Positions 1-64,000 of a stretch of DNA of 64,000 nucleotides are shown one piece after another. A program made the translations under genes and the position numbers. Under the pieces are notes generated by a model. The model was not told the origin of the DNA and made no database searches. It worked only from the letters and a program-made list of their open reading frames with translations. Every line of letters starts with the position of its first letter. The stretch's first letter is position 1. Location of the stretch: the sequence record PP813861.1; one strand, given 5' to 3'.

Positions 1-2
1 GT

Positions 3-1124
3 ATGACCGCATATTTACCCAAATGGATTAAGTCTAATTGGATTAAATCAGACGGCACGCCGGTAGCAAACCAGGACCTATGGAAACAGATGGTCGAACT
101 AAAAGCTAAATGGGAAGAAACTAATAAACCATTAAGCATCCAATGGGTCCGTGGACATAACGGAGACATTGGTAATGAAAAAGCTGATGCTAACGCTAAG
201 CTTGGTTCGGGACAGAATAATGATAAGCCAGTGATGGTTTCGGTTAAAGGCGAAGAAATTAACAAACTTAAAAAACAAGTTGTTAATCCACTTATCCTCG
301 AAAGTAGGTTACTCTTCGCCATTAACTCTGGAGAAGAACCAGATGGGTTCTATTACACCTATAATTTAGGTCGTATGCATAACTATGGTCATAAACCAAA
401 AGACACTGCTAAAGATAAATTAGCTAAAGCTGATTTAATTTTAGGGCGTCGTATCTCTGAAGCAACCTTCAGTGTATATAAGGCAAATGAGCCAGATGAG
501 TATCTCCAGTTACTAATTAATATGCATACAGAAGCACTGGGTACTGAAAATCCAGAACTGGGTATCATCAATTTGGCAAACGCATACCGTGCAACCATTC
601 GACAGAAAATTGAATCCATGGGACTACCTGCTCTAGTCGTATGGAAAGATATCAATGTTTTGTCGACGCCAACAGATGAACTCATTAGTCGGACTCTTAA
701 TCCACCACGTATGGCAAATGATGCTGTAGCTACATTTAATGTTATGCGCAGTCGTCTTGAAGATTACTTGGCTGGTAAACTTGGAGAGTCGGTTGGTATT
801 ATTGATATTACCGAGCACTTCTTCGAGGAAGTCGCAAAGGGTAAGAAAGTTGGCTATCAACTACTTAAGACGATTACATCTAATACAGGCTTTGTAGAAG
901 TTCCGATCACATTTAAAGATCGTAAGATAAAATTAAAGCTTGTATTAAATATCGATATTCCAAGTAGAAACCAATTAGCTCGCATTGGAGCTAATAAAGT
1001 TAAAATGGAAATTCTTGTAGTAGCTGAAGGCCCATATTCTTATTCATATTCAATTGTGTTCGTGACGGATGATGGTTCAGCTATCTATCAATCACCCTAT
1101 ACACAATTTATTCTCCCAAAATAG
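3..1124 (+). CDS. Ribonuclease H (RNase HI-like, about gp155), 5'-truncated by the window edge, with long C-terminal extension
   Basis: W..SNW.KSDGTPVANQDLW...IQWVRGHNGDIGNEKADANAKLG is the C-terminal half of the RNase HI fold. Confidence 0.9.
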   Translation: MTAYLPKWIKSNWIKSDGTPVANQDLWKQMVELKAKWEETNKPLSIQWVRGHNGDIGNEKADANAKLGSGQNNDKPVMVSVKGEEINKLKKQVVNPLILESRLLFAINSGEEPDGFYYTYNLGRMHNYGHKPKDTAKDKLAKADLILGRRISEATFSVYKANEPDEYLQLLINMHTEALGTENPELGIINLANAYRATIRQKIESMGLPALVVWKDINVLSTPTDELISRTLNPPRMANDAVATFNVMRSRLEDYLAGKLGESVGIIDITEHFFEEVAKGKKVGYQLLKTITSNTGFVEVPITFKDRKIKLKLVLNIDIPSRNQLARIGANKVKMEILVVAEGPYSYSYSIVFVTDDGSAIYQSPYTQFILPK

Positions 1125-1134
1125 TGGGTATTCC

Positions 1135-1554
1135 ATGAACCTTATTAGCAGATTCAAAAAGTCGGTTAAGAATGGTTTCAGGGCAATTTGGATTAAGCTC
1201 TGGGACTATGCTGATCCCGAACTAAAGCGGATGTGCGTCATGGCGTCACTGTACTCCGTTATAGTACAGTGTAAGACAAATGAGTGTGAAAAGATCTCTC
1301 ATTTGAATTCTAACATGAAACTAGTACGCGATGAAGCTGCCTTACGACTCCCAATTCATTATGGGCCGTACGTATGGAAAGGCGTGATAGCAATCGATAA
1401 GATTGATAAAGCAGATCTAACCACTGATCAATTTTTCATGAGGCTTATTCGTAAGACTCCGTGTTGGATGAAATATGCTGATGATGCAACTTTTTTAAAG
1501 GATTTGAAAACCCTCTTTAAATTAAGTTTACATGAGAAGTGTATTCCAAATTGA
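1135..1554 (+). CDS. Hypothetical protein (about gp154)
   Basis: ORF track 1069..1554; start moved to ATG 1135, just after the RNase H stop. Confidence 0.7.
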   Translation: MNLISRFKKSVKNGFRAIWIKLWDYADPELKRMCVMASLYSVIVQCKTNECEKISHLNSNMKLVRDEAALRLPIHYGPYVWKGVIAIDKIDKADLTTDQFFMRLIRKTPCWMKYADDATFLKDLKTLFKLSLHEKCIPN

Positions 1555-1569
1555 TTGGTACGACATAAT

Positions 1570-1592
1570 GCCCTCTCCTTTTGGGAGAGGGC
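1570..1592. terminator. Intrinsic terminator between convergent genes
   Basis: GCCCTCTCC/GGAGAGGGC stem. Confidence 0.85.
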
Positions 1593-1600
1593 TTATGCTG

Positions 1601-2515
1601 TTATCCAATGATTTCACGAAGAATATCTTCAGTGGCTTTCATTGTGTTCGCAGTCTCAACAATCTTAGTAAAGAGTGTTGAATAACGTTCAACATGGTCT
1701 GCTGCCCATGTAACCCCTTCAATTAATGTCTGTAACAGCTCTGGAGAGGTGTCAGAGTTACTATCCTTAACATCCTCCATAAAGCTATCAATTAATTGAC
1801 TAAGCGCTTCTGAAGCACGTTTTACATCATTTGGACGAACCCGTGATAAAATGCTACGAATATCGTTCATTTTCTTTGTTGCGTCAACAAATGAATTTAA
1901 TGATGGGTAAAGCTTACCAAACTCAGCTGTACTTGACCGGTTGTCACTGTCATAGAAAGAAGCATCTTTAGCAAGATCATTGATCGATGCCATTGCAAAT
2001 GAATTAGCAAAGCCACGCTTATCCATTCGATCAGCACGCTGTTGTAGATAATATCCAAGTTGTGCTTTAACCGGGTCTAATACCGCTGGAATAATAGTGG
2101 CCATTTCCTTAGCTTCTGTTAATAGATAATCAACATAGTCTGGAATCTCACCATTAAAACCAACTGGTTGTGGCACGATTGTATTTGCTACTTCTAAATA
2201 ATCAATGTGTGAAACTAAATGGCGCATCTGCGCTGGATGGAACTCAGGAATAATTTGATTACTCCAGTTAGTCATCGACGTAAATGCATTACGAGCAGCG
2301 ATAGCAAAATTAGCACCGCGTTTATTGATAATGTTAATAGCGTTTGTTGCGAAATTAGCTTCTTGAGAAATAGTCTCAGTAATATCTACAAGCTGTTGTT
2401 TTGGATCAACTTGTACTAAACTAATATCATCATTAACAATATTGTCAGATTCAATTAGATCCTGACAATCATTTTCTAGTGAAATACTTTTAGCGTATTT
2501 ATGGATGTTAAACAT
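1601..2515 (-). CDS. Virion head protein (about gp153) with propeptide
   Basis: 304-aa ORF; N-terminal SLE matches the S/A/G-x-E prohead protease motif; synteny. Confidence 0.7.
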   Translation of the reverse strand: MFNIHKYAKSISLENDCQDLIESDNIVNDDISLVQVDPKQQLVDITETISQEANFATNAINIINKRGANFAIAARNAFTSMTNWSNQIIPEFHPAQMRHLVSHIDYLEVANTIVPQPVGFNGEIPDYVDYLLTEAKEMATIIPAVLDPVKAQLGYYLQQRADRMDKRGFANSFAMASINDLAKDASFYDSDNRSSTAEFGKLYPSLNSFVDATKKMNDIRSILSRVRPNDVKRASEALSQLIDSFMEDVKDSNSDTSPELLQTLIEGVTWAADHVERYSTLFTKIVETANTMKATEDILREIIG

Positions 2516-2557
2516 GTCTTAATTTCCTTGCGCAAGGATTGTTGAATATGTAGACAT

Positions 2558-2565
2558 AAAATTAC
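2558..2565 (+). promoter_or_regulatory. Putative phiKZ middle promoter AAAATTAC upstream of uvsX
   Basis: Same 8-mer upstream of dnaB (42211); fits the recalled phiKZ middle consensus. Confidence 0.55.
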
Positions 2566-2612
2566 TCTCCAAATCAATTAATTGACTGTTTAACTTAAAA
2601 AATGGAGTCAAC

Positions 2613-4052
2613 ATGTTTGGTAAACATTTCGAACGTCCAGCTTTCCGACCGGCTCTTAACATCGGATGCCTTATGGACATTTCAACTGGTAAGTATGAAC
2701 AAGGTAAGCATGGTGAAATGATTCTAAATGGTGGTATGGGATCACTAACTGGTATTGCTTCACGACCTAACAATTTTAAAACTGCATTAGGTATCTACCT
2801 CATGGCAATGATGCGCCGTGCTTTCCCCGGTGCACATGCAATGACTTACGATACAGAAGGTACATTAAACCCAGGTGCTCGATTTACATCTTTAGCACAA
2901 GCTTATCCTGAGCTAGCTGCTATCGATTGGGAAAATGATGAGCAATACATGTTTACTGACTTATCTCGTTATACTGGGGATGAGTGGTTCAAAATCTTCC
3001 GCGATGCATTATCTGAAAAAGAAAAGGCTGAAAAAGATTATCTACGTACTACCCCATTTCTTGATGTGAATGGTAATAATAAGAAAGCACTGTACCCAAC
3101 TGGCGGGTTCATTGATAGTTTCTCAAAGTTCATTGTCTCAGCTGTGTCTGAAATGTATGCTAAAAATGCTATCGGTGATTCTAAAGTAAACACTGATGCA
3201 ATGACTAATGGTAAAGCTAAGAATCAGTTATTTAACCAGCTACCGCAGATCTGTGCTAAAACCAGTACATACATGATTCTCACTGCACACGTTGGAGATA
3301 TCATTCAAATTGAGATGTACCCTACTGATAAACGTAATCTATCGCATATGAAGAAGGATACGGTTCTTAAAGGGGTGTCAGGTGGTTTCTACTCTCTACC
3401 GAATAATGTGTTTTCTATTGAATCTAATAAACCGTTAGTCAATAAAGAAAAAATGCCTTTATATCCAATTGACAATTCAACTGCTATTGAAGGCGATACA
3501 GATCTACGTATTCTAGAAGTTATTAACTTACGTGGTAAAGGTGGAATTACTGGTCTACCATTCCATCTCATTGTTTCACAAACTGAAGGTATTCTTCCAT
3601 CACTATCAGAATTCCATTATTGCCGTGAAAATGATTGGGGGATTGGTGGTAATAACATTAACTACTTCGTTGAGCTATGTCCTGATATCAAACTAAGTCG
3701 GACCACTGTTCGTAAGAAATTGATGGATAACCCTGCTCTACAACGAGCTGTTGAAATCCAATCTGAAATGCTACAATTAATTCAATTCCAACGTTGGAAT
3801 CTTGGAGATTATGTAGTAACGCCAGCTGAGCTATATGCTGATCTTAAAGTAATGGGTTATGATTGGGATATTATTCTTAATAATACTCGTGGCTATTGGA
3901 TGTTCGAAGAAGACGAACAGTTTAGTGATAAAAAATTCCTATCCACGTATGACCTACTACGTATGCGTAAAAGTGAATATAAACCATACTGGATGACTGA
4001 CGAAGAAAAAGCTAAAATTGTACCTCTTGAACTAGCTAAAGCAAAAGCTTAA
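2613..4052 (+). CDS. uvsX: UvsX/RecA-like recombinase (about gp152)
   Basis: Variant Walker A GIASRPNNFKT, YDTEG and FIDS Walker B-like motifs; 479 aa. Confidence 0.88.
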   Translation: MFGKHFERPAFRPALNIGCLMDISTGKYEQGKHGEMILNGGMGSLTGIASRPNNFKTALGIYLMAMMRRAFPGAHAMTYDTEGTLNPGARFTSLAQAYPELAAIDWENDEQYMFTDLSRYTGDEWFKIFRDALSEKEKAEKDYLRTTPFLDVNGNNKKALYPTGGFIDSFSKFIVSAVSEMYAKNAIGDSKVNTDAMTNGKAKNQLFNQLPQICAKTSTYMILTAHVGDIIQIEMYPTDKRNLSHMKKDTVLKGVSGGFYSLPNNVFSIESNKPLVNKEKMPLYPIDNSTAIEGDTDLRILEVINLRGKGGITGLPFHLIVSQTEGILPSLSEFHYCRENDWGIGGNNINYFVELCPDIKLSRTTVRKKLMDNPALQRAVEIQSEMLQLIQFQRWNLGDYVVTPAELYADLKVMGYDWDIILNNTRGYWMFEEDEQFSDKKFLSTYDLLRMRKSEYKPYWMTDEEKAKIVPLELAKAKA

Positions 4053-4083
4053 TGTTAGTATAGATGTTATCGCCAGTTTCAAA

Positions 4084-4114
4084 ATAACTAGGGGTCAATA
4101 AGATCCCTAGTTAT
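4084..4114. terminator. 13-bp hairpin after uvsX (terminator or processing site)
   Basis: ATAACTAGGGGTC-AATAA-GATCCCTAGTTAT. Confidence 0.55.
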
Positions 4115-4128
4115 GTCAGGTTTGGTAT

Positions 4129-4479
4129 ATGAATGTTTACACTTATCAGATAGCTAAATATAAGTTAGTTATAGAGAAAGGAATAAAACCTCTAGACATA
4201 ACTGTTAAATCAGGTGCGTATCAACTCGCACCTACTTGGTTAATGGTTATGGGACATAAGAAAGGAATTATATCAGATGATGAATACACTGAAGCATATC
4301 TCAGTATGTTAGAGCAATCATTGATTGATAATCCAGAATTCTTTAAATGGTTCTTCCAATTAGAGGAAGTAGCATTAGGTTGTTATTGTCGCGCTGGTAA
4401 TTTCTGTCACCGGCATTTATTAGTAGAATGGCTTGAAACAAAAACAGAGGTCATTTACTGTGGTGAGATATCAAAGTAA
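4129..4479 (+). CDS. DUF488/YeaO-like small protein (about gp151)
   Basis: LAPT...Y..AY...L...VALGCYC....CHRHLL pattern. Confidence 0.55.
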   Translation: MNVYTYQIAKYKLVIEKGIKPLDITVKSGAYQLAPTWLMVMGHKKGIISDDEYTEAYLSMLEQSLIDNPEFFKWFFQLEEVALGCYCRAGNFCHRHLLVEWLETKTEVIYCGEISK

Positions 4480-4502
4480 AATAAAGACCCTAAGGAACTA
4501 TA

Positions 4503-4823
4503 ATGAAAACTACAGAAGATTATCGTTTAACACTTTGTCAACGTCTACGAATGTTTGATGTTGAACTATCAGAAGATCTATTACGTCGATTACCAGTGTG
4601 TACAGACGTACCCACTTTATCAGCTTGCTTTCAGCAACTATTAGCTCAATACCCTAGTCAGACATTGACAGCTAGAACCACCATTGATGATTCAGTCACC
4701 TTTGAAGTATGGTATGCTAATTTTCTAGCCAATATATTACCAATTCTTAAGAGGCATAGGTTACCACCATGTACTGACCAGAATTCAATACCTGTCTATC
4801 AAGGGGTATCTCGCTCAAGCTAA
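4503..4823 (+). CDS. Hypothetical protein (about gp150)
   Basis: 106-aa ORF with AAGGAA SD, in operon. Confidence 0.75.
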   Translation: MKTTEDYRLTLCQRLRMFDVELSEDLLRRLPVCTDVPTLSACFQQLLAQYPSQTLTARTTIDDSVTFEVWYANFLANILPILKRHRLPPCTDQNSIPVYQGVSRSS

Positions 4824-4855
4824 TGGTATGTTAAACAACCTTAGAGGAAATTACC

Positions 4856-5530
4856 ATGACTAAACGAGAATTGGTAGAAAAAGAATGCCTATGGATTATT
4901 GACATGTTTCTACCTGGTAGTAGTAATGTTGATATCTATAAAGAAATGTTTGCACGAATGAATGATGAGGAATTTGAGGAGTGGATTAATAAGTTAGATT
5001 CTGGTGAAGAGATGTTGGCATTATATGCTCCTAACTTATGCACTAAGCCTAAATTAACTATTAAGCAAAATTATAAAGTTGCTAAAGCGATTGGTCATAA
5101 TTTATTCCAACACATCATTTTAACTGATCCAGGTACTGGCCAGGTATATCGAACTGCTAATAAACATTTAGTTGGTTTAATACCAATTCGTCGTCAAGTA
5201 CAAATGCTTGAGAAAAAGAAAAGTATTCCAGGTTCTAGTCACGTGATTGACCAGAGGTCAGGGCAGGTAACTGGTGATTCTAAAGGATCACGTATGTCTG
5301 CACCAGAGATTCAAGTTAACGCTTCAAAAGGTCTCCGTTATTCCATGATCGAATTCATGAAACTGCGTGGTGGCGACCAGAAGGCGTATAATGCAATGAA
5401 CCGCTCTATTATCGAAACTGGTAGTGCTTCTGTTGATTCCATCATGTCCACTTATGATACTACTGTGCAATCTAATAAAACATTTGCATGTTATCTAAAA
5501 GGCATGATGCTACAAAATAACTTGGTGTAA
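4856..5530 (+). CDS. Virion RNA polymerase beta subunit, C-terminal part (gp149)
   Basis: IDQRSGQVTGDSKGSRMSAPEIQV resembles the beta C-terminal GGQRFGEME region; 224 aa; synteny. Confidence 0.85.
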   Translation: MTKRELVEKECLWIIDMFLPGSSNVDIYKEMFARMNDEEFEEWINKLDSGEEMLALYAPNLCTKPKLTIKQNYKVAKAIGHNLFQHIILTDPGTGQVYRTANKHLVGLIPIRRQVQMLEKKKSIPGSSHVIDQRSGQVTGDSKGSRMSAPEIQVNASKGLRYSMIEFMKLRGGDQKAYNAMNRSIIETGSASVDSIMSTYDTTVQSNKTFACYLKGMMLQNNLV

Positions 5531-5532
5531 TT

Positions 5533-6039
5533 ATGAATAATCGCCAGATTTATGAAGATATGTGCGAAGCTTTAATTGTATCTAATACTGAGTTAGTAAA
5601 TGGATACAGTGCTGAAATCATTGCGGATATTTTGGATTTACTAAATAACTGGAGTACCAATACTCATTGGTATCACATTGCTGATAAAACAGTTATTAGG
5701 GATATCTGGAATTTATTCCGTAATAAAGGTAATCGTCTTCAACCTATCTTAAGTTTAGTTAGTCGATTTAAAATGGCTGTTAATGATTGGGATGGTGTGG
5801 TGGAATTACTAGCTAATTCTATTTATCCTTATCAATCTAATTCAACTATTGTTGACCAAGAAATGTTAGCGCGATTAATTCCACGAAAAGAATTAACTGA
5901 CATTTTATACCAAAATGATTGGTTAGTTTGGATTATTTGCCAATGTTTAAATATCCGTTATATTACTAATCTAGTTGAATCTATCCCAGTTCAAGCTAAG
6001 CCATCTAAAAAGAAGGCGGTAAATAATAATGTTTCGTAA
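5533..6039 (+). CDS. Conserved hypothetical protein (about gp148)
   Basis: 168-aa ORF, 2 nt after the upstream stop. Confidence 0.75.
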   Translation: MNNRQIYEDMCEALIVSNTELVNGYSAEIIADILDLLNNWSTNTHWYHIADKTVIRDIWNLFRNKGNRLQPILSLVSRFKMAVNDWDGVVELLANSIYPYQSNSTIVDQEMLARLIPRKELTDILYQNDWLVWIICQCLNIRYITNLVESIPVQAKPSKKKAVNNNVS

Positions 6040-6745
6040 AATCTTAATTGATCTTGACTCACTATTAGATACACGATTAGGAACCATTAGGTTACTAAAT
6101 AAAGATGCAGCTAATAAGCTTGTTACCAATGGTCAAATTTACTGGCATAGGGAAATGGATGATTGGACTAAACTAACAGATGGTTTAGTAACTAATGAAC
6201 AATTTGTCGAAGCTTATTCTAAACGTGGTGGTGAAAATACTGCTGACACTATCAATAGTTCTATATTCACTGGTATCATTCCATTTATTATTCAATTAAT
6301 AGCCCAATCAGATTTGAATAGATTAGATGGTATAGTTAATGCTAATTTTGAAACATGTCTTGAAGTCAATATCTGGCCATATGAATTGACACCAGATGCT
6401 CAAGATGAATTACTATACTGCTTACATAAGTACATTGGTGATCATATTCAGATCACCCTGATTAATACTCCATTAACAGACCTTACTTGTTCTAGATTAA
6501 ACTCTATCTATTCAATGGCGATTATGTATAATTTTGGAGAATGGTGTAAAACCCATGTTCTTGAATTAGGACAAGTGTTGATGCCTGACTTTACTATTAT
6601 TGGTCCAAAACTATTTGAGAAAGATGTAAGTGAATTAGCTGTTGAAGATAAACAGTTTATTATCATGGATTTCCAGTTAAAGCATAAACTTAATATCGAC
6701 TTTGATTTCATCGATGCTGAATACTTTTCCATGTTTAAGCCATGA
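6029..6745 (+). CDS. HAD-superfamily-like protein (about gp147)
   Basis: N-terminal KILIDLDSLLDT resembles HAD motif I (DxD). Confidence 0.55.
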   Translation: MFRKILIDLDSLLDTRLGTIRLLNKDAANKLVTNGQIYWHREMDDWTKLTDGLVTNEQFVEAYSKRGGENTADTINSSIFTGIIPFIIQLIAQSDLNRLDGIVNANFETCLEVNIWPYELTPDAQDELLYCLHKYIGDHIQITLINTPLTDLTCSRLNSIYSMAIMYNFGEWCKTHVLELGQVLMPDFTIIGPKLFEKDVSELAVEDKQFIIMDFQLKHKLNIDFDFIDAEYFSMFKP

Positions 6746-6751
6746 TACCCA

Positions 6752-6778
6752 ATAGAAAGCCCTATTAGGGCTTTCTAT
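6752..6778 (+). terminator. Intrinsic terminator
   Basis: 12-bp stem followed by GC and T8. Confidence 0.85.
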
Positions 6779-6847
6779 GCTTTTTTTTAGATATAACTGG
6801 TACGATGGTATGGTTAATAATGAATCAATCTTAAAAGACAAAATAAA

Positions 6848-6867
6848 GCCCTCCCCGAAGGGAGGGC
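6848..6867 (-). terminator. Intrinsic terminator with UUCG loop
   Basis: GCCCTCCC-TTCG-GGGAGGGC then TTTATTT on minus strand. Confidence 0.9.
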
Positions 6868-6878
6868 AATATGTCATT

Positions 6879-9800
6879 TTAAATAACAGCACCTTTGGAA
6901 ACTATCCAGTTAGTACCATCCCATAAGAGGGTGAGAACTGTTTTAGTATCACCTAGGTCATCTACTATTACTGGAGTACCATTGTTCCACTGTAGCACTG
7001 CACTAGACAGTGTTGGCATAGCTACCTTACCAAGCAATACAAGAACAGCTGTGATCATGCGATCAACAGGTCCATTCTCTAGTGTAATGGTTTGGTTAGC
7101 AGCAGTTTGAACCCTATAGCACTGCTGGTTAGCAGGTGTTATAGTCAGAGCTGTACCAGTGAATGTACTTGATTTTAGGCTATATGCATCGAATGATTTA
7201 TCTAGCTTCTTCCAAGTAATATTAGTACCAGTACGGCTACGTAGCCAATCACCATCAGCGGTTACATCATTATTCGGACCTTGGAATAGAGTCCATGATT
7301 TAGCCGCAGCATTACGTAGGAATAGTTGTCCACTAGTAGCATCAGCTTGATCAACTATAATAGTTACAGGTGTCCATTTAGAACCACTAGCTGTTTTCTC
7401 ACGTACATAGTTAGTGCCATTAGCACCTTCACTAGGTACTTCACCAATAACTGCGGCTGGTACAGCTACCCATTCACCATTTTGCATACCCATTAGAGTA
7501 TCATCGGTTTGCAGAGGTGCTACATCAACCCAGTTACCAGCTACACGACCTTGAGGCTTAGTAGCTTGTGCAGTATCGCGTACTACATCTGAAGGAATTT
7601 CTGGGAATGTAATGGTAGCCCATTCAGTTTCACCCCCTGCAATACCTTTACGAACGTATTGTGCATTAACAACTGGACTAGGTACAGCATCAATGGCAGG
7701 TGTTGGTAATTCAATAGCAGTCCATTCAACAGCCCCGTCAGCGGTTGCTTTACGGCGACCATAGAAGACACCTACTTCAGCATCTACCACCTCATCAACA
7801 GGTAGTTCAGTCCAACCGAGTTTGTACCGAACCATTTTCTTATCGACATCTTCTGGATCGACTTCACTAACTGGAACTGACATTAATTTGTAGAATACAA
7901 CCCAGTTAGCATCTTTATACCAAACGGTACCAGTTTTGTCGATACACCAGTCACCACGATTACCATCGATAGAAGTGGGTGCAGTTTGACCTTCAGGTAG
8001 AATTACCCAAGAGGATCCACGTTCACCTTTCTGACCGGTTTTACCAGGGATACCTGGAACACCTTGTTTACCTTCAGGACCTTCAGGGCCCTGCGGACCC
8101 ATGGCTAAGACACCTAGGCTTTCCCAAGTAAATGTACCTTCAGTATCGATACTTACAAATACTTCTACTTGTCCTTCAGTATTGGTGCGAATGGCAATAC
8201 CTTTACCTACGTTATCAGCAGATGCTACTGGTTTACCAGCATCATCACCAACATAGATAATTAATAGACCACCACCTTGTTTACCTTCAGGACCTTGTGG
8301 GCCTTCGACACCCTGGATACCCTGCTCACCATTTAGATTAATTGGGCCGATATAGCCATCAATTTCCTGACCTTGGTAAGTATAGAGCATTGTACCTTCG
8401 TTAGTTTCAACCCAGTATGAATCACCAGTTACTAAGTCAGGATCAGTGTCTTTCTTTGGTAGTTGTGAAGCATCGGTTAAAACACCTTTAATGTTTAAAC
8501 CTTCACCCGGTTTACCTTGCGGACCTGCCATAATACCAATGCTAGTCCAGCGACTACCGTCCATGTTAACAAATACTTCGCCCGTGGACTTAACAGTATA
8601 TGCTTTCCATTGGTTATCGGCAAGTGCTTCTGGTGGGGTATCTTCAGGAGTGTCAATCGCTGCGATGATCTGGATAGGTTCACCAGCGGGACCTTGTGGG
8701 CCTTCTGGTCCCTCGGGTCCTTCTGGTCCCTGATCACCGTCTTTACCAGGTGCGCCATCTTCACCTTTAGGACCTCGATGTGTACCACTATTTACCCAAT
8801 TACCATCTATCTTAACAAATAAGGTAGATGTGTCTTGTGTGAAGTACGCTGCCTGATCAGGAGCATCTGCCGGCAGGGCTGCCTCATTGGCAACAGCACC
8901 AGTAATAACTACGTTCTTACCATGTAGACTGATTAACCATTCACCCTCAGTACCAGTGAAGCCATTGTCCAATGCTACTTGGAAAGCCGATTTACCTTGT
9001 GCCCCTGGTTCACCAGGTAGACCTTGTTCGCCATCTTCACCTTGCGGACCTTCAGGGCCCTGCGGGCCACGGAATGAACCCATGGCTGTCCATGAGATAT
9101 CAACAGTCGGATCTTGGCCAGTCAGTACATAAACCGTATTGGTGGAACGTACTGAAACACCTTGGTATTGTTCTACACCAGTGGTGGTTAATAGATCATC
9201 AGCAGTTTCAACTGCTTTAACTACTTCTAAGTTACGACCTTGTGGACCAGGTTCACCTTGTTTACCATCGGGACCCGGATCACCTGTATTACCTGGTTTA
9301 CCTTGTGGGCCCTCAGGGCCTTGGAAAGTACCTAGGTCTGACCATGCCCCTTTTACAAAGATGAATAGATGTTCTGGTTTACCAGCTTCCATAGTAACTA
9401 AGTATGCTTCTGATTCTTTAGCTACAGATGGATCAGGTAAATCAGCTGGTGATGGTAGTGAATCCTTAATGGTAAACGGCATTGCTGGTTCACCCTGAGG
9501 ACCTTCAGGACCAATTTCACCATCTTTACCTTGCGGACCCTCAGGGCCCTCAGGTCCACGTTCACCCTGTGGTGTAACTGGGAACCAATCATAGTCATCA
9601 ATAGTTGGATTCTCTGGCGGATTATTACCTGAGATAAGCATCCACGCCCAGAGTTGATTATTCCATGAATAAGCATCTCCAGGTTTATTACTTTCAGTCT
9701 TAGGTAATTCTAAGTTATTAGGCCAACGACCACGGATAACTAGACCAGTACCATCTGGACCACGAAGTGAACCTGTTTCAACCCAACGACCTTTTACAGG

Positions 9801-10160
9801 GGGGTCTTCATTACCTAGCGGTGATTCCCACACCCATAGCCGATCTTCAACGAACCAAGCATCACCGACATTATGCGTATCTAATGGTTTAATATCTTGT
9901 TCGAATGTTGCTAGATCAACATTAGCGATAATGTTAATAGCCGGACCAACTGGGCCAGGAGGGCCTTGTTCGCCATCTTTACCCGGCTGACCATCTTCAC
10001 CCTTTAATCCAGGTATAGTAACAGGATCAACGAAAGTAGTATTAAGACCCACCCCGGTAGAAACCGGGATGTGTCCATTAACTACAGAAGTGGGCTCATC
10101 AATTGATGATACCCGTTTGGGGAGTTCCCCGTTTACATAATCTTCAAATGCAGAAGCCAT
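6879..10160 (-). CDS. Collagen-like virion fibre protein (about gp146)
   Basis: Many G-X-Y (GPQGPEG) runs alternating with about 50-aa GDAY..W..G repeats; 1093 aa. Confidence 0.85.
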   Translation of the reverse strand: MASAFEDYVNGELPKRVSSIDEPTSVVNGHIPVSTGVGLNTTFVDPVTIPGLKGEDGQPGKDGEQGPPGPVGPAINIIANVDLATFEQDIKPLDTHNVGDAWFVEDRLWVWESPLGNEDPPVKGRWVETGSLRGPDGTGLVIRGRWPNNLELPKTESNKPGDAYSWNNQLWAWMLISGNNPPENPTIDDYDWFPVTPQGERGPEGPEGPQGKDGEIGPEGPQGEPAMPFTIKDSLPSPADLPDPSVAKESEAYLVTMEAGKPEHLFIFVKGAWSDLGTFQGPEGPQGKPGNTGDPGPDGKQGEPGPQGRNLEVVKAVETADDLLTTTGVEQYQGVSVRSTNTVYVLTGQDPTVDISWTAMGSFRGPQGPEGPQGEDGEQGLPGEPGAQGKSAFQVALDNGFTGTEGEWLISLHGKNVVITGAVANEAALPADAPDQAAYFTQDTSTLFVKIDGNWVNSGTHRGPKGEDGAPGKDGDQGPEGPEGPEGPQGPAGEPIQIIAAIDTPEDTPPEALADNQWKAYTVKSTGEVFVNMDGSRWTSIGIMAGPQGKPGEGLNIKGVLTDASQLPKKDTDPDLVTGDSYWVETNEGTMLYTYQGQEIDGYIGPINLNGEQGIQGVEGPQGPEGKQGGGLLIIYVGDDAGKPVASADNVGKGIAIRTNTEGQVEVFVSIDTEGTFTWESLGVLAMGPQGPEGPEGKQGVPGIPGKTGQKGERGSSWVILPEGQTAPTSIDGNRGDWCIDKTGTVWYKDANWVVFYKLMSVPVSEVDPEDVDKKMVRYKLGWTELPVDEVVDAEVGVFYGRRKATADGAVEWTAIELPTPAIDAVPSPVVNAQYVRKGIAGGETEWATITFPEIPSDVVRDTAQATKPQGRVAGNWVDVAPLQTDDTLMGMQNGEWVAVPAAVIGEVPSEGANGTNYVREKTASGSKWTPVTIIVDQADATSGQLFLRNAAAKSWTLFQGPNNDVTADGDWLRSRTGTNITWKKLDKSFDAYSLKSSTFTGTALTITPANQQCYRVQTAANQTITLENGPVDRMITAVLVLLGKVAMPTLSSAVLQWNNGTPVIVDDLGDTKTVLTLLWDGTNWIVSKGAVI

Positions 10161-12529
10161 TATACTACTTCCTCAAGTTCGATTTTCATCAGTCCAGTGG
10201 TGTTGGACACAGCGTTTGCTGAGTCACAGTTATACCACTTATTGCCATCCTTGATGGTGTAGGTGTCAACTTGATTTGCATCATCCGCCTTATAAGTGAA
10301 GTTTAAGCTACCAGTAGAACCTTTAGATAGGTTACTGCAACGTAGTTTACCAGTATTGGTTACTTCAGTACCAATATCAGTTTCACGGTTCGGCCAAGCA
10401 GCCACACTTAGAGTGCGGAATACAAATCCACCTAGTACATAAGTACCACCATTTACACTATTAGCTTCAACACCAGCTAAACCTTTTAGAACCACACTGT
10501 TAAAATCGTAGGTTCCTTTAGGATCATCGTCATGTACTAGTAATGCACGTGTCCATACCTTACCAGTGGCATCAGATTTCCAATCCTCAGTAGCCCACTT
10601 ACCGCCAGGCGCATTCATGGCCGGAGCTGCACTTAGTTTCTGAGTAGAGGTTAAAGTAATGACATGACTTTGTACTTGGGTTCCAAAGTTACCACCTGAA
10701 CGAAGGCGAGCAGCAGGGTAGGTAACCGTCGCAGTAGGTGCCGCATTTGCAATAGCCACAACAGCAGTAGCTGTAGCTACACTACCATTAGCTGCACGTT
10801 TAGCAGTAATTAATAGGTTATTAGTGCTGTCGTTATAAGTACCTGACTTATAAGTAACTACCTTAGCAATTTCTGCTTCATTTGCACTGGTTATAGTAAG
10901 CTGATCATTTGGTGAGGAATAAACCACACTATCAGCATTAGATACCGTATTGGCTACAGTAGCAGTTTCACCTACTTTAATAGCACTTTGACCAGACGGA
11001 TAAGTTACTTGACCAATATTAACAACTGGGCGAAGATCGTTTAACTGCATAGTGTTAATTTTATCTTCGGAACCAGCATCACTGGAAGTAAACCATTCTG
11101 ACCATGATCCAGTTGATTTCTGAACACGTACACGGAAACCATATGCCTTAGTAGTATTACCACGATCAGCTACGTAAAGACCAGTAACCTCTAGTTCTTT
11201 AGTAGGTGCAACAGTACCACTACTTTCTTTCAGTGCACCAAAGTCAGCAATTTCGTATGCTACTATATTTTCATCAGTAACAACTTTAATTGCAACAAGG
11301 TCATCTTCTTTAAGTTCTGTTTGACCTAACGGATAACCGCCAGTAAATACAGCACTAGTAATATTAGCGGGAGTATCGGCTAATACCTTAGTAGTGAATT
11401 TAGCCCCATCGGCGTGTTCTACAACAATATCAGCATAACCTTCAGTAGTAGGTGCACCAAGATCAATATCGGCGGTAGCAATCCACATAGGTGGATTAAC
11501 GCCAGGAGTTACAACTGCATCTACGTTATTGATTTTAACACTAGGTACATAACTAGAATGTCCAGTTATTGCATCAACGATAACCCGAACATTACTAGTA
11601 GTCGATAGGCATGACTGTACGCTGTGTCCATCAGGGGTACGCACAATACTACCTACGTTCTGACTGGGATCAGTTGCTTGTACATCTTTGACGAATACAC
11701 CGCCACTAATACCTTCGTTTTTAGGAAGGTTCTTAAGATCAACAATTGTTTCATCAACGCCTTCAACAATACGGATATTGCCGTCATTCTTGAATGCAAT
11801 GTAATCAGTTAAACTACCAATCTGGAATTCACCATTGTCATAAATACGAATTTCAGACTCAGGTAATTCGGGTAATGCACCTTGCGTAGTGGGTGCAGAG
11901 GCGTTCTTTAGATAAGAATAACCTTCTGCCTCCATACGACCTTGTTCCATCATACGCTGAGGTACTTTATCACCAGCAGTTAAGTCGTCTTGATTTAGAC
12001 GCTTATCAAACAGGAAAGCAAAGTTATGGAAAGCAGCGTTGGATGATAATCCACCATTCTTACCAGTTACACGCAGTACATCTTTAACTGTATAGCCTTG
12101 TTGATTTAAGAGTGTCTGGAGTAGTTCAGCAGTCATGGTTGCATGCAGTGATGTTAACCATTCCTGTTCAGTACCTTGGAAACCATTTTCCACAGCTACT
12201 TCATATGCACTCTTACCAGCATCACCTTTAAGGGATGCTATAAACTCTTCTTCAGTACCAACGAAGCCTAGATCGACTGCGATTTGATAAGAAGATTTAC
12301 CTTTAAGCGAATCAAGCCATTCGGTTTCAGTTCCCTGGAAACCATTTTTAACGGCAATCTCGTACGCACTAAGACCGGGTGCCCCAGTCTGTAGTTTTGA
12401 CAGCAGAAACTTATAGTTATCGACTTGACCAGCTGCATCGGTATGAATTAATTCAATATACTCGCTATCATTAAGAGTAGCTAGATCCGGCAGTTGACTG
12501 ATCTTGCCTTTGTCTGTAGCATTTGCCAT
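10160..12529 (-). CDS. Virion fibre/structural protein (about gp145)
   Basis: N-terminal KISQLP..A.L...E domain, 3x GxSAYExAVxxGFxGTExEWL repeats, beta-rich C-terminus. Confidence 0.8.
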   Translation of the reverse strand: MANATDKGKISQLPDLATLNDSEYIELIHTDAAGQVDNYKFLLSKLQTGAPGLSAYEIAVKNGFQGTETEWLDSLKGKSSYQIAVDLGFVGTEEEFIASLKGDAGKSAYEVAVENGFQGTEQEWLTSLHATMTAELLQTLLNQQGYTVKDVLRVTGKNGGLSSNAAFHNFAFLFDKRLNQDDLTAGDKVPQRMMEQGRMEAEGYSYLKNASAPTTQGALPELPESEIRIYDNGEFQIGSLTDYIAFKNDGNIRIVEGVDETIVDLKNLPKNEGISGGVFVKDVQATDPSQNVGSIVRTPDGHSVQSCLSTTSNVRVIVDAITGHSSYVPSVKINNVDAVVTPGVNPPMWIATADIDLGAPTTEGYADIVVEHADGAKFTTKVLADTPANITSAVFTGGYPLGQTELKEDDLVAIKVVTDENIVAYEIADFGALKESSGTVAPTKELEVTGLYVADRGNTTKAYGFRVRVQKSTGSWSEWFTSSDAGSEDKINTMQLNDLRPVVNIGQVTYPSGQSAIKVGETATVANTVSNADSVVYSSPNDQLTITSANEAEIAKVVTYKSGTYNDSTNNLLITAKRAANGSVATATAVVAIANAAPTATVTYPAARLRSGGNFGTQVQSHVITLTSTQKLSAAPAMNAPGGKWATEDWKSDATGKVWTRALLVHDDDPKGTYDFNSVVLKGLAGVEANSVNGGTYVLGGFVFRTLSVAAWPNRETDIGTEVTNTGKLRCSNLSKGSTGSLNFTYKADDANQVDTYTIKDGNKWYNCDSANAVSNTTGLMKIELEEVV

Positions 12530-12631
12530 TTTTATTTCCTTGCTGTATAAGAAACACTAACATGTTAGTCTTTCGAAGAAGACTCATACAGTAATGTACT
12601 ATTGCCAATGAGTAATATTTCAACAACATAA

Positions 12632-12651
12632 GAGAGTCCCGAAGGACTCTC
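12632..12651 (-). terminator. Terminator after endolysin
   Basis: GAGAGTCC-TTCG-GGACTCTC on minus strand. Confidence 0.8.
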
Positions 12652-12734
12652 AAAAAGTTACATTAGCAAAAGATGTGGTTTATCATGAGGGGAAGTTTCA
12701 CATGATACCATAGACTCCATTCTATTGCTACATC

Positions 12735-13566
<832 letters not shown>

Positions 13567-13578
13567 TGAGGGTATTAC

Positions 13579-14112
13579 TTAACTTTCTAGATAACGGATT
13601 TGACCATTTTCTAGATAACGTGCTGCGCCATTCTCTAATAGCCGGATAGTATCTGATGTATCATCAATACGTTGAATTAGTATATTACATTCGCCATAGT
13701 AAGCATAACTACTCGACATAGCTACTATCGTGTATGGAACAACATCCGTAGTTGCATTGATTGGTGTTGTATCAAATGAAACATCATCTGGTCCAAGCTT
13801 CCAACCCCGTGAACGGTTGATTTCTTCAGCAATTGCTTTAGGTGTTAAAGTACCAACTATCTTAAGGATAGATCCTTCACCAATAGCTCGTGGATCAGCA
13901 AAATCTAACCGACGGTAAGTTAACATGTACTTAATGTCAGTAGTAATGTCGATCATTTCAATAAATGTACGTCCAGGCTCAATCGTGGTTGGACTAAAAA
14001 ACATATCTTCAAATGTAACTGTTTCTGGTTTGAAGTTTATTTTTAAATCATCCCGCGCAAGTTTTACTAGCGCGTCCCTCGATGCCATGTCATACGGAAA
14101 GATATCCTGCAT
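13579..14112 (-). CDS. Virion structural protein (about gp143), YxRLDF family, with C-terminal RxLENG repeats
   Basis: YRRLDF motif; ends RLLENGAARYLENGQIRYLES. Confidence 0.75.
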   Translation of the reverse strand: MQDIFPYDMASRDALVKLARDDLKINFKPETVTFEDMFFSPTTIEPGRTFIEMIDITTDIKYMLTYRRLDFADPRAIGEGSILKIVGTLTPKAIAEEINRSRGWKLGPDDVSFDTTPINATTDVVPYTIVAMSSSYAYYGECNILIQRIDDTSDTIRLLENGAARYLENGQIRYLES

Positions 14113-14159
14113 GTCAAACCTCTATAGTGGTAAAATGTTTAATCCACATAGCATTATAA

Positions 14160-14184
14160 AGCCTTCCTCTTGAAGAGGAAGGCT
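14160..14184 (-). terminator. Terminator after the spanin/holin-candidate operon
   Basis: AGCCTTCCTCT/AGAGGAAGGCT 11-bp stem. Confidence 0.8.
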
Positions 14185-14194
14185 ATTATAGTTT

Positions 14195-14590
14195 TTATTG
14201 CATAAGCATCTTTATTAATTCAAAGGTACCTTGCACAATAGTCTTTAACACATTGGCACTTTCTTCTGACATAGGTGCACCAGATAAAACTACCATAGTA
14301 GATACTGATGCCCCAATAAGAGTAACACCACCAGCTAATACCAATACCGCATTACGGTAAGAATCTTTAGCCTTCACTTCAGCAATTTCCCGGCTGAGAA
14401 TTTTATATTGAAGATCTGAATCGGTAATAGCATAAATTAGACTAAGTACTTCCTCACCAGTTATACTTAGATTTATACGTTGTTCCTTTTCCAATACACT
14501 ATTCAAATAGGTACGTATCTTCTTTCCATAGTCTTTAGAAGAAGATAAAGGATTACCATCGATCTCAATCAGAACGTCCTCTAGGGTCAT
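14195..14590 (-). CDS. Membrane protein, holin candidate (about gp142)
   Basis: Hydrophobic segment AVLVLAGGVTLIGASVSTMVVL; lies between spanins and endolysin; start revised to ATG 14590. Confidence 0.45.
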   Translation of the reverse strand: MTLEDVLIEIDGNPLSSSKDYGKKIRTYLNSVLEKEQRINLSITGEEVLSLIYAITDSDLQYKILSREIAEVKAKDSYRNAVLVLAGGVTLIGASVSTMVVLSGAPMSEESANVLKTIVQGTFELIKMLMQ

Positions 14591-14927
14591 GACTATTCTC
14601 CAAATTACGTTGACGTTCGTTCCATTCACGCAATTTGTCTACTTGGATATTACATAGTCCAAGTGCATCAGTTTGTAAAAGCCAATGTTCGGTCATAAGT
14701 AAGAAACGTGCTTCATTCTCATCAGTAACCCCAACAGCTTTATATCTATCTAATGCATTGATGATCTCATTAGCTGTAGGTGGGGCTTCCACATCGCAAG
14801 GGAGAAGTAAACTACTTGGGATTGCAACTGGTATTTTCACGGGAGGCGGCACAGTAGTGCTCGTACATCCGTTTAGCAATAGCATTAATAGACTTATTAA
14901 TGTTATCTTTTTTTGTGTCAGTTTCAT
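14565..14927 (-). CDS. o-spanin (Rz1-like outer-membrane lipoprotein)
   Basis: MKLTQKKITLISLLMLLLNG|C lipobox, Pro-rich segment, extra Cys; overlaps the i-spanin 3' end. Confidence 0.85.
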   Translation of the reverse strand: MKLTQKKITLISLLMLLLNGCTSTTVPPPVKIPVAIPSSLLLPCDVEAPPTANEIINALDRYKAVGVTDENEARFLLMTEHWLLQTDALGLCNIQVDKLREWNERQRNLENSHDPRGRSD

Positions 14928-15318
14928 GTTTAATCTCAGTAGTGGTGCTTTCCCCATTAGTTGTTTTAGCTTTAACCTCAGGCCATACAGGTGGAGTATA
15001 TCCACGACCTGATAAACTAATGTACTCATCAATCACCTCAGTGCGTGATTGCGCCTGCTCTTTTTGTATCTCTTTCTTTTTAGTAATTAGTTCAGCTTGA
15101 ATTTTATCGGAGATACGATCTGATTCAATCCTAACCTTTTCTGCCGCTTCATAAGATTTAATTTTTCCAATTAAATCTGTAGAGCGAACAAGTTCCGTCT
15201 CATAACTATTTTTGTAATATATGATACCAATTAAGGCACCTATCAGAATAACTAATAGTAACCATATATGCAATGGCACGCTACCAATTATTTTTCGTAT
15301 ACCTGCTAATAGGAACAT
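14812..15318 (-). CDS. i-spanin (Rz-like inner-membrane protein, about gp141)
   Basis: N-terminal TM (IWLLLVILIGALIGIIYY), coiled-coil periplasmic domain, C-terminal Cys pair. Confidence 0.82.
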   Translation of the reverse strand: MFLLAGIRKIIGSVPLHIWLLLVILIGALIGIIYYKNSYETELVRSTDLIGKIKSYEAAEKVRIESDRISDKIQAELITKKKEIQKEQAQSRTEVIDEYISLSGRGYTPPVWPEVKAKTTNGESTTTEIKHETDTKKDNINKSINAIAKRMYEHYCAASRENTSCNPK

Positions 15319-15333
15319 TATTACCTCGAATTG

Positions 15334-15897
15334 TTAAACAATCCTAGTAAGGTAGTAGTAAGCTATCGCACAAGCATCCATAGAGTGGTCATCTAGACTA
15401 TCTATATCGATGTTCCATGTGATGTCAGTACGAGAACGCATTGCTTCTTTAACATCATCTTTAGTAGTACCCTTTACTTTTTTCATACCCGCATTGATTT
15501 TAACTGTAGTAGGATCAATCATGTATAAAGGTATAAATCTATCATACTCGTATAATGCTCTATGTACATAGGTCACACATTCTACAAGTACAGCGAAGCT
15601 TTGGGCAAACTTACCAAGATAGTTAGACTCTACAATAACTGCATGTGGTTTTTCAGTATGTAGTATATTTAGTACCACATCACTCATTTGCTGCATTCTA
15701 GTAAATCTACTACCATGAACCTCGGAGATGGCAGCATATGCCGGATTTGTATCTTTAAGGTGGCAGGTAAATGCATTACGTACCACCTTATTACTTCCAT
15801 CCAACTTATCTTCCAGAATAGCTATGCCGAGGTTTTGTGAACCAGGGTCTAATGCTAGTACCCGAAATGGCTCATCACTCGCTGGAAGCTTAAGCAT
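15334..15897 (-). CDS. ruvC: RuvC-like Holliday junction resolvase (about gp140)
   Basis: VLALDPGSQNLG, VIVE, KDDV, DACAIA catalytic motifs. Confidence 0.88.
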   Translation of the reverse strand: MLKLPASDEPFRVLALDPGSQNLGIAILEDKLDGSNKVVRNAFTCHLKDTNPAYAAISEVHGSRFTRMQQMSDVVLNILHTEKPHAVIVESNYLGKFAQSFAVLVECVTYVHRALYEYDRFIPLYMIDPTTVKINAGMKKVKGTTKDDVKEAMRSRTDITWNIDIDSLDDHSMDACAIAYYYLTRIV

Positions 15898-15899
15898 AT

Positions 15900-16826
<927 letters not shown>

Positions 16827-16862
16827 TTAGTACACTGTACTATTGAGTAAATTTGTAAGAGT

Positions 16863-16882
16863 TCCCCTCCATGTGGAGGGGA
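16863..16882 (-). terminator. Terminator
   Basis: TCCCCTCC/GGAGGGGA stem. Confidence 0.75.
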
Positions 16883-16891
16883 TTTATGCTG

Positions 16892-17380
16892 TTAAGCAAA
16901 TTTTTCAGGAGCACCACGTACCATTACACAGATCCATGATTGTCCATTATGGGAACGTTTTACTTCATGTAATTGGGATAGATGGAATACTAATCCTTCA
17001 CCTTTTCCAATTAATAGTTCCTCACCATCTAAAATGAACTTAGCATCAGGTCCAATATTCCAAGCAAGAATAGTACCGGACTCGGGTTTATCTACCCAAT
17101 AATTCATCTCATCTAGAAATCCATCTATTTTGGGGAAATCTAAAAACCATACTTGTAGTGCTTTGTTAAATAGTTCTTCGCCTAAAATTGGTTTAATTTC
17201 TTTACGCTGTTTAGCAGTCCAATTAAACCATTTTGAAGTATTATAAACACTACATGCTTTAAGGCCATTAGTGCCAACTCGCATACGGTGGCCATATGAG
17301 TCTCTAAATGAAACTTCGCCTTTAAGCTTTGTTAATGTTTTTAGTTCTGCCTTAGATAGAGTCTTAAGTTTAATTGCCAT
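16892..17380 (-). CDS. Degenerate double-stranded beta-helix (2OG-Fe(II) oxygenase-like) protein (about gp138)
   Basis: GEGLVFHLSQLHEVK distal-His motif; no HxD. Confidence 0.5.
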   Translation of the reverse strand: MAIKLKTLSKAELKTLTKLKGEVSFRDSYGHRMRVGTNGLKACSVYNTSKWFNWTAKQRKEIKPILGEELFNKALQVWFLDFPKIDGFLDEMNYWVDKPESGTILAWNIGPDAKFILDGEELLIGKGEGLVFHLSQLHEVKRSHNGQSWICVMVRGAPEKFA

Positions 17381-17388
17381 GTTGTACC

Positions 17389-17871
17389 CTACTCGTAGAG
17401 ATATATAAGGACGTATCTTTTATTTTTAACTGGAGGGACTTCATGTGGCTCTGAACGGATTGGAAAAATAGTAGCCCTACCTGGTACATCCTGATAAAAC
17501 TCACCATTGATCGTTATACCATCGCCATTGTCATTTAATGCAATAACCATGTTGTAACGATAAACAGCTTGGTCGATGTGTTCAGGCATACCTGTACCAA
17601 TTTCATATCGGTTGATTAGAACTTCGCCTAACCAAGCACCTTCTACCTTAGGTGCAATATGAAATAGTAATTCCCGTAATTCCATTGGCATTTGGTTATG
17701 CCCTAAAAACCAATAATCACACTCAGTGATACCTTTGGTTGGGATACTATTAATTTTTTTCCGATTAAACCACCAGGAATCTCCTAGTGTATCCAGATAA
17801 GATACAAGGTCAGCTGCAAATTCAGCTGAAAACACGTCCTTGGTCGATCTTTCGTGGGCCGATAAGCTCAT
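17389..17871 (-). CDS. 2OG-Fe(II) dioxygenase-like protein (about gp137)
   Basis: Y..G.GMPEHID...PHEV...KRYVL: HxD...H...R; ORF open to 17949, start chosen at ATG with AGGTG SD. Confidence 0.75.
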   Translation of the reverse strand: MSLSAHERSTKDVFSAEFAADLVSYLDTLGDSWWFNRKKINSIPTKGITECDYWFLGHNQMPMELRELLFHIAPKVEGAWLGEVLINRYEIGTGMPEHIDQAVYRYNMVIALNDNGDGITINGEFYQDVPGRATIFPIRSEPHEVPPVKNKRYVLIYLYE

Positions 17872-18424
17872 GCAGGCCACCTGCATATCGATGTGCTTTC
17901 TCAGCGTCGAGATCTTCCCTGGATTTATAGATAACGTCTGGGCTCTCAATTAGGGCCTCCTTATGCGCGCGATTAGTTCGTTTAACAAGATCAATATAAT
18001 CAAGCATTTCTTCTAGTTCATCTAACTCTTGACCATATTTTTCAGCTAGCTGTTTAATTGCACGTGCAAGGATATTAATTTGCTCAGTCACTGGATAGCG
18101 TTCAGTAATTTTGTAGGCCACTTTACTATTTAAGTGATCTTCAGTAATCACTTGTGGCGCTTCTTCTTTAGGAACAATCTTCCAATCGGAAAGTGTAGGT
18201 TGTTTACCAGGTGTATTACTTACGACTACATCATAAGTACCCATTTCGGCTTCAACAAAAATGGTGTGCTCACGTGACTTAGCATCGAATGCATCTAAAG
18301 GTAGATAGCCTACGCTTTGTAGGAATACCTCAGAAGTACGGTTAAACATTAATAGTACTTTTACTTTATCTTCAGTAGGCGCAGTAGCTAAAGATAGTTC
18401 TTGGAGTGATAACGGATTATTCAT
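17822..18424 (-). CDS. Tail-fibre-associated/chaperone-like protein (about gp136)
   Basis: Follows the fibre paralogues; ITERYPVTEQINIL helical motif; start overlaps gp135 stop. Confidence 0.5.
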   Translation of the reverse strand: MNNPLSLQELSLATAPTEDKVKVLLMFNRTSEVFLQSVGYLPLDAFDAKSREHTIFVEAEMGTYDVVVSNTPGKQPTLSDWKIVPKEEAPQVITEDHLNSKVAYKITERYPVTEQINILARAIKQLAEKYGQELDELEEMLDYIDLVKRTNRAHKEALIESPDVIYKSREDLDAEKAHRYAGGLHELIGPRKIDQGRVFS

Positions 18425-19815
18425 TATACAAGTGCTCCAGCTCGAATCATCCAACGCCATGTACCATTATTTCTAACTGCTACATATTGCTGGTAATAAT
18501 AGGCTTCAAAGGGGGTATTAGTTCTAACACCTACAACAGCGTAAGTGCCTTCAGGATATTTGGTATTATCTGTAAACATCGTATTTAACGTGTTTAATGC
18601 TTCTGCTTCACTATTTACCTGACCTAAGGTAATGGCTTTAATCTTATCTTTGTTCCACTCTTTAAAAGCTTCAACCCAGTCTTGCCAAGTACCATCGCTT
18701 GCTAGATAATATCTCTCAGGGTCATTTAATATTGATGCATTACCTTTACCTAATGCATTCCATTTAAATACGCCACTAGTTACTTCTTCAGCTGGAATAT
18801 CTTTTCGAACATCATTCCAGAAATTCTGATATACCTTACCTGTTCCAGTAACTGGATAACCCTGACTATTAGTAGTAGCACCAATAGTGGTCGCATTAGC
18901 AGCTTGTTCATTAATACCTAATAATGGAGTTATTTTAGAATCCATCACTGGTTTGGTATATGATCCAACTTGGTCAGCTGTGACAGCATGTGGGTTATTA
19001 AAGTTTTTAATATGTGCTGCAAGTTTAGCCAACGTATCAATATTAAGAATACGATAAATACCACCAATTGGCATGTATTTATTATTTACGTTTCTATTAA
19101 CTGACTCAGCTTCAGTAGCAAAACCCCAGTTGGATATCTTATCAAGCGGTGGAATTAACTTGAATCGATCATCAGCATGCGGATTATTATAATCAGTTAA
19201 GTGTGCTGTAACTCGATCTCTATAATCGTCCACAGCGGTTTTTGCATCAGTGAGATAAACTTTATAATAATCATCGGCAGCATTATCCATGGCACTTCTA
19301 CCGACCCGATAAGCATGTGCTATTCGGTTTAATTCAGTTACCATTGTATCTGTGCCATAAATCTGCCAATATTCATGGCCGTGAGGTGCAGGCGGATATG
19401 CATCGGGTTTACCAATAATATCATCCCAAGTGAAACTTAATTCATCTAATTCAAGTTTATCAAAAACAGCTTTAAGTTCTAATGCTGAAATACTAAAGAA
19501 ACCACCAACTGCTCTATATGTAACTTGGACATTAGGACTAACATTAGGATCAGTTACTACAACAATACCCATTACTTCTAAGCCAGTCATTTCAGATAAC
19601 TGTGAATAAAGATAGGTTGTTTTATATTGATCTTTGTTTAAAGATAAACCAGTCTTCTTATCACGTAGATTAAAGTCCTTAGTATAAAAACCACCATGTG
19701 TACACATAAGTACGCGATGTGTTTTATTATTGACTTGAATAAGTGTGTGATCCTCATCTACAATGTAATTAGATGCTAATTTAGCTTTTAGATCTAATGG
19801 TAAAAAAGTAATCAT
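18424..19815 (-). CDS. Tail fibre/baseplate family protein (about gp135)
   Basis: Paralogue of gp131/133/134; NPH repeats. Confidence 0.8.
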   Translation of the reverse strand: MITFLPLDLKAKLASNYIVDEDHTLIQVNNKTHRVLMCTHGGFYTKDFNLRDKKTGLSLNKDQYKTTYLYSQLSEMTGLEVMGIVVVTDPNVSPNVQVTYRAVGGFFSISALELKAVFDKLELDELSFTWDDIIGKPDAYPPAPHGHEYWQIYGTDTMVTELNRIAHAYRVGRSAMDNAADDYYKVYLTDAKTAVDDYRDRVTAHLTDYNNPHADDRFKLIPPLDKISNWGFATEAESVNRNVNNKYMPIGGIYRILNIDTLAKLAAHIKNFNNPHAVTADQVGSYTKPVMDSKITPLLGINEQAANATTIGATTNSQGYPVTGTGKVYQNFWNDVRKDIPAEEVTSGVFKWNALGKGNASILNDPERYYLASDGTWQDWVEAFKEWNKDKIKAITLGQVNSEAEALNTLNTMFTDNTKYPEGTYAVVGVRTNTPFEAYYYQQYVAVRNNGTWRWMIRAGALV

Positions 19816-21188
19816 TATGCCGGTTCCCCTATATTAGTCCACGTTGATCCAACTTTACGTAGGAATAGAGTATTCCTATAGGAAGTAGCTGTTGTACCAT
19901 TGCCATGTCCAATAACGAATTCTTGATCGTAATGGCAAATAGCTAATGAACCAGGCCACCATTGTTCAGGATCTGAGAAGTATGTGTTATGGAAGGCAAT
20001 TGCTTCTTGAATAGATTTAAAGTTGGTGTTATTCCAGTGGACCATCGTCCCTGTTTTTTGGAAGCGATTAAATATAAAACCGAAATGAGTCCATTGACCA
20101 TTAGGCATCAATGTCCAATCACGGCCTGGCCAGGTAGCTGAATTACCAATCCTACCAGGTGCTAGTCGACCAGTCGTCAATACACTTAAAGGCATTTTAG
20201 CACGTACTGTTTCACCCATGCTATAAACATCTTGACCAAATAAAAGTTTAGACGTATTGGCTGTTTTACCTTTATCTAATTTTTGATTTAGTAAAATATT
20301 AGCTTGAGTAACAGTATACGTATTTAATTGTTCAGCCGTTACCCTGTGTGGGTTAGTGGTGACATCATTAACGTGTGCCAGATATTGAACTGTATAATTG
20401 GTATCAACTGATAACTTCATTGACCATGGCGTAGCATAGACATTCATGATAGCGCCATTTGGCTGTTTGGCTTGTGTTTCAGTTGCAATGCCAGCATTAT
20501 AAACATTACCTAATGCCACTTGCCCTTTACGTGTCTGGTGTGGGTTAGTGGTGGTATCATTGATGTGTGTAGTAAGTCGTGCTTCAATTGTATTAAGATC
20601 AGCTTCTATTAGACTTAACTGATATTTAAACTCATCTAAAATGGAGTCATATGAGTCTGATGAGCTTTTCTTTAATAAGTCAGTTATTTCTTTTAACTTA
20701 ACAACTCTAGGCGTAAAACCATAAAGTTCCCAATAGGCATGCATATGTCCATTAGGTTTAAATTGGTCAGGAATATCTAAAATATTAGACCAATGTGGTT
20801 TACGGGTATTATTTAAAAGAGCGTTAGCATGCTCAGATATGGAAGGGGAAAGGTTACAGTATATACCACCGCACATCTGAGCATCAATGTAAATATCCTC
20901 GTGGACATCTTGTTTTGTAATAACAATTACTGAACACGCTTCAAGTCCAGTCTTCTCGATTACTTCTGGATTAATACCAGTACACTGATAATCCATTTCT
21001 GGATTTAACTCATTCTGCCTACCATCTCTGATAACCATTCCTTTAGTGTAAAAGTAACCCTTATCCATCACGATGATGCGATAGGGGAATCCTTTCTGTT
21101 TTGCTAGTGAATGGTATTCACCCTTTGTTCGGTTACTATAACTCTCTCCAGTTTCATCAAATGGAAGAGGTAAAAGTAATGGATTCAT
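19815..21188 (-). CDS. Tail fibre/baseplate family protein (about gp134)
   Basis: PLPFDETG N-terminus, NPH repeats. Confidence 0.8.
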   Translation of the reverse strand: MNPLLLPLPFDETGESYSNRTKGEYHSLAKQKGFPYRIIVMDKGYFYTKGMVIRDGRQNELNPEMDYQCTGINPEVIEKTGLEACSVIVITKQDVHEDIYIDAQMCGGIYCNLSPSISEHANALLNNTRKPHWSNILDIPDQFKPNGHMHAYWELYGFTPRVVKLKEITDLLKKSSSDSYDSILDEFKYQLSLIEADLNTIEARLTTHINDTTTNPHQTRKGQVALGNVYNAGIATETQAKQPNGAIMNVYATPWSMKLSVDTNYTVQYLAHVNDVTTNPHRVTAEQLNTYTVTQANILLNQKLDKGKTANTSKLLFGQDVYSMGETVRAKMPLSVLTTGRLAPGRIGNSATWPGRDWTLMPNGQWTHFGFIFNRFQKTGTMVHWNNTNFKSIQEAIAFHNTYFSDPEQWWPGSLAICHYDQEFVIGHGNGTTATSYRNTLFLRKVGSTWTNIGEPA

Positions 21189-21199
21189 CTAAACTATCC

Positions 21200-22588
21200 T
21201 TATGGAATTACCCAGCCACCTTGTGAACGGAAACACACGTAGTTAGGAGTATAATCAACGAAAATCAATCCGTTACCAGCCGCCTGGATTTTCTGTTCTT
21301 TAATAGTGAAGAATACAGTAGATCCAATAGGCCATGCATCTGGATTAGTGAAGTTAGTTCTACAGAAATCTAATGCTGCTTGCACGGATGGTTGTAATCC
21401 TAGTGCATAAAACTTTAACTTAACCGGATATGAATACTCTGTGGCTAATTGATCAAAGTGTGTAAAAATACCATTCCCACGGAGTGGTGCTTTCCATTGT
21501 CCCATTGTCCCGGAACCAATCCGATTTATATTGATGACATTACTCTGGCCATCGCCAGCTGTAAAGTTCACGTCTGTGTCAAAGTTCTTACGCATCCACC
21601 AAATAAGATCGCTATAACCCATTAAAGTAGCAGTTGGTTGCCCTTTAGGTTTATAATAAACCATATTAGTATTAGCTACTGTATCAGTCTTTAAATATTT
21701 ACCAGTAATTCGTGAATCAAAATCACTTTTCAAATACGACTGTACATGCGTATTTTTTACTTTATGTGGATTATCACGGCGAGCTATGTGGACATTAAGT
21801 GGTTTTATAGCTATTTCATCTAATACGCCATATGCTAACTGCGGTGTTAGATAATGTGCATTAGATTGACCTAGTTGAGCAATGGCTGGAGTAGCCAATG
21901 GAAAGTTATTAACTAAACCTAGTTCAACATTAGTTGGGGTAATCTTGTGTGGATTAGCTTTATCTTGAATATGTTTTTCTAGGCGATCATTAAATTTCTT
22001 TAAGAACTCATCATAAATCTCTTTAACTTTACTACGGTATTCATCTTCACCGCTTGTATCACCAGCCATGAGTGCCTGTGTTATCCACTCCATCTCGTTA
22101 TTATAAGGCTGATACGTATCAAGATGCCATCGTTCGCCAACTAACTCACCGTCTTTCCAATATGGTTCGTTACCAGTGTAGTCGAGATCTTTTGGCTTTG
22201 GCTTACCATTTGTTTTCCACCAGTTAATATAATCGTCGATAACTGTGAAACTAAACGCTAGATCACCGCCTACCATGTGAGCTGAAGTATACACTATTGG
22301 TGTACTAGGTGTTTTTAAGAAAACAATTGCTGAACATATTTCTTGACCGACATACGCACTAGCATCTTTGTGATAATAAGTAACAATATAATCAATATCT
22401 TTAACTAAACGATTATATTTACCATCATAAACTTCTAACCCTTTTGTATAGAATCCACCATGATATAACTTGATGATTCTATAGTCGAATCCCTGATACT
22501 GAACTAGAGTATGAGGCTCGCTACCAATGAAACAATCTGGATTTGTACCTAATGGATCAAATGGTAATTGTAAAATAGGATTATACAT
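21200..22588 (-). CDS. Tail fibre/baseplate family protein (about gp133)
   Basis: LPFDPLGTNP N-terminus, NPH repeats. Confidence 0.8.
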   Translation of the reverse strand: MYNPILQLPFDPLGTNPDCFIGSEPHTLVQYQGFDYRIIKLYHGGFYTKGLEVYDGKYNRLVKDIDYIVTYYHKDASAYVGQEICSAIVFLKTPSTPIVYTSAHMVGGDLAFSFTVIDDYINWWKTNGKPKPKDLDYTGNEPYWKDGELVGERWHLDTYQPYNNEMEWITQALMAGDTSGEDEYRSKVKEIYDEFLKKFNDRLEKHIQDKANPHKITPTNVELGLVNNFPLATPAIAQLGQSNAHYLTPQLAYGVLDEIAIKPLNVHIARRDNPHKVKNTHVQSYLKSDFDSRITGKYLKTDTVANTNMVYYKPKGQPTATLMGYSDLIWWMRKNFDTDVNFTAGDGQSNVININRIGSGTMGQWKAPLRGNGIFTHFDQLATEYSYPVKLKFYALGLQPSVQAALDFCRTNFTNPDAWPIGSTVFFTIKEQKIQAAGNGLIFVDYTPNYVCFRSQGGWVIP

Positions 22589-22617
22589 AAGAAATACCTT
22601 TTAACTGAAACAGCAAA

Positions 22618-22646
22618 AAGAGACACAGCTTTTGGCTGTGTCTCTT
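22618..22646 (-). terminator. Terminator
   Basis: 12-bp stem, then TTTTTG on minus strand. Confidence 0.8.
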
Positions 22647-22662
22647 ATGCCAGGTCAGATGT

Positions 22663-22995
22663 TTATAGACGGTCTGCTGCGTCATTAAATAATTTCGCAA
22701 GTGGACCGTATATGTGCACTCGATTATAATCATCTGTCCGTTTAGGAGTCATGTACGTAGTGTTATTGAAACCTTCTTGTGCACGCTTCTTAGTAGCTGG
22801 ACGATAGTTAGCCACATTACCAAGACCAATATCCGATGGTTGCAGATTATGTGGGTTACCTCTAGCTGCAATATGCCCATTGATCCTATTAATAACGGCT
22901 ATGAATTTATTAAGGACTGCCTTAGTAAATAAGCCTTGATTACTAATAGAAGCATTTATTTGAGCATCCATCTCTTGACGTGTAACTTCTGCCAT
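22663..22995 (-). CDS. Small NPH-repeat virion protein (about gp132)
   Basis: HIAARGNPHNLQPSDIGLGNVANY repeat. Confidence 0.75.
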   Translation of the reverse strand: MAEVTRQEMDAQINASISNQGLFTKAVLNKFIAVINRINGHIAARGNPHNLQPSDIGLGNVANYRPATKKRAQEGFNNTTYMTPKRTDDYNRVHIYGPLAKLFNDAADRL

Positions 22996-23007
22996 TTTTA
23001 AATCCTC

Positions 23008-25323
23008 TTATGGACCAGTGGGTGGAGTTGGTTCAATATGTTTCACACGTGTACCCCTGCCATTCCATAATAAGGAGTTATCAGGTGAATCTCCCCAGAA
23101 CATGACTTGATTCAAAGTATTTACTGTCACAGTGAAATTATGCCCTGCTGCCAATTGAATATACGGTCCAGCATGATCATCCACGTCACATTGTCCATTA
23201 TCGTTATTTCCGAAGAAAGCGATTTGGCCATCACCATACATCACAGTGTAATGTGTATATAATCCTGATACACCACCAATTGGGTTACTATATACATTAG
23301 CAGTTACATCGTTACCACGTCCATCGAACCATAATGGCGAGATAACCGTAAAGGATGTATCATTACCATTGCGGATGATTTCCATGACATGTACTTTACT
23401 AGATTCAGATGTGTAATCTTCAGAGGCAGCTAATGGGTCTATTGAATGTATGATGATGTGGGTGCAACCAATTGACATTGAATCAATAACATGATTCAAT
23501 GGTTTAATTGTGTTGTTAACAAAATCATTAAAAGCACTAACGAAGCTTGGGATACCATAAGCTGTATATACATAGTCAGCACTGCTAGCTGGACCTATGT
23601 TTACAACAACTGTCATTTCACCAGGATAGGTATCTTCAGTATTGGTAAATAAAGCCCATGGTTTATTAGCAGCAGGTACTAATAGTTCAGATGTACCACC
23701 TTTAACACAGCGATAAAGATCTTGGTGCTCAAAGCTAGCTGATTCACCTGTTGAACTAAAGATAAACTTACCTGTTAACATATACAGAGATGTTTTATTT
23801 GCCCAGATACTTGAAGGGATATTCCCATCTATAGGTGCAGTCCATTCTACTGGAATTGGTATCATCTCATCGACTTTAGTTTCATCGATACATGCTGACT
23901 TGGCTACACCATTTTCTACCCAATACTGACCATATCGGTGAGATACCCAAGATTCCTGAGCATAGCCTAAGCGCTCTGGCATAACTACATAAGGGTTAGC
24001 TGGCGATTTAGGATGAACTATATGGTCATCTCTGACAATTGTACAATCCCACCAACTATTAAATCCAGCATAAGCGTGGAAACCTGCCATGACACCTTGA
24101 ATTAATTCCATTCGGTCATATTCACTGGTATCATCTACAATAACTGGCAATGTATCTATCTTTAATTGTGCATCATCCCAGTTAGCGTTATAGCCGGCTG
24201 CCATCCTTTCAATATCACCGAATGATGGGAATTCATCTTTCCATTGCTCAGGTGTTAATCCACCAAAGGTAGAAGCATCGCCACCACCTAGTCCTGCCAG
24301 TAGTTGATCAACTTGTGTTTTAGTATATGCATTAACCTGGTCGGCAGTTACAACGTGTGGGTTATTTTCATTACTAATATGTTGGTTAAGTTTCTCTTCT
24401 AGTTCATTAATTCTAGAAGCATCACCAATCTGACTATAGAGAATAGATGCAGTATAAGGTGTTAATAATACCGAATTATTAGTTACATCTACTGCGGTGG
24501 TTGGTGTTGCAGCTGGATAGTTAGGAACATTACCTAAATTAATATCAGCTGCTGTTAGACCGTGTACATTACCCCTAGCCGCTATGTGAGCATTAAGTGG
24601 ATTTACGGCAAACTTATTGACTAATGCTAATGTACCACGTGGGTTCGTAAATAGATCATTACGATTAGCATCTAAATGCTGTTGATCAGTTGCCATCGCA
24701 TAGTTTGGAACTAGTGCCAAGCCAACTTGTGCTTTAGTTACCCTGTGTGGGTTGTTATAATCACGAATATGTTGGTCAGTTGTACCGGCAGCCGCAGCAC
24801 GGATAGCTTCTATAATACCTTCGATACCTTCAAGAATCTCTTTACTACCTACTAATGAATCAATAGGTTGATTGTGTTCTAAAGGTGGGAAAGAAGCAGG
24901 TAATGGACCAATTGCACCCCATGACCGAATCAAGGGGTTATACTGTTTGCGTGCAAGCTCAGCCAGGATTTGTTGATTACTAAATCCCCATTGCCCACCT
25001 ATTGTACGATAATCCATACCAATCATAGCGTTTATCGAACGCTTCATGATACGTATAGATCCAGCGATAGGTCTACCTATCGATTCCATAGCTTCAATAA
25101 ACCAATGCCCAATAAGGTAATCAACACCTTCTACATAAGTCTGATTGGTCAGTGGGTTAAATAGTCGTAATGAATCTACAAAGAAAGGTGCAGCAAATGG
25201 TATAATGAAATAATAATCATCACCATCTGGTACCTGGAGAGTTTGGCGCTCACCTTTAATAAAGTTCTGGGGATTTGTTCCATTGGGGTCGAATGGATAT
25301 AACCCAGTTTCACCGTGGGCCAT
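23008..25323 (-). CDS. Tail fibre/baseplate protein gp131 with C-terminal beta-propeller
   Basis: 771 aa; NPH repeats; RCC1-like C-terminus (GNNDNGQC, IQLAAGHNFTV). Confidence 0.88.
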   Translation of the reverse strand: MAHGETGLYPFDPNGTNPQNFIKGERQTLQVPDGDDYYFIIPFAAPFFVDSLRLFNPLTNQTYVEGVDYLIGHWFIEAMESIGRPIAGSIRIMKRSINAMIGMDYRTIGGQWGFSNQQILAELARKQYNPLIRSWGAIGPLPASFPPLEHNQPIDSLVGSKEILEGIEGIIEAIRAAAAGTTDQHIRDYNNPHRVTKAQVGLALVPNYAMATDQQHLDANRNDLFTNPRGTLALVNKFAVNPLNAHIAARGNVHGLTAADINLGNVPNYPAATPTTAVDVTNNSVLLTPYTASILYSQIGDASRINELEEKLNQHISNENNPHVVTADQVNAYTKTQVDQLLAGLGGGDASTFGGLTPEQWKDEFPSFGDIERMAAGYNANWDDAQLKIDTLPVIVDDTSEYDRMELIQGVMAGFHAYAGFNSWWDCTIVRDDHIVHPKSPANPYVVMPERLGYAQESWVSHRYGQYWVENGVAKSACIDETKVDEMIPIPVEWTAPIDGNIPSSIWANKTSLYMLTGKFIFSSTGESASFEHQDLYRCVKGGTSELLVPAANKPWALFTNTEDTYPGEMTVVVNIGPASSADYVYTAYGIPSFVSAFNDFVNNTIKPLNHVIDSMSIGCTHIIIHSIDPLAASEDYTSESSKVHVMEIIRNGNDTSFTVISPLWFDGRGNDVTANVYSNPIGGVSGLYTHYTVMYGDGQIAFFGNNDNGQCDVDDHAGPYIQLAAGHNFTVTVNTLNQVMFWGDSPDNSLLWNGRGTRVKHIEPTPPTGP

Positions 25324-25420
25324 GGTTGCCCTCCTTTAATAAAACGCTATTGCGCAATTTGTTAGCGTAATGATGTGAAATTCACATAGGATTGTCCAAT
25401 CATTCCATGGAGACTAATAG

Positions 25421-26704
<1,284 letters not shown>

Positions 26705-26707
26705 CGT

Positions 26708-26740
26708 CATAATGCCCTCCCGTAATGGGAGGGCATTATG
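26708..26740. terminator. Bidirectional terminator between convergent genes
   Basis: Perfect 14-bp inverted repeat. Confidence 0.88.
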
Positions 26741-26751
26741 TTGTTTAGAAA

Positions 26752-29445
<2,694 letters not shown>

Positions 29446-29465
29446 CTAAATTTTAAAGTGAGTAA

Positions 29466-31646
<2,181 letters not shown>

Positions 31647-31653
31647 GGAGCGA

Positions 31654-32529
<876 letters not shown>

Positions 32530-32537
32530 GGTGTGTA

Positions 32538-32981
32538 ATGGCTGATACAAGAGCTGAATTAGTAGCTGCTTGGAATGTGGCTAATAAACCTAAAGATAAT
32601 AATGGTAAGCCTAGGGATTTAACTGTTGATGATGTTGAATTTATAGGGACTGATACATTCTTAGCAACTGGTACAAATGCCAAAACAACAATGAGAGCGA
32701 AGACCAGTTCACTTTATTTTAAAGGTGAGACAGTTATTTACTTTAATAGACGCTCTTTACCAGAGTACTGTCTTGGTATAAAAGTACCGGGTAAACCAAC
32801 TGACTATACTGATAATTTAGAAGTAGCTGAAAAATTAAGAGATGTTTACGGTATTCCATTTATTATAGATGAGATACAACCGCAACCTATTACTGGGAAT
32901 ACGGTTACGATACATCCATACTTTAATAACTTGTCGTGGATACCAACAATACCAGTAACTCTTGAATTTGAAAGTAGTTAA
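32538..32981 (+). CDS. Virion structural protein, same family (about gp126)
   Basis: IYFNRRSL motif, similar layout to gp143. Confidence 0.68.
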   Translation: MADTRAELVAAWNVANKPKDNNGKPRDLTVDDVEFIGTDTFLATGTNAKTTMRAKTSSLYFKGETVIYFNRRSLPEYCLGIKVPGKPTDYTDNLEVAEKLRDVYGIPFIIDEIQPQPITGNTVTIHPYFNNLSWIPTIPVTLEFESS

Positions 32982-33001
32982 ATAAAAAAAATAAAGACAT
33001 A

Positions 33002-33025
33002 GCCCCTCTCCATGCGGAGAGGGGT
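33002..33025. terminator. Bidirectional terminator
   Basis: GCCCCTCTCC/GGAGAGGGGT. Confidence 0.8.
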
Positions 33026-33044
33026 TTATGCCATTACTTAATTA

Positions 33045-33677
33045 TTACCATTCAACCTTAAATTCACCGCATTTAAATGACAGTTTATTAGATCGATGAT
33101 CTCGCCCAAACCAACATCCTTCCTTGGTAACTGCATCTGCGATTTGTGGTTTAACCATATTGTTTTTGTATGATTCACGAAGTGCAGTATATAGGGCTTT
33201 ATGACATGTTTCGAAGAATACCTTATTAATAGGATTCTTATCATTAACTCGTGCTAGTGAATGTTTATCAAGAAGAGTGTGCATTCCAATTGAATACTTC
33301 TGGATAGTTTCTAGATCTTTCTTAAGCGCCCAGATACCATAAGTTACTTTTAGAGAAGTATTAGCTTTGGTTGATGGAATAAATGCTGATGGGTCATCAA
33401 TCATTGGTGCTAATTGCTCAGTGGAATATGGATTATAAGAAAGATATTGTTGGCCATCCCAAATATACATATCCATTGTATCTTGAACGACATATAGAAC
33501 TAGAACTTTACCATTTGCCGGTAGATCACATTTTGTATTTACTTCTACAGTGTCATTAAAATCTGGTTTATAGTTACTATAACTATTCATCAATACCACA
33601 TCATCGAATAGTCCTGCCATATTCACCGTATTTTTGTTTAGTAATTCTTTAAAGAATTTATTCATTTTAGCTAGCAT
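33045..33677 (-). CDS. Hypothetical protein (about gp125)
   Basis: 210-aa ORF with AGGAG SD. Confidence 0.75.
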   Translation of the reverse strand: MLAKMNKFFKELLNKNTVNMAGLFDDVVLMNSYSNYKPDFNDTVEVNTKCDLPANGKVLVLYVVQDTMDMYIWDGQQYLSYNPYSTEQLAPMIDDPSAFIPSTKANTSLKVTYGIWALKKDLETIQKYSIGMHTLLDKHSLARVNDKNPINKVFFETCHKALYTALRESYKNNMVKPQIADAVTKEGCWFGRDHRSNKLSFKCGEFKVEW

Positions 33678-33730
33678 TGTATTACTCCTTTTTTACAATA
33701 TTTGATTAAACTATACATTACTCATAAATA

Positions 33731-33750
33731 AGCCCCTCCGAAGAGGGGCT
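33731..33750 (-). terminator. UUCG terminator
   Basis: AGCCCCTC-TTCG-GAGGGGCT on minus strand. Confidence 0.85.
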
Positions 33751-33757
33751 TTCATGC

Positions 33758-35923
33758 TTATTTGATAAGCTTAAGTAGAACAGCATTATCAACAAGAGCG
33801 CCACGAATAACTTGTAGATAAGATCCATCAGCAGTGATAATGTACATTTTGTGGGTACGTGCATCATCTGAATCTTTAGAGCTATTTAGACGCTTTGCCA
33901 TTCCCATGATTACTTGAGTAATCTTAGGTTCAGTAAGTTTACTGATAAGCACTGCTTTCTCGGTATAAATATTTAGGCAGGATAGTTCCTCAAGGCGCCA
34001 GCCAGTTTGGAAACGCACTGATAGATCTAGAATAGAATTACCTTCTTCTGGATCAATATTAACACACATACTCCGTCCAACAATAAACGGAATACTAGCG
34101 GTAAATTTATCAGCTACTGACTTACCCTTCTTACCGATCAGATATGCGATAAGGTCACCGATATCTTCACAGAAGTCATCAATGGTTACCTTCTGACTCA
34201 TTGAATCAGCCAGGAACTCATTAACTGCACTGGTGAGCCTTTCAACTAGGAACCGATAGTAGCGTTGAGCCAGCTTACCATCTAGCATTAGTTGCTTAAG
34301 GCGCTTTGCAATTAGATGCGGATCGGGTTCTTTTCGAATATCCTCGATCTCATACATGACTTCAGTTGAAGCATCAAATGGATGGGATGATGCTGCGCGA
34401 TACTCATGTGCTGGAACTACATCATCTTCGCTTAGCTCAAGTGCTTCACGAACTGCATTGAGTGCACCAGCTTCTGCTTCAAGATTATTTGCACAAGCAA
34501 TATAACCTTCTAGGATAACTGGATCATGTTCACGATTATCAGTTAACCCAGCATCATTTGGTGAAAACTCTTCGGCTACTTCTTTAACCGGTTTGGCATC
34601 ACCCATAATGGTAGATAGCTTATAACTGGTTGCAGTACGCGCACCACCACCACGATGTGCTTGACGACGGAGATCATCTTGAAGCTCATGCTTTAGATAA
34701 TCCATTTCCATGTGATTCTCCCACTTACGATATACTTCATGTACAGTGTTATCAGGCCATTTAGCAAGGAAGCGACAATATACTGCCGGATCCATTAGGA
34801 TGCTGTATGGATTAGCTGAACTAGCAGTACGTACCCAATCAGGTTTATCTGCAACTAGATGAGCAGGTCGGATTTCAATGCCACCTGGATTATAGATAAC
34901 ATCCATCGGACGATCTTTATTAATTACAAATCCATTGGGTACATAATAGTTCGGATCGAATACGAGTTCTTTCACATCTTGAGGGATGGGTAGATCCGTA
35001 TTATCATTAGTTACAGTATTTGCATTTTGTTGTAGTTCAGGTAGAATCATTACATCACCTCCACCAGGGATTGTATCATAACTACTATTTGGAGATACTT
35101 CAACAGTGGCACCCCAAGAGTCTTTAGGTTGCATGACTGGTTTGTTTTCCAGGAAAGGAGAAGAACCAGGTACGTCATATGCAGCATTTGCAATTGATGG
35201 ACCAGTGTCATGATTAGTTGTTGGTGTATATGCCCCTGGAATGTTCAGCTGCGGATTAGCCATGGTAGCCGGTTGACCATAGGTCTGTTGGATACCTGCG
35301 TTAATTGGAGGTAGTTGTGAACTCATGCCAGGACGACCCATTGCTGCACCCATCCCAGGGAAACTTCCAGGCTGTACACCAGGTTGTTGATATCCACCCT
35401 GCATCATGGTGTTACCACCCATACGCATCTTTTGGATATCTGATTCAATCTGCCCGATTACACCAAGTGCCTGTTGGATATTCGGCATTAGATGTTGAAC
35501 TAGACTTTGTAGCTGCGGGAAGGTTTGAGCACATTTACCAACAAAACCAGACCATACTAGAGATGCAGCTTGCTGCATTGCCTGCTGTGGGTTATTCACC
35601 ATTTGACGATGAATAAATAGAAACTCTAGAAAGTCAATAACTTTCTGAGCCCACTGCTGATAATAGTTATTCTGAAAACCATTACTAGATAGCAGATTAT
35701 ACGCAAATGCATGAAGCTGGGTGGTAGTAGCAGCATTTTGAGCATTCAGCCGGAACAGCCCAATTACACCATTGAAATATGGTTGTAGTTGAGGATGTTG
35801 TTGATGTGGTGATAACTGTAGCGGTAGGCTAAACAGATAATTCCCATTAGGTAGGTTAGGATCGAAAGTACTGGTATCTACACTCTCAAAATCGACAGGT
35901 AGATTGTACTGTGCATAGTTCAT
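33758..35923 (-). CDS. Conserved hypothetical protein with Q/P/G/M-rich linker (about gp124)
   Basis: 721-aa ORF. Confidence 0.8.
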   Translation of the reverse strand: MNYAQYNLPVDFESVDTSTFDPNLPNGNYLFSLPLQLSPHQQHPQLQPYFNGVIGLFRLNAQNAATTTQLHAFAYNLLSSNGFQNNYYQQWAQKVIDFLEFLFIHRQMVNNPQQAMQQAASLVWSGFVGKCAQTFPQLQSLVQHLMPNIQQALGVIGQIESDIQKMRMGGNTMMQGGYQQPGVQPGSFPGMGAAMGRPGMSSQLPPINAGIQQTYGQPATMANPQLNIPGAYTPTTNHDTGPSIANAAYDVPGSSPFLENKPVMQPKDSWGATVEVSPNSSYDTIPGGGDVMILPELQQNANTVTNDNTDLPIPQDVKELVFDPNYYVPNGFVINKDRPMDVIYNPGGIEIRPAHLVADKPDWVRTASSANPYSILMDPAVYCRFLAKWPDNTVHEVYRKWENHMEMDYLKHELQDDLRRQAHRGGGARTATSYKLSTIMGDAKPVKEVAEEFSPNDAGLTDNREHDPVILEGYIACANNLEAEAGALNAVREALELSEDDVVPAHEYRAASSHPFDASTEVMYEIEDIRKEPDPHLIAKRLKQLMLDGKLAQRYYRFLVERLTSAVNEFLADSMSQKVTIDDFCEDIGDLIAYLIGKKGKSVADKFTASIPFIVGRSMCVNIDPEEGNSILDLSVRFQTGWRLEELSCLNIYTEKAVLISKLTEPKITQVIMGMAKRLNSSKDSDDARTHKMYIITADGSYLQVIRGALVDNAVLLKLIK

Positions 35924-35958
35924 GTGAATAATACCTATTAAGTAGTTAAAGATTTAAT

Positions 35959-37590
35959 TTATTTTGCACGGAACATTAATTGAGCGTTGTCAATTATTTC
36001 ACGCACTTCTTCACGACGTTCAACTAGTCCAGTTGGACCCACTTTGGTATACATATTAAGCCTACCTCGACCATCCGGGTTGTTCTTAGGTTGGTTTTTA
36101 TATTGACCTACCTCAGCAATAGATGCGTGAATAATCCTAGATGAGTCATTGATTAGAGACTTATTATGAGCCTTAGCTGTTTTAGCGCGATCCTGTGTAA
36201 CTAGGATAGATGTCCCTTTAATCAACATACTGGAGTTTGGATTACTCATTGTATCGAGTTCACCATGGTCCACTGTTAATCGTTTAATAGCTGTCTGTAG
36301 TTTAAAAGAACGTTTTAAACCTTCGTTTAGCTCTTGTACAGTCCATTCACGATCACGCCTAGACTGGAACATATAACCAAACATACTTACAGCATAGTTA
36401 AACTCTGACATCAAGTAATGCAGTACTGTTAACCTTTTACCATACATACTAGTTTCATCAATATCAGTAGCATAAAGATGATGAGCCAAACTAGTCATGA
36501 TCTCGTAAAGAAGTTCCCAAATAGTACTTACATTGACACCAACTGTTTTAAGTTCTTCAATAGTCATTTCGTCTAGTGAATTACAGAAACTGTGTAGGTG
36601 TGAATCAATGTTTTCCTCTACTTTACCTTGGTGCTCAAAATCACCAAACACCATGTGACCTAGGATAACACGCCATAAGTTGGTACTATCTACATATTCA
36701 GGTCGAGTAAACCGCATTGGAAATGCATCGACCACATACCAGAAACCAGCGATAAGTCGTGTGGCAAAAATAGATTCTTGATGACGAGGTATAACAAGAA
36801 CCATTTCACCGGTGGGATGTTTACCTTTTAATGTTGCACTGGAATAAATATTCCACTTTTCACGTGGATATTCTTCTTCAGGAAAATCAGACAGCAGTCC
36901 ACACTTAACATCTACATTAGCCCATTGTTTGAAAGTTTGAGTTACTCCAAACTGACAGAAGAAATAATGAGCTAAACATGACTCAATATGTGGTCGATTA
37001 TCCAGATCTCGTTTAGTACGCTTAGCCATTTCATTGTGAATCTGTGACCAGATCACATACATGATTTTACGCTGACCATTGCACATGTAATGGTGGTCAG
37101 TTTGTTTAAAGGTTAGCTTAGTACGACGAAACGGGATGAAGATGCTATCATTAAGTACAGAGAACCCAACATCAGTTAATACTGGTGAACCGATATATTT
37201 CGCACCATTGATAGTTACCATATTGCCTCTCTTAAAAGCTGGTAACAACATTGGACGAGGATAAAGCATTTCCCCTTTATAACTAAACATTAGGTCAATC
37301 ATGTACATGTCAGTTGGAGCAATATTGGCAATACGCTTAGCATTATATTCCCGAGTAATCTCTTCAAAATGCTTAAGCGGTGTACATGCACGATTGCCTT
37401 CATATTTGAAGCCATCGGGAAATAGAACTGAACTGATATCAAATAAAGAATCAATATAACGCCTAGTCATATTAACACCAGTATTTGGATCACGAGTCAT
37501 GGTGTGTTCGACTGTGATACCATTTGCTAGTGTTGGATTCATGCAAGGCGTATTTTCACGAATCTTTTCAATTAGAAATGGATCCGGCAT
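35959..37590 (-). CDS. Non-virion RNA polymerase beta subunit, N-terminal part (gp123)
   Basis: 543 aa; GNMVTINGAKY resembles RpoB G.FIING.E; synteny. Confidence 0.85.
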   Translation of the reverse strand: MPDPFLIEKIRENTPCMNPTLANGITVEHTMTRDPNTGVNMTRRYIDSLFDISSVLFPDGFKYEGNRACTPLKHFEEITREYNAKRIANIAPTDMYMIDLMFSYKGEMLYPRPMLLPAFKRGNMVTINGAKYIGSPVLTDVGFSVLNDSIFIPFRRTKLTFKQTDHHYMCNGQRKIMYVIWSQIHNEMAKRTKRDLDNRPHIESCLAHYFFCQFGVTQTFKQWANVDVKCGLLSDFPEEEYPREKWNIYSSATLKGKHPTGEMVLVIPRHQESIFATRLIAGFWYVVDAFPMRFTRPEYVDSTNLWRVILGHMVFGDFEHQGKVEENIDSHLHSFCNSLDEMTIEELKTVGVNVSTIWELLYEIMTSLAHHLYATDIDETSMYGKRLTVLHYLMSEFNYAVSMFGYMFQSRRDREWTVQELNEGLKRSFKLQTAIKRLTVDHGELDTMSNPNSSMLIKGTSILVTQDRAKTAKAHNKSLINDSSRIIHASIAEVGQYKNQPKNNPDGRGRLNMYTKVGPTGLVERREEVREIIDNAQLMFRAK

Positions 37591-37599
37591 TATAAACTC

Positions 37600-38682
37600 C
37601 TAAACTTTTGGCAAAATTAAATCCATCAGTGAACCTACAATTTTAATGGATGATACTAGATCAGAGGCAATGGAGTTTAGATCACCCCATTTTAGACCAT
37701 GAATCAATACAACATCTTTTGGTTTGAATTCTTTATCAAACGTACCAGCTGCTTTTTCCTGGGCTTCCCTTTCCTTAATATCAGCCGCTGTTAAGAGCGC
37801 AGTCTTAAGACGTTCAATAACTTTCTTATCTTTAATTCCAACCATTGCAGCAGCTTCTTCATGTGTTCTAAAGAAACCATTTTCATGGAACTGTTCAGGA
37901 GGTATTACATATCTCTTTTCGCCATTATGACTAATACATCCATGCTTACCACGGATATTAACAATAAGACCAGGATCTAATGATGGATTATAGATTGACT
38001 CAATGGCCATAATTCTGCCAGCCATTACATAAAACAATTTATCTGGTTTATTGATGTCAGTATTATACGTTAAAGAATATGTTTCATTCCATACTTGATT
38101 AGAAAGTGCTTCTTCTTCTGGACTAAGTCCGCTATAACCAGGAGGACTAATATTTCTATTTGGATAAAATTCAAAATACTGACTATACTCAGTTTTAAAT
38201 ACTTGGATACCTAAACTCTGAATCCAACCGCCATGGTATTGATCCACTAGTTTTGATAAGTCAATTGAATACCAAATATTAATCTCAGATAGCTGATTAT
38301 TAAACTGATCGAATGTCTGTCGACTAAATGACTGAATATATTCTAACATTTCCTCAGGTGTAAAACCTGGAATAGATTTAGCCATAACTTCATAGTTAAA
38401 ACTATCATCACCACTCCATCGGTAAATGACCTTAACTACTAGTCTATTAGACATTACATACTTACGGGATGTCCCAATATTGATAGCGTGACCAGATGAA
38501 TCGACTACAGTAATACGATGAAATGATTCATTCCGATACTCGACAAAACGTGAGACAGGGAGATTCCAATTAGCGTATGGATCACCCTTAGTGTATGCAG
38601 TTCCCGATTTCTTATCATACGGGTGATCGATAGTGGGCTTAACTGATACTTGAGTAAGCCCCGCAATTTTTAATGTTACCAT
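37600..38682 (-). CDS. Hypothetical protein (about gp122)
   Basis: 360-aa ORF. Confidence 0.75.
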   Translation of the reverse strand: MVTLKIAGLTQVSVKPTIDHPYDKKSGTAYTKGDPYANWNLPVSRFVEYRNESFHRITVVDSSGHAINIGTSRKYVMSNRLVVKVIYRWSGDDSFNYEVMAKSIPGFTPEEMLEYIQSFSRQTFDQFNNQLSEINIWYSIDLSKLVDQYHGGWIQSLGIQVFKTEYSQYFEFYPNRNISPPGYSGLSPEEEALSNQVWNETYSLTYNTDINKPDKLFYVMAGRIMAIESIYNPSLDPGLIVNIRGKHGCISHNGEKRYVIPPEQFHENGFFRTHEEAAAMVGIKDKKVIERLKTALLTAADIKEREAQEKAAGTFDKEFKPKDVVLIHGLKWGDLNSIASDLVSSIKIVGSLMDLILPKV

Positions 38683-39091
38683 TGAAATCTACCTTAATCA
38701 CAACGGCCTCCAAATCTACAATGTTGGGGAGCCTCTTTTTAGTTTGATGTACGGACCTTCCCTTGAAGGATTCACTCTTTTCCTTATTACTTGATTTCTG
38801 CCATTTATGCGGGTCACTCGAACAATATAACTTTTCGGTGGCCCGCTTAAACTGTTTTTCTTGAGGGATCTCCTCAATGTTTTTCTTGGCATAATCTGTA
38901 ATAAAGTCCTCTAGCCCTTTGGGCATAAAGGCATCCTGAACAGGATGGAATTCTTCAAAGAAAGTATTAATGTATTTATCATCATCTACGGTAGACATCT
39001 TATTATCTACCATGGTATTTTTTTCTATAAGAGATACCCTCAGGGCATCTTGCCATCTTTCGATGACTTCTGGAAATAATTGAACGTTCAT
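38639..39091 (-). CDS. Hypothetical protein (about gp121)
   Basis: 150-aa ORF downstream of an early promoter motif. Confidence 0.65.
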   Translation of the reverse strand: MNVQLFPEVIERWQDALRVSLIEKNTMVDNKMSTVDDDKYINTFFEEFHPVQDAFMPKGLEDFITDYAKKNIEEIPQEKQFKRATEKLYCSSDPHKWQKSSNKEKSESFKGRSVHQTKKRLPNIVDLEAVVIKVDFNGNIKNCGAYSSIS

Positions 39092-39133
39092 TTGGATTAA
39101 CCTATTTTTAAATTAGAAGATCATGATCATTAC

Positions 39134-39150
39134 TGTAATATAGATCTTAA
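39134..39150 (-). promoter_or_regulatory. Early (virion RNAP) promoter TTAAnnnnTATATTACA
   Basis: TATATTAC core at 39142-39135, intergenic. Confidence 0.8.
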
Positions 39151-39177
39151 ACTTTTTTTAATGTAATACAACATAAA

Positions 39178-39197
39178 GCCCTCCCCGAAGGGAGGGC
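39178..39197 (-). terminator. UUCG terminator of the capsid transcript
   Basis: GCCCTCCC-TTCG-GGGAGGGC-TTTAT. Confidence 0.9.
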
Positions 39198-39209
39198 CTA
39201 TGTCTGTTA

Positions 39210-39287
39210 CTATTCTAACTTCCGGGCATTACCGTCTTCCAAATAACGGATAGTCCCATTTTCTAGATAACGGTAACCCTTTCCAGC
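39210..39287 (-). other. Putative in-frame readthrough extension of the major capsid protein (25 aa)
   Basis: After TGA 39290-39288: AGKGYRYLENGTIRYLEDGNARKLE then TAG TAA; motif shared with gp143. Confidence 0.7.
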
Positions 39288-41531
39288 TCACGGCTTAAGA
39301 TCAGCAAGCTTACCGTTGAACTGAGTTTCACCCATGACTTTCTGGAAGCCAGTGATCTTGAACTCTAGCGCGAACGGAATGTTGTTGACGTGTAGGTTGA
39401 ACGGAATGGCCGCGATTTCGCGAGTAACCTGGTGACCACCACGAGTGATCGGTAGGTCAGCGATAACAGTAGATACGTAGAAGAACTGACCCCAGGAGAG
39501 GATGTCGTTTTCTTGTTGTACTGCGCGGGTCGGAATTACAACTAGCTTACCATCAAATAGCTGGTTGTTGGTGGAAACGATATCGTACTTGAGATAAGCA
39601 CCTAGAGTACGGTCGTCACCTTTAGTCATTAGATAGTTAGCAATCTCTTTGTCGGAGCAGAAGAGATACATCGGAGTTTCATCCTGGTTACCGGAGATAA
39701 CACGGAAGGCAGCTTCAATGTTGGAATCACGGTGAGCCGGGAATAGCTCAGCTTTAACACAGTTTAGGATCGCAGCGCAAACGTCGTCCCAACGATCTTT
39801 AGACTTGATGGTGTCGATGACTTTCTCAAGATCTAGTTCTTTGTAACGATAGGTCGGACGCATTACAGCGGATAGTGCACCTTCGATGATACCAAACTTC
39901 GGACGGTTGTAACCATTGTGTACAACTTCACGTAGTTGAGCAAGGTAGTTAAGCATGCGCTTAACAGCGTTGTTGCTGTTACGGATGTTGGTGTTAACGG
40001 TTAGAGCTTTAACAACCTCACCCGGACCTTCATCGGTCATGGTGTCCATCGGTAGAGTTACAGGAGCGTGCATCGGGATCGGATGACGGAACTGTAGTGC
40101 ACGGGTCTGTAGTAGGTGACCACGCTGACGACGGTTGGTGTTGGTGAAGCGAGTATCTAGTTCGAAACCGATAACAGCTAGGTCAGTTAGCTGATCTAGA
40201 ATAGCTTTAACAGCCGGGTCAGCATTATCCATTACTTGACCATCTTCGTTTAGAACTTTATCGACGTAAGTGTCGGTAGCACCAAACTTAGAATCGCCTT
40301 TGGATAGGCTGATAGTACCGCCGAAACCAACGCTTAGACGTAGGCTTAGTTTAGCAGTCTTAAGGTCGTTAATAACGCCATCAGCTGAACCGTCGATGAA
40401 AGTGGTATCGCCACTAACAACAAGGTCATCGCTATCGAAACGGATAACTGCGTTCCGGGTATCACCAACTAGATCGGGCTGGAACACAGCGCGAGGTAGA
40501 CGGTCAACCTTGAACTTAACAACTTTACCGCCGAGTAGAACGAATAGGTTCTTTAGACGACCAGCCGGATCAATGGTGTCAGAAACTTCAAGCATGCCAC
40601 GCTGAATGAGTAGGTTAGCATTGGAGTTACCCATTAGATCAAGACGTACGTTCGCTTTTAGCGGAGCAGTAGTGATAGTTAGGTTCTGCTCGTTCTTGAT
40701 GGTGTACGGAGGAACAAGAGCCGGGTCTACGAAGAAGTCAGCATTGGAGCCAGCCGGATCTAGGGCAGGAATTAGCGCAATGCTTTCGTCGTCGAGGATG
40801 GAAGGATCACGATAGGCTTCTACCATGTTCACTTCTTCATTATCCATCTTAACGCCGGATACTTCGTGGTAAACGTCTTTCATTACAGCGATGTAAGGAA
40901 GAACCTGAACAACACCACCTTCAATCGGGTTGATAACGGTGGTCGGATAAATACGCTCAGCGAATTCATCTTGACGGCTAGCAGCTAGGTTATAACCAAT
41001 AGTTACAACACGGAAATCACGCTGTGACTTCTCGTTATAGTTCTCTAGGCCAACACCATTTTCGAATACTTGAATGCCACCAGCGGGGCCATTGAACTGA
41101 TGCTGTACAACCTTAACATGATCTTCATTAGAAGCTTTAGCTTTGGTAATACCACGTAGTGCACGGATATATTTAGTTTCATCAGCACAGGCGATAGCAG
41201 CCATGGTAGCAGCAGTGATCTGGTTCTCACGAACACGTTCTTCACGAGCACGTACTTGAGGATCACTGGAACTTACTCGTTCGAAACCATAGTCGTTAAC
41301 GAGCATTTGCATTTTGTTATAAATTGCAGCAGCATCTTGAACGTCGGTAGCTTGTACGGTACCGAAGTTTTCATGTGAAATGGTGCTAACAAGGGAACGA
41401 CCTTGACTAACAACGCTGTCATTTAGACCAATTTCACTTTCTAGGCGGCCAATGAAATCTTCCATTGAGAAGACTTCGTATTTCTTTTCGCCTTTGTGTT
41501 TAAACAGTTCTCTTAGGGCATGTACGCTCAT
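39288..41531 (-). CDS. Major capsid protein (gp120)
   Basis: 747 aa, SME/GLE cleavage motifs, strong codon bias and raised GC; recognised phiKZ-type capsid. Confidence 0.95.
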   Translation of the reverse strand: MSVHALRELFKHKGEKKYEVFSMEDFIGRLESEIGLNDSVVSQGRSLVSTISHENFGTVQATDVQDAAAIYNKMQMLVNDYGFERVSSSDPQVRAREERVRENQITAATMAAIACADETKYIRALRGITKAKASNEDHVKVVQHQFNGPAGGIQVFENGVGLENYNEKSQRDFRVVTIGYNLAASRQDEFAERIYPTTVINPIEGGVVQVLPYIAVMKDVYHEVSGVKMDNEEVNMVEAYRDPSILDDESIALIPALDPAGSNADFFVDPALVPPYTIKNEQNLTITTAPLKANVRLDLMGNSNANLLIQRGMLEVSDTIDPAGRLKNLFVLLGGKVVKFKVDRLPRAVFQPDLVGDTRNAVIRFDSDDLVVSGDTTFIDGSADGVINDLKTAKLSLRLSVGFGGTISLSKGDSKFGATDTYVDKVLNEDGQVMDNADPAVKAILDQLTDLAVIGFELDTRFTNTNRRQRGHLLQTRALQFRHPIPMHAPVTLPMDTMTDEGPGEVVKALTVNTNIRNSNNAVKRMLNYLAQLREVVHNGYNRPKFGIIEGALSAVMRPTYRYKELDLEKVIDTIKSKDRWDDVCAAILNCVKAELFPAHRDSNIEAAFRVISGNQDETPMYLFCSDKEIANYLMTKGDDRTLGAYLKYDIVSTNNQLFDGKLVVIPTRAVQQENDILSWGQFFYVSTVIADLPITRGGHQVTREIAAIPFNLHVNNIPFALEFKITGFQKVMGETQFNGKLADLKP

Positions 41532-41603
41532 TTTTTATTCCTACGTAGGATGAGTTTTTGGTTTAAAAATTTGGGTCTACTAAGCATCTTTTCCGGAATC
41601 AAC

Positions 41604-42137
41604 CTAGCAGCTCTCCAAATAATAGGTAAAAATTTGTGTTGACGCCACGGATTCACGTGGGCGGGTGTTCAACATTTCATTTATCATACTATCAAAGAAA
41701 GTATGGTTAAGTTGAATTGAGACACGTCTAGGATCGCTACTTGCAATGTGCGCACTCTGCTGCACCGCAACCCACAGATTCTCATCTACAGGATATAGGT
41801 AATAATCGTACACTAAATTACGGTTACCTGCATCCCTAAGTTCATTAGTCGCTAGGCGGCTCTCTAAACGATTGTGTAAATCCTTCATCTTAAATTGTTC
41901 AGGACCGTCTATTTCACCTAACTCAGCAACTTTGATTATCGGGCTTACTGCTAACTTAATATCTAGTTTTTCTGGTAATAGAAAGGGGAAAGCAGTTAAA
42001 GCCTGATGTATCTCCGCAAGATCATTTACGGAGGTTTCGGAAACTATATAGTTGGTGTCTAACAATTTGTTAAATTGTACACCTGCTGTTTTATATGATT
42101 CAAAAACAGCTTTTGGCATAACCAGAACTTGGGTCAT
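41604..42137 (-). CDS. Virion head-associated protein (about gp119)
   Basis: 177-aa ORF upstream of capsid; synteny. Confidence 0.7.
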   Translation of the reverse strand: MTQVLVMPKAVFESYKTAGVQFNKLLDTNYIVSETSVNDLAEIHQALTAFPFLLPEKLDIKLAVSPIIKVAELGEIDGPEQFKMKDLHNRLESRLATNELRDAGNRNLVYDYYLYPVDENLWVAVQQSAHIASSDPRRVSIQLNHTFFDSMINEMLNTRPRESVASTQIFTYYLESC

Positions 42138-42210
42138 TGTGAAAGTACCTATATTGTAACTTTAGGCTTTTGGGAACTGTCTACATAGCAATATAGCAAA
42201 TACATTCACT

Positions 42211-42218
42211 AAAATTAC
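42211..42218 (+). promoter_or_regulatory. Putative middle promoter AAAATTAC upstream of dnaB
   Basis: Same motif as upstream of uvsX. Confidence 0.55.
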
Positions 42219-42276
42219 TAGCTATCTAAATGATACACTGTACATCTCTTAATTTCACAATTGGAAATCTATAAAA

Positions 42277-43824
42277 ATGTCAAGTCCAAAACAATTACTC
42301 GTTTCATGTATCACTCTATTATGTTTAGAAAATCGAGAAGATTCTCCAGTGGAACCATCCAATGAATTGGTTACTGAGATTCTTGATACTCTAAATGATA
42401 AGGGTGGTACATTAGATGTAGATCATGGTCGACAAACATTTTTAGATCTTCGTAATCTACTAGTGGATCTAAATAAGAAACAGAAAGCATATTTCCCAGC
42501 TACCCAACAGGTATTACAATCACTACAAGTATGTTGTCGTGAAGAAAGTTATCTATACGATGCTGTTAAAAATGCAGTAGAAGAAGAATTTCCAAATGGC
42601 ATGGCATTAGCCATGCGTGTAACTTCATATCGTCGTGATCTAAATAGCTACTTAGCTGATGAAAAGGTAAAAGCTATTGTAAAAGAATGTTCATCAAAAA
42701 TTCTTTTCAATAGAGGCTCTGCTGATATTCCGGCAATCATTAATGAAATGGCAACCAGAGCTGACCCATATATTCGCGCGCGTGCTGAAGAGAAACACCC
42801 AGCTGAAATGGGTGCACTTGATTTTGGTAATTTAGATTCTATTGAAGGCTTCTTTGAGGAAGCTAAAACTATTCTTTCCCCAAATGGTGCTTTCCGTACT
42901 GGATGGAAAGGTTTTAACAGGATGCTTGGTGATCTGGGTGCATTAAAACGTGGTGAATTTATTATCGGTGGTGGCCTACAACATCAATATAAATCTGGCG
43001 TTTCTATGAGTCTATTTTGCCATGTGTGTCTATTTAATAAACCATACATGCGTGATATCAATAAGAAACCATTAGTAATGTTTATTACTCTTGAGAATGA
43101 GATTCCGGATAACCTTATTTTCATTTATGAGTATATTTACGAAAATGAAACAGGTATCAAGGTAGATCGTAGTTCTATTAGTAAAGCTGAAGCAGCTGAA
43201 TATGTATCAGCTCGTCTCCGTGAAAATGGTTTTGAACCAGTAATGTATCGTTTTGACCCAACTGAATTTACGATTGCTGGTTTAGTTAACTACCTAGATA
43301 CATATCAAGCACGTGGTTATGAACTACAATATCTCTGCGTAGATTATCTAAACATGTTGCCTAAAACTGGATTAGTGACCAGTGTAGCAGGTGATGACGT
43401 TCGTCTCCTATTTAGGCGAATGCGTAACTATACTGCACCACGTGGTATCACATTCTTTAGTCCGCATCAGTTAAGTTCTCAGGCATTAGAACTAATCAGG
43501 GATAATATCCCACCAGAAGACTTTGTTAAACAAGTTGCTAACAAAGGTTACTATGATGGTTGTCGTCGACTTGGACAAGAACCTGATCTGGAATTCTTCT
43601 TCCACATTGTTAAAGTAAGTGGTAAGTATTATCTAACTGTACAACGTGGTAAACACCGTAACGTTGTAAGTGATAGTAAGCATCACTATTTTGTTATGCC
43701 GTTTGATCCAGACCGTATCGGTGGCATTAGATGGGATATCGATAAAGAAGAAAACAATTACATGGACTTTGTACCAAGTCTTAGCAATATGCAAGCCACT
43801 GGTGGAGATGACTGGGGATATTAA
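42277..43824 (+). CDS. dnaB: DnaB-like replicative helicase (gp118)
   Basis: TGWKGFNRMLG, variant Walker A GGLQHQYKS, FITLE, LCVDYL, SPHQLS SF4 motifs. Confidence 0.9.
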   Translation: MSSPKQLLVSCITLLCLENREDSPVEPSNELVTEILDTLNDKGGTLDVDHGRQTFLDLRNLLVDLNKKQKAYFPATQQVLQSLQVCCREESYLYDAVKNAVEEEFPNGMALAMRVTSYRRDLNSYLADEKVKAIVKECSSKILFNRGSADIPAIINEMATRADPYIRARAEEKHPAEMGALDFGNLDSIEGFFEEAKTILSPNGAFRTGWKGFNRMLGDLGALKRGEFIIGGGLQHQYKSGVSMSLFCHVCLFNKPYMRDINKKPLVMFITLENEIPDNLIFIYEYIYENETGIKVDRSSISKAEAAEYVSARLRENGFEPVMYRFDPTEFTIAGLVNYLDTYQARGYELQYLCVDYLNMLPKTGLVTSVAGDDVRLLFRRMRNYTAPRGITFFSPHQLSSQALELIRDNIPPEDFVKQVANKGYYDGCRRLGQEPDLEFFFHIVKVSGKYYLTVQRGKHRNVVSDSKHHYFVMPFDPDRIGGIRWDIDKEENNYMDFVPSLSNMQATGGDDWGY

Positions 43825-43833
43825 CAACATAAA

Positions 43834-43853
43834 GCTCTCCCTTCGGGGAGAGC
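43834..43853 (+). terminator. UUCG terminator
   Basis: GCTCTCCC-TTCG-GGGAGAGC. Confidence 0.75.
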
Positions 43854-43878
43854 ACTATAATTTTAATAGGTAATCTAA

Positions 43879-44247
43879 ATGAGTGCAATTGATAATTTAG
43901 TAAATACTTTAAGAAAAAATATTAGTGAATGTAGAAAGTTTAATCGCCCTCTATTTGCACGTGTATATGCCGCATCACAAAATTACGATAAAATCCGTTA
44001 TGCTGTAGCAGAAGAAGCCCATTATTTTAAATATGGGAAATATGCAGAGGGTAATAATTTAAACATTGATGAACTCATCAGTGATCTTTATTTATATTAC
44101 ACTATTTACGTTGATATTATCCGTAAACCATTACCCGATCCTAATGGGGATTTTATCAGTATCGTAAACCAAGATCACTATACACACATCTACTGGGATT
44201 TAGATCGGTGTGAATCTATTCCAGATGATGTAAAGGAGTTAATGTAA
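43879..44247 (+). CDS. Hypothetical protein
   Basis: 122-aa ORF. Confidence 0.7.
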   Translation: MSAIDNLVNTLRKNISECRKFNRPLFARVYAASQNYDKIRYAVAEEAHYFKYGKYAEGNNLNIDELISDLYLYYTIYVDIIRKPLPDPNGDFISIVNQDHYTHIYWDLDRCESIPDDVKELM

Positions 44248-44248
44248 T

Positions 44249-44485
44249 ATGTACTATGGTAATGTTTATATTATCTTTATTGGTGGTTTATTAATATTTA
44301 TCCTAGGATTGGTATTTGGAGGAATACTGGGAGAAGAGAACAATAACGTATATAAACTCAAATCCCAACAATTTGAATACTGCGTTAAAAATAAACAATC
44401 AAAAAATAATGACAGTGAAAATATCCAAGTTATTAAAGTATGCGCAGAGTCTATTGTACTCCTATATCCGACTAATGAAAAATAA
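44249..44485 (+). CDS. Small single-pass membrane protein
   Basis: N-terminal IIFIGGLLIFILGLVFGGIL. Confidence 0.7.
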   Translation: MYYGNVYIIFIGGLLIFILGLVFGGILGEENNNVYKLKSQQFEYCVKNKQSKNNDSENIQVIKVCAESIVLLYPTNEK

Positions 44486-44493
44486 AGCATTTT

Positions 44494-44511
44494 AGCCCTC
44501 TTAGGAGGGCT
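44494..44511 (+). terminator. Terminator
   Basis: AGCCCTC-TTAG-GAGGGCT-TTT. Confidence 0.8.
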
Positions 44512-45100
44512 TTTATGTCGTATGGCTAATATGCTGGTGAATAATGAATAAAATCGATTATAGAGCAAATTAGAAGGTATTAAAGGCATAAAGAAAGTCT
44601 ATCTCTAGACTTATTATTTTTAATTAAAAAAAATATAATCTATACTGTGTCTCCTTTTAGGGAGACAGTATGTTTTAGCTAACGCTATTAGAATAATGCT
44701 AATATTATTTATTATTAGAATAAGGATATACCTTCGGTATAGTTTATTATGAAATAAAAGCCCCTACGGGGCGATCCGATTCCTCAGTTCCACATTAGGT
44801 AATATTCATGAGTAATATTTAATTACCAGTATCATTGAGTAATACTGGTAATAATATACTAGGTTATTAACAATATGTATTGATTATTCTGATTAAGTCA
44901 AATTAGTTAATAAACAAATCAATTATCAACGAGTGATAACTGGTATTGATTACTAGCTAAAGAGATTAATTAGGATATCTACATGAGGAGTCGCTACCCC
45001 ATGTATATCGGAGTGTCTCTTTAGCGGGAGACTTAACTCCACTTGGGAGCCGCTTTAGCGGGCGGCTCTCACTTAAACAAAAAAAAGAATTCAGATAAGT
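44512..45100. other. AT-rich non-coding hairpin cluster (candidate ncRNA or origin)
   Basis: About 590 bp without a credible gene; at least seven hairpins, two with identical TTTAGCGG loops. Confidence 0.5.
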
Positions 45101-45120
45101 CCCTCTCCTGAAGGAGAGGG
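45101..45120 (-). terminator. Terminator
   Basis: CCCTCTCC/GGAGAGGG. Confidence 0.8.
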
Positions 45121-45129
45121 GGTTGTTTA

Positions 45130-45435
45130 TCATAGGCTTCTCCTTTCGGTTACATAGAACTTCTTCTGATCCATGTCAGTGTATGTTACTATGAAATTGT
45201 CGAAGGGGTTGATGGATACGGCTAAACCTGCGTTGTTGACGTATCCTATTGTAGGGCCAGCCCAATAACCAATGAAGTTACCTCTACGATCTCGACATTG
45301 GATAACATTATCGGCTTGCGTTTTCGCAACCGACATGCTATGGGTTGATCCATCGGGTCTCTTGAAAAAGAAACCTACTTCCTGCATTCTGTGCAGGTCA
45401 GGGCTAACATTGTTAGCGGTAACTGGAATTAACAT
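45130..45435 (-). CDS. Hypothetical protein
   Basis: 101-aa ORF with GAGGA SD. Confidence 0.75.
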   Translation of the reverse strand: MLIPVTANNVSPDLHRMQEVGFFFKRPDGSTHSMSVAKTQADNVIQCRDRRGNFIGYWAGPTIGYVNNAGLAVSINPFDNFIVTYTDMDQKKFYVTERRSL

Positions 45436-45565
45436 GATTGTTCCTCTTGTTAATCCAAGCCCACTTGGGCGAAAATGTTGAGTATTTTTTACTCAACGGC
45501 ATATAGCCCTACTGCTGTAACAGTAGGGCTAATTCTTTTATTCTTAAAAGTTTAACTGAATAAAT

Positions 45566-45587
45566 GCCCTCTCCCGAAGGAGAGGGC
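45566..45587 (-). terminator. UUCG terminator
   Basis: GCCCTCTCC-TTCG-GGAGAGGGC. Confidence 0.88.
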
Positions 45588-45600
45588 TTATGTCGTTAAT

Positions 45601-45876
45601 TTATTTAACCAGCGATGTTTCCCTAACACGAGAGATGCATAAATAATTACTGTAATCGCTGGGGTCGTACTCATCATACCCTAGACAACTTGTATGAATA
45701 TATTCAGTACTGATATTAATCATATCAAGAGTAATACCATCACCCCATTTCTTAGTTGCCATCTCGATAATATCGGCGATAGTATTGGCTACATAACAAT
45801 CACCCAAGATATAAAAGGTATCTTCGGTATCATCCGGACGAAAATGACGAATACCATTCTGTGTATATTCACCCAT
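45601..45876 (-). CDS. Hypothetical protein
   Basis: 91-aa ORF with GAGGA SD. Confidence 0.75.
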   Translation of the reverse strand: MGEYTQNGIRHFRPDDTEDTFYILGDCYVANTIADIIEMATKKWGDGITLDMINISTEYIHTSCLGYDEYDPSDYSNYLCISRVRETSLVK

Positions 45877-45877
45877 G

Positions 45878-46021
45878 TTAATTATCCTCTTTTCCTTCTT
45901 GAGTATGATGAGTGGGCTCTACCCAGTAAAAATCAATAAACAGATCAACTGGTTTACAGCCAACCATCTCGCTGTCATCGGCCCATTTACTTTCATCTAC
46001 GATAATTTCTTCATTAGTCAT
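45878..46021 (-). CDS. Small acidic protein, 47 aa (below ORF-track cutoff)
   Basis: MTNEEIIVDESKW...GKEDN; AAGGAG SD; stop abuts the next ATG. Confidence 0.7.
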   Translation of the reverse strand: MTNEEIIVDESKWADDSEMVGCKPVDLFIDFYWVEPTHHTQEGKEDN

Positions 46022-46060
46022 TTGTATTTCTCCTTATTTACTATAGTAAATATTGTTTAG

Positions 46061-46273
46061 TTACATAGTCCAATTAGTGGCTTCATCAACCATATCAGCT
46101 GCTTCTTTATCAGAAGCATTCCAGAGTTTATCAGCCCATTCTTTATCCATTTCATTTTGGATATTTTCAAGACGCATGTAATTATGCCATGCCTGACCCA
46201 GTCGAAGATTCTTATTATTTTTGTAATAAATTCCAAACTCACCACGAACTGATGCAGGAATTGAAATAGTCAC
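46061..46273 (-). CDS. Hypothetical protein (GTG start)
   Basis: AAGGAG SD; LRLGQAW motif. Confidence 0.72.
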   Translation of the reverse strand: MTISIPASVRGEFGIYYKNNKNLRLGQAWHNYMRLENIQNEMDKEWADKLWNASDKEAADMVDEATNWTM

Positions 46274-46425
46274 TTTATAATCTCCTTAGTTACTATCTGA
46301 CGTGCTTCTTTATAAGAAATATTCGGATTATCATTGATGTATTTAAGAACTTTCTGATGTATAATATTCTCTCGCTCAGTTAGTTCTTTTACTACTCTTT
46401 TAAAATAACCTGGTGATCGTTTCAT
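46270..46425 (-). CDS. Small basic protein, 51 aa (below ORF-track cutoff)
   Basis: MKRSPGYFKRVVKEL...IIK; GTGA stop/start overlap with the next gene. Confidence 0.68.
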   Translation of the reverse strand: MKRSPGYFKRVVKELTERENIIHQKVLKYINDNPNISYKEARQIVTKEIIK

Positions 46426-46427
46426 AG

Positions 46428-46655
46428 TCATGGTTCTTCGATTAACAAGTTATTTGCCTCGAAAAAGAATGGGGCTGACCAGCTATAATCTGGTTCATTT
46501 ACCAGTTTTACACTGTTCTTGGTTTTGATAATCTTGCGATCATACCGCCAGTTTTGTGGTCCATGTTTAGGAATAGTGTAGTATTCACCATCGGGTAGAT
46601 TAGTGGCTTTTTCCCATCCGAGTTCTTTAATGCTAAACTTTTTATCAGTTGTCAT
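46428..46655 (-). CDS. Hypothetical protein, paralogue of 47011..47274
   Basis: NLPDGEYYTIPKHGP motif; start revised to ATG 46655 (AAGGA SD). Confidence 0.72.
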   Translation of the reverse strand: MTTDKKFSIKELGWEKATNLPDGEYYTIPKHGPQNWRYDRKIIKTKNSVKLVNEPDYSWSAPFFFEANNLLIEEP

Positions 46656-46718
46656 TTTCTTTATTTCCTTGCTGTCATGAAACCACCCGGTGGCCGTATC
46701 AAGCTGCGTCCCCATGGT

Positions 46719-47003
46719 TTATACTGCACGTGGGATCACTGATATCTCAAGAGTCAGATCAGCCGCGTCCAGTAGGTTTACCAGGGCGTCCAGAGAGAAC
46801 TTGTCAATCTTGCCTTTGAGAAGATCATTCAATCTCGGTTGCGTAACATGTAGGCGAGCAGCAGCGTCTTTTTGCGGAAGATCCCAGCCCTTTATAGTAC
46901 GGGTGAGAGCCCGCATGAGTTGGGAACGGATACGTAGGTTTTCAGTTTCTTTTGTCGAGTCAACTAGTGTATCCCAGACACCGGGAGTGCATTCGTTTGC
47001 CAT
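46719..47003 (-). CDS. XRE-family HTH protein, HigA2/COG5606-like orphan antitoxin
   Basis: VWD...E.ENLRIRSQLM...QKDAAARLHVTQPRLNDLLKGKIDKFSLDALVNL. Confidence 0.85.
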   Translation of the reverse strand: MANECTPGVWDTLVDSTKETENLRIRSQLMRALTRTIKGWDLPQKDAAARLHVTQPRLNDLLKGKIDKFSLDALVNLLDAADLTLEISVIPRAV

Positions 47004-47010
47004 TTATTTA

Positions 47011-47274
47011 TTACCTCTTGAGGTAAATGCTCGGATAATAAACTACATTATATTTAAAGAAATCACTTACCTTGAATTTTATGTTCGGTGCAGTGATTAG
47101 ATAACAATAATCACCATCAACCATAACGCGTCGATCATGGCTATATACCCTAGGACCATGTAACGGAGAAGTTACATAAATCCCATTGGGAAGATTCCGT
47201 AAATCGTCTTTATTCAGAAACTTACCATTAGGATTTATAGTTAATGGATAACAACCAGGATTAAGTTTATGCAT
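47011..47274 (-). CDS. Hypothetical protein, paralogue of 46428..46655
   Basis: NLPNGIYVTSPLHGP motif. Confidence 0.72.
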   Translation of the reverse strand: MHKLNPGCYPLTINPNGKFLNKDDLRNLPNGIYVTSPLHGPRVYSHDRRVMVDGDYCYLITAPNIKFKVSDFFKYNVVYYPSIYLKR

Positions 47275-47290
47275 ATTTCACCTCTTTTAT

Positions 47291-47315
47291 AAACCACCCT
47301 TATATAGGGTGGTTT
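47291..47315 (-). terminator. Terminator
   Basis: AAACCACCCT/AGGGTGGTTT. Confidence 0.75.
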
Positions 47316-47319
47316 TTTT

Positions 47320-47595
47320 CTATTGACCAATATACGTGCTGGTGTATAATTCAATGGTTGGTTTATGAATGGCCAGATTATATTTCTTAGCTAAATCATC
47401 AATATCCCTGGAACAATCAATGAATTTGCCAGTCTCTCGGTAGCGCATCACCCATGAACCCCGAAATGGTGCATCATCTAATGGATTAATACCATATTCA
47501 CGACATACCACAATTGCTTCATGTCGTGGAGTAGCACCAGTAGTGACAAAGTGATTTTCATAAACTGGGATCATTGATACATCTTTATTGCTCAT
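47320..47595 (-). CDS. Hypothetical protein, paralogue of 48589..48840
   Basis: REYGINP motif; start revised to ATG 47595 (GAGG SD). Confidence 0.72.
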   Translation of the reverse strand: MSNKDVSMIPVYENHFVTTGATPRHEAIVVCREYGINPLDDAPFRGSWVMRYRETGKFIDCSRDIDDLAKKYNLAIHKPTIELYTSTYIGQ

Positions 47596-47636
47596 AATAA
47601 CCTCTCTAAAATTACCTGAAGGGATATGCATGATAT

Positions 47637-48134
47637 TTATTTTTGTTTTTGACTGATCATGGAGGCATTGGTGAAGTAATATAACGCATGTTTCCAATCT
47701 TGAGGGTCATATGTGCACTTATGAGCAACCACATAATCACCATCAATTTTTTTGAACAAGTTTACCATGATCACCTCATCCATATCAGTCCCGTTATGCA
47801 CAGTTTGATAATTCAGTCTCACCAACATGTCATCTACATTGGTTTTCAACTGGAGACCATCTTTGAAGAAATCACGAACACCATCCATGATTTGTTCATT
47901 GCGAGACAGGATGTTTTCAGAGATCTGTTCGAACATACCCCTTGCACCGATCAAACGTAATTGATCGTAATTGGGTTCACCCATGCAGATGGCCTCATCA
48001 TCACGATTACACATCTTCTCCAGCAGAACGATAGGGTTATAATCCCAAGCAACCCCACCAGTTACAACAGAGGTCAAATAGCCATAGAGACTGAGTTCAC
48101 TGTCACGCTCATTTGCAGGAATCATGCGGTTCAT
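47637..48134 (-). CDS. Hypothetical protein
   Basis: Start revised to ATG 48134 (GAGGA SD). Confidence 0.72.
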   Translation of the reverse strand: MNRMIPANERDSELSLYGYLTSVVTGGVAWDYNPIVLLEKMCNRDDEAICMGEPNYDQLRLIGARGMFEQISENILSRNEQIMDGVRDFFKDGLQLKTNVDDMLVRLNYQTVHNGTDMDEVIMVNLFKKIDGDYVVAHKCTYDPQDWKHALYYFTNASMISQKQK

Positions 48135-48169
48135 AATTAACGATCCTCGTATTGGTGTTGCAGCATAGC

Positions 48170-48553
48170 TCAGCAAGTCTCTTGAGCTTTCTCAAAACTA
48201 GCCATCGAGCGGGTGCGCGCACGCTGTAGAATAGACAAGCCGTATTTTTTGAACTTCTTCTTGTGGATGAAACCAAGGCGTTCGTAGATGAAGTCTTTAC
48301 GGTCGGCGCGAGGTTTACCATCAGCTACGATACCACGGTCGAAAAGAGCCCAGAACAGAGCGCTTTCATCATGCAGGTAGTTGGCCATTTCCTGAGGCCA
48401 CTGAACTGCGCATAGAGCAACGATTTGTTCAAGTAAACCACTATCTGAGATGGCATAGTACTCACGACCCTGAACATAGTTCATTTTGTCGAAGTTGCAC
48501 ATAGCCAGTCTGCCAGTACCCTGGTTGATTTTCTTTTGAATGTGTTCGTTCAT
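48170..48553 (-). CDS. Hypothetical protein
   Basis: 127-aa ORF, raised GC. Confidence 0.75.
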   Translation of the reverse strand: MNEHIQKKINQGTGRLAMCNFDKMNYVQGREYYAISDSGLLEQIVALCAVQWPQEMANYLHDESALFWALFDRGIVADGKPRADRKDFIYERLGFIHKKKFKKYGLSILQRARTRSMASFEKAQETC

Positions 48554-48588
48554 GGTTTGACCTATTTTCAGATTTGGATTAATTATAG

Positions 48589-48840
48589 CTAGACGAAGGT
48601 ATTGCGTTCGAATTGGATGGAATTACGTTCAACAATATCGTTGAGGTATTTATCATTGTCGATAAATTCCCCAGTGAGCATGTTACGCAGAACCCAGTTC
48701 CCCCGAAGTGGTATACCGCTGTTAGGGTTGATCCCGTATTCACGCATCAAAATCCGACGATTGTGGTCAACACCTGGCTCCATGTAAGATTCACTGATAA
48801 AACATTCCACCATGTTGATAACTTCTTTAGATTCGCTCAT
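48589..48840 (-). CDS. Hypothetical protein, paralogue of 47320..47595
   Basis: REYGINP motif; AAGGAA SD. Confidence 0.72.
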   Translation of the reverse strand: MSESKEVINMVECFISESYMEPGVDHNRRILMREYGINPNSGIPLRGNWVLRNMLTGEFIDNDKYLNDIVERNSIQFERNTFV

Positions 48841-48911
48841 TGACTTATTCCTTCTTTTGCAGGTATTATGTAATACGATAATGGATTATGGCTTTAACCA
48901 TCAGATCCTTT

Positions 48912-49334
48912 TCACGCAGTTGGTTTGAATGGATTTGCACTACGACTACGTTTTTGATATGAAATTAGTGCACCCCATACATTATCGGCTGATACATATT
49001 CAGGCATAGCTTTTTCATCATTGTAACTGACACGGTATGCCTTAGCCACACCTGTGCTATCTACAATGTGAACTTTTTCAATGACAAATGCTTTTCCAGA
49101 AGGCCCAGGGATATGTAATCCTCTTTTAAAAAGTTCTTCAAGAATGCGTTCTAATGCAATTTTAGCATTAGGGTAATCATTATCAAGTGACTTAATACCA
49201 CCTTTAATTTTATTATCTAGGTCACTGAGTGCCTTTTTAAAAACACTAACATCATGATCAAAACATTCGAGAGTGTGATCGAAGTTTTGCATGAGCGCTA
49301 TTAGTAGACCATTAGGAAATACTACTTTTGACAT
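48912..49334 (-). CDS. Hypothetical protein
   Basis: 140-aa ORF with AGGTG SD. Confidence 0.75.
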   Translation of the reverse strand: MSKVVFPNGLLIALMQNFDHTLECFDHDVSVFKKALSDLDNKIKGGIKSLDNDYPNAKIALERILEELFKRGLHIPGPSGKAFVIEKVHIVDSTGVAKAYRVSYNDEKAMPEYVSADNVWGALISYQKRSRSANPFKPTA

Positions 49335-49344
49335 ATATCACCTA

Positions 49345-49701
49345 TTAGTAAACAGTTGGGAACGTTTGTAGGAACCAATCATTAATACGTGTATTAACAC
49401 TAGCCCCGTGTTCAGGCGCTACTTTAAAACCAGCGACGATGTCCTGTAACTCTTCAGTGAGTTTGTTGTGTACTTTACCTTCACAATCGATAAAGTCTTC
49501 TGCGGTTGGCATAACCTCAGCGCGAATAACAGAGGCACGCTTAGAAAGCATTGTAAGAATTTCATTAGACACTGAAGCAGCATTACGCAACTTATTGATT
49601 TTTACATCAATAACAGTTTTATGATAGATTTTACCAACTGCACACATTGTAACTGAACCAACAAAAATACCAAGACAGAGTGATACTTTATCAATATTCA
49701 T
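49345..49701 (-). CDS. N-terminally anchored membrane protein
   Basis: LCLGIFVGSVTMCAVGKIY. Confidence 0.72.
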   Translation of the reverse strand: MNIDKVSLCLGIFVGSVTMCAVGKIYHKTVIDVKINKLRNAASVSNEILTMLSKRASVIRAEVMPTAEDFIDCEGKVHNKLTEELQDIVAGFKVAPEHGASVNTRINDWFLQTFPTVY

Positions 49702-49762
49702 TTTGTATACCTATTTACGTTTATTGAAGTGATTAAAAAATAATACGATGTAGAAAATAAAA

Positions 49763-49780
49763 GGGAGTCCGAAGACTCCC
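49763..49780 (-). terminator. UUCG terminator
   Basis: GGGAGTC-TTCG-GACTCCC-TTTT. Confidence 0.85.
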
Positions 49781-49788
49781 ATTATCAG

Positions 49789-50229
49789 TTACACATCTGA
49801 CACATCATCGAACAGATCAAGTTGTTTCCGATTACGTCGTTCTTCTTCTTCGATACGACGATTCTCTTCTTCAATCTCTTTCTGCCGTTTGACAAGCCTC
49901 CTGTGCAGACTCATTTGCCATGCAGTATCATAACGGCATCGCACTGATTCAATATATTTAAGCCCTACTTCATTAATGCTCTCAAGAAGATCCAGTGACA
50001 CAAGTGTCTCCTTGGATGCATTAATGCTAGCCTTAAGATAATGGGCCATTGCTGTTGCTGGATGGAACGGTAGTTTATCGACATCCATGGTCTTTTGATA
50101 AGCTTTCAGTTTATGGATAATAATTCGTCCATAATAGAATTCATAGAGTTTTTCTCTAGAATCCCAAGCAAGCTTACCGAGTACGGCTCCACTTACCATC
50201 CCTAATGTAAGAGATAGCTTAGAGTTCAT
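49789..50229 (-). CDS. Protein with N-terminal hydrophobic segment and C-terminal coiled coil
   Basis: Start revised to ATG 50229 (AAGGA SD). Confidence 0.68.
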   Translation of the reverse strand: MNSKLSLTLGMVSGAVLGKLAWDSREKLYEFYYGRIIIHKLKAYQKTMDVDKLPFHPATAMAHYLKASINASKETLVSLDLLESINEVGLKYIESVRCRYDTAWQMSLHRRLVKRQKEIEEENRRIEEEERRNRKQLDLFDDVSDV

Positions 50230-50536
50230 TGTTAATTGCATCCTTAATCCAGTTACGGATTTTTGATTTAATTCGATGTTTATCACTGATGGTGTTAAAC
50301 ATATCCAATCCATCATTAATAACGTATATAAGCTCTACTTCAATAAAGTCCGTCATTACTTCCACGGTGGTATTATCTGAATTAGATTTGATATAATCGG
50401 AATAGTCCTTTACTTTTTCACGGATATTCTTTTCTAATTTAATCTCATTATAAACAGTCACACCGACTTCGAACACATAGATGGTACCAGCCAGCATGAG
50501 ACCAGTTTTTACAACATTACCGATAATGGAAAGCAT
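50219..50536 (-). CDS. N-terminally anchored membrane protein
   Basis: GLMLAGTIYVFEVGVTVY. Confidence 0.7.
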   Translation of the reverse strand: MLSIIGNVVKTGLMLAGTIYVFEVGVTVYNEIKLEKNIREKVKDYSDYIKSNSDNTTVEVMTDFIEVELIYVINDGLDMFNTISDKHRIKSKIRNWIKDAINNEL

Positions 50537-50581
50537 GATAATATCCTATTAGTTAATGAATGTAGATTTATTTTGATTATA

Positions 50582-50743
50582 TTAAAACTTGATATTTAGA
50601 ACACGTTTAGCTATTATAATACCAACATATACTCCTAGTGCTATCTCCGCATATTTGGTGATGACGTTTTTAATCTTCTTATGTTTAGGTGCCTCGGGCA
50701 CATCCGCGATAAGTTTTTGAAGTTTAACTTTATCAATATTCAT
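50582..50743 (-). CDS. Small C-terminally anchored membrane protein (53 aa)
   Basis: IALGVYVGIIIAKR; start revised to ATG 50743 (AAGGA SD). Confidence 0.68.
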   Translation of the reverse strand: MNIDKVKLQKLIADVPEAPKHKKIKNVITKYAEIALGVYVGIIIAKRVLNIKF

Positions 50744-50825
50744 TTGTATTTTCCTTTTTACGATTAATTGAAGGTTTAACAAACTCATTCAAATATAATT
50801 TTATTATCGTAATTATATTTGAATG

Positions 50826-50842
50826 GGGCCTCAGTGAGGCCC
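50826..50842 (-). terminator. Terminator-like hairpin
   Basis: GGGCCTC/GAGGCCC. Confidence 0.65.
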
Positions 50843-50851
50843 TATCCATTT

Positions 50852-51190
50852 TTACATCTTACGAACTGTATCGAATACTTGATTCGTATAGTCATCGCCA
50901 TAAATGATCGACAGCTTATTACGAATTACATCCAGTCGATGTTTTTCAATATTGCTCTCAGCAACAGCACTATCCATTGTCTCAGTCATTGCAGCATTGA
51001 CGAACATCATGAACTCATCTGATTCACCATACTCTTTTGAAATACTTTTAAACTGATCCCTGAAACCCATGAGTTTGTCAAAGTTGGCTTTAGTCTCTTT
51101 AGCCTTCTTGTAGATAACATACCCAGTTCCAGCCAGTGATGCAGTGGCCAGAAGAAAAGATACACCTTTTGCAATCGTATTGAATTTCAT
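50852..51190 (-). CDS. N-terminally anchored membrane protein
   Basis: GVSFLLATASLAGTGYVIYKK. Confidence 0.72.
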   Translation of the reverse strand: MKFNTIAKGVSFLLATASLAGTGYVIYKKAKETKANFDKLMGFRDQFKSISKEYGESDEFMMFVNAAMTETMDSAVAESNIEKHRLDVIRNKLSIIYGDDYTNQVFDTVRKM

Positions 51191-51224
51191 AATAAATATT
51201 CCTATTTACTAATATTAAAACTAT

Positions 51225-51671
51225 TTAATAGTTTCTGAAATGTTCACAAGTCGTTACTTCTTTCAGTCGTTTGATGATGTAATCTCGACTTTTATTGAAT
51301 TGAAGTTTCTTTGCGTCATCCAGTTCATCCCATTGTGTAATTCTGGCCAGTTCAGGAACATTGTCATATTTTGCTTTGTTAAGTTTTTTAATCATGTCCC
51401 ATACATAGCAACCTTCGATAAACCACAAAAGACTCGTGTATGTATCCTTGTCAATTAAATTTACTCCATAAAGACTAAGGTCAACCTTGGCTTCTTCTGC
51501 CATTTTAATGGTTTTCTTATAATTATCAAATACATTGTGGAGGTTATGCTCTTCGCCACTGCTATCACAGTTTTCAATAGCTTTCATCAACTCCGGAAAT
51601 GTATCACTATAGAACTTGATCAATTTACGAGTAATCGCCTCTTGCACTTTCTGCTTTTTAGTCTTTGCCAT
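51225..51671 (-). CDS. Early hypothetical protein (about gp105)
   Basis: 148-aa ORF, first gene after an early promoter. Confidence 0.75.
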   Translation of the reverse strand: MAKTKKQKVQEAITRKLIKFYSDTFPELMKAIENCDSSGEEHNLHNVFDNYKKTIKMAEEAKVDLSLYGVNLIDKDTYTSLLWFIEGCYVWDMIKKLNKAKYDNVPELARITQWDELDDAKKLQFNKSRDYIIKRLKEVTTCEHFRNY

Positions 51672-51728
51672 TTTATTTCCACCTATTTACATTAAGTTGT
51701 ATGATAATGTTTACAGTATTGTCACAAA

Positions 51729-51745
51729 TGTAATATACTGTTTAA
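51729..51745 (-). promoter_or_regulatory. Early promoter TTAAACAGTATATTACA
   Basis: TATATTAC core; 17-mer identical to 52917..52933. Confidence 0.85.
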
Positions 51746-51769
51746 AATGGTTTGAATATACGACATAAA

Positions 51770-51789
51770 GCCTTCCCCTGAGGGAAGGC
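51770..51789 (-). terminator. Terminator
   Basis: GCCTTCCC/GGGAAGGC then TTTAT. Confidence 0.8.
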
Positions 51790-51794
51790 CAATG

Positions 51795-52283
51795 TTAAAC
51801 CGATGAATCTATCCACGGTGGATAAACAACCACAATCTGGTTAGGCATGTGATTAGACCAATCTTCAATGATAGTTCTAACATCAGAGAAATCTAATCCA
51901 CCATTAGCACACCCTAGAGGTGGTATGATAATTTTCCAATCTGGATGAATACAGTCTTCTTCATTTTCCGCAGAATCCGATACGTTCTCCATCATCCACT
52001 CTAGACCACGTTCAATGAAACTAATTTGAGATGGGTTCCGCCAGTTATCCTTAGTAGGAAACATCATGAAACGTTTACCATCGGATGCTTTGTAAATAAC
52101 CGGATTACCAATAGTAATAATTCTCTTTTTGCAATCGTGTTTGTATCTTTCAAAAAGTTCAGGATACTTTTCTTTAAACGATTTGGCTAAACCAGCGCCC
52201 ATGACGCCAACAACATTAACAGTGATTAGATAAAGATCACCAGGTACATTGAATATATCTTTACCTATAATAAATTCAGCCAT
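51795..52283 (-). CDS. Macrodomain ADP-ribosyl hydrolase, DarG/TARG1-like (about gp104)
   Basis: KDIF...ITVNVVGVMGAGLA...FPTKDNW...PPLGCANGGLDF. Confidence 0.92.
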   Translation of the reverse strand: MAEFIIGKDIFNVPGDLYLITVNVVGVMGAGLAKSFKEKYPELFERYKHDCKKRIITIGNPVIYKASDGKRFMMFPTKDNWRNPSQISFIERGLEWMMENVSDSAENEEDCIHPDWKIIIPPLGCANGGLDFSDVRTIIEDWSNHMPNQIVVVYPPWIDSSV

Positions 52284-52363
52284 GATAATGGCTCCTTCTA
52301 CAAGAGTACTAATGAGAAGATCAAAACATAGACCTTCTCATTAGATTGGGTGCATTTCCAGGC

Positions 52364-52840
52364 TTATTGGATTTCTGGATTAGCGTTGTAGAAGCCAATA
52401 TAAGCCTTATTAAATTTCAAGTAATAATTATACTCTGAAGGCTCACCAGTTATTTCCCTAAATACCTTAGCAGTTATAACTTCGAACTTAGAACGCCGTA
52501 GCATTGGGAATAATTTCTTACTGCGCGATAGCTCACACAATCTAATCGAGATAGCTTGATCTTTAAATAAACCTGATTTAGTAAAGAAAGCACCTTCATG
52601 AAGCCATTGAATTACTTCATTGAAGTCTGCGCGCCATTTCTTATGCTCATTTAAAGTTTTACCATTTATAAGATACCATAAAGCTCTAACTTTAGATCCA
52701 ATAGTAAAAATACCTATTACCATTACTGCTAGACATATAGCAATTATAAATGACATATGTCCTCCTAAATACCATTGAAGATTAAAGTTCCTATTAGTGA
52801 GAGAATGAATAACACGACCACATGATGAAGTTTTATCCAT
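52364..52840 (-). CDS. Membrane-anchored hypothetical protein (about gp103)
   Basis: MSFIIAICLAVMVIGIFTIG segment; true start may be this internal Met. Confidence 0.65.
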   Translation of the reverse strand: MDKTSSCGRVIHSLTNRNFNLQWYLGGHMSFIIAICLAVMVIGIFTIGSKVRALWYLINGKTLNEHKKWRADFNEVIQWLHEGAFFTKSGLFKDQAISIRLCELSRSKKLFPMLRRSKFEVITAKVFREITGEPSEYNYYLKFNKAYIGFYNANPEIQ

Positions 52841-52916
52841 GTTTCAGGTACTACCGGTTGTTTAGGTTTATTTAAAGGGATGTTTTCCATGTATATACTC
52901 CACATTAGTTCATATG

Positions 52917-52933
52917 TGTAATATACTGTTTAA
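52917..52933 (-). promoter_or_regulatory. Early promoter TTAAACAGTATATTACA
   Basis: Identical to 51729..51745. Confidence 0.85.
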
Positions 52934-53352
52934 GATCTTTCAAATACACCTTTCCAATTAGTAGGTCTTGGATAGGACCTAGGTAGTGATTCAGAATGTA
53001 TAATGAATCCCTCGATATCCCCTTCTTTTGTTTTAACAGCAACTATATCTTTGATAATACCTTTTATTTGTAATAAGCTATTCATAATCTCACGATAGAG
53101 TTGATCAAATCTATTTGCAATGATATTAGGATTTATTGGATAACCACAAATTGATTTATAGAAACTACACATTACATCATTGTATCTATCTGGAACACAT
53201 GTCCAAAAGAAATTATGTCGTTCTTTAATATAAAGAATGATCAAGTAGTTAAGATCATCTTCATCTTTTGCGGTATAATTAAAGTATTGTTTTAATTCAG
53301 AAAAGAATTGTTGTGACCACCTCACATCAACTCGTATAAATAGTTGTTCCAT
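52930..53352 (-). CDS. Hypothetical protein (about gp102)
   Basis: ORF open to 53376; start taken at ATG 53352 (AGGTG SD). Confidence 0.68.
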   Translation of the reverse strand: MEQLFIRVDVRWSQQFFSELKQYFNYTAKDEDDLNYLIILYIKERHNFFWTCVPDRYNDVMCSFYKSICGYPINPNIIANRFDQLYREIMNSLLQIKGIIKDIVAVKTKEGDIEGFIIHSESLPRSYPRPTNWKGVFERS

Positions 53353-53368
53353 AATACACCTAAATAAA

Positions 53369-55342
<1,974 letters not shown>

Positions 55343-55346
55343 GGTA

Positions 55347-58402
<3,056 letters not shown>

Positions 58403-58437
58403 TTAAGATCATAAGATCATGGTCTAACAGCATAAAA

Positions 58438-58456
58438 GGGAGCCATGAAGGCTCCC
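58438..58456 (-). terminator. Terminator
   Basis: GGGAGCC/GGCTCCC then TTTT on minus strand. Confidence 0.8.
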
Positions 58457-58467
58457 CGTTATGTTTG

Positions 58468-60918
58468 TTACTTAATGGCACGATTCACAGCAGTGTTAAT
58501 TGCATTGGTAAGAGCTACAATGTAATCAACTAGAACGGTGTGGTTTTCAGCCGATTGGCCAACAACTTCCCATACTGCACTAGCTAGTTGCCGGACTTTC
58601 TTTTTACCGGCTTTACTATCCATGCTAGCCACTTTAGAGATATCACGGTTAGCTTGGTCAAGACGACGTACACCGCGGTTACCGCTAACTTTTAGAGAGG
58701 CATTACCAAGACCAATTAGAACTTTAGAAAGTTTCATTAGTTCAGTAACGTCCTTACGGCTAACTTTAGCAGTAGCAGTACCGGTAGCACCCCATTCACC
58801 AGTTGGAAGTGCAATAGCAGCTAATCGTTCAATATCTTTACTAGTGCGACCAGTTACATCACGGCCAGACTTCTCGAAGGTAAAACTACCTTCTAGTTTT
58901 CCACTGATAAATGAACTCTCAGGATATTTCTTAACAGGTACTTCTAATTTAGTTGCTTCTTCTAGAGCCTTATCAATAGCTTCTTCACTATCAGCTTCAA
59001 TAGCAGTTGATAGGTGACCAACTAAACGTTCGATGTATTCACCATCGATTTTGAAGCATTTGTTAATAATATCGCTAATACGACGAACTTCTCCAGCAAC
59101 ACCGCGTACTAGATTATCATCACCTTTTAGAATACCATTAATTTTGATTTCTTTATTTTCAAAATTATCAGTATCTTTAAGCTTAACTAGAAGTTGGTCA
59201 GCTTTAGTATTAGCTGCGGCTAGTTCTTTTTGGTTAGCTTTAACATGGATGGATGCATTTGCACCTTCAGCAATGTTGTCGATAATATTTCGAACAAACT
59301 TACCAATAGTGCTATTAAATGATTCTAGCGAAGTAACCATCGCCTTATAGTAATCTTCTAGATTACCATAACCATAATCTTCCATTGCTGGAACACCAGG
59401 TGAATAGACATCAAAGGCGTTATGCAGGCGTTCTAAACAGCTATTAGCATGTACGATGAACTGAGGACTATATTGCTTATGTTCTAGGCCATAATGTAGA
59501 ATCTCAAGCATGGATTCATTTGATGCCTGCTCTTCAAGTAATTGACCAATGGTTTTCTTACCATCTTCAATGTCATCTTCAAGCTTATCGGCTTCTTCAA
59601 CTGCCTCATCAGCAGTCTCGTCAGCTTCTTCAACATCATCTTCAGTTACTTCTACGTCAACATCCGGGATGTCAATTTCACCTTCAGCTAACTTTTCTTC
59701 GATGTCATCTTCTGAAACGTCATCATCTGTTTCTGCAACAATTGTTTCACTGTCGTCTTCAACAGCACCTTCTTCAATTGTTGGTTCGGAAATAGTAGAT
59801 GCCGTTTCGGTTTCAGCAACTGTTTCTTCAGTTTCAGCTTCATTGATTAATACATCAGTAGAATCACTGTCATCATTAGTTAATTCTTCTTCAGCTTCAT
59901 CCCGAACTTCTTCCAATTCGCTTAAGCCTTCTTCAGCTACTTCTGCTGTTTCGGCAGCTTCTTCTACAATTGGATCAGTTACAGCTACTTCTTCATCAAC
60001 TGCTACGATTTCATCTGGTTCAGCTTCAGCAGGAACACTTTCAGATTCCGCCTCTACTACTTCAGCTACTTCACTATCAGTTGTATCCGGCGTATCTTCT
60101 ACGGTTTCAACAACTTCTGTTTCAGCATCAGCTACAGCTGGTTCAGTAATTTCGACTTCTTCTGTTTCAGTGATCTCTGTCTCAGGTTCATCATTGGAAC
60201 TTTCATCAGCAGTTGTTTGCTCAGCACCGGCTTCTTCAGGAGTTACATCGTCATCAATACCAGGGACTGCTTCACTTACAACTTCACCAGCATCTAACAC
60301 TTCATCTGGTAGTGTATCCATGGTTGATGAAACAGGTTCATCACCAGCTGGAAGTTCCTCAGATAGTGGTGCAGGCGGTGGAGTTTCGTCACCAAGTGGG
60401 GTTTCTTCAGTGGGGGTTAATTCCACTGCTGTTTCACCAGGTGCTTCTGCAACAGGTACTAGTTCAGTATCATCAGCCGCATCTTGTGCAGCTTCAATAA
60501 TTTCAGTGGTTGAATCTAAAACCTCTTTACCGCCTTCAGAAATTGTACCGATTTCTTCAGCGATTTCAGCTTCAGCAACTTTAACTGCTTCTTCGCCTTC
60601 TTCGACACTAGTGGTAGCTAGCGGTTCAGGAATACTTTCCTCAACAACAGTTTCTTCTGGTACAACTTCTTCAACAATTACTGCTGACTTATCAGCAGCA
60701 TGTGCTGTTTCTTCATGTTCTTCAGCAGAGATAATATCAGTATCTGTTTTAACAGTTTCATTCTCAATAGTTGCAGATGCATCATTATCTTTCTTTAAAT
60801 CTTGAACTAGTTCATGATCATCTTTAACAGATGTCTCGACTTTGGATACATCCTGTTCCACAGCCGTACCATCTTGGTTCTCAAGGCTGGCTACATATTT
60901 GTGAATATTTACCATCAT
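58468..60918 (-). CDS. Inner-head protein with very acidic propeptide (about gp97)
   Basis: SLE/AME/NLE cleavage motifs; about 450-aa E/D/T/A/V-rich region; PhiKZ internal-head-like C-terminus. Confidence 0.82.
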   Translation of the reverse strand: MMVNIHKYVASLENQDGTAVEQDVSKVETSVKDDHELVQDLKKDNDASATIENETVKTDTDIISAEEHEETAHAADKSAVIVEEVVPEETVVEESIPEPLATTSVEEGEEAVKVAEAEIAEEIGTISEGGKEVLDSTTEIIEAAQDAADDTELVPVAEAPGETAVELTPTEETPLGDETPPPAPLSEELPAGDEPVSSTMDTLPDEVLDAGEVVSEAVPGIDDDVTPEEAGAEQTTADESSNDEPETEITETEEVEITEPAVADAETEVVETVEDTPDTTDSEVAEVVEAESESVPAEAEPDEIVAVDEEVAVTDPIVEEAAETAEVAEEGLSELEEVRDEAEEELTNDDSDSTDVLINEAETEETVAETETASTISEPTIEEGAVEDDSETIVAETDDDVSEDDIEEKLAEGEIDIPDVDVEVTEDDVEEADETADEAVEEADKLEDDIEDGKKTIGQLLEEQASNESMLEILHYGLEHKQYSPQFIVHANSCLERLHNAFDVYSPGVPAMEDYGYGNLEDYYKAMVTSLESFNSTIGKFVRNIIDNIAEGANASIHVKANQKELAAANTKADQLLVKLKDTDNFENKEIKINGILKGDDNLVRGVAGEVRRISDIINKCFKIDGEYIERLVGHLSTAIEADSEEAIDKALEEATKLEVPVKKYPESSFISGKLEGSFTFEKSGRDVTGRTSKDIERLAAIALPTGEWGATGTATAKVSRKDVTELMKLSKVLIGLGNASLKVSGNRGVRRLDQANRDISKVASMDSKAGKKKVRQLASAVWEVVGQSAENHTVLVDYIVALTNAINTAVNRAIK

Positions 60919-61017
60919 GTTAATATACCTTCTGTACAGAGTTTATGAGTTATGCTATTCGTCTTAGTCATAACTCCAAGCGACGAACGTTAACATTCAA
61001 AATATTGCGCTGGAATC

Positions 61018-62133
61018 TTACTTTAGATTTTCATCGCATACATTGAGTATGGCAGTCAAATTACGACATGTTAATTTAAATAGGTCGTGATAAGGAATAG
61101 CCAACCAATCAACATATGTTTCTACCAATGAAACAAGTTCTTGTATTTCTCTATCAGGTCGCCCTTCATTACGAGCACGTGTTAGTTCATCTCTAAACCT
61201 GATTAATGCACCTTTAAGAGTCCTTAACCGTTCATTTCGACGAGTACGCATTGATGCAGCATTTGCACGATTGATCTTATCAACTACCTTAACAACTCGA
61301 TCAATAATACTTTCAGTAACTTGATGGTTGAAATGTTCAAATTCTATTTCAACTGGTAGTGGTCTAGGGGTTTCTTCAGATGGAACTAACCGTGAAGAAA
61401 TATCCCTACACTGATCATAAGCACTTGCATTCTTATCAGGATTATAGTTAATTACAATCTGATGATTGCCTAGCAAATGCAACGATACAAATCGATTACC
61501 TTGATCACGATAAATAGATGGCGTGGTGATTTTAGTTGGAGCACTGTTTAATAGTAGTTCTGCTAATGCATCTGGACTAGCATTTGGAGTCATATACGAG
61601 GGTATGATACTAGCTGGTCTTAGGATGACATTGTCTAATCCATTAATATACCCATCAACTACTGTCTCTAACACACGTAAGTGAGATAGCAAATTAGCAC
61701 TATTGGTAATAGGTTTATATCTAACACTTAGGTTCTGAATACGAGTTGTAATTAGGAATGTAGGATTCTTATTTTTACGAGTTCTAGCACGACTGTTAAC
61801 TCGTAAGTTTTCTGCTCGAATTGCAACATATTCAGCAGTAGCTGCTAGCACTACTCCACTATCCATCAGTTTCTCAATAGTGGTAACAAATAGTTTTATA
61901 ACTCGATCAATAACATGTTTAATAGTATCACTAATATCTTCAGTAGATACAACATCCTCTAATTCTTTGATAACCCCTTGGATCTGATTATAATCTTCCA
62001 TACCGCCTAATAGATCCATCACTCGCCTAGCTAACGCTTCATCGCCTGATAATAAATCTGCAAGTCTTTTAGGTTCATCAAGATCAATAATCATTTCATC
62101 TGGGGTATCTTTATAAATATCAATTAATTCCAT
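61018..62133 (-). CDS. Inner-head protein (about gp96)
   Basis: GME and STE motifs followed by ISDTIKHVIDRVIKLF helix typical of this family. Confidence 0.75.
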   Translation of the reverse strand: MELIDIYKDTPDEMIIDLDEPKRLADLLSGDEALARRVMDLLGGMEDYNQIQGVIKELEDVVSTEDISDTIKHVIDRVIKLFVTTIEKLMDSGVVLAATAEYVAIRAENLRVNSRARTRKNKNPTFLITTRIQNLSVRYKPITNSANLLSHLRVLETVVDGYINGLDNVILRPASIIPSYMTPNASPDALAELLLNSAPTKITTPSIYRDQGNRFVSLHLLGNHQIVINYNPDKNASAYDQCRDISSRLVPSEETPRPLPVEIEFEHFNHQVTESIIDRVVKVVDKINRANAASMRTRRNERLRTLKGALIRFRDELTRARNEGRPDREIQELVSLVETYVDWLAIPYHDLFKLTCRNLTAILNVCDENLK

Positions 62134-62151
62134 TGCTAACTCCTAACATAA

Positions 62152-62175
62152 GACGGGACTCTTCCGAGCCCCGTC
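62152..62175 (-). terminator. Terminator with GNRA loop
   Basis: 10-bp stem with a G-U pair on the minus strand, GGAA loop. Confidence 0.7.
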
Positions 62176-62194
62176 GATATGTCGTCACTTATCA

Positions 62195-63838
62195 TTATTC
62201 TGCTTGGAATTTAGTGTTAATTACACTATTATAAAGTCCAGTTGCAGTATTTGCGTAACGCATTGCTTCACGAATAATGGAGTCATGTTTAGGTGCACTA
62301 TCTGTAATAATAGATGCTACCTTACGTGATACTTCTTCGATCTGTTCTTTAGAAACATCGTCGATTTTATCACTCTCTAGTTTCCGTGAAAGTTGATCAA
62401 CATCATCTTCAAGTTGCTTAATGGCTTTAACAATGTTCCGTCCGCCAGTGATAACATTAGCTGCATCATCAACCAGATTACGTAGAGCTACTGCTTCTTT
62501 CTTAGCTTGACTCTTATCAAAGTTCTTTAAAGTCACTTCAGTGCCAGGTTCTGCGGCTGTCTCATCATCCGTTAGATATACTTGAGTAGCAGTCGTAGTT
62601 ACAAGCTTATTACCCGGTAAAGTGTTAGATGTACTAGCGTAGTGTTTGAGAGGTCCATCTTGAAGTTTGTCCATCTTCTCAACTAGTTCGCTAGCATCAT
62701 TACGCTCTGGATCCCAAGCTTTAAGCACAGTACCAATATTCGTTAGGTAGGTAGCATAGTCTTTTGCATATACAGATGCCATCCATTTAACGATAGGGCC
62801 ATATCCAACGTTAGCTGAAGGCTGAATGAATTTACCATTAGCAAATACGGGTCCACCATTTTTAACAGGAACCGTTAATTCACTGGGTATATTTTCAAAC
62901 TTAGCATTTTGGATAGCTAAAATGAGTTCATCAACTTTTACGCTCACACGCGGTACACTATTCTTAAGACTATCCCATACGTGGCTAATAATTTCACGTA
63001 GTTTAGCAATAGCTTTCTTGATATAAGCAAGCGCCTTACGACTTAACTCTTTAATATCCTCAGTTGAAATCTTAACTGGATATAAATGACTTTTACCACC
63101 AGTCGTATAGTTTTCTAATGAGCTAGTTAAAGTATTATCACCAAGTACATGACGATGTGGTAAGAGTGCAGAATGAATAAATGCAGCTGTACTTTGACTG
63201 ATACCATTAATACCAGCTTGTCGAACAAGAGCTTTAATCGACTCTAGGGCATATGCGGTATTTAGACCTTGATTGATATCTTGCACTGCTGTAGTAACTA
63301 CTTGTGCATTACCAATGTCCATGAAATCAGTAGGTTTATCCATATCCACTGCAACAGCGATCTGTGGCACCACGCCATTATGCGCTAGTGGAATAGAACT
63401 ATCTTTGGCAGCCTGATCAGCGATTTGCTGAGTTACTGTTTCACCACCTTGTGGTTCCTCTCCTTCGGCACCTGCTGGAATAACTGTTTCAACAGCAACA
63501 TTAGGTTGTTCAGGAATAGGGGGTACTTCTGTTACTACATCTGTTTCAACTACGGTAACTGGTACAGCTGGTTGTTCAACTAGAGTAGCAGCTGGAGTCT
63601 CAACAATAACGCCATTATTAGGAGTATTAACAATAGTGGTATCTGCATCCACTGGTGCAGTTGGTGTTACACCAACATTATTGTCAGTCACATCTTGAAT
63701 AGTATTTTCAGGTACAGCGTCTTCAGAAATACAATCGCCACTAGTCATGGCTGCTACTTTATCAACTGCTGTTTCAGGAATAGGTACCTCAGTATAGTCT
63801 TCTAGACTATCTAGATACTCATTGAGTTTAAATGTCAT
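62195..63838 (-). CDS. Inner-body head protein (about gp95, PhiKZ internal head family)
   Basis: SLE, ALE, STEDIKEL...IKKAIAKLREII motifs; acidic propeptide. Confidence 0.82.
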   Translation of the reverse strand: MTFKLNEYLDSLEDYTEVPIPETAVDKVAAMTSGDCISEDAVPENTIQDVTDNNVGVTPTAPVDADTTIVNTPNNGVIVETPAATLVEQPAVPVTVVETDVVTEVPPIPEQPNVAVETVIPAGAEGEEPQGGETVTQQIADQAAKDSSIPLAHNGVVPQIAVAVDMDKPTDFMDIGNAQVVTTAVQDINQGLNTAYALESIKALVRQAGINGISQSTAAFIHSALLPHRHVLGDNTLTSSLENYTTGGKSHLYPVKISTEDIKELSRKALAYIKKAIAKLREIISHVWDSLKNSVPRVSVKVDELILAIQNAKFENIPSELTVPVKNGGPVFANGKFIQPSANVGYGPIVKWMASVYAKDYATYLTNIGTVLKAWDPERNDASELVEKMDKLQDGPLKHYASTSNTLPGNKLVTTTATQVYLTDDETAAEPGTEVTLKNFDKSQAKKEAVALRNLVDDAANVITGGRNIVKAIKQLEDDVDQLSRKLESDKIDDVSKEQIEEVSRKVASIITDSAPKHDSIIREAMRYANTATGLYNSVINTKFQAE

Positions 63839-63925
63839 GTTATTTCCTCAAGGAATTTCTTTGCGCGCGTTTAACAATAAACCATAGAATTAGGTACTTA
63901 GATAAAAATGAACACTTAGATATAT

Positions 63926-64000
63926 TTATTGGCCATATCTTTCTAATTCCATATTACAAACAGCATTTCGTTGCTTTGCAATACGTAATAGGTAACTAAT
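63926..64000 (-). CDS. 3' end of upstream inner-head protein (about gp94), truncated by the window
   Basis: ISYLLRIAKQRNAVCNMELERYGQ-stop read manually. Confidence 0.55.
   Translation of the reverse strand: MSYLLRIAKQRNAVCNMELERYGQ

Follow-up and report, generated by a model that had tools for sequence, protein, structure and literature searches.

Capsid proteins that are lengthened by recoding are represented by Q-beta A1, a product of UGA readthrough of the coat gene, and by T7 gp10B, a product of frameshifting. Immunoglobulin-like domains also occur as additions to phage structural proteins. In the baseplate of Pseudomonas phage JBD30, the receptor-binding protein gp54 is a trimer whose N-terminal 'thigh' domain serves as the docking site for the C-terminus of the hub protein gp53 (PDB 8RK3; PMC11445458). 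Proteins of the DUF7941 family are predicted to assemble into head-to-tail oligomers, with the part of each protein that follows its N-terminal domain binding to the next protomer, as described in a study of phage Goslar (bioRxiv 10.64898/2026.04.21.720040). According to the same work, Goslar gp22 forms filaments, gp126-gp127 are found at the outer baseplate of phiKZ, and the DUF7941 domain is exclusive to chimalliviruses, with gp143 as the third member in phiKZ (bioRxiv 10.64898/2026.04.21.720040).

The model jumbo phage is phiKZ, for which both the capsid and the whole virion have been solved, yet the models do not contain gp143, gp145, or gp146. The DNA considered here, referred to as the window, is a stretch of 64,000 nucleotides from sequence record PP813861.1. 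It belongs to a Pseudomonas jumbo phage of the phiKZ type: the two segments that were tested match phages of this kind at 99-100% identity, with the orientation reversed relative to the phiKZ numbering. The features that are relevant to the fibre, lysis, and capsid genes are as follows.

6879..10160, minus strand: gp146, a collagen-like fibre protein of 1093 aa (Pfam Collagen, 87.6 bits, 6 stretches)
10160..12529, minus strand: gp145, a fibre protein of 789 aa, the candidate receptor-bearing partner
12383..12508, minus strand: the N-terminal K-I-S-x-L...E...E domain of gp145 (residues ~8-49), the putative tag-binding site
12735..13517, minus strand: gp144, a transglycosylase (endolysin) with Pfam PG_binding_1 and SLT domains, located between gp143 and gp145
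13579..14112, minus strand: gp143, 177 aa, with a DUF7941-type globular part (~residues 1-150) and a C-terminal tag
13585..13644, minus strand: the gp143 tag, R157-E176, consisting of two R-x-L-E-N-G-x-x octads and R-x-L-E
14195..14590, minus strand: gp142, the holin, assigned from its open reading frame and annotation, the published partner of the gp143 globular part (PMC12894885)
31657..32529, plus strand: gp127, a remote DUF7941 paralogue of gp143 without the tag
32538..32981, plus strand: gp126, a remote DUF7941 paralogue of gp143 without the tag
39176..39199, minus strand: a terminator-like hairpin with a 10-bp stem, 7 G-C pairs, and a T-rich tail
39207-39212, minus strand: the TAG TAA that closes the post-stop stretch
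39213..39287, minus strand: the post-stop stretch of the capsid gene, 25 sense codons encoding a 5-residue Gly-rich linker and the tag (39213-39272)
39288..41531, minus strand: gp120, the major capsid protein, 747 aa, ending in ...ADLKP and then TGA

The C-terminus of the 177-aa gp143 protein (...TIRLLENGAARYLENGQIRYLES) carries a tail that reads RLLENGAA, RYLENGQI, and RYLE with a period of eight residues, followed by S177 and the stop codon. An earlier note on this DNA had described an eight-residue repeat at the extreme C-terminus that is absent from gp126 and gp127, and both parts of the description hold. The repeat has three units with Arg codons at 13644, 13620, and 13596, so the interval 13579-13650 to which the note assigned it covers exactly these units and the stop codon. 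A six-frame scan of the window and of the rest of the phiKZ genome (NC_004629) places the repeat at two loci only, the end of gp143 and the region after the TGA of gp120, with no match in gp126 or gp127. The 17 nucleotides that the note had reported as common to gp143 and the capsid extension are likewise present: the window contains exactly two copies of the 17-mer CGTTATCTAGAAAATGG, one at 13604-13620 and the other at 39256-39272, both on the minus strand. The number of copies expected by chance in the window is 0.04, and two matches were obtained in 0 of 100 shuffles. Once the shared hexapeptide is given, the identity of all five codons has a p of ~0.02 based on the codon usage of this phage, and the 17-nt identity therefore adds little beyond the peptide. 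Recent gene conversion was considered as the source of this identity and is not needed; no co-variation of the gp143 tail with the capsid extension was detected within genomes (permutation p 0.8, using a crude register).

A protein search with gp143 retrieves 54 relatives, 52 of which are full-length, with 32-98% identity and lengths of 173-207 residues. The last 21 residues are the best-conserved part of this family. Three R..E units with eight-residue spacing are present at the C-terminus of all 52 full-length homologues, and 5 of the 15 columns that are invariant across the 52 sequences fall within the last 21 residues. The invariant residues of the tail are R157, E160, R165, E168, and R173, with G162 and G170 nearly invariant among the 52 homologues. 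Named orthologues harboring the same tail include those of PhiPA3, PS119XW, RVTF4, Viktualia, 201phi2-1, Psa21, Phabio, and Noxifer.

The tail of gp143 is probably a fibre-docking tag whose partner is an N-terminal domain of the gp145 type, with a further copy supplied on the capsid protein by UGA readthrough; the proposal draws on sequence comparison and on a structural precedent. The tag would comprise two octads with Arg at position 1, Glu at position 4, and Gly at position 6, followed by R-x-x-E and the end of the chain. It belongs to a widespread and so far undescribed class of C-terminal elements on fibre-bearing phage proteins.

The distribution of the tag was assessed by scanning a degenerate three-unit DNA pattern over 2.9 million viral contigs in IMG/VR, which yielded at least 120 matching stretches. 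Nearly all of the matches listed translate to clean tags, and they are found on contigs that range from 4 to 320 kb. Among the matches listed, 90 of 109 distinct ones place the tag within 5 residues of a stop codon. No variation is seen at the R, E, and G columns among 45 tags of other phages, positions that the scan pattern itself required to be fixed. The proteins that carry the tag are diverse and include siphophage hub/J proteins (phrog_1101, PF13550), a P2 gpI-type baseplate protein (PF09684), tail-tube proteins (PF06199), a beta-helix spike, a PASTA-containing baseplate protein, and very small open reading frames, which would be adaptors in the proposed reading. One carrier (L067) is a homologue of JBD30 gp53, with 458 bits to the PDB chain 8rk3_o. 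Searches of PDB chains with the tag profile, and of the PDB with the last 70 residues of one tag-bearing hub protein, gave no match, and a full-text literature search for strings of the tag and of the N-domain yielded nothing but unrelated words.

The gene that follows the tag is recurrent as well. Among the matches listed, 83 C-terminal tags are testable, having enough downstream sequence for the motif to be sought in the first 16 residues of the next gene, and the next gene opens with K-I-S-x-L in 40 of these 83. The background frequency of K-I-S-x-L in the same loci is 4.4%, corresponding to an enrichment of ~11-fold (binomial p ~7e-32). The start of the K-I-S-x-L gene is usually located -4 to +12 nt from the stop codon of the tag. 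A same-strand N-domain is detected by HMM in the fetched locus for 61 of 98 tags among the matches listed; the ~38% of tags listed that have no N-domain in the fetched locus include many for which the locus is short or the carrier lies far from the fibre genes. The gp143 protein belongs with this class, as it displays the unit pattern no more than 5 residues from its end and has a K-I-S-x-L gene downstream, namely gp145, with one gene between. Because of its position and the gene order, the tag is best read as a docking peptide for the downstream trimeric fibre. No natural protein that carries the N-domain and the tag together was found in the search.

Distant jumbo phages display the same arrangement. 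In one of them (L099), a gp143-like gene is directly followed by a collagen-like gene that starts with K-I-S-E-L. In two distant jumbo lineages, the capsid gene has a TAA stop and no extension, yet the gp143 tail and K-I-S-x-L fibre genes are both retained, and the two genes are direct neighbours in one of these lineages. Elsewhere among the more distant jumbo phages, the synteny is that of phiKZ.

The likeliest partner of the tag would be the ~40-residue K-I-S-x-L...E...E N-domain of the downstream fibre protein, which in phiKZ is present in gp145 only. The N-terminus of gp145 reads MANATDKGKISQLPDLATLNDSEYIELI and fits well into an alignment of 36 N-domains in which I, S, and one E are invariant. 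A profile generated from 28 N-domains of non-jumbo phages identifies gp145 at residues ~8-49 (23.8 bits, E 3.8e-6), in agreement with the earlier note, which had singled out a KISQLP..-type start in the gene beyond the endolysin. In a six-frame search of the phiKZ genome, gp145 is the sole significant match to this profile. Thus, phiKZ has two tags and one N-domain protein, which leaves a single receptor candidate. The gp146 N-terminus does not start with K-I-S-x-L; its gene adjoins that of gp145. The gp145 protein matches PHROG 15433 and fibre-repeat PHROGs. It has no match in Pfam and no sequence match in the PDB, and when its residues 1-48 were used in a word-based search for homologues, gp145 itself was the only protein retrieved. 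Five N-domains gave no Pfam match at E-values up to 5, and the N-domain profile has no match among PDB chains.

We infer that the tag binds the N-domain with a geometry of one tag per trimer. With its three similar units, a single chain may contact each of the three identical N-domains in a trimeric fibre, and the 1:3 symmetry mismatch would be resolved in this way. The docking interpretation that the earlier note had put forward is supported at the comparative level by the conservation of the gp143 tail, the distribution of the tag, the N-domain profile, and the 22 of 22 capsid loci described below. The co-occurrence of the peptide with a gp145-like domain, which the note had suggested as a check, is strongly borne out by the 40 of 83 listed tags set against the 4.4% background. 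The case that it had named as contrary, phages that keep the peptides and lack gp145-like domains, was not seen where testable, and the two distant jumbo lineages above keep both.

The globular part of gp143 offers another route to a function for the tail. PHROG 2935 spans the whole of gp143 (156.6 bits), and gp126 matches this profile only to position 154 of 180, which corresponds to the start of the tail. The gp143 protein shares PHROGs 2935 and 1037 with gp126 and gp127, and BLASTP comparisons with gp126 and gp127 give E-values of 5.6 and 0.51, respectively. Pfam DUF7941 (PF25613) matches gp143 at residues 64-148 with 18.3 bits (E 0.0017), below the curated cut-off of 27 bits, and a precomputed PF25613 match is present in 17 gp143 homologues. 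An AlphaFold2 model of gp143 based on an alignment of 52 sequences has a mean pLDDT of 89; its best Foldseek match is 9xqd_0, which is PHIKZ127 (E 5.6e-7, probability 1.00, target-normalised TM-score 0.68). The gp126 and gp127 proteins are remote paralogues of gp143, related at the profile or fold level only: the paralogy that had been claimed for them finds support in the PHROG and fold comparisons, with BLASTP silent. A sequence search of the PDB with gp143 gave no match; gp143 is therefore no homologue of the gp53 hub, and its fold is that of DUF7941.

Based on this fold, the gp143 tail could dock onto DUF7941 N-terminal domains instead, giving head-to-tail filaments at the outer baseplate that are recruited by the capsid extension. 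The tail directly follows the globular domain of gp143, which places it in the region that the Goslar study predicts to make the head-to-tail contact. However, gp126 and gp127 do not have the motif, and their predicted contact therefore does not use it. The identical tag is also frequent in small phages, on hub, baseplate, and tube proteins, whereas DUF7941 is reported to be exclusive to chimalliviruses, and the domain that recurs next to the tag is K-I-S-x-L and not DUF7941. Docking onto DUF7941 domains is unlikely on these grounds.

A tag that needs no partner is also conceivable. The AlphaFold2 model of the gp143 monomer gives the tail a regular shape with pLDDT values of 74-85 and beta-bridges every eight residues in the absence of a partner, as might be expected of a structural cap in which a three-rung beta element stabilises the chain end or binds an ion or glycan. 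The adjacency to K-I-S-x-L genes would then reflect the usual gene order, and the ~38% of tags listed without an N-domain in the fetched locus would find a ready explanation. Such a cap is improbable, as the carriers have no other relationship to one another, the N-domain of the next gene is the one further element conserved at the junction, an enrichment of ~11-fold is hard to explain by gene order, and the recoding of a cap onto the capsid protein would be needless. A docking tag for the gp145-type N-domain remains the preferred reading, and it extends to the capsid gene.

The major capsid protein gp120 matches PDB 8y6v_a across residues 1-747. After its TGA, the capsid frame continues with AGKGY, RYLENGTI, RYLEDGNA, and RKLE, and is then closed by TAG TAA; the second copy of the 17-mer lies 16 nt beyond the TGA in the capsid frame. 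In six frames of the genome, the tryptic peptides YLENGTIR and YLEDGNAR of this stretch are found at no other place. The comparison of capsid loci drew on IMG/VR and on named phages, and the pattern is seen across the first 31 loci; one locus (L041), in which the contig ends before the stop codon, was left out of scoring. The extension is in frame behind a TGA, with 24-30 open codons, in 22 of 22 related capsid loci examined, a count that takes in named phages and Noxifer-type loci. The extensions encode a short Gly/Pro-rich linker and the same three units. The combination of TGA and extension is found in all capsid genes with at least 63% protein identity to that of the window and in one with 56% identity. 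Capsid genes with 52-55% and 23-32% identity have a TAA stop followed by 3-8 unrelated codons and no extension.

The post-stop stretch is under protein-level constraint. The uncorrected pN/pS of 21 aligned extensions is 0.58 in the capsid frame, compared with 0.87 and 1.05 in the other frames, and is 0.39 for the last 30 capsid codons. The conserved Arg residues of the extension are written with CGN as well as AGR codons. The base 3' of the TGA is A in 16 loci and G in 6, and the last capsid residue is Pro or Ala in 18 of the 22. From the constraint and the placement of the frame, we infer that gp120 undergoes programmed UGA readthrough, presumably as an occasional event. The terminator-like hairpin is located past the second stop codon, and the capsid transcript would thus include the extension. 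No suppressor tRNA is found among the annotated phage tRNAs (Thr, Asn, Asp, Met, Pro, and Leu), and no description of readthrough of this capsid gene was found in the searchable literature. Within the window, a hairpin starts 9 nt past the TGA (-25.5 kcal/mol, z -3.8), and it is not kept in two relatives (z 0.14 and -1.4). Selenocysteine insertion at the capsid TGA was set aside, as there is no conserved hairpin downstream.

A related capsid locus (L031) displays a different arrangement, in which the TGA is followed by an in-frame open reading frame of 203 codons with a Big_2 domain (36.7 bits). The third codon of this reading frame is ATG, and it may be a separate gene.

Rather than being read through, the post-stop stretch could be untranslated, either as what is left, in decay, of a longer gene or as part of an RNA element near the terminator. 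An extended capsid protein is unreported, the solved capsid model stops at residue 747 (PMC11297242), and the strong hairpin of the window would suit an RNA element. However, all 22 of the 22 loci keep an open frame of 24-30 codons, down to 56% identity of the capsid protein, and the frame-specific constraint, the switches between Arg codon families, and the strict split between TGA and TAA are features of a coding sequence. In addition, the hairpin is not kept in relatives and the terminator lies beyond the second stop codon. An untranslated stretch is therefore also an improbable explanation.

If the extension is made, its starting point can be predicted from the solved capsid. The C-terminal arms of six capsid subunits form a central helix bundle in the hexamer, and in pentamers the arms contact gp244 (PMC11297242), a protein located on the outer surface in the phiKZ virion atlas. 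Since the arms converge at the centre of the hexamer, the extension would begin at the centres of capsomers. With occasional readthrough of the leaky UGA in the phiKZ clade, a few capsomers would thereby bear the tag at their centre, and a tag displayed in this way would let the gp145/gp146 fibre also sit on heads.

The placement of these proteins in the virion is informed by several sources. Database notes list phiKZ gp143 and gp228 of 201phi2-1 as virion proteins, and RefSeq labels gp145 and gp146 'structural head protein', a label that is identical on the tail sheath. The virion atlas of phiKZ, which comprises 40 proteins, does not contain gp143, gp145, or gp146; it models gp144 as a 'wedge' in the neck and builds the twelve baseplate fibres from gp131/133/134/135 (PMC13250141). 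Absence from the atlas is what would be expected of flexibly tethered parts. Transposon mutagenesis recovered five insertions in orf143 and none in gp145 or gp146. Given that gp143 is dispensable and gp145/gp146 are not, an essential fibre cannot have gp143 as its only anchor, and these data complicate the picture of gp143 as a simple adaptor. The placement, transposon, and holin data would fit a fibre that is flexibly tethered and attached at more than one site.

The gp143 gene lies within the lysis cassette, and its product is an experimentally supported regulator of holin timing (PMC12894885). In expression experiments, it makes the wild-type gp142 holin trigger sooner and blocks the truncated allele 142 delta(2-60), with the change in timing reported to act via the cytoplasmic domain of the holin; the predicted contact with the holin is gp143's first globular domain, and the tail is not discussed (PMC12894885). 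The synteny of the lysis cassette around gp143 is conserved in relatives. That the tail itself serves lysis regulation, via the holin or another lysis factor, with its likeness to the capsid extension convergent or irrelevant, is the least probable of the alternatives, for although gp143 alters gp142 triggering from a lysis-cassette gene (PMC12894885) whose synteny is kept, the published holin contact is on the globular domain with the tail unmentioned (PMC12894885), dozens of tail proteins with no link to lysis also finish in this tag, and gp143 orthologues are recorded in virions.

A bolder form of the docking proposal is put forward tentatively, with the balance somewhat against it: conserved readthrough would put a universal docking tag on a few capsomers, the essential collagen-like gp145/gp146 fibre would be in part a head fibre, and the pair of tag and N-domain would be general and portable, serving many kinds of tailed phages to attach trimeric fibres to hubs, baseplates, tail tubes, and heads. 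A further layer, in which the tag beside the holin-binding domain of gp143 links the assembly status of fibre and capsid to the lysis clock, is less likely. If the proposal is true, the pair of tag and receptor would indicate where gp143, gp145, and gp146 attach and why averaging misses them. Annotators would gain a simple rule for recognizing fibre anchors and fibres in thousands of uncharacterised phage genomes. The conserved recoding of a capsid gene in a dsDNA jumbo phage would join the short list of readthrough products of bacterial viruses, and existing proteomic data allow this readthrough to be tested directly.

The comparison with described systems reveals partial likenesses to each. 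The DUF7941 proteins gp22/gp23 of Goslar and gp126-gp127 of phiKZ have the same N-terminal fold as gp143; they differ in that the tag is present on the gp143 branch only, and the tag is also found far outside the chimalliviruses. The immunoglobulin-like additions to structural proteins resemble the L031 reading frame with its Big_2 domain, which sits where the capsid tag sits; this is a folded domain, not a short tag, and is possibly a separate gene. As in Q-beta A1 and T7 gp10B, a minority of phiKZ capsid subunits would bear a C-terminal extension, here via UGA. In contrast to these, the phiKZ extension has only 24-30 residues and resembles a docking tag more than a domain, belongs to a dsDNA jumbo phage, and is a predicted product. 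The likeness to JBD30 is that an anchor protein would insert a single C-terminal peptide into the N-domain of a trimer encoded next, and many of the tag carriers are gp53 homologues with the tag at that same end. However, gp53 itself does not have the R..E.G repeat and gp54 does not start with K-I-S-x-L, so JBD30 is a precedent by position only; moreover, phiKZ gp143 has a DUF7941 fold and is no hub protein, and the pair of tag and N-domain has no relatives in the PDB. The docking of a C-terminal peptide into the N-domain of a fibre and the extension of a capsid protein by recoding are both known kinds of arrangement.

The tag, a C-terminal peptide of three octads proposed to dock fibres, is found on structural proteins other than gp143, which it ends. 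Eight loci encode tail-tube proteins of the PF06199 family, relatives of the tube protein of RcGTA, in which the tag forms a C-terminal addition of ∼25 residues.
L090, L094, L129, L139, L142, L143, L169, L176: tag-bearing tail-tube proteins (PF06199)

Because these tube proteins end in the tag, their architecture suggests that fibres or other proteins with the K-I-S-x-L N-terminal domain, the proposed partner of the tag in the fibre protein gp145, are placed along the tail tube. Other carriers are very small ORFs of ∼40–70 amino acids, consisting of a short hydrophobic or beta-like start and the tag with little else.
L072:2283-2408, L096, L153, L070, L101:5512-5694: minimal tag ORFs

Directly 3' of them lie large fibre genes of the K-I-S-x-L type, and the small ORFs may represent minimal adaptors.

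The number of N-domain genes varies among relatives. While phiKZ has one, two K-I-S-x-L-type genes stand in tandem past the endolysin gene in each of four phages.
L053:33933-37494, PhiPA3; L056:37315-39501, PS119XW; L057:35790-38001, RVTF4; L055:3844-5522, Psa21: tandem N-domain genes
L182:2654-5685, Stenotrophomonas phage Bhz63: hub gene with a degenerate tag, and its neighbour

In Bhz63, the C-terminus of the hub protein is a degenerate tag whose arginines are partly lost, and the following gene begins K-L-S-Q-L. Judged from these sequences, the pair of tag and N-domain seems to tolerate drift.

Products of lysis genes have also been noted or modelled as parts of virions.
L054:1994-2407: 201phi2-1 gp227, orthologue of the gp142 holin (record note)
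Window 12735-13517, minus strand: gp144 endolysin, between gp143 and gp145

The 201phi2-1 record notes both gp227 and the gp143 orthologue as virion proteins by mass spectrometry; the presence of gp227 is odd for a holin. The 2026 virion atlas models gp144 as a structural wedge at the interface of neck whiskers and sheath (PMC13250141).

The capsid extension, encoded in frame past the TGA of the major capsid gene and proposed to arise by readthrough, was examined by RNA folding.
Window 39225-39281, minus strand: post-stop RNA hairpin
L058:9136-9234, Viktualia: depositor-annotated 'hypothetical protein', 33 codons

A long hairpin, formed by pairing of tag units 1 and 2, begins 9 nt past the TGA (−25.5 kcal/mol, z −3.8, 0/200 shuffles); it is absent in both relatives in which it was looked for, 201phi2-1 and one other. 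The extension region triggers gene callers, the Viktualia ORF overlapping it and the 3' end of the capsid gene.

Open stretches also follow TGA stops outside phiKZ.
L031:3454-4065, IMG/VR contig 3300043122_000192: ORF past a capsid TGA
L127:824-1873, minus strand, 28-kb non-jumbo IMG/VR contig: TGA, linker and tag

In L031, the frame of a capsid gene 55% identical to that of the window stays open past its TGA as an ORF of 203 codons containing a Big_2 Ig-like domain (36.7 bits). Since its third codon is ATG, this ORF may be either translated by readthrough, extending the capsid protein, or expressed as a decoration gene of its own. In L127, the TGA closes a 322-codon open stretch matching phrog_24272, a family of unknown function; the same frame then continues through 7 linker codons, none of them a start codon, into the full tag. 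This layout, found outside the jumbo phages, is identical to that of the phiKZ capsid extension.

Follow-up and report, generated by a model that had tools for sequence, protein, structure and literature searches.

Introduction

Does the UGA that ends the major capsid gene of a phiKZ-type Pseudomonas jumbo phage always end the capsid protein, and what is the meaning of a long hairpin that starts only 8 nt behind it? Both questions are raised by a stretch of 64,000 nucleotides from sequence record PP813861.1, hereafter called the window. PhiKZ is the model of the nucleus-forming jumbo phages; a near-atomic structure of its capsid is available and TnSeq has been used to map its genes. An earlier note on this DNA had read the hairpin, folded by eye, as a bacterial-phage 3' recoding element that could stimulate readthrough of the capsid UGA, and had pointed to the layout of the MuLV and alphavirus readthrough signals and to the bacterial SECIS elements. 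To our knowledge, structure-stimulated near-cognate readthrough has no established precedent in bacteria, and we found no description of readthrough of phiKZ-type capsid genes in the searchable literature.

Results

The capsid locus

The window derives from a phiKZ-type Pseudomonas jumbo phage. Its capsid region is 100% identical at the DNA level to that of vB_PaeM_FBPa36 and 99.3% identical to that of phiKZ, where the counterpart of the 39288..41531 ORF is annotated as major head protein. The features of the locus are collected in Table 1. The hairpin behind the UGA was considered as an intrinsic terminator and rejected, as it has no U-tract (GGAAGUUAGAAUAG comes next) and the terminator scan points to the positions 39199-39176. 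The latter element, and not the UGA-proximal hairpin, is the true transcript end signal. A terminator-like element follows the extension in every relative.

Table 1. Features of the capsid locus and of the gp143 repeat in the window (all on the minus strand).
Feature	Position	Strand	Basis
Major capsid protein gene, homologue of phiKZ gp120, 747 aa, ending in TGA	39288..41531	-	ORF list and DNA identity
Capsid stop TGA/UGA, putatively leaky, +4 base G	39288..39290 (read 39290-39288)	-	Invariant among tail-bearing relatives
Spacer GCUGGAAA, 8 nt, from UGA to hairpin; codons Ala-Gly-Ly...	39280..39287	-	Sequence and fold; same spacing in the clade A consensus
56-nt hairpin	39224..39279	-	RNAfold, -24.7 kcal/mol, z = -5.4
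Outer helix of the hairpin	39279-39269 with 39236-39224	-	Conserved in clade A
Inner helices of the hairpin	39267-39256 with 39249-39238	-	Recur in gp143
Loop of the hairpin	39255-39250	-	RNAfold
Putative readthrough extension AGKGYRYLENGTIRYLEDGNARKLE, 25 in-frame codons, 2.5 R-x-L-E-(D/N)-G-x-x repeats	39213..39287	-	Protein-level conservation, 23 distinct sequences
Tandem second stops UAG UAA closing the extension	39207..39212	-	Sequence
Intrinsic terminator AGGCCCUCCC-UUCG-GGGAGGGCUU, then UAUGUUGU tail	39176..39199	-	Terminator scan and fold
C-terminal repeat of gp143, IRLLENGAARYLENGQIRYLES, ordinary reading frame, natural control	13582..13647	-	gp143 ORF 13579..14112 (-)

The capsid stop codon and the tail behind it

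We compared the locus with those of annotated relatives (HPP-Temi, Phabio, 201phi2-1, PhiPA3, PA1C and Viktualia), with 26 loci from IMG/VR and with the four that a scan of metagenomes yielded. A short tail was found in 23 distinct sequences, whose capsid proteins share at least about 61-71% identity with the phiKZ protein. All 23 share the same order of elements: TGA, 24-30 in-frame codons, a second stop and a terminator. For the analysis of structure we distinguished a clade A, with phiKZ, PhiPA3, PA1C, Phabio and 201phi2-1 (12 sequences), and a Psa21-like clade B (9 sequences).

The identity of the capsid stop goes together with the tail. TGA closes the capsid gene in 24/24 distinct tail-bearing relatives and TAA in 12/12 without a tail (Fisher's exact test, 8e-10, phylogeny ignored), counts that overstate independence because the sequences are phylogenetically related. 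The 24 are the 23 with the short tail and L026, whose in-frame continuation is an Ig-like domain. The tail-less set is made up of five distinct, more distant IMG/VR loci, one locus with an 8-codon remnant (L030), the lineage L037 described below and six distant chimalliviruses (Ea35-70, RSL2, FBKp24, DT01, LucasX and SA002). As a whole, the genes of phiKZ end in TAA (126), TGA (37) or TAG (18). Unlike the capsid TGA, the stops of the genes that flank the capsid gene drift among the same genomes, and the second stop after the tail is variable among the relatives (TAA, TGA or TAG). The base at +4 after the UGA is a purine in 24/24 (A in 16 and G in 8, no pyrimidine), and the last capsid residue before the UGA is P, A, G or V. 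Inside the Psa21-like clade, L037 has deleted most of its tail; what is left, ...CTAGAGTAG, lies out of frame, and its capsid stop is TAA. Since this lineage has lost the tail, the tail is dispensable at least there.

The tail appears to evolve as coding sequence

Across the 23 sequences, the tail follows the pattern x-G-K-G-x-x-R-x-x-E-(D/N)-G-x-x-R-x-x-(E/Q)-(D/S)-G-x-x-R-x-L-E. The residues R7, E10, G12 and G21 are invariant and R16, E19, L27 and E28 nearly so, while their codons vary synonymously: G12 is encoded by GGT in 8 tails, GGA in 7, GGC in 4 and GGG in 4. The ratio pN/pS amounts to 0.47-0.63 in frame 0 and to 0.78-1.37 in the shifted frames (the capsid-gene control for this ratio was aligned from a conserved anchor and is noisy for clade B). 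Synonymous divergence of the tail is not below that of the capsid gene. Frames +1 and +2 are closed by stops in 21/23 and 19/23 sequences, respectively. In a peptide-guided alignment the tails show two internal length differences, each of one whole codon, and the spacing of the conserved anchor codons shifts in 3-nt steps only. Among phiKZ-type genomes themselves, the 24-residue tail peptide is identical in 47.

From these comparisons we infer that the tail is translated, and readthrough of the UGA is very probably the way in which this happens. Because the tail lies in frame 0 directly behind the stop, its synthesis would require readthrough; frameshifting is not involved, since the frame is unchanged past the stop. 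Independent initiation of the tail was also considered and was rejected, as no start codon is conserved past the TGA. The earlier proposal of a 3' recoding site in a bacterial phage therefore gains support from the invariant UGA and from the conservation, at the protein level, of the in-frame codons downstream of it.

Could the region instead be left untranslated, as the decaying relic of a longer capsid gene or as a non-coding structured element? The published models of the phiKZ capsid do stop at residue 747, no longer form of the capsid protein is mentioned in the structure papers or in other searchable literature, and one lineage has deleted the tail. A relic would hardly be expected, however, to keep an open frame, conserved residues, codon-sized indels and a pN/pS below 1 in frame 0 only, down to about 61-71% capsid identity. 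Nor does it fit with a TGA that is invariant while other stops drift, or with a motif that is a protein module elsewhere. We consider a relic or a non-coding element very improbable.

In the genome records examined, the tail region is bare of annotation in all but a few and none annotates an in-frame extension. Two records carry out-of-frame small ORFs in this region, which we regard as spurious.

A repeat shared with other virion proteins

A profile built from 18 tails was searched against 1.84 billion proteins and gave 39 matches at E <= 1e-3. The number of R-(L/Y)-L-E-D-G-x-x copies in them is 2-13, and very often these form the extreme C-terminus. The motif-bearing matches include a tail-fibre protein, a minor tail protein and an fn3 module of the type appended to major tail proteins; in one match, the repeats are located next to a Phage_cement_2 / head-decoration domain. 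Within the window itself, gp143 ends in the same repeat motif as the capsid tail, in its normal reading frame. This protein falls into PHROG 2935 ('virion structural protein'), and the annotations of Phabio and Noxifer call its homologues virion proteins; published work on phiKZ describes gp143 as a holin-specific regulator of lysis that is non-essential (PMC12894885; TnSeq preprint). A gp143-like DUF7941 protein among the profile matches ends in ...RLLEDPVI, which resembles the end of the PhiPA3 tail, ...RLDTPVI.

The repeat itself is covered by no Pfam or PHROG model. A Pfam search with the tails of 25-28 residues gave no match, and neither the tail nor gp143 had a relevant counterpart in PDB sequence searches. 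On the strength of the profile matches, the R-x-x-E-(D/N)-G repeat counts as a true protein module in phage virion proteins. It is an unannotated unit of eight residues, common to many of them, that is now defined. The capsid tail is like the other R-L-L-E-D-G repeats in its 2-3 copies, in its place at the extreme C-terminus and often in its ...R-x-L-E end. It differs from them in that they are read in the normal frame, the capsid tail alone being located behind a stop codon. Two short motif-bearing proteins, P0015 and P0026, were considered as further recoding sites and turned out to be ordinary small genes.

A stable and strand-specific hairpin

The hairpin folds with 22 bp in three stacked helices, including five G-U pairs, and a 6-nt loop (RNAfold, minimum free energy -24.7 kcal/mol). 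Dinucleotide shuffles average -11.1 +/- 2.5 kcal/mol and 0/200 are as stable (z = -5.4). The fold is strand-specific, since the complement folds at just -13.3 kcal/mol (z = -1.9). In a context of 161 nt, the hairpin persists and stays separate from the terminator at 39199-39176. The earlier note was therefore right to see a real hairpin 8 nt past the capsid UGA, formed on the coding strand, with five G-U pairs. Its count of about 23 bp exceeds that of RNAfold by one, an extra G-U pair that would close a loop of 4 nt. It had also been noticed by eye that gp143 forms a shorter stem of the same kind, and this stem is recovered as well, at -18.8 kcal/mol over 96 nt (z = -1.6).

In a by-eye search we found a candidate pseudoknot between the loop and the downstream sequence (ACUAU with AUAGU at the second stop). 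It was rejected because the pairing is not conserved, being broken in the near-identical PA7.

Is the fold more than the codon repeat demands?

The repeat unit CCGUUAUCUAGAAAAUGG is near-palindromic: its Arg codons (C-CGU) pair with its Asp-Gly codons (GAC-GG). Being nearly self-complementary, it allows any two tandem copies to fold back on each other. It had been suspected from the outset that the fold could be a by-product of the codon repeat, and for the inner stems this suspicion is correct. They are also present in gp143, and the inner half of the hairpin is therefore a by-product of the repeat.

The same explanation can be extended to the whole hairpin. The tail would then be read through while the hairpin, a mere outcome of tandem CCGUUAUCUAGAAAAUGG codons, would have no function, and readthrough would be set by the UGA, the purine at +4 and the Pro, Ala or Gly at the capsid C-terminus. 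The composition of the stop context reported above is in agreement with this alternative, and so is the finding that gp143 has both the repeat and the inner stems. It also fits with the energies of about -14 to -22 kcal/mol that synonymous recodings of the tail peptide retain, and with a null model based on the codon usage of the capsid gene, under which the native fold is unexceptional (mean z of the tails = -0.39; phiKZ z = -1.4, p = 0.09). Capsid-gene usage is arguably the wrong null, because the body of the capsid gene uses GGT/GGC and CGT/CGC only, whereas the tail uses GGA, GGG, CGG, CGA and AGG.

Under a uniform null the tails have a mean z of -2.07, and under a null from the neighbouring genes one of -2.18, all 23 being above the expected stability; 16-17/23 tails reach p < 0.05 with these two nulls, and phiKZ has a z of -3.6 to -4.0. 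Permutation of each tail's own codons gives a mean z of -1.19, with 19/23 tails negative and phiKZ at -2.4. The excess is found in none of five control repeats in ordinary frames (the gp143 repeats from three phages and those in two unrelated small proteins), whose z ranges from -0.66 to +0.35 under the uniform null and from -0.45 to +1.68 under permutation; compared with its synonymous recodings, the gp143 repeat has a z of -0.19. Capsid-gene windows located 81-243 nt and about 520-600 nt before the UGA have a z of -0.4 to -0.7.

The bias of a single position also argues against a mere by-product. In the tails, the codon before Arg ends in C in 63/69 cases, whatever its amino acid, when 32 are expected from capsid-gene usage (z about 10). 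This bias is absent from the body of the capsid gene (428 observed vs 416 expected) and from the gp143 family (2/9). In the fold, the C before Arg has as its partner the second G of GGN in the opposite arm. The tail thus appears over-structured relative to the peptide that it encodes, the case for selection on structure being consistent but moderate and dependent on the null model. That the hairpin is functionless as a whole strikes us as unlikely, although not so unlikely as to be neglected.

Comparative structure in two clades

In clade A, the RNAalifold consensus keeps only the outer helix, GGG..NyCCGNN with NNCGGrN..CCC, 8 nt past the UGA. Pairing is retained in 91.6% of the cells of this helix and 3/11 pairs show double-sided changes. 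The covariation score, 0.274, exceeds the shuffle average of 0.143 and is reached by 0/500 shuffles, with the caveat that related sequences can beat shuffles without any structure; sliding the register gives no more than 0.09. The changes at the covarying positions are non-synonymous, and these positions belong to the codon preceding Arg-1 and the one following Gly-2, which speaks against a mere by-product of the codon repeat.

In clade B, the consensus is different: CCGGG with UCCGG, 6 nt past the UGA, enclosing CCGUC:GACGG, with a separate GGUAC hairpin next to it. All these pairs are invariant, and clade B is for this reason without covariation. The Noxifer-like L023 has yet another strong fold. 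This diversity of folds between the clades is one more point in favour of a by-product. The covariation that had been proposed as a check across homologues is thus seen at three pairs of the outer helix in clade A and is absent from clade B. Of the 23-bp fold described at first, conservation is limited to the outer helix and to clade A; the inner stems are not conserved. What appears to be kept, to judge from the alignments, is a stable helix at ribosome-entrance distance from the UGA and not its exact form.

This spacing also bears on the possibility that the hairpin serves the mRNA, as a 3' stabilizer, a barrier to RNase processing or a transcription pause element. Since most ribosomes would stop at the UGA, the region behind it would act as the 3' UTR of a very abundant late mRNA. 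The hairpin is located about 25 nt upstream of the terminator, and the 81 nt that directly precede the UGA show a slight excess of structure too (mean z = -1.35), as one could expect from such a role. A 3' block is already provided by the terminator hairpin, though, and the hairpin behind the UGA is without a U-tract. Moreover, the helix starts 6-8 nt from the UGA in two clades, a distance that is relevant to ribosomes and not to nucleases. A role of this kind is, in our opinion, improbable.

Decoding of the UGA

PhiKZ encodes seven tRNAs (Thr, two Asn, Asp, Met, Pro and Leu). None of them has the UCA anticodon of an opal suppressor, and ARAGORN detected no tRNA gene in the window. In E. coli, near-cognate reading of UGA as Trp is the default route (PMC11903333). 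The most likely decoder of the capsid UGA would accordingly be near-cognate tRNA-Trp.

Dedicated decoding, by a SECIS-like hairpin and SelB or by an opal suppressor tRNA of the phage, could be suggested by the arrangement of a UGA followed by a hairpin, which resembles a bacterial SECIS, and by the suppressor tRNAs that are carried by some jumbo phages (PMC8386662). It is contradicted by the lack of a UCA anticodon among the phiKZ tRNAs and by the apical part, where SelB would bind. Among the relatives the apical loops are of different sequence (GACUAU, AACUAC, CAACGU and others), and the consensus lacks the inner stems. An Rfam search at a permissive threshold detected no family, SECIS included; there were sub-threshold matches only, all overlapping the terminator. 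The SECIS idea of the earlier note is abandoned here, given the missing Rfam match and an apical part that is not conserved even within clade A, and we regard dedicated decoding in either form as extremely improbable.

Discussion

The reading that we favour, with some confidence, is that a programmed UGA readthrough adds the tail to a minority of the capsid subunits, and that the hairpin, partly a by-product of the codon repeat and partly selected, most likely tunes termination or readthrough. Most ribosomes would terminate at the capsid UGA and a minority would decode it, most likely as Trp. The product would be extended by about 26 residues, with 2.5 copies of R-x-L-E-(D/N)-G, and would end at the tandem UAG UAA. 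The nucleotide choices within the tail may have been selected in such a way that a stable helix starts 6-8 nt past the UGA, through the C before Arg and the covarying flanking codons. This would place the helix at the mRNA entrance of the ribosome when the UGA is in the A site, where it probably slows the ribosome or the action of the release factor and so sets the level of readthrough. A stimulation of readthrough by the hairpin is a tentative part of this proposal, plausible, but one about which we are less confident than about the translation of the tail. The inserted residue and the efficiency of the event are likewise offered here as hypotheses, together with this stimulation.

The structure of the phiKZ capsid, determined at 3.x angstrom, suggests where such a tail would be found. 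Residues 728-747 of gp120, its C-terminal arm, build a six-helix bundle around a pore of roughly 9 angstrom at the hexamer centre, and at the pentamers the arm touches the outer decoration protein gp244 (PMC11297242). As the capsid C-termini meet at the hexamer centres, the tail would be displayed sub-stoichiometrically at the capsomer centres. Six tails could hardly fit at one such centre, which would agree with a low level of production. Should the tail be made, a readthrough of a few per cent would convert the 1620 subunits of a head into tens of tagged subunits per virion at capsomer centres. The tail would then be a new structural component to be considered when maps are interpreted, when phenotypes of host range or stability are studied and when display is engineered.

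The closest parallel is the A1 protein of phage Q-beta. The coat gene of Q-beta ends in a leaky UGA; a few per cent of the ribosomes read it as Trp, and the extension is built into the virion in a minority of the subunits. Both cases have a phage coat gene that ends in UGA and a C-terminal extension behind it, the product being inferred and not observed for the phiKZ type. Q-beta is an ssRNA phage, its extension has roughly 200 residues and no requirement for a 3' hairpin has been established; in the phiKZ type, a dsDNA jumbo phage of 280 kb carries a repeat tail of 25-30 residues and a helix 6-8 nt past the stop. If our reading is true, dsDNA phages would contribute a case to the natural readthrough genes of bacteria, of which the list is very short.

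The likeness to MuLV and alphavirus signals that had first been put forward extends to the layout, with a stop, a spacer of about 8 nt and a stable structure, and goes no further: by eye we found no conserved pseudoknot, and the fold varies by clade. Those signals, the gag-pol pseudoknot of MuLV and the extended 3' stem-loops of alphaviruses and others, also act on eukaryotic ribosomes and eRF1, MuLV needing its pseudoknot, whereas the host of the phiKZ-type phages is bacterial. With the bacterial SECIS, the locus shares a UGA placed closely before a stem-loop inside a coding frame. It differs in that the hairpin is without a conserved apical loop or bulge for SelB and in that a linker position would give selenocysteine no evident function. 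The locus would also be a testable candidate for a structure that modulates UGA termination in bacteria.

What appears to be new here is that, in a dsDNA jumbo phage, UGA readthrough without a change of frame would go together with a short repeat tail and a positioned hairpin. A bolder version of the proposal, which we put forward as speculation and regard as rather doubtful in its entirety, is that this would be the first bacterial non-SECIS 3' hairpin to tune near-cognate UGA readthrough, giving an R-L-L-E-D-G tail displayed sub-stoichiometrically on the surface at the capsomer centres. The tag of gp143 would in that case hint at a binding partner shared by the two proteins, which could link capsids with another late process.

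Other phages extend their capsid proteins by different means. T7 (10A/10B), T3, Lactobacillus A2 and the Listeria phages A118, A500 and PSA obtain their capsid extensions by programmed frameshifting (PMC5009743). These systems resemble the phiKZ type in that two proteins come from one gene, the longer and minor form having a surface-exposed C-terminal add-on (PMC5009743). They depend on -1 or +1 slippery sites, in contrast to the phiKZ-type tail, which follows the stop directly in frame 0. The nature of the add-on differs as well, being a short repeat in the phiKZ type and an Ig fold in frameshift and Ig display.

An Ig-like domain is a classic add-on for display on capsids. One locus of our collection, L026, has such a domain at the very place of the repeat tail. 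It groups among the sequences with TAA, yet has TGA as its capsid stop, followed by 203 in-frame codons, and the first 60 residues past the TGA correspond to a Big_2 Ig-like domain (PF02368, E = 4e-9). An ATG is present in L026 at codon 3 after the TGA, where a separate start is possible.

Sequence features around the capsid stop codon

A sharp shift in codon usage coincides with the capsid stop codon. The body of the capsid gene (39291-41531 (-)) uses only GGT and GGC for glycine and almost only CGT and CGC for arginine, whereas the tail, the in-frame codons that follow the UGA (39213-39287), includes GGA, GGG, CGG, CGA and AGG. This shift fits a stretch that is rarely translated, selection at the nucleotide level, or both. 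On the other side of the stop, the 81 nt directly 5' of the UGA (39291-39371 (-) and the equivalents in 22 relatives) are somewhat over-structured as compared with synonymous recodings, with a mean z of -1.35 and z < -1.64 in 7 of the 23 sequences; windows farther upstream in the capsid gene do not have this excess structure.

Annotation pipelines have placed small out-of-frame ORFs ('hypothetical protein') over the tail region of HPP-Temi and Viktualia. These are probably spurious calls, prompted by the unannotated coding signal of this region.

Beyond the tail, most phiKZ-like relatives in the comparison (L001-L048) share the terminator tail GCUUUAUG(U/C)(U/C)GU and the motif AUCUAUAUUAC 3' of the capsid gene. 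Conservation of the UAUG directly 3' of the terminator stem reaches further: Ea35-70, RSL2, FBKp24, DT01 and SA002, all distant chimalliviruses, retain it as well. Together, the two elements may form a composite terminator and promoter.

Features of the capsid 3' region and of related repeats
Feature	Position	Strand	Remark
Terminator tail	39177-39168	(-)	conserved 3' of capsid gene
Downstream motif	39145-39135	(-)	~30 nt beyond terminator tail
gp143	13579-14112	(-)	C-terminal repeat at 13582-13647
Small ORF, HPP-Temi	L001:2054-2197		out of frame, over tail region
Small ORF, Viktualia	L034:1178-1276		out of frame, over tail region
R-(L/Y)-L-E-D-G-x-x repeat, loci	L041:3001-3186; L042:27-179

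Natural variants of the post-stop region

The metagenomic locus L037 (L037:2257-2330), from the Psa21-like clade, shows the readthrough tail lost in nature: the bulk of it is deleted, the piece that is left, GGCACCGCAAGGTTCCTAGAGTAG, lies out of frame, and the capsid gene stops at TAA. The more distant capsid gene of L026 ends in TGA, followed by an in-frame ORF of 203 codons (L026:3278-3892) with a Big_2 Ig-like domain at its start. The capsid genes most closely related to that of L026 have a TAA stop and no continuation. As codon 3 of this ORF is ATG, a separate start at that position is possible.

Related repeats in other phage proteins

The eight-residue repeat R-(L/Y)-L-E-D-G-x-x, which is covered by no model in Pfam or PHROG, is widespread in phage proteins (P0001-P0039, matched by the tail profile at E <= 1e-3), where it sits at the C-terminus of tail-fibre, fn3, decoration and small proteins; some of them carry up to 13 copies. 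The R-x-L-E-N-G repeat of the capsid tail also occurs at the C-terminus of gp143. In phiKZ, gp143 has been described as a holin-specific lysis regulator (PMC12894885) and is non-essential according to TnSeq, whereas its homologues in Phabio and Noxifer are annotated as virion structural proteins. One C-terminal tag is common to a lysis regulator and a putative capsid variant.
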